The notes under the pieces: model-generated | Told to the model about the DNA's origin: nothing | Seen by the model: only the letters and a program-made list of their open reading frames with translations | Database searches by the model: none | Made by a program: the position numbers and the translations under genes | Shown here: in pieces, positions 1 to 19,149 of the stretch | How positions within the stretch are numbered: the stretch's first letter is position 1 | Layout: every line of letters begins with the position of its first letter | Virus genome (UHGV): UHGV-0137562 | Source of the DNA: a virus | DNA length: 19,149 bases | Reading direction: 5' to 3' (one strand)

Positions 1-2
1 AG

Positions 3-779
3 TTCCTGAAGAATCCCAGCAAGTCGCAGAAAGTGGTCAACATGACCATCTATGACGCTGAGCACTATACCGACGAGCAGAAAGAGCAAATCATCGCATC
101 CTATCCCGAGCATGAGAGAGAGGCGCGTGCTCGCGGGATTCCTACGATGGGTAGCGGTCGAATCTTCCAGATACCGGAAGAGACGATTAAGTGTCAGCCG
201 TTCGAGTGTCCTGATCACTTCTACGTAATTGGCGGGATGGATTTTGGATGGGATCACCCACAGGCGCAGGTTCAGCTTTGGTGGGATAAGGACGCAGACA
301 CAATCTACGTTTCACGCGTGTGGAAGGCGAAAGAAAAAACAGCCGTTCAGGCATGGGGAGCTGTTAAATCATGGGCGCATAAAGTGCCAACCGCATGGCC
401 TCATGACGGAAACCAGCATGAGAAGGGCGGCGGTGAGCAGCTCAAAGGGCAGTATGCAGACGCTGGATTTATGATGTTACAGGAGCATGCGACATGGCCT
501 GATGGCGGTAATGCTGTTGAGCCTGGAATCACTGAATTGCGCGACATGATGCTTGATGGTCGCTTCAAAGTATTCAACACCTGTGAGCCATTCTTTGAGG
601 AGTTCCGCCTCTATCACCGTGATGAAAACGGGAAGATCGTCAAGCTTAACGACGACGTTCTCTCAGCCGTTCGCTATGCATACATGATGCGCCGCTTCGC
701 CAAAATGATGCGCGACATCAAAAAACCAAAAGAGAAAAAGATACCAGCCCCAATCAGGCCCATCGCACGGAGAACTTAA
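3..779 (+). CDS. Terminase large subunit, C-terminal (nuclease) portion; 5' end lies upstream of the window
   Basis: Open frame runs from position 3 with no stop until TAA at 777-779. Contains a GMDFGWD acidic motif and a C-terminal NDDVLSAVRYA motif typical of the RNaseH-like terminase nuclease domain. Sits directly upstream of the portal gene with a TAA-ATG junction. Call by motif and synteny, not by search. Confidence 0.8.
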   Translation, partial: FLKNPSKSQKVVNMTIYDAEHYTDEQKEQIIASYPEHEREARARGIPTMGSGRIFQIPEETIKCQPFECPDHFYVIGGMDFGWDHPQAQVQLWWDKDADTIYVSRVWKAKEKTAVQAWGAVKSWAHKVPTAWPHDGNQHEKGGGEQLKGQYADAGFMMLQEHATWPDGGNAVEPGITELRDMMLDGRFKVFNTCEPFFEEFRLYHRDENGKIVKLNDDVLSAVRYAYMMRRFAKMMRDIKKPKEKKIPAPIRPIARRT

Positions 780-2945
780 ATGGCCGACGAAAACAGACTC
801 AATTCCATTCTGTGTAAGTTTGACGCGGACTGGATGGCGAGCGATGAAGCCAGAACCGAGGCGACAAATGACCTGTATTTTAGCCGAGTGTCGCAATGGG
901 ATGACTGGCTATCAAACTACACCACCCTGCAATATCGCGGACAATTCGATGTTGTTCGCCCGGTGGTCAGGAAGCTGGTCGCAGAGATGCGCCGTAACCC
1001 TATCGACGTTCTATTCAGACCAAAAGACGGCGCTAATCCTGATGCTGCCGATGTGTTGATGGGGATGTATCGTACTGATATGCGCCATAACACGGCAAAA
1101 ATTGCCGTTAACGTTGGCGTTCGTGAGCAGATAGAGTCAGGCGTTGGTGCATGGCGTCTGGTCACGCAGTACGAAGACAACGATCCAACAAGCAACAATC
1201 AGGTAATCCGACGCCTGCCAATCCATGAAGCCTGCTCACACGTCATATGGGACGCCAACAGCAAGCAGATGGATAAGAGCGACGCTAAGCACTGCACGGT
1301 GATTAACGCTTTGTCACGCAATGGCTGGAAAGAGTTCGCAGAGGATTACGGTATTGATCCGGACACCTTGCCATCTTTCCAGAATCCGAACGATACATGG
1401 CTGTTTCCGTGGGTATCGAATGATGTCGTCTACGTCGCTGAGTATTACGAGGTCGAAGAGAAGAAAGAGAAAGTCTTCATCTACCGCGACCCGCTGACAG
1501 GTGAGCCGGTCAGCTATTACCAGCAGGATATCAAAGACGTCATCGACGACCTGGCTAATCGTGGATTCATTAAGGTAGCAGAGCGCAAGGTGAAGCGTCG
1601 GCGTGTGTATAAGTCGATCATCACCTGCACGCAGATACTGAAAGACCGCGAGAAGATAGCCGGAGAGCATATTCCAATCGTTCCAGTGTATGGCGAATGG
1701 TCATTCGCTGGTGACAAGGAGTGCTACGAGGGCGTGGTAAGGCTGACGAAAGACGGTCAGCGCCTTCGTAACATGATCATGTCATTCAACGCCGATATTG
1801 TTGCTCGTTCACCGAAGAAGAAACCGACCTTCTTCCCTGAGCAAATCGAAGGCTACGAATACATGTACGGTGGAAATGATGACTATCCGTACTATCTGCA
1901 GAACAGGACCGATGAAAACGGTAACGACCTGCCGATTGGTCCAATCTCCTACATGGAAAACCCTGAAGTGCCGCAAGCCAACGCTTACATGCTTGAGGCT
2001 GCCACCAACGCAGTGAAAGAGGTGGCTAGTCTTGGCGTGGATGCGCAGGCGGCAAACTCTCAGGTCGCTTTCGATACCGTCAATCAACTGAACATGCGGG
2101 CGGACCTTGAGACATACGTGTTTCAGGATAACCTGGCTACCGCAATGCGACGTGATGGCGAGATTTATGCCTCAATGGTCAACGATATTTATGACGTTCC
2201 TCGTCATGTAACGCTGACACTTGAAGATGGAAGCGAGAAAGACGTTCAACTCTATGCGCAAGTTGTAGATTACCAGTCTGGCAATGTGGTCACACTCAAC
2301 GACATTCGCGGTCGCTATGAGTGCTATACAGACGTTGGACCATCCTTCCAGAGTATGAAGGAACAGAACCGCGCAGAGATTCAGGAGTTGCTCACCAAGG
2401 TTCCGCAAGGTACTCCAGAGTTCCAGATGCTGATGCTGCAATACTTCACGCTCCTTGACGGTAAAGGCGTCGAGATGATGCGAGAGTACGCGAATAAGCA
2501 ACTGGTGATGATGGGGCTGAAGAAACCAGAAACACCTGAAGAGATGGAGATGGTGCAACAGGCACAACAACAGCCGCAGCAGCCATCAGCAGAGCAAATT
2601 CAGGCGCAGGGTATCCTTCTGCAAGGTCAGGCTGAATTGCTCAAGGCAGAGAACCAACAGGCGCAGATTCAGGTTGAAGCCGCCAAGGTTGAAGCCCAAA
2701 ACCAACTCAACGCCGCGAAGATTGCAGAAATCTTCAACAATATGGACCTCGACAAGCAGGCAGAACTGCGTGAGTACCTCAAGCTCGTAGGTCAATTCCA
2801 GCAACAGCGCAGCAAAGATGCTCGTGCTAACGCTGAGCTGCTTCTTAAAGATGCAGACCAGACTCATTCACAACGCATGGATTTCGCGAATCTTATGCGT
2901 CAAGTTCAAATCCCCTCCGGCGGAGTAGCCGAGACACCTCAATAA
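780..2945 (+). CDS. Portal protein (P22 gp1-like), 721 aa
   Basis: Length is close to the P22 portal (about 725 aa). Position is between terminase and scaffold. Long Q-rich, coiled-coil-like C-terminal tail ([18 protein letters not shown]...), as in the P22 portal barrel. ATG immediately follows the terminase stop. Confidence 0.9.
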
Positions 2946-2958
2946 GAGAGAGTTAATC

Positions 2959-3870
2959 ATGGACCAAACCACCGACATTCAGGCTTCTGAAGAATTAACC
3001 CTGCCCGGCAATCATGCAGCGGCATCTGCTGATGGCTTAGTTGTCGATAATGCCAACGACAACGCAGGTCAGGAAGAAGGCTTCGAGATTGTCCTGAAAG
3101 ACGATGAGAAACCAAAACAAGACCCGGCAACTAATGCTGAATTTGCCCGTCGCCGCATCGAACGCAAACGCCAGCGTGAGCTTGAGCAGCAGATGGAAGC
3201 GGTTAAGCGTGGAGAATTGCCGGAGCACCTGCGGGTGAACCCTGAGTTACCAAAACAACCAGACCCTAACGATTATCTTTCCGAAGATGCACTGGCTAAG
3301 TACGACTATGACCAGAGCCGCGCACTGGCTGCCTTCCAGCAGGCAAACAGTGAATGGCAGATCAAGGCTATGGACGCACGAAGCCAGGCTGTCGCCGAGC
3401 AGGGTCGCAAAACTCAGGAGTTCACCCAGCAATCAGCGCAATACGTCGAGGCAGCCCGTAAGCACTACGACGCAGCGGAAAAGCTCAATATCCCTGACTA
3501 TCAGGAGAAAGAGGATGCATTCATGCAACTGGTGCCGCCAGCAGTCGGTGCCGACATCATGCGCCTCTTCCCGGAGAAATCCGCTGCTCTCATGTATCAC
3601 CTTGGTGCTAATCCTGAAAAAACACGCCAGTTGCTGGCGATGGACGGGCAATCCGCGTTGATTGAACTCACTCGACTGTCAGAACGTTTAACTCTCAAGC
3701 CTCGAGCCAAACCTGTTTCAGAAGCCCCGCTACCTGATGAACCCATTCAGGGACACGCTGTTGCTGCAAATATATCTGCGATTGAAAAGCAGATGGAAGC
3801 GGCAGCAAACAAAGGGGATGTAGAGACATACCGCAAGCTCAAGGCGCAACTGAATAAAGGAATTCGATAA
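2959..3870 (+). CDS. Scaffolding protein (P22 gp8-like), 303 aa
   Basis: Same length as P22 gp8. Charged, helical, low-complexity sequence. C-terminus [15 protein letters not shown] resembles the helix-turn-helix coat-binding tail of P22 scaffold. RBS-like GAGAG upstream. Sits between portal and coat. Confidence 0.85.
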
Positions 3871-4392
3871 TTATTTCGATATCGTGATGTTGTTTTCCTC
3901 GTCAAACTTTCTGATTACTTCTTTCGCCTCTTCGAATGAAGAACATACTTTTTGCACTCTTGCATTAAGCAGTCGCTTATGAGCGATCCATCTTTTCCGC
4001 GTGTTGCAAAAGTAAACTCCAGATATTCCGCTGGAGTTATTTTTAGATAGTTTGATTCTATTCCTTTGGTTTGCTGATTTTTTCACAAGACGAAGATTTT
4101 CAATTCTGTTGTCGTGTCGAATCCCATTTATATGGTCAATTTCCATGCCTTCTGGAATATCTCCGTTAAACATTACCCATACGATGCGGTGTGCTAGCCA
4201 CTTAATGCCGTTAATTCTTATGCGGATATATCCATTGCTTTCTAAAAGACCAGCAACTTTCCCAGCGTGTTTTGCATTCCAAACGTTGTGATAGTTGCGA
4301 TTCTTTTTGTTGTTGAAAAATTCAGAGCTTCTGGCTTTCCAAACCAAAGAACCATCGCGGTATTCGAAGTATTCATTCAGTTCCATGCTCAT
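3871..4392 (-). CDS. HNH homing endonuclease with AP2-like DNA-binding domain, 173 aa
   Basis: Motif EIDHINGIRHDNRIENLRLVKKSANQRN is a classic HNH (His-Asn-His) core. It is followed by SGISGVYFCNTRKRWIAHKRLLNARVQKVCSSFEEAKE, resembling the AP2 domain common in phage HNH endonucleases. Gene is AT-rich, on the opposite strand, and its stop abuts the scaffold stop. Confidence 0.8.
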   Translation of the reverse strand: MSMELNEYFEYRDGSLVWKARSSEFFNNKKNRNYHNVWNAKHAGKVAGLLESNGYIRIRINGIKWLAHRIVWVMFNGDIPEGMEIDHINGIRHDNRIENLRLVKKSANQRNRIKLSKNNSSGISGVYFCNTRKRWIAHKRLLNARVQKVCSSFEEAKEVIRKFDEENNITISK

Positions 4393-4400
4393 AACCCTAA

Positions 4401-4445
4401 TGCGCTATATGTTGATATAACAATAGTATAGCACATAAAGAAAGT
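4401..4445 (-). promoter_or_regulatory. Possible sigma70-type promoter for the HNH gene (minus strand)
   Basis: AT-rich 67-bp spacer upstream of the HNH start. Its reverse complement contains TTGAAT and TGCTATACT (extended -10-like) elements. Spacing is imperfect, so low confidence. Confidence 0.3.
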
Positions 4446-4459
4446 AAGGTATTCAATAT

Positions 4460-5755
4460 ATGACTCTCAAAGAAGGGCAGTTAGTTACTTACGCTATCGA
4501 TGAAATCATCGAAACCGTCCAGAACCTGACGCCAATGGCGTCCAAAGTGACAAAATACACCCCTCCGGCAGAATCCATGCAGCGTTCAAGCAACACCGTG
4601 TGGATGCCTGTTGAGCAGGAAGCGCCAACCCAGACTGGCTGGGATTTAACTGGCAACGCAACCGGGATTCTGGAACTCTCCGTGAAATGCAACATGGGTG
4701 ATCCGGATAACGATTTCTTCGAGCTTCGTGCAGATGACCTGCGTGATGAGCGTTCTTACCGTCGCCGCATCCAGGCATCCGCCAAAAAACTGGCGAATAA
4801 CATTGAGTCAGCGATTGCCAAACAGGCAACTGAAATGGGCTCGCTTGTTGTTCACGATACCCGCGCAATTGGTCCATCTACTGGCCTGTCTGGCTGGGAT
4901 TTTGTGTCTGATGCAGAGCGCCTGATGTTCTCCCGTGAGCTAAACCGCGATATGGGCATCAGTTACTTCCTGAACCCTGACGATTACCGCAAAGCAGGCC
5001 GCAACCTGGTAGATGGTGACATCTTCGGGCGCGTTCCTGAAGAAGCGTATCGCAACGGTACTATTCAGCGTCAGATTGCTGGCTTTGATGAAATTCTTCG
5101 CTCGCCGAAACTTCCTGCAGTTACCAAGTCAACCGCTACTGGTGTAACTGTTTCTGGTGCGCAGAAGTTTAAGCCGCAGGCATACACCCTTGATACCGAT
5201 GGTAACAAAGAGAACGTCGACAACCGTGTTGCAACGGTGACCGTATCCTCCACCACCGGATTTAAGCGCGGCGACAAAATCAGCTTCACTGGTGTGAAAT
5301 TCCTGTCTCAGATGGCGAAGAACGTGCTGACTGATGATGCGACTTTCTCAATCACCCGTGTGATCGATGGTACTCACATCGAAATCACGCCGAAACCGAT
5401 TGCACTGGATGACGCGTCACTGACAAAAGAAGAGAAGGCTTACGCTAACGTAAACACCTCTCTTGCTGATTCCACTCCGGTAAACGTTCTGAACGTGGCA
5501 ACAACCACCGCTAACGTGTTCTGGGCTGATGACTCAATCCGCCTGCTGTCTCAGCCGATTCCGGTAACCCATGAACTGTTTGCTGGCATGAAAACGTCTT
5601 CCTTCAGCATTCCTGGTATTGGTGTTAACGGCATCTTCGCAACGCAGGGTGATATCAATACTCTGTCTGGTAAGTGCCGTATTGCTGTGTGGTATTCAGC
5701 ATGTGCTGTACGGCCAGAGGCAATTGGTGTTGGTCTGCCTAACCAGACCGCGTGA
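4460..5755 (+). CDS. Major capsid (coat) protein (P22 gp5-like, HK97 fold), 431 aa
   Basis: Length matches P22 coat (430 aa). N-terminal and internal segments ([46 protein letters not shown]) agree with my recollection of P22 gp5. Followed by a strong terminator. Confidence 0.92.
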
Positions 5756-5763
5756 TAACCAGA

Positions 5764-5785
5764 GGGAGCTTCGGCTCCCTTTTCT
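5764..5785 (+). terminator. Rho-independent terminator after the coat gene
   Basis: GGGAGC-TTCG-GCTCCC hairpin (6-bp GC-rich stem, 4-nt loop) followed by TTTTCT, immediately after the coat stop. Confidence 0.65.
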
Positions 5786-5798
5786 ATTGGAGATACCA

Positions 5799-6392
5799 AT
5801 GAGCGTAATGATTTTTCAGGCTGGCGGAGATACCAAAATCTGGGGACGCAAGCTGAAAACGAAAACCGTTGATCCTGATGATGTAGCTGTGCACTTAGCA
5901 AATGGCTGGTATAAGCACCCTGACGATGTTCCTGATGATCCTCTTGTTGGTGATCACATTAGGAGTGTTGGCGTAGGTGAAACTTCCCCAGTTGATATGG
6001 GCGAAGTGTCCGACGGTTATCACACTTTTAACGAGCTTTACGCTCACCGAGTGCGCCTCTTCTCATCGCTGATGCATGCTTACGCTGAGCTTTCGTGGTG
6101 GTCTCGCAAACACAGTGACGGTGAAGAGTGGGATGGCTGGATCATTGCTGGTATCACCACTCCAGAAGGCGAAATCACTTATCACCTACCTGTTGAAGAA
6201 ATCGAGTTCCTTCCTGAAGGTACTGAGCTTGAGTTCGGGAAAGAGTGGGATGGTCATGAAGCAAATGATGTTCTTGGACGACTCCTGAGTTTGCGTCCGG
6301 CTATTGCAGAGCCAGAGCCAGAAGAAAAACAGCGTAAAAAGCCTGGTCGAAAACCTAAGGCGGCAGCAGATGAACCTGACAACGAAGGGTGA
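5799..6392 (+). CDS. Hypothetical, strongly acidic protein (197 aa) with lysine-rich C-terminal tail
   Basis: ATG at 5799 preceded by GGAG with 6-nt spacing. Very high Asp/Glu content ([41 protein letters not shown]), then [11 protein letters not shown]. Occupies the coat-to-gp4 slot, overlapping the gp4 start by 23 nt. No function recognised. Confidence 0.6.
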
Positions 6393-6870
6393 TTTAGTCC
6401 TTGCGGCATTACGTAAGCTCGGTGTGGCATCAAATGCCACGTTAACAGATGTCGAACCGCAGTCTATGGAAGACGGCGTCAACGACCTTGAAATGATGAT
6501 GGCTGAATGGATTGGCGGTGATGCGTCACCTGGTATCAACGTTGGCTACATTTTTGCTGATGCAGATGTTGCTCCGGATCCGGGCGATGAGCACGGTTTA
6601 TCAAATAACGCTATCAATGCCGTCATTTTCAACCTTGCCTGCCGCATTGCTCCAGATTATGCGCTGGAAGCGTCTGCAAAACTTATAACCACTGCCAGAT
6701 ACGGGAAAGAGCGACTCGTCAAACTGTCTGCAATGGACAGAGCAAAAGCCGCTAAATGTAAGTCAGGTTATCCAAACCGTATGCCTGTTGGTAGTGGTAA
6801 CCAGTTGGCGAAGTGGAACGGTTGGAATTACTTCCAGCGAAAGGAACCTTGCGATAACGGGAGCGAATAA
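6370..6870 (+). CDS. Head completion / tail accessory protein (P22 gp4-like), 166 aa
   Basis: N-terminus [33 protein letters not shown] and later [14 protein letters not shown] match my recollection of P22 gp4. Length equals P22 gp4. The upstream in-frame part of the 6304 ORF is rejected as start. Confidence 0.85.
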
Positions 6871-8289
6871 ATGCCGATTCAGCAACTTCCGCTTATGAAA
6901 GGTGTCGGCAAAGACTTTCGAAACGCCGACTATATCGACTATCTGCCAGTGAATATGCTGGCTACACCAAAAGAAATCCTTAACAGCAGCGGATATCTTC
7001 GCTCATTCCCGGGCATTGCCAAACGTTCTGATGTGAACGGTATATCGCGCGGCGTCGAGTACAACATGGCGCAGAGTGCTGTATATCGCGTGTGTGGGGG
7101 CAAGCTGTATAAGGGCGAAAGCGAAGTCGGTGATGTTGCCGGAAGTGGTCGTGTATCAATGGCGCATGGTCGGACATCTCAGGCTGTAGGCGTTAATGGT
7201 CAACTGGTAGAGTATCGCTATGATGGCACGGTTAAAACCGTCTCAAACTGGCCTGCAGATAGCGGATTCACTCAGTATGAGTTAGGTTCGGTTCGTGACA
7301 TTACGCGCTTGCGTGGGCGTTATGCGTGGTCAAAAGACGGCACTGATTCATGGTTTATCACTGACCTTGAAGACGAATCGCATCCTGACCGTTACAGCGC
7401 ACAATATCGTGCCGAGTCTCAGCCTGACGGCATCATCGGCATCGGAACATGGCGAGACTTCATCGTCTGCTTTGGTTCATCGACGATTGAATATTTCTCC
7501 CTGACTGGCGCAACCACCGTTGGTGCCGCTTTGTATGTCGCACAGCCATCACTGATGGTGCAAAAAGGCATCGCCGGGACTTACTGCAAAACGCCGTTTG
7601 CTGATTCGTATGCGTTCATCAGCAATCCGGCAACAGGTGCGCCGTCTGTGTACATCATCGGTTCCGGTCAGGTATCACCAATCGCCAGCGCGAGCATTGA
7701 GAAAATACTACGCTCCTACACTGCTGATGAACTGGCTGATGGCGTGATGGAGTCTCTGCGATTTGATGCGCATGAGTTGCTGATTATCCACCTTCCGCGC
7801 CATGTCCTCGTGTACGACGCATCTTCAAGCGCCAATGGTCCGCAATGGTGTGTGTTGAAAACAGGCCTGTATGACGATGTGTACCGCGCTATCGACTTCA
7901 TTTACGAAGGCAATCAGATAACGTGCGGCGATAAGCTGGAGTCCGTGACCGGGAAATTGCAGTTCGACATCAGCAGCCAGTATGGTCTTCAACAGGAACA
8001 CCTGCTGTTTACTCCTCTGTTCAAAGCGGATAACGCCAGAGTTTTCGACCTTGAAGTTGAATCTTCAACTGGCGTTGCGCAGTACGCTGACCGCCTGTTC
8101 CTCTCTGCAACCACTGACGGAATCAATTACGGACGTGAGCAGATGATTGAGCAGAATGAACCGTTCGTTTACGACAAGCGCGTTTTATGGAAGCGAGTCG
8201 GGCGCATCAGGAAAAATGTTGGCTTCAAATTGCGCGTTATCACGAAGTCACCTGTAACTCTGTCTGGCTGCCAGATAAGGATTGAGTAA
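6871..8289 (+). CDS. Tail accessory protein (P22 gp10-like), 472 aa
   Basis: Same length as P22 gp10. N-terminus [46 protein letters not shown] agrees with recalled P22 gp10. ATG directly follows the gp4 stop. Confidence 0.88.
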
Positions 8290-9242
8290 TGGCTGATTCG
8301 AATCTCAATGAGCCAGTAATCATCCAGGCTACGCGGCTCGATACATCAGTCCTTCCACGCAATATCTTCTCGCAGTCATATCTGCTGTACGTTATCGCAC
8401 AGGGTGCTGATGTTGGTAACGTGGCTAACAAGGCCAACGAAGCAGGGAAGGGGGCTTATGATGCACAGGTGAAGAATGATGAGCAGGATGTCACCCTTGC
8501 AGACCATGAATCCAGAATTGCTGCTGCTGAAGCAACTCTCGTCAATCATGAACATAGAATCGCAGCAGCGGAAAGCACTCTTGCAGATCATGAAACAAGG
8601 ATTACGGCTGCCGAAACAGAGCTGGCTGATCACGAGACGCGAATTGCTGCCAATGAATCTGAGTTAGCAAACCATGATGCGCGAATAACTCAGAATACAA
8701 CCGATATCAACGCACTTGATACCAGGCTCACAGCGGCAGAGGGAAGTATTTCGACGCTACAAAGCACAGTTGGTGATCACTCAACAAGAATATCTGCGCT
8801 TGAGTATGCCACCACGCGCAAGAAATCAGAGGTTGTTTACTCAGGAGTATCGGTAACCATTCCAACAGCGCCGACCAACCTTGTTAGCCTGCTGAAAACG
8901 CTCACGCCGTCATCCGGGACGTTGGCACCATTCTTCGATACTGATAACAACAAGATGGTTGTTTTCAACGAGAACAAAACCCTGTTCTTCAAGCTGTCGA
9001 TTGTCGGGACGTGGCCCAGCGGAACCGCAAACAGGTCAATGCAGCTAACCTTTTCCGGATCTGTTCCTGACACACTGGTAAGCAGTCGCAACTCGGCGAC
9101 AACAACCGATAACATCCTGTTAGCTACGTTCTTCAGCGTGGATAAAGACGGCTTTCTTGCCACAAATGGCAGTACGTTAACCATCCAGTCAAATGGGGCG
9201 GCGTTTACTGCCACAACCATCAAGATAATCGCGGAGCAGTGA
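8289..9242 (+). CDS. Tail needle (P22 gp26-like) with extended C-terminal knob domain, 317 aa
   Basis: N-terminus [43 protein letters not shown] matches the conserved gp26 N-terminal tip. Followed by a repetitive ADHE.RI.AAE coiled-coil region and a roughly 170-aa beta-rich C-terminal extension, as in Sf6/HK620-type knobbed needles. TAATG overlap with the gp10 stop. Confidence 0.85.
8493..8702 (+). repeat. Five tandem 42-bp (14-codon) repeats in the tail-needle coiled coil
   Basis: Translated units: [14 protein letters not shown] / [14 protein letters not shown] / [14 protein letters not shown] / [14 protein letters not shown] / [14 protein letters not shown]. The DNA repeats are visibly similar (e.g. 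gctgatcacgagacgcgaattgctgcc). Confidence 0.8.
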
Positions 9243-9697
9243 TGATTCAGTTCAACCCAACGCGAAACATCGACCTGATCGAAGCAGTCGGAAATCACCC
9301 TGACATTATTGCCGGGAGCAACAACGGTGATGGATACGACTACAAGCCTGAATGCCGTTACTTCGAGGTGAACGTGCACGGGCAGTTCGGCGGCATTGTT
9401 TACTATCAGGAGATTCAGCCTTTGACCTTTGATTGCCACGCCATGTACCTGCCAGAGGTTCGTGGATTCAGCAAGGAAATCGGGCTGGCGTTCTGGCGAT
9501 ACATTCTGACTAACACCACTGTTCAGTGTGTCACATCGTTCGCTGCACGCAAATTCCGCCACGGTCAGATGTACTGCGCAATGATTGGCCTTAAGCGTGT
9601 AGGAACCATCAAGAAATACTTCAAAGGCGTGGATGACGTGACTTTTTACAGCGCAACACGCGAAGAACTAATCGACTTCCTGAATCACGGGAGATAG
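9242..9697 (+). CDS. P22 gp14-like protein (ejection-protein assembly / injection), about 151 aa
   Basis: Sits in the gp14 slot between the needle and the gp7-like gene. ATG at 9242 overlaps the needle stop (TGATG); GTG at 9239 is the alternative start. Call by synteny and size only. Confidence 0.65.
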   Translation: MIQFNPTRNIDLIEAVGNHPDIIAGSNNGDGYDYKPECRYFEVNVHGQFGGIVYYQEIQPLTFDCHAMYLPEVRGFSKEIGLAFWRYILTNTTVQCVTSFAARKFRHGQMYCAMIGLKRVGTIKKYFKGVDDVTFYSATREELIDFLNHGR

Positions 9698-9699
9698 CC

Positions 9700-10392
9700 A
9701 TGTTATATGCATTTACGCTGGGCAGAAAACTGCGCGGCGAGGAACCTTATTGCCCTGAAAAAGGCGGGAAAGGTGGCAGCTCTGATAAAAGCGCAAAGTA
9801 TGCAGCAGAAGCTCAGAAGTATGCTGCAGACCTGCAAAATCAGCAGTTCAACACCATCATGAACAACCTGAAGCCGTTTACTCCTCTGGCTGATAAGTAT
9901 GTCGGCAGCCTCGAGAACTTATCGTCTCTGGAAGGGCAAGGTCAGGCACTTAACCAGTATTACAACTCTCAGCAGTACAAAGATCTTGCTGGTCAGTCTC
10001 GCTATCAGAGTCTGGCGGCAGCGGAAGCAACAGGTGGATTGGGTTCCACTGCAACCGGTAATCAGTTAGCAACAATCGCACCAACGCTTGGTCAGCAGTG
10101 GCTGTCTGGTCAGATGAACAACTACCAGAATCTGGCAAACGTTGGGCTTGGTGCTCTGCAAGGTCAGGCAAACGCAGGGCAGACATATGCCAACAACATG
10201 AGTCAGATTTCGCAGCAAAGTGCGGCTCTTGCAGCGGCAAATGCCAACAGACCATCAGCAATGCAATCTGCTATTGGCGGAGGTGCGTCTGGTGCTATTG
10301 CTGGGGCCGGACTTGCGAAATTAATTGGTTCATCAACTCCGTGGGGGGCTGCGATCGGCGGCGGTCTTGGTCTGCTTGGCTCGTTGTTTTAA
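9700..10392 (+). CDS. Ejection (internal virion) protein, P22 gp7-like, 230 aa
   Basis: Length matches P22 gp7 (229 aa). N-terminus MLYAF.LGRKLRGEEP...EKGGKGGSS as recalled for gp7. Gln/Asn-rich middle and Gly-rich hydrophobic C-terminus (GGGASGAIAGAGLAKLIG...GGGLGLLGSLF). Confidence 0.8.
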   Translation: MLYAFTLGRKLRGEEPYCPEKGGKGGSSDKSAKYAAEAQKYAADLQNQQFNTIMNNLKPFTPLADKYVGSLENLSSLEGQGQALNQYYNSQQYKDLAGQSRYQSLAAAEATGGLGSTATGNQLATIAPTLGQQWLSGQMNNYQNLANVGLGALQGQANAGQTYANNMSQISQQSAALAAANANRPSAMQSAIGGGASGAIAGAGLAKLIGSSTPWGAAIGGGLGLLGSLF

Positions 10393-10402
10393 GGGGTAAT
10401 CA

Positions 10403-19069: not shown

Positions 19070-19149
19070 GAATTTCTAACATACCATTTATTAATGGTTA
19101 ACTTTATGAGTTATCACTATAAAAATATAAATAGGAGCCACATGCGTTT

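Follow-up and report, generated by a model that had tools for sequence, protein, structure and literature searches.

Homing endonucleases have mostly been studied in virulent phages such as ICP1, Skunavirus and the T-even phages. In the latter, the free-standing endonuclease genes of the seg and mob types are intergenic and sporadically distributed, and their flanks are co-converted; the Mob enzymes, which consist of an HNH domain fused to a C-terminal DNA-binding region, nick one strand (PMC2988022). Genes encoding homing endonucleases of the HNH-AP2 type adjoin essential phage genes and are found at the boundaries of exchange between related phages (PMC10055350).

We analyzed a stretch of 19,149 nucleotides of the UHGV virus genome UHGV-0137562, referred to below as the window, which corresponds to the late region of a P22-like (Lederbergvirus) phage or prophage of Escherichia coli. 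It carries, in this order, the genes for the large terminase (partial), the portal, the scaffold, the coat, homologues of gp4, gp10 and gp26 and the ejection proteins, followed by an immI-like region and the tailspike gene; a SieA-like gene is also present in the window. Comparison of sequences indicates that positions 3871-4498, at the junction of the scaffold and coat genes, very probably constitute a free-standing HNH-AP2 homing endonuclease cassette. The features of this region are the following, with their coordinates in the window:

2959-3870, plus strand: scaffolding protein gene, homologue of P22 gp8 (Pfam PF09306, E 1.7e-179)
3871-4392, minus strand: open reading frame of the predicted HNH-AP2 homing endonuclease, 173 aa when read from the ATG at 4392
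3895-4032, minus strand: AP2-like DNA-binding domain, residues ~121-166, three strands then a helix
4063-4197, minus strand: HNH_3 (beta-beta-alpha-metal) nuclease domain, residues 66-110
4393-4459, with signals in both directions: right arm of the insert, not present at any empty site, 28% GC
4425-4433, minus strand: candidate extended -10 element TGCTATACT of the endonuclease gene, conserved in an alignment of the window with L208 and L209
4446-4449, plus strand: AAGG, putative substitute Shine-Dalgarno sequence for the coat gene, in a region conserved in L208, L209 and L214
4460-5755, plus strand: coat (major capsid) protein gene, homologue of P22 gp5 (Pfam PF11651, E 1.2e-164)
4463-4498, plus strand: recoded patch, 14 substitutions in coat nt 4-39, fully linked to the insert
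4472-4480, plus strand: candidate recognition core, coat codons 5-7 (E-G-Q), GAAGGGCAG here and GAAGGYCAA in alleles lacking the endonuclease gene

L208, L209 and L214 designate diverged lineages carrying related homing endonuclease genes (HEGs), which are considered further below.

The locus resembles those of mobA-mobE in phage T4 and of SegF/SegG, known for 'intronless homing', since the gene is located between conserved essential genes, occurs sporadically in close relatives and is associated with co-conversion of its flank. In both situations the target is expected in the neighboring conserved gene and the carrier is expected to be protected by sequence differences. The two nevertheless differ in several respects. 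T-even phages are virulent, whereas the host is here a P22-like podovirus that is temperate and known mostly in the prophage state. The gene runs antisense to the surrounding operon; many of the T4 examples, by contrast, are promoter-less and read together with their neighbors. The candidate target is no more than ~40 nt from the insertion point instead of hundreds to thousands of bp away, and the DNA-binding domain is AP2-like and not a zinc finger. When free-standing HEGs are compared more generally, the cassette stands apart in that it appears to repair the very translational coupling that it breaks. I-HmuI, the nicking HNH endonuclease of Bacillus phage SPO1 (PDB 1u3e), differs by being encoded inside a group I intron, of which there is none here, by C-terminal DNA-binding modules unlike the AP2-like domain and by an overall identity of only 24%. 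With the HNH-AP2 endonucleases of phages, cyanobacteria and protists, including IPA-HNH of ICP1, the window protein shares an N-terminal HNH domain, a C-terminal AP2 domain and a gene position beside essential or structural genes. Its HNH domain is however a canonical HNH_3, whereas the IPA-HNH domains escape the HNH_3 profile, and the whole lineage is tied here to one junction, that between the scaffold and coat genes of P22-like phages.

GenBank and RefSeq already list the endonuclease gene under the name 'HNH endonuclease'. No paper discussing it was found in a literature search that stopped short of the principal comparison of assembly gene clusters in P22-like phages (Casjens and Thuman-Commike 2011). 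The BASEL papers describing phages Louie, Dewey and CurroJimenez leave the gene unmentioned, and the HNH fusion treated in the epsilon34 paper is a different one, located in the early region.

The initial annotation of this DNA had described an AT-rich gene on the opposite strand between scaffold and coat, whose stop codon would directly abut that of the scaffold gene, and the sequence agrees with this description. The open reading frame occupies 3871-4392 on the minus strand, with 173 codons, and its stop, which reads TTA on the plus strand (3871-3873), immediately follows the scaffold stop codon TAA (3868-3870) that forms the left boundary of the cassette. The GC content amounts to 37.5% over the 589 bp of positions 3871-4459, 38.7% for the open reading frame alone and 28.4% for the arm 4393-4459, against 52.5% in the scaffold gene and 51.2% in the coat gene; values below that of the insert are encountered only at ~18.3-19.1 kb, where the window ends. 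The gene probably begins at the ATG at 4386, giving a protein of 171 aa: this codon is preceded by AGGG 8 nt upstream and was picked by PGAP in the prophage copy E62. The gene is free-standing, located between the scaffold stop and the coat start and outside any intron or intein, and no Rfam family, group I introns included, was matched in 3500-4800. No second HNH gene is present within the window.

The product of this gene matches the Pfam family HNH_3 (PF13392) over profile positions 2-46 of 46 with a score of 78 bits, against a cut-off of 24.8 (E 3.9e-22), and PHROG 99 'HNH endonuclease' with an E value of 1.3e-50; NCBIfam has no model for it. Among solved structures, I-HmuI is its sole significant relative by sequence. 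Residues D86, H87, N99 and N108 show no variation among 72 aligned homologues and correspond to D74, H75, N87 and N96 of I-HmuI, the catalytic and metal-binding residues of the beta-beta-alpha-metal motif (D-H ... N ... N). The window protein belongs to the HNH_3 nucleases, retains all these residues and is predicted to nick or cleave DNA in a metal-dependent manner. A confident AlphaFold model built on the 72-homologue alignment (pLDDT 89.9) matches I-HmuI and displays in addition a C-terminal AP2-like domain. Both the beta-beta-alpha fold of HNH nucleases and the three-stranded antiparallel sheet packed on one helix that characterizes AP2 domains are recognizable in the product. The sequence match to Pfam AP2 (PF00847) stays below threshold, with 15.7 bits vs 33.3 and only profile positions 1-19 of 54 aligned, and the homologues P0002-P0004 likewise remain under this threshold; many homologues of the window protein are matched by Pfam AP2 together with HNH_3. 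Because of its sub-threshold match the domain is named AP2-like. The HNH/AP2 type that had been assigned to the gene is supported; a lack of the HNH catalytic residues, which would have spoken against it, is not observed.

Comparison of the scaffold-coat junction across relatives reveals that the insert is polymorphic. Phages Louie and Dewey match the window at ~99% over the whole stretch from scaffold through insert to coat, whereas APC_JM3.2, CurroJimenez, IME10 and HZ41 match it at ~97.5% in both flanks and lack the insert, which is present in two of eight related phage records. The survey was extended to 5,426 complete E. coli genomes, 218 of which contain the junction at 95% identity or more. 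The insert was found in 20 of these 218, with 99.0-99.8% identity, as one chromosomal copy each and always at the same site, whereas ~90% of the junctions consist of a clean empty site; the gene is thus far from being a fixture of this locus. With an occupancy of only ~9% among junction-bearing E. coli genomes, the element is not obviously sweeping. IMG/VR contributed 12 further contigs, occupied and with identical junctions.

The empty site has the sequence TAATG, in which the scaffold stop codon overlaps the coat start codon. P22 had been thought to contain a short intergenic region at this place; its coordinates indicate that it has none, the last A of the TAA being the A of the ATG. The insertion can be written TAA, 589 bp, ATG, with an ambiguity of one base (A) at the junction. 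No inverted or direct repeats were found at the insert ends. An insertion sequence or transposon was considered and ruled out, as there are no terminal inverted repeats and no target-site duplication.

The difference between occupied and empty genomes is not confined to the insert. Mismatches affect 14 of the 36 positions of coat nt 4-39, compared with 21-27 over the remaining 1257 nt of coat and 12-14 in the 912 nt of the scaffold gene, so that the difference from empty relatives outside this recoded patch amounts to ~2%. The patch substitutions are mostly synonymous. A set of 141 junctions could be sorted into three discrete haplotype classes without intermediates: class A, which is empty (121/141), class C, which is occupied (15/141), and class B, again empty (5/141, plus 8 E. 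coli genomes). Class B has the class A sequence at coat nt 1-9 and the class C sequence from nt 10 on, and it carries 10 of the 14 patch substitutions at an empty site. When the full flanks of 93 class A and 15 class C genomes were compared, the 14 patch sites had a frequency of 1.0 in class C (0.87 at one of them) and of at most 0.01 in class A, and no other site in the scaffold gene or in coat nt 40-410 differed in frequency by 0.3 or more. The mobile unit is 3871-4498, which comprises the 589-bp insert and the first 39 nt of the coat gene. The mobility initially proposed for the insertion is supported, and the site is always the same, but the limits of the insertion have to be moved beyond 4459, since the coat sequence 4460-4498 is replaced as well.

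The flanks of the occupied genomes tell a different story from their inserts. For most occupied genomes the nearest neighbor is an empty one, often with zero differences over ~400 nt, and 14 flank haplotypes exist among the 15 occupied genomes, interspersed with those of empty genomes. Diversity of the insert among occupied genomes is 0.40%, vs 0.8-1.75% in their flanks. The linked patch, the mixed flanks and the low diversity of the insert together indicate that 3871-4498 behaves as one cassette residing on many backgrounds.

The origin of the patch can be approached through more distant lineages. Over 42 positions, it differs from L198 and L208 at 6-7 and from class A at 14, while window and class A do not differ any more beyond coat nt 42. 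The P22-like contig L198 is diverged, with ~73% nucleotide identity in the blocks that align to the window, and its TAATG site is empty; its coat gene nevertheless specifies an N-terminal peptide identical to that of the window. Because it is closer to L198 and L208 than to class A, the patch is an import from another lineage and not a collection of new mutations. The exact donor was not found in phage records, IMG/VR or the GTDB species representatives, the related lineages L198 and L208 being the only ones recovered; the GTDB species representatives contained nothing close.

Linkage disequilibrium (LD) in these prophages is very low in general, with a mean r2 of 0.16 at distances up to 50 nt, and general recombination alone could for this reason spread one ancient insertion over many flanks. 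Inside the patch, no run of identity between the alleles exceeds 5 nt. As none is long enough for a crossover, the perfect linkage of patch and insert may be mechanical, and an argument that took this linkage as proof of selection for immunity was abandoned on that account.

The patch also bears on where the enzyme may act. In 24 distinct empty haplotypes belonging to several lineages, coat codons 5-7 read GAA GGY CAA, with CAG in a few, whereas all five occupied lineages have GAA GGR CAG in spite of their divergence at other synonymous patch sites. A purine at coat nt 18 is encountered in 5/5 occupied lineages and in 1/24 empty haplotypes (Fisher p 5e-5, uncorrected for shared ancestry). The sole empty haplotype with this purine is class B, the other empty alleles having a pyrimidine. 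It is plausible, if somewhat short of probable, that coat codons 5-7 are the target of the enzyme and that their recoding protects the carriers. The patch as a whole is a candidate self-immunity determinant and may act as one. Class B could have arisen as a resistant empty allele when repair took place without transfer of the gene; that its switch at coat nt 10-11 marks the cut site is speculative. A comparable concentration of differences exists in the lineage of L209 and L235, where occupied and empty genomes show 8-9 mismatches in the first 30 coat nt, the highest value of 20 bins, and where the empty genomes have 0 mismatches among themselves over the first 90 coat nt.

The insertion has consequences for the translation of the coat gene. 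In empty genomes, the coat Shine-Dalgarno sequence AAGGA is located inside the 3' end of the scaffold gene and translation of the two genes is coupled via TAATG; in occupied genomes, this original AAGGA is now 590 bp away from the coat ATG. The coupling of the two genes through TAATG is broken by the insertion, and the cassette accordingly brings a Shine-Dalgarno sequence of its own, the AAGG at 4446-4449, which is predicted to provide the coat ribosome-binding site in place of the coupling. The initial annotation had considered that the insertion kept the coat ribosome-binding site intact at 4393-4459. These bases are in fact part of the insert, and no relative without the insert has them; the AAGG is brought by the cassette and not preserved by it.

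The right arm contains blocks conserved across four HEG lineages. The candidate extended -10 element on its minus strand has the version TGCTATAAT in L208, for a consensus TGCTATAMT, which could serve as the endonuclease's own extended -10 promoter. A canonical -35 for the endonuclease gene is absent, and a consensus promoter scan, which needs a -35, detected nothing on the minus strand of the arm. Two other candidate elements were discarded: a sigma-70 promoter TTGAAT-17-TATACT on the minus strand, whose spacer is actually 20 nt and which the consensus scan did not return, and a terminator-like hairpin at 4008-4044, which is not conserved in L209 or L214 and was for this reason not retained as a functional element.

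The mode of propagation that we favor would be as follows. The cassette encodes an I-HmuI-like HNH nuclease fused to an AP2-like domain, antisense to the late operon and probably expressed from its own extended -10 promoter. When cassette-bearing and cassette-free genomes meet in one cell, the enzyme would nick or cut the cassette-free allele near the start of the coat gene, in its first ~40 nt, where the sequence is conserved and encodes M-x-L-x-E-G-Q. Recombinational repair templated by the other genome, which bears the cassette, would then transfer the endonuclease gene along with the adjacent 5' end of the coat gene. The carrier itself would probably be shielded by the 14 patch substitutions, notably by the change from GGY CAA to GGR CAG in codons 6-7.

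Because its hosts are prophages and the gene has a putative antisense promoter of its own, the enzyme may be made in lysogens and attack superinfecting cassette-free relatives. Pushed further, the gene would be a prophage-expressed weapon or moron whose nuclease harms superinfecting cassette-free P22-like phages, with homing as a by-product or nil. The gene has indeed the appearance of many morons, being opposite to the late operon, AT-rich and endowed with its own conserved -10-like element. It is under strong purifying selection, it belongs to temperate hosts found as prophages in 20 E. coli chromosomes, and it shares the window with other prophage-expressed exclusion genes such as the SieA-like one. 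We nonetheless consider such a function improbable as the primary one: among PADLOC models the protein matches those for homing endonucleases only and no defence-system component, and a target-like recoded patch together with recurrence at one junction are signatures of homing that a defence gene does not need. Harm to superinfecting phages is in any case compatible with homing, and the two are not exclusive.

The recurrence at one junction extends well beyond the close relatives of the window. Homologues with 82, 74 and 59% identity, retrieved from a large protein database, are all encoded between a P22-type scaffold gene and a coat gene and on the opposite strand; two of the three have their stop codon abutting that of the scaffold gene, and the third is separated from it by an 11-nt gap. 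L235 encodes a 178-aa HNH protein 43% identical to that of the window at the same junction. The five occupied lineages, with endonucleases 43-82% identical to the window's, thus have the gene in the same orientation between scaffold and coat, and the coat proteins of the hosts of the other HEG lineages are 68-89% identical to that of the window. Between the window and L208, the endonuclease genes have a pN of 0.098 and a pS of 0.70, indicative of purifying selection; the dN/dS of the HEG is ~0.05, and synonymous sites are saturated between the other HEG lineages. From the low pN relative to pS and the saturation elsewhere, we infer that the HEG is old and has been kept functional.

In T4-related phages, SegH and Hef are said to replace mobC and mobE. 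A similar replacement is apparent between L209 and L235, whose HNH endonuclease genes are 44% identical at one junction while their coat genes are 94% identical, and the junction can for this reason be regarded as a hot spot with HEG replacement. The difference is that both occupants belong here to the same broad HNH family.

Another reading is that of an old resident that homes no longer, an ancient insertion or ancestral gene transmitted vertically, reshuffled by lambdoid recombination and mostly lost. LD is almost nil within 50-100 nt, and mosaic flanks accordingly need no homing; the insert diversity of 0.40% is however lower than that of the flanks, as expected of a cassette younger than the flank polymorphism. 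The divergence of the HEG roughly follows that of the coat in L208, L209 and L214, so that long vertical residence with losses fits these lineages as well as repeated invasion, yet two HEGs only 44% identical share a junction in phages with 94% identical coats. Loss would agree with the occupancy of ~9% and with the existence of a truncated copy, P0005, but a deletion cannot bring back the coat 5' end of class A, which differs at 14 positions, and the empty TAATG junction is the state found in P22 and in every diverged lineage sampled. Finally, a useless gene does not explain an active site and an open reading frame maintained at a dN/dS of ~0.05. We regard this second alternative as a little less probable still than that of a weapon, and a homing cassette remains our preferred reading.

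P22-like phages package their DNA by a headful (pac) mechanism for which no HNH factor is needed. The presence of an HNH nuclease gene within the head-morphogenesis and packaging cluster, as in HK97-like phages (PMC10055350), might suggest a packaging factor comparable to HK97 gp74 that aids terminase; such a gene would be expected in all relatives, beside terminase, and in cos-packaging phages. This possibility is effectively refuted by the distribution and position of the gene, which is missing from ~90% of close relatives and from P22, is located between scaffold and coat, opposite in strand to both and not beside terminase, and encodes an HNH_3 protein with an AP2-like DNA-binding domain.

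A more elaborate version of the homing scenario would make the scaffold-coat junction a contested homing site, where one conserved coat 5' sequence is the target of at least two far-diverged HNH lineages (44% identity), the element a gene drive and interference weapon made by lysogens, class B a selected resistance allele and the switch at nt 10-11 the cut site; taken as a whole, it is doubtful.

The general picture of homing endonuclease genes is unchanged by these results, which add a compact case in a temperate and genetically tractable phage group. They suggest how an HEG can sit in a tightly coupled late operon, the TAATG being replaced by a coat ribosome-binding site of the cassette's own. 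They also imply that capsid phylogenies including the first 39 nt of the coat gene are locally misleading, because this stretch belongs to the cassette. The target prediction, GAAGGYCAA at coat codons 5-7, is testable on a natural allele series composed of class A, empty and susceptible in appearance, class B, empty with most of the patch, and class C, occupied. A single laboratory host supports the growth of phage isolates of class A (CurroJimenez) as well as of class C (Louie and Dewey).

The class B junction, empty but carrying most of the substitutions of the recoded coat patch, is found in E. coli ECONIH6, NMBU_W05E18 and TO6 (loci L005-L007, where the coat gene starts at locus position 2992), as well as in five other genomes and in IMG/VR contigs, L161 among them. 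It combines an empty TAATG site, in which the scaffold stop and coat start overlap, with a coat gene whose nt 1-9 have the sequence of class A (empty) junctions and whose nt 10-43 are of the cassette type. This class may represent a resistant allele, or the outcome of a repair event in which the endonuclease gene was not copied.

At the Louie locus (L001, position 5584), the equivalent of window position 4397 carries a C>A change that turns AGG into ATG on the minus strand, and the annotated endonuclease CDS of this phage therefore starts 6 nt upstream of the window ORF start. Decay of at least one endonuclease copy is seen in P0005, a protein-database homologue encoded by one E. coli chromosome, which is N-terminally truncated to 102 aa and 100% identical over the shared part. 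No second endonuclease copy was found within the window. In both Louie (PQ850616) and Dewey (PQ850600), tblastn with the endonuclease returned a second, weaker match beyond the region covered by the window, and on this similarity each phage may possess another HNH-type gene elsewhere in its genome.

Among the diverged P22-like lineages, L235 (IMG/VR contig 3300038809_000005) encodes a 178-aa HNH protein at the scaffold|coat junction, about 640 nt upstream of the coat ATG. This protein is only 44% identical to the endonuclease of L209, another such lineage, and the coat genes of both phages are 94% identical. The left junction of L235 has the sequence TAATGTCT and then the hairpin TGGCACAATAAGTGCCA; codons 1 and 2 of an older coat start may survive in it.

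The window HNH ORF also contains a hairpin in the late-operon sense:

4008-4044, plus strand: terminator-like element in which an 8-bp GC-containing hairpin is preceded by an A-tract and followed by a U-tract

Its folding energy is -13.4 kcal/mol (z -4.25). Since this structure is weaker in the diverged lineage L208 and missing from L209 and L214, it is probably just a by-product of the coding sequence.

Further features lie downstream of the coat gene:

5799-6392, plus strand: ORF of about 195 aa, function not assigned (phrog_3769, E 2.3e-100)
8289-9242, plus strand: tail needle gene, 317 aa
13738-17077: immI-like region

The first occupies the slot between the coat and gp4/Ad3 genes, where close relatives carry unrelated ORFs of 45-87 aa, making this a second variable slot of the late operon. 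The tail needle differs from a plain needle by its C-terminal knob domain (phrog_1030). In the immI-like region, a minus-strand SieA-like superinfection exclusion gene is accompanied by two genes for Arc/Mnt-like repressors and two for Ant-like anti-repressors. The GC minimum of the window (~34%) falls at ~18300-19149, a segment that takes in the 3' portion of the tailspike gene (17129-18838) together with the sequence beyond; it may represent a receptor-binding module acquired by recent exchange.

Follow-up and report, generated by a model that had tools for sequence, protein, structure and literature searches.

The late (virion) region of a P22-like Escherichia coli prophage (UHGV virus genome UHGV-0137562) contains an ORF for a 197-aa protein between the coat protein gene and gp4, and the question raised by this locus is what role such a protein plays within a late head operon. 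The sequence analysed, referred to here as the window, is a stretch of 19,149 nucleotides with the gene order terminase, portal, scaffold, minus-strand HNH gene, coat, the 197-aa ORF, gp4, gp10, Sf6-type needle, ejection proteins, immI-like region and tailspike. A first-pass annotation had considered the protein to be strongly acidic and had proposed for it either an Ocr/ArdA-like DNA-mimic function or a role as decoration or assembly factor. The features of the locus are listed below in window coordinates.

4460–5755, plus strand: P22-type coat protein gene, left neighbour of the ORF (PF11651 P22_CoatProtein, E = 1.2e-164)
5761–5782, plus strand: terminator-like hairpin 3' of the coat gene, with a 9-bp stem and a UUCG loop, followed by UUUUCUAUU
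5789–5792, plus strand: GGAG ribosome-binding site, 6 nt 5' of the ATG at 5799 (from the sequence)
5799–6392, plus strand: whole ORF, 197 aa, from the ATG at 5799 to the TGA at 6390–6392 (from the translation)
5799–5930, plus strand: small N-terminal domain, aa 1–44, a beta-hairpin and helix with a GW..HP motif (pLDDT about 83–93)
5931–5999, plus strand: acidic disordered linker, aa 45–67 (pLDDT <50 at aa 48–63)
6000–6293, plus strand: WDGH domain, aa 68–165, an optional cargo (PF25311; alpha/beta, pLDDT 95–97)
6294–6389, plus strand: disordered tail made up of a PE-rich spacer, a basic stretch and an acidic end (pLDDT about 50)
6370–6870, plus strand: gp4 tail accessory/head-tail adaptor gene, right neighbour of the ORF (PF11650 P22_Tail-4, E = 2.1e-58)

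The ORF is clearly coding, with matches to Pfam (E = 1.3e-39) and to the PHROG family phrog_3769 (E = 9e-101) and with hundreds of homologues. Directly 3' of the coat stop codon (5753–5755) lies the hairpin at 5761–5782, with a U-tract directly 3' of it. This hairpin was not called by a consensus terminator scan; RNA folding then confirmed it, with the 51 nt from 5750 to 5800 folding at −17.4 kcal/mol (z = −2.87), and it is identical in phage Louie. The GGAG ribosome-binding site follows, and the start codon of gp4 (6370) lies within the ORF, giving an overlap of 23 nt, of which 20 nt (6370–6389) fall in the tail segment. The description in the first-pass annotation of an ORF with its own GGAG site behind the coat terminator, overlapping gp4 and placed in the late operon, is therefore supported. 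It should also be noted that a weak 5-bp hairpin (5786–5800) pairs part of the GGAG site with bases just 5' of the ATG and, together with the upstream hairpin, may keep expression of the ORF well below that of the coat protein.

An AlphaFold2 model built from 77 sequences (mean pLDDT 82) divides the protein into the four parts listed above. The linker carries a net charge of −4 over 23 aa, and both its length and its sequence vary in the alignment. The tail is conserved across short and long forms of the gene and contains a basic stretch with seven K/R in 14 residues (aa 176–189). The lysine/arginine-rich tail noted earlier was thus recovered, although the protein does not end there, its last eight residues being acidic (ADEPDNEG). 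The WDGH domain was matched by PF25311 over aa 68–165 and model positions 1–97 of 97 (134.8 bits against a cut-off of 27), and in a Pfam scan of the ORF at E ≤ 1 this was the sole match, with no Ocr, ArdA, Tad2, Sequestin or Acb domain present. The PHROG match spans aa 1–195, i.e., the full length, while the N-terminal domain alone matches phrog_1175; both families are annotated as of unknown function. No matches to the ORF were found with PADLOC or NCBIfam.

Orthologues with approximately 61% identity occupy the same slot in P22-like phages of Salmonella, among them phages L (Orf186), ST64T (orf-186), epsilon34 (gene 6), ST104 (ORF54) and BTP1. The synteny was confirmed by the flanking PF11651 and PF11650 genes and by the same position in epsilon34. 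The genes of L/ST64T, epsilon34 and ST104 share with the ORF not only the slot but also the four-part architecture, a KKPGxKPK tail and the approximately 61% identity, which extends over aa 1–167. The allele described here is longer (197 aa against 186 aa in the Salmonella orthologues) and differs in its linker. Although new as an E. coli allele, it belongs to a gene and family that had been catalogued before (the WDGH entry in Pfam, L orf186 and epsilon34 gene 6), and both L orf186 and epsilon34 gene 6 have been annotated as "function unknown" (PMC8022706, PMC2629481). In P22, the homologue has a large internal deletion and is non-essential in the laboratory (PMC2629481), which agrees with the earlier remark that P22 has no gene of this size at this position.

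To this deletion can be added a number of short alleles. The slot genes of the P22-type phage SPN9CC (69 aa), Proteus phage Brookers (84 aa) and Pseudomonas phage PfAn1 (151 aa) were aligned, and in all three the N-terminal domain is kept and the WDGH domain is absent. The KKPGxKPK tail is kept in SPN9CC and Brookers and weakly conserved in PfAn1. The closest E. coli phages, Louie, IME10 and APC_JM3.2, match the window in the flanks only. In Louie (L001, PQ850616.1, 3201–3449), an unannotated short allele of approximately 82 aa was found, consisting of the N-terminal domain, SEPE repeats and an identical KKPGRKPK tail, and in the coat gene and hairpin, and once more from the PE-rich spacer on, the DNA of this phage is nearly the same as that of the window. 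In the Louie record, the annotated ORF is instead one of 45 aa that overlaps the coat gene, and gp4 starts approximately 90 nt too early. The short alleles and the identity of the Louie flanks indicate that the WDGH domain is an optional internal cargo of a conserved carrier gene; it is absent from the same gene in SPN9CC, Brookers and Louie and dispensable in many relatives.

A search of 5426 complete E. coli genomes showed near-identical copies of the ORF (97–99% identity) in 42 of them. A further 175, of 217 genomes with any match, share only the last approximately 90 nt (the tail and gp4 junction, window 6304–6392), with 97.5–100% identity in the matches sampled. As this end alone is common to the 175 genomes, the recombination boundary of the variable cassette lies in the PE-rich spacer. 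The length of this spacer varies, being EPEPE in the ORF, EPESEPESEPE in Louie and longer EP repeats in another WDGH representative (P0004). The ORF is a variable slot gene of P22-like phages, the frame of which consists of an N-terminal domain of approximately 45 aa and a flexible KKPGxKPK tail; in the prophage and in L, ST64T and epsilon34 this frame carries an inserted WDGH domain.

The WDGH family comprises 3645 clusters (50% identity, E ≤ 1e-3) and is phage-borne, with 200 matching phage records. These include Listeria A511-like phages, large Bacillus phages and phages of Streptococcus, Lactococcus, Staphylococcus, Klebsiella, Erwinia, cyanobacteria and actinobacteria, so that the hosts span several bacterial phyla, both Gram-negative and Gram-positive. 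In Firmicutes, WDGH is mostly a stand-alone protein of 100–130 aa. Invariant or near-invariant residues are S71, D72, G73, H75, T76, F77, E79, L80, Y81, H83, R84, W100, S102, H105, D107, G108, G113, H129, W150, D151, G152, H153, D157 and R161. The ORF carries both the W150-D151-G152-H153 motif and the SDGYHTF..LY.HR motif, which are invariant or at least 90% conserved in alignments of 77 and 150 sequences. The conserved His, Asp, Arg, Trp and Tyr residues fall in loops and strand ends of the model, and this conservation pattern suggests a pocket or active site rather than a charged surface. Tandem duplications of the domain occur in at least four representatives (P0140, P0152, P0177 and P0247), an indirect hint at a dimeric unit.

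Searches for a relative of known structure were negative. Against the PDB, phmmer and a profile of 150 sequences gave best E values of 0.25 and 0.52, which are chance matches (antibody fragments, PARG and H-NOX, E > 0.2), and Foldseek of the model returned nothing at E ≤ 0.001. A BFVD fold search returned only WDGH-family proteins and small proteins like the N-terminal domain, and no structural similarity of the model to Dec or to any virion protein was found. In full-text literature, "WDGH" occurred in unrelated papers only and "PF25311" in none; neither term occurred in the supplements of the study describing Sequestin (10.1101/2025.07.12.664507).

Indications as to function were obtained from domain fusions. 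Among 150 representatives (50% identity), the partner domains were Sequestin in six, Lar restriction alleviation in three, a Tad2-like domain in one and the Acb2/Tad1 hairpin in one, amounting to about 7% of representatives with an anti-defence partner. One protein (P0101) combines Tad2-like, WDGH and Sequestin domains, and three others (P0077, P0082 and P0108) combine WDGH with Sequestin. The other partners were an RNase_T exonuclease in one representative (P0235), YodL, DUF551 and zinc ribbons, and no virion-structural partner domain was present among the 150. In most of 20 long multi-domain WDGH proteins that were scanned with Pfam, no partner domain was recognised. It was fusion to Tad2 or Acb4 that had led to Sequestin (PF21825), later validated as an inhibitor of type I Thoeris (10.1101/2025.07.12.664507), and the WDGH family shows the same signature of fusion to known sponges.

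Gene neighbourhoods point in a similar direction. In two independent contigs, the gene next upstream of WDGH encodes a Tad2-like protein (L012, 5071–5952; L013, 4108–4953), and WDGH is thus genetically linked to known sponges both by fusion and by adjacency. These Tad2-like proteins, at 281–293 aa, are much longer than a single Tad2 domain, and further unannotated domains must therefore be present in them. The triple fusion is encoded between lysis genes and packaging/portal genes (L011), while in another contig (L014) the WDGH gene lies among three DNA methyltransferases. In Bacillus phage vB_BanS_Nate (L007, 3348–4548), the NADAR gene gp135 begins within the WDGH gene gp134. NADAR is an ADP-ribose-processing family, and the overlap may hint at the ligand class of WDGH. 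In Firmicute prophages, WDGH is found in an accessory region near SSB, YopX, MazG and methylase genes, and ASCH is also among its neighbours. Large lytic phages and Pavtok-like phages carry it in early or accessory operons, and in Streptococcus phage IPP66 it has the portal gene on one side and the gene for a minor head protein on the other.

The reading tentatively favoured here, at somewhat short of even probability, is that of the WDGH cargo as a soluble counter-defence protein with no structural role, directed at an immune signal derived from nucleotides. The signal would be a small molecule of the type made by Thoeris, CBASS or Pycsar systems, and the domain would either bind it or, as seems more likely, hydrolyse it in a candidate ligand pocket lined by the near-invariant His, Asp, Arg and aromatic residues; a dimer or larger oligomer would be the probable active form. 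Hydrolysis is favoured over pure sequestration because of the many invariant His and Asp residues. Being transcribed and translated with the late genes, the protein would be present while the coat and other late proteins accumulate. Coat and other late proteins are frequent triggers of such immune systems, and we infer that co-expression with the coat late in infection may coincide with signalling set off by the capsid.

A number of points weigh against this proposal. The ORF itself has no known sponge domain, and the Sequestin of the WDGH fusions could be a mere oligomerisation helix bundle. The Pfam model for Lar amounts to little more than a zinc ribbon. The ORF sits in a late operon behind a terminator-like hairpin, whereas the majority of anti-defence genes characterised so far are early ones. 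Known sponges recognise their signal by positively charged pockets, whereas the WDGH domain of the ORF has a net charge of −14.

Sequestin, Tad2 (PF11195) and Acb2/Tad1 resemble WDGH in being small phage accessory modules that often stand alone. WDGH differs from them in having no similarity to them in sequence or fold, and its invariant His and Asp residues would point to catalysis, unlike the passive binding of the sponges. The logic proposed here, that of a small phage enzyme destroying a signal, would be common to Acb1 (a 2H phosphoesterase), Apyc1 (an MBL fold) and Acb5. The last of these uses R10, W38 and H61, and conserved His, Arg and Trp are likewise found in WDGH; no homology to any of the three was detected, however, and WDGH has no PDB neighbour. 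As the ORF contains no such domain and has no PDB relative, it cannot be assigned to the Tad2, Sequestin, Acb2 or Acb5 class. The 2H phosphoesterase motif is H-x-T/S-x, and a 2H phosphoesterase reading of the His motifs of WDGH (YHTF, YHLP and WDGH) was rejected, the spacing being a misfit. TadIV-1 was found from the literature to be unrelated.

A DNA mimic of the Ocr/ArdA type, with an acidic surface that would fill the groove in which type I restriction enzymes bind DNA, would account for the composition of the protein and for the three fusions to Lar, a restriction-alleviation domain. The proportion of D+E is the highest in the window (19.8%, with K+R at 10.7%) and the net charge is −18, so that the protein is indeed acidic, but the first-pass annotation overstated this; the pI of 4.79 is close to those of the portal (4.82) and the needle (4.87) of the same window. 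T7 Ocr (from NC_001604), taken as positive control for the charge comparison, has a pI of 4.05 and a net charge of −28 over 117 aa. This corresponds to −0.24 per residue against −0.09 in the ORF, a density about 2.6 times that of the ORF, which thus reaches about 40% of the Ocr density and is not very highly charged. Part of the acidity lies in the disordered, poorly conserved linker, five of the 20 acidic residues in the WDGH domain are conserved, and the pI of this domain over 150 representatives ranges from 4.4 to 6.8 (median 5.35), so that acidity is not a conserved trait of the family. Ocr and ArdA do share net negative charge, small size and the status of a phage accessory gene with the ORF, but they differ from it in fold, charge density, conservation pattern and expression timing, and a position in the late operon is the wrong timing for protecting incoming DNA. 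The structures of Ocr and ArdA are present in the PDB, and a fold of this type is not supported since the model has no match there, just as no Ocr or ArdA match was found in Pfam. A DNA mimic is therefore considered highly improbable, and what stands of the original suggestion is its broader part, an accessory and possibly anti-defence gene, which is supported by domain fusions and neighbourhoods and not by composition.

Alternatively, the protein could be associated with the virion, either as a low-copy head or internal protein or as a non-essential assembly helper, with the N-terminal domain and basic tail targeting it to the capsid, portal or DNA; the WDGH cargo could then enter the next cell together with the DNA. 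The ORF lies inside the head/tail-completion block and is translationally overlapped with gp4, its N-terminal domain and basic tail are conserved across Salmonella, E. coli, Proteus and Pseudomonas P22-like phages, the WDGH gene of IPP66 lies among head genes, and late expression of a counter-defence protein makes most sense if the protein is packaged. Against this, the virion gels of epsilon34, a phage with the full-length orthologue, differ from those of P22 in the size of gp13 and the tailspike and show Dec as the only added band, with no visible band for epsilon34 gp6 (PMC2629481), a result with which a low-copy protein would be compatible. The dispensability of the P22 homologue, the early or accessory operons in which WDGH is found in large lytic and Pavtok-like phages and the lack of similarity between the model and Dec or other virion proteins also argue against it. 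A virion-associated role is accordingly regarded as quite unlikely, and the decoration or assembly factor of the first-pass annotation is also disfavoured by these gels and by the absence of WDGH from many relatives. An enzyme or small-molecule binder unrelated to immunity, with a function in nucleotide or nucleic-acid metabolism, host takeover or regulation, is a less remote alternative, though still an unlikely one. The association with sponges would then reflect no more than the tendency of accessory modules in phage genomes to cluster. The many near-invariant His and Asp residues, which suggest catalysis or metal binding, are consistent with such a role, as are the RNase_T fusion, the MazG, SSB, methyltransferase and ASCH neighbours and the fact that about 90% of the WDGH representatives have no recognised anti-defence partner. 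The recognised partners, however, are dominated by four different anti-defence families, the adjacency to a Tad2-like gene recurs in separate contigs, and WDGH has been freely gained and lost within one slot gene, a behaviour typical of arms-race cargo and not of core metabolism.

Returning to the proposed counter-defence module, the WDGH family can credibly be put forward as a candidate new class of counter-defence proteins in phages. It is large and phage-restricted, its fold has no solved relative and its invariant residues resemble an active site. A more far-reaching form of the proposal is that WDGH represents an unrecognised, widespread phage enzyme family that destroys or sequesters a nucleotide immune signal, with the slot gene as its late-operon carrier, either co-expressed with the capsid proteins acting as trigger or loaded into the virion through its N-terminal domain and basic tail for use in the next host; this is possible, although it must be considered doubtful as a whole. 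Should WDGH indeed neutralise an immune signal, it would constitute a major new counter-defence family in Salmonella and E. coli P22-like phages, Listeria A511-like phages and large Bacillus phages, and the question would arise of why a counter-defence gene sits in a late head operon. The natural occurrence of long and short alleles of the slot gene in otherwise near-identical phages makes the hypothesis easy to test.

Elsewhere in the window, an HNH_3 endonuclease gene (PF13392, E = 4e-22; 3871–4392, minus strand) lies between the scaffold and coat genes and is also found in Louie. Its appearance is that of an insertion of the homing-endonuclease type in the late operon. The tail needle (8289–9242) has an Sf6-type knob (PF16532), and the Pfam match of the tailspike (17129–18838) is limited to the N-terminal P22 head-binding domain, the receptor-binding part being without match. 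Between gp16 and the tailspike lies the immI-like region (13738–16724). It contains a minus-strand ORF of 223 aa at the position of sieA, hydrophobic-looking and without Pfam match, a 271-aa ORF also without Pfam match, and a Bro-N/P22_AR_C antirepressor gene (14965–15687).

Follow-up and report, generated by a model that had tools for sequence, protein, structure and literature searches.

Needles of the P22 type plug the portal and tail channel of the virion and are ejected at infection, as is known for P22 gp26 and has been modelled for Sf6 gp9 (PMC3741392; PMC9728967; bioRxiv 10.64898/2026.09.03.749273). The tail hub gp10 is the partner that receives the inserted needle (PMC9728967; PMC3741392), whose distal end reaches past the plane of the tailspikes (PMC3741392; bioRxiv 10.64898/2026.09.03.749273). 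Published shafts range from 11 to 16 heptads (PMC3741392): the needle of prophage HS1, 317 aa long, has 16, whereas those of Sf6 and P22 have 11 (Leavitt et al. 2013, PMC3741392), and the shafts of HS1 and Sf6 share 67% identity (PMC3741392). Their knob folds as a TNF-like jelly-roll trimer and holds L-glutamate at the subunit interfaces (PMC3741392).

The window analysed here is a stretch of 19,149 nucleotides from the virus genome UHGV-0137562. ORF calling on it delimits a tail needle gene of the P22 gp26/Sf6 gp9/HS1 EcHS_A0316 family on the plus strand (8289–9242; 954 nt, 317 aa; ATG start, TGA stop), which overlaps both neighbours: its ATG shares bases with the gp10 stop codon (TAATG), and its TGA with the start codon of the gene downstream (TGATG). 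Upstream on the same strand lies the gene for the tail hub gp10, the "packaged DNA stabilization protein" (6871–8289; PF11134, 8e-299). Downstream are a gp14-like DUF2824 protein (9242–9697, plus strand; PF11039), followed by homologues of gp7 (9700–10392) and gp20 (10403–11878), both recognized by Pfam profiles of the set PF11039/PF25688/PF16928. Next comes a 613-aa ORF (11875–13716), which the profile search matched to no Pfam family and which was assigned to the gp16 position by synteny with PF26808 genes of relatives. Because PF11134 is found upstream and PF11039, PF25688, and PF16928 downstream, we place the needle in a P22-like late operon; the order gp10, needle, and gp14/gp7/gp20 is also that of the annotated relatives L003–L011. 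Antisense ORFs lying over the needle (e.g., 8837–9562, 241 aa) matched neither NCBIfam nor PHROG and were therefore dismissed as chance ORFs.

Profile searches leave little ambiguity about the family. The protein covers the whole PF16532 model (Phage_tail_NK, positions 1–175) with 355.8 bits (cut-off 27; 4e-107), and in the PHROG search it matches PHROG 1030 "tail needle knob" (3e-135) and phrog_1219 "tail needle protein" (2e-59); NCBIfam returned no needle-specific model, only weak coiled-coil matches, each under its cut-off. An identical full-length protein is present on at least 100 public contigs, labelled "tail needle knob protein". The N-terminal domain (aa 1–68; 8289–8492, plus strand) corresponds to the part of gp26 that would plug the gp10 tail-hub channel: residues 1–79 align to chain residues 1–79 of the 233-aa needle of PDB 5BU5, residues 3–64 to 8EAP_B (residues 1–62 of tail needle gp26), and residues 1–139 to P22 gp26 in PDB 2POH (E 6e-41). 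At the other end, residues 165–317 match the HS1 knob (PDB 4K6B, E 1e-89) and the Sf6 gp9 knob (3RWN, 9e-89), the latter also being nearly identical in sequence. The sequence-only reading had taken the protein for a tail needle whose knob resembles that of Sf6, which is borne out by the PF16532 score and by 152 of 153 residues shared with PDB 4K6B, the sole change being D219 instead of V; such identity to a 1.1 Å crystal structure is better evidence for the knob fold than any model. The L-glutamate-binding residues E181, K235, S283, and D285 (HS1 numbering) are all kept, and the S266/N268 phosphate site is conserved at the same positions. That reading's beta-rich extension of roughly 170 aa is real as a knob but too long, as aa 139–173 still form heptad coiled coil; the knob spans about 144–153 aa, depending on whether it is counted from aa 165 or 174, and the span 174–317 corresponds to 8808–9239 on the plus strand. 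Taken together, ORF 8289–9242 is very probably the gene for a knobbed tail needle of the HS1/Sf6 type in a P22-like E. coli prophage (Lederbergvirus); the 14-residue repeats of this needle would be old protein-level double heptads subject to rare in-register gain and loss of units.

The shaft opens with five in-phase 42-nt units (8493–8702, plus strand; aa 69–138), each encoding two heptads of consensus xLADHExRIxAAEx; in every unit core position a is L and then I, and core position d is H and then A or N (a: LILILILILI..., d: HAHAHAHNHN...). In pairwise comparisons, units 1–4 are 64–79% identical in protein and 48–79% in DNA, and unit 5 is degenerate (36–50% amino acid identity). The distal coiled-coil shaft (aa 139–173; 8703–8807, plus strand) continues with degenerate heptads whose register runs to aa 171. 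It includes a sixth DH-x-x-RI motif at aa 163–168 (nt 8775–8792), 147 nt past unit 4, and a repeat search of the needle gene placed the fifth copy of repeat family D1 at 8761–8791. From aa 70 to 171 the heptad register is unbroken, with LILILILILIILIVI at the a positions and HAHAHAHNHNLALHL at the d positions, a pattern compatible with a trimeric coiled coil. Protein identity at a lag of 14 residues is 0.43, against 0.09 ± 0.03 in shuffled sequences, a value reached in none of 5000 shuffles. Each 14-residue repeat is a pair of shaft heptads, with L/I at a and H/A at d.

A first interpretation had described five tandem 42-bp units as a repeat at the level of the DNA sequence; the units are real and in phase, but the DNA periodicity is wholly imposed by the protein. 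Tandem Repeats Finder (TRF) returned no row in the needle gene, even at a minimum score of 30, and the longest exact in-register run between units is 10 nt. Nucleotide identity at lag 42 is 0.47, which exceeds that of codon shuffles (0.29; z = 7.4) and equals the expectation from amino acid sequence and codon usage (0.472 ± 0.016); where residues are identical, the codon is the same at 30 of 83 positions, for 29.5 expected. The protein repeat thus fully explains the DNA repeat. Synonymous sites between the units are saturated, and at the DNA level the array does not qualify as an unstable tandem repeat: the near-identical head-to-tail copies that characterize slippage-prone tandem DNA are absent from this allele. 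Copy-number polymorphism among close relatives, as expected of a slippage-prone locus, is found, with alleles of 254–345 aa that differ by whole units.

This polymorphism, and the near-perfect 84-nt tandem copies of some alleles, which could be unstable, would suit a hypermutable "contingency" repeat, in which frequent slippage produced several needle lengths per lysate and rapid adaptive switching. We nevertheless regard such a repeat as very improbable, given the low DNA identity of the window units, their short exact runs, the negative TRF result, and a synonymous similarity no higher than expected. The persistence of the 954-nt form also argues against it: this form is unchanged across E. 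coli alleles of 94.8–99.2% DNA identity, was found in 73 of the 80 IMG/VR loci fetched, and its five-unit, 317-aa layout recurs in Klebsiella aerogenes and Serratia homologues of 76–80% protein identity. In all, the needle gene has a match in 884 E. coli genomes and 594 matches in IMG/VR. Because the layout persists over about 5% DNA and 20–24% protein divergence, length shifts more slowly than point substitutions accumulate. The 317-aa layout thus appears to be ancient, and gain or loss of units is apparently occasional, not hypermutable.

The further proposal of slippage or recombination that alters the number of units, and with it needle length, holds for the relatives, where shaft lengths are quantised and junctions lie in register, but not for the window allele as a slippage-prone sequence, given its TRF result, its synonymous saturation, and its stable layout. 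Among knobbed needles, differences in length are mostly multiples of 14 aa inside the shaft. In 87 of 94 full-length homologues, the offset from 317 aa is a multiple of 7, and on the shaft alone heptad phase is kept in 90 of the 94, the four off-phase shafts measuring 101, 94, 83, and 70 aa; when the shaft types are taken separately, every step except one is a multiple of 14. In our alignment (A1), all indels fall in the shaft, the columns of the N-terminal domain and the knob being almost invariant. Shafts here range from about 7 to 20 heptads, a broader span than the published 11–16. All sampled variants can be described as in-register fusions or duplications of units (W1–W5): the 345-aa needle has W1W2 duplicated; the 331-aa needle combines this duplication with a W4/W5 fusion; 303-aa needles carry a W1/W2, W2/W3, or W4/W5 fusion (the W2/W3 form seen from protein only); 289-aa needles carry a W1/W3 fusion made at one or the other of two crossover points; and the 268-aa needle of relative L009 joins W4 to the final DH motif, with the junction TGATCAC. 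Sf6-type needles of 254, 296, 310, and 338 aa are likewise unit fusions or duplications (296 and 310 from protein only). At least 12 distinct in-phase rearrangements were found; length variants recur on many contigs, some of them multi-megabase and chromosome-sized, the 338-aa and 345-aa alleles being represented by one contig each. In complete E. coli genomes, 70-nt junction-spanning queries also match the parental flanks as two-piece spans of 112 nt, and with such queries carriers and non-carriers are inseparable.

Part of these observations would fit a periodicity of purely structural origin, in which convergent selection had shaped the double heptad and the different lengths were old separate lineages rather than products of unit gain and loss. 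Synonymous sites between units are indeed saturated, the motif has clear core roles (L/I at a, H/A at d), and the 317-aa layout is ancient. The variants themselves make this origin hardly credible. Outside the indel, their DNA is 96–97% identical to that of the window gene; each new unit is an exact chimera of two adjacent parental units, with 0–1 mismatches; the expanded alleles hold 84-nt tandem copies 93–98% identical, which TRF does detect; and the same length was reached more than once, three different fusions having produced 303 aa and two crossover points 289 aa. Unit gain and loss is also what the junctions suggest. They carry microhomologies of 5–11 nt (CGCGAAT, TGATCAC, CTTGCAGA, AGAATTG, GCTGC, and CATGAAACGCG), lengths that depend on the parent and become 1–8 nt for some junctions under other assumed parents. 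We propose that the repeats arose by an old amplification of the DHExRI unit, present twice in P22, and that the DH-E-x-R-I codons recurring every 42 nt would provide the microhomology at which in-register slippage or unequal recombination takes place on rare occasions. One event would add or remove 14 aa (sometimes 28 or 49), keep the heptad phase, and lengthen or shorten the needle by about 2 nm per unit; the sixth DH-x-x-RI motif would have been the recombination partner in L009. Read from the junctions, slippage within one molecule and unequal exchange between alleles of phages or prophages that share a host both fit such a mechanism, and in-phase indels could also be enriched by selection for heptad continuity alone.

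By homology and from the literature, the window needle would assemble from three chains into one fibre made of plug, shaft, and knob. Its N-terminal ~60 residues would plug the gp10 tail-hub channel and retain the packaged DNA, and the long trimeric coiled-coil shaft would project past the tailspikes with the TNF-like knob at its tip. At infection, the needle would meet or penetrate the outer membrane and then be released, leaving the channel open to ejection proteins and DNA; ejection kinetics would be modulated by the tip. It is established that needles protrude past the plane of the tailspikes (PMC3741392; bioRxiv 10.64898/2026.09.03.749273), and needle length might accordingly be tuned to the tailspike, and hence to the O-antigen receptor, tip protrusion being fixed and unit number co-varying. 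Five loci were first monotonic in this respect, with needle/tailspike lengths in aa of 254/570, 282/623 (Sf6; tailspike length from PMC9728967), 303/632 or 655, 317/663, and 331/at least 826. This trend, for tailspike length as for tailspike type, was gone at 92 sequences: at least 30 tailspike types (478–1281 aa) were seen alongside the 317-aa needle, the window itself pairs it with a 569-aa tailspike, and one tailspike type can accompany two needle lengths (338 and 317, 289 and 317, 268 and 317, or 282 and 317 aa). We therefore give tuning to the tailspike the least credence of the explanations considered.

A more general idea, which we put forward tentatively and think rather unlikely, is that the shaft length of knobbed needles may be a quantised trait repeatedly reset by in-register microhomology recombination at the DHExRI codons, perhaps adaptive, otherwise neutral. 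If adaptive, length might tune the projection of the tip past the tailspikes and hence when or how deeply the outer membrane is penetrated, or a change of length might allow escape from needle-targeting defences such as the Tai systems (PMC11364771). The value for annotation is small, the gene being a textbook part of P22-like virions; the added value is comparative, in that it reveals a natural ladder of needle lengths, mostly in 14-residue double-heptad steps, with identifiable junctions and uncoupled from tailspike type. This ladder of about 254–345 aa is a natural allelic series for testing the effect of length on DNA-ejection kinetics or envelope penetration, a question left open in the P22/Sf6 literature.

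The needle type of the window has already been characterised, as a close homologue has been crystallised and its long 16-heptad shaft published. This homologue, the needle of the HS1 prophage of E. coli HS (EcHS_A0316; ABV04705.1/WP_000785558.1), shares 306 of 317 residues with that of the window and agrees with it in length, in the five DHExRI units, in the knob, and in lying between gp10 and gp14; the 11 substitutions fall mostly in the N-terminal part and the shaft, only D219 being in the knob, and leave the L-glutamate residues untouched. Sf6 gp9 (282 aa; knob 3RWN; in situ model PMC9728967) resembles it in its N-terminal plug, knob, gene position, and DHExRI double heptads, but is 35 aa (five heptads) shorter and has another shaft sequence type; its DNA matches just 79% of the window gene, at 90.5% identity. 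The needles of P22 (gp26) and HK620 (233 aa; PDB 2POH, 3C9I, 5BU5) are homologous in the N-terminal domain and proximal shaft, gp26 holding two DHExRI units (LADHEARI and DDHESRI), and would share with the window type the roles of portal-channel plug and membrane-penetrating needle (PMC3741392), but they have no knob and end in an unrelated P22-type tip. The earlier mention of a knobbed HK620 needle was thus mistaken, since HK620 typifies the P22-type tip (PMC3741392) and its needle gene matches only nt 1–200 of the window gene. In the engineered elongated P22 needle of PDB 4LIN (300 aa), a duplicated helical-core block makes a longer needle experimentally. The window shaft aligns twice to this duplicated core. 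The construct reportedly folds stably; unlike the window needle, it is a laboratory form of a P22-type needle without a knob, not a natural allele.

The needle ORF, on the + strand, runs from ATG to TGA over 317 codons (8289-9242) and overlaps each neighbour by one base, its ATG the upstream stop codon (TAATG, 8287-8291) and its TGA the downstream ATG (TGATG, 9240-9244); such one-base overlaps on both sides are the tight coupling usual in a phage late operon. It lies between a homologue of the P22 tail hub gp10 (6871-8289; PF11134, E 8e-299) and a gp14-like DUF2824 protein, also homologous to a known P22 gene (9242-9697), the latter being followed by homologues of gp7 (9700-10392; PF25688) and gp20 (10403-11878; PF16928). 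The genes for terminase, portal, scaffold and coat lie 5' of the gp10-needle block, and the 3' part of the window contains an immI-like region and then a tailspike with the P22 head-binding domain. From these P22 gene neighbours, and from the matches of the window as a whole to P22-like E. coli phages and prophages, we infer that the setting is a Lederbergvirus-type prophage of E. coli.

Two other regions of the window deserve mention. An ORF of 173 aa with an HNH endonuclease domain (3871-4392, - strand; PF13392, 3.9e-22) fills a gap of ~590 bp between the scaffold (2959-3870) and coat (4460-5755) genes, which are directly adjoining in three relatives (loci L003, L007 and L011); it looks like a homing-endonuclease insertion within the head-gene cluster. 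In some E. coli prophages (genomes H20 and H30), a NUMOD4-domain, homing endonuclease-like gene adjoins the needle gene itself. The immI-like accessory region (13738-14409 and 16739-17077 on the - strand, 14965-15687 and 15688-16503), which separates the tailspike from the ORF at the gp16 position, encodes a SieA-like superinfection-exclusion protein (phrog_7745, 1.9e-20), two anti-repressor-type proteins (Bro-N + P22_AR_C; phrog_1726, 1e-100) and an Arc/Mnt-like repressor (PF03869).

Searches of the PDB, Pfam and PHROGs agree on the identity of the protein. Its residues 165-317 match the knobs of HS1, the prophage of E. coli HS (4K6B; E 1e-89, 152/153 identical), and of Sf6 gp9 (3RWN; E 9e-89), while needles of the gp26 family, from P22 and relatives (2POH, 3C9I, 5BU5, 8EAP), match its N-terminal part. 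The Sf6-type phage tail needle knob domain (PF16532) is found at 355.8 bits, its cut-off being 27, and the PHROGs matches are "tail needle knob" (3e-135) and "tail needle protein" (2e-59). The HS1 needle has 317 aa, an N-terminal domain sharing 98% identity with the Sf6 one, a shaft of 16 heptads versus 11 in Sf6 and P22, and a knob 99% identical to the Sf6 knob; the structure of the HS1 knob at 1.1 Å contains three bound L-glutamates (Leavitt et al. 2013, PMC3741392). The window needle is almost identical to it, with differences at 11 of the 317 positions, and at only 2 positions from the needle of strain Ecol_881. All the residues reported to hold glutamate (E181, K235, S283, D285) and phosphate (S266, N268) (PMC3741392) are conserved. 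With a plug domain, a continuous heptad shaft, a knob and the canonical gene position, it presents every defining feature of the published Sf6/HS1-type family that a sequence can reveal, and on these grounds we assign it to that family. The sequence-only reading had thus named the right family, a tail needle with an Sf6-like knob; its citing of HK620 as another knobbed needle was an error, HK620 being grouped with the knobless, P22-type tips (PMC3741392) and its gene matching only the first 200 nt of the window gene.

The feature is already known: at least 100 public contigs carry the exact needle sequence, annotated as "tail needle knob protein", 954-nt needle genes also occur in phages JEP4, vB_EcoP-720R6 and Gally, and 164 of 5426 complete E. 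coli genomes have a match over at least 80% of the gene. Many O157:H7 genomes of E. coli (H49-H71) retain the gene's 3' half alone (query nt 507-954), in agreement with the prophage remnants noted in PMC3741392. Knob residue 219 (8943-8945) is Asp in the window and Val in HS1, Sf6 and 12/12 aligned relatives; this allele is real, because several IMG/VR loci (L012-L016, L075) match at 100% identity (as rounded by tblastn).

The five 42-nt units that had been marked at 8493-8702 are real and exactly in phase (8493-8534, 8535-8576, 8577-8618, 8619-8660 and 8661-8702, + strand), each encoding 14 residues, the fifth being degenerate. Units 1-4 share 64-79% protein identity, and a sixth DH-x-x-RI motif lies 147 nt beyond unit 4. 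Lag-14 identity in the shaft is 0.43, versus 0.09 +/- 0.03 after shuffling (reached in 0/5000 shuffles), so that the 14-residue period is far beyond chance. Each unit corresponds to two heptads, with L and I alternating at core position a and H and A at core position d, followed there by N and L. The register is unbroken over residues 70-171, and the size first given for the C-terminal extension was therefore wrong.

The window allele is not a DNA-level tandem repeat. Tandem Repeats Finder (TRF) reported no repeat in the needle gene, even with a minimum score of 30. It did report three small ones elsewhere in the window: a 21-nt unit x2 within gp7 (9789-9830), an 18-nt unit x2.9 encoding the Q/S/N-rich C-terminal tail of gp20 (11769-11821), and a nearly palindromic 19-nt unit x2.1 (ATGACATCATAATGATGTC) in an intergenic stretch of the immI region (14743-14782), possibly an operator. 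The DNA identity of the shaft units is 48-79%, exact in-register runs between them reach 10 nt at most, and the same codon is used at 30 of 83 same-residue positions, versus the 29.5 that codon usage in neighbouring genes would predict. At lag 42, nucleotide identity is 0.47, above that of codon shuffles (0.29 +/- 0.024; z = 7.4) and equal to that obtained by random re-encoding of the same protein with the codon usage of the window (0.472 +/- 0.016); the nucleotide periodicity is hence fully explained by that of the amino acids. Because no further periodicity is left in the DNA, the duplications that made the array are old, in agreement with the Klebsiella aerogenes and Serratia homologues, which have only 76-80% protein identity yet the same 317-aa length and five-unit layout.

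Unit number nevertheless varies among relatives, as had been predicted qualitatively, needle length ranging from 254 to 345 aa. Among the best 120 database relatives, we found lengths of 254, 268, 282, 289, 296, 303, 310, 317, 331, 338 and 345 aa; a 324-aa entry is the 317-aa protein with its start called seven codons upstream. The difference from 317 is a multiple of 7 in 87/94 full-length sequences and the heptad phase is kept in 90/94 shafts (the four off-phase ones measure 101, 94, 83 and 70 aa); in each of the two main shaft sequence types, HS1-like and Sf6-like, all length steps except one are multiples of 14. All indels fall within the shaft, the N-terminal domain and knob being almost invariant.

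The DNA of eight variants was fetched and set in 42-nt rows against the units of the window gene (W1-W8), and every variant examined was an in-register rearrangement. The 345-aa needle (L004) has a W1-W2 duplication with a W3/W1 chimera at the junction, and the 331-aa one (L005) the W1-W2 duplication plus a W4/W5 fusion. The 303-aa form arises from fusion of W1/W2 (L006), W4/W5 (L007) or, at the protein level only, W2/W3 (P0020), the 289-aa form from a W1/W3 fusion (L008; P0043 shows a second crossover point), and the 268-aa form from fusion of W4 to the last DH motif (L009; -147 nt). In the Sf6 type, unit 3 is fused to unit 5 at 254 aa (L011; -84 nt) and an 84-nt block is present in three copies at 338 aa (L010); seen only at the protein level are two copies of a 28-aa block at 310 aa (P0054), a further copy of 14-aa unit 2 at 296 aa (P0071) and fused units 1 and 2 at 268 aa (P0097). 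Crossovers show microhomologies of 5-11 nt (CGCGAAT, TGATCAC, CTTGCAGA, AGAATTG, GCTGC, CATGAAACGCG) within or beside the conserved DH-E-x-R-I codons. By mismatch counts, the variant genes and the window gene share about 96-97% identity outside the indel, and in expanded alleles the 84-nt tandem copies are 93-98% identical and readily found by TRF. Assembly errors are not a plausible source of these classes, because most recur on many contigs, some of them multi-megabase and chromosome-sized: the 303-aa class comprises at least 31 distinct sequences among the relatives listed and the 268-aa allele occurs on 7 contigs. The 338-aa and 345-aa alleles, however, are each known from a single contig. 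At least 12 distinct in-phase events are present in this small sample. In some 317- and 303-aa needles (P0006, P0038), a first unit of Sf6 type (VILADHEQRISAAE) precedes HS1-type units; these are equal-register mosaics of the two shaft sequence types, so that alleles also undergo ordinary homologous exchange within the shaft.

The junctions suggest that rare unequal in-register recombination, or slippage, at conserved codons spaced by 42 nt would add or remove double heptads. Multiples of 7 or 14 would be favoured both by homology at the phased motifs and by selection for the a/d register, which are indistinguishable here. A coiled coil rises about 1.5 Å per residue; each unit gained or lost would then shift needle length by about 2 nm, and the 254-345 aa range would represent roughly 13 nm. 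Length change is rarer than the build-up of several per cent point substitutions, because the 954-nt form is kept among E. coli alleles that are 94.8-99.2% identical in DNA, in 73/80 fetched IMG/VR loci and in other genera. This rarity speaks against a hypermutable locus of the contingency type, at any rate where the units have diverged as in the window allele; alleles whose 84-nt copies are fresh and near-perfect may be less stable. The sequence-only observation is thus partly confirmed, the repeats being real in the protein and not independent at the DNA level, and its interpretation partly supported: the protein family and the length variation among relatives were right, and DNA instability of the window allele, the HK620 comparison and the size of the extension were wrong.

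An apparent trend in the first few loci prompted a comparison of needle length with tailspike type and length, and the idea that the two are matched fails across loci: at least 30 tailspike types, 478-1281 aa long, accompany the 317-aa needle, and the same tailspike type occurs with needles of 338 and 317, 289 and 317, 268 and 317, or 282 and 317 aa. The tailspike of the window has 569 aa (17129-18838; P22 head-binding N-terminal domain PF09008, 5e-67), and none of the 55 complete tailspikes in the fetched loci reaches 70% identity to its receptor-binding part with 80% or more of that part covered.

As regards function, the literature on close homologues (PMC3741392; PMC9728967; bioRxiv 10.64898/2026.09.03.749273) suggests that the N-terminus of the needle trimer would enter the gp10 hub and seal the channel, with the shaft reaching past the tailspike plane; digestion of the O-antigen by the tailspikes would drive the tip into the outer membrane, and a small change in gp10 would free the needle and let the ejection proteins and DNA exit. 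A change of the tip alters ejection kinetics and leaves host range unchanged (same references).

The explicit ladder of 14-residue units, the broader span of about 7-20 heptads in nature and the chimeric junctions were not found in the literature searched, which excludes Bhardwaj et al. 2009; because this most relevant paper lies outside it, we claim no novelty for them. A 2013 survey found knobbed needles only in Escherichia and Shigella phages (PMC3741392), a statement now outdated, since knob-type needles are present in Klebsiella aerogenes, Serratia marcescens and S. fonticola genomes (P0064-P0070, P0117) and in Klebsiella phage phiKp_30 (H4). The long shaft of 16 heptads is itself published, as is a span of 11-16 heptads in P22-like needles generally (PMC3741392). 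A DHExRI-type motif also occurs in P22 gp26, twice (LADHEARI and DDHESRI, seen in the 4LIN alignment), and for this reason the HS1-type shaft looks like an amplification of a double heptad that P22 gp26 has in two copies.
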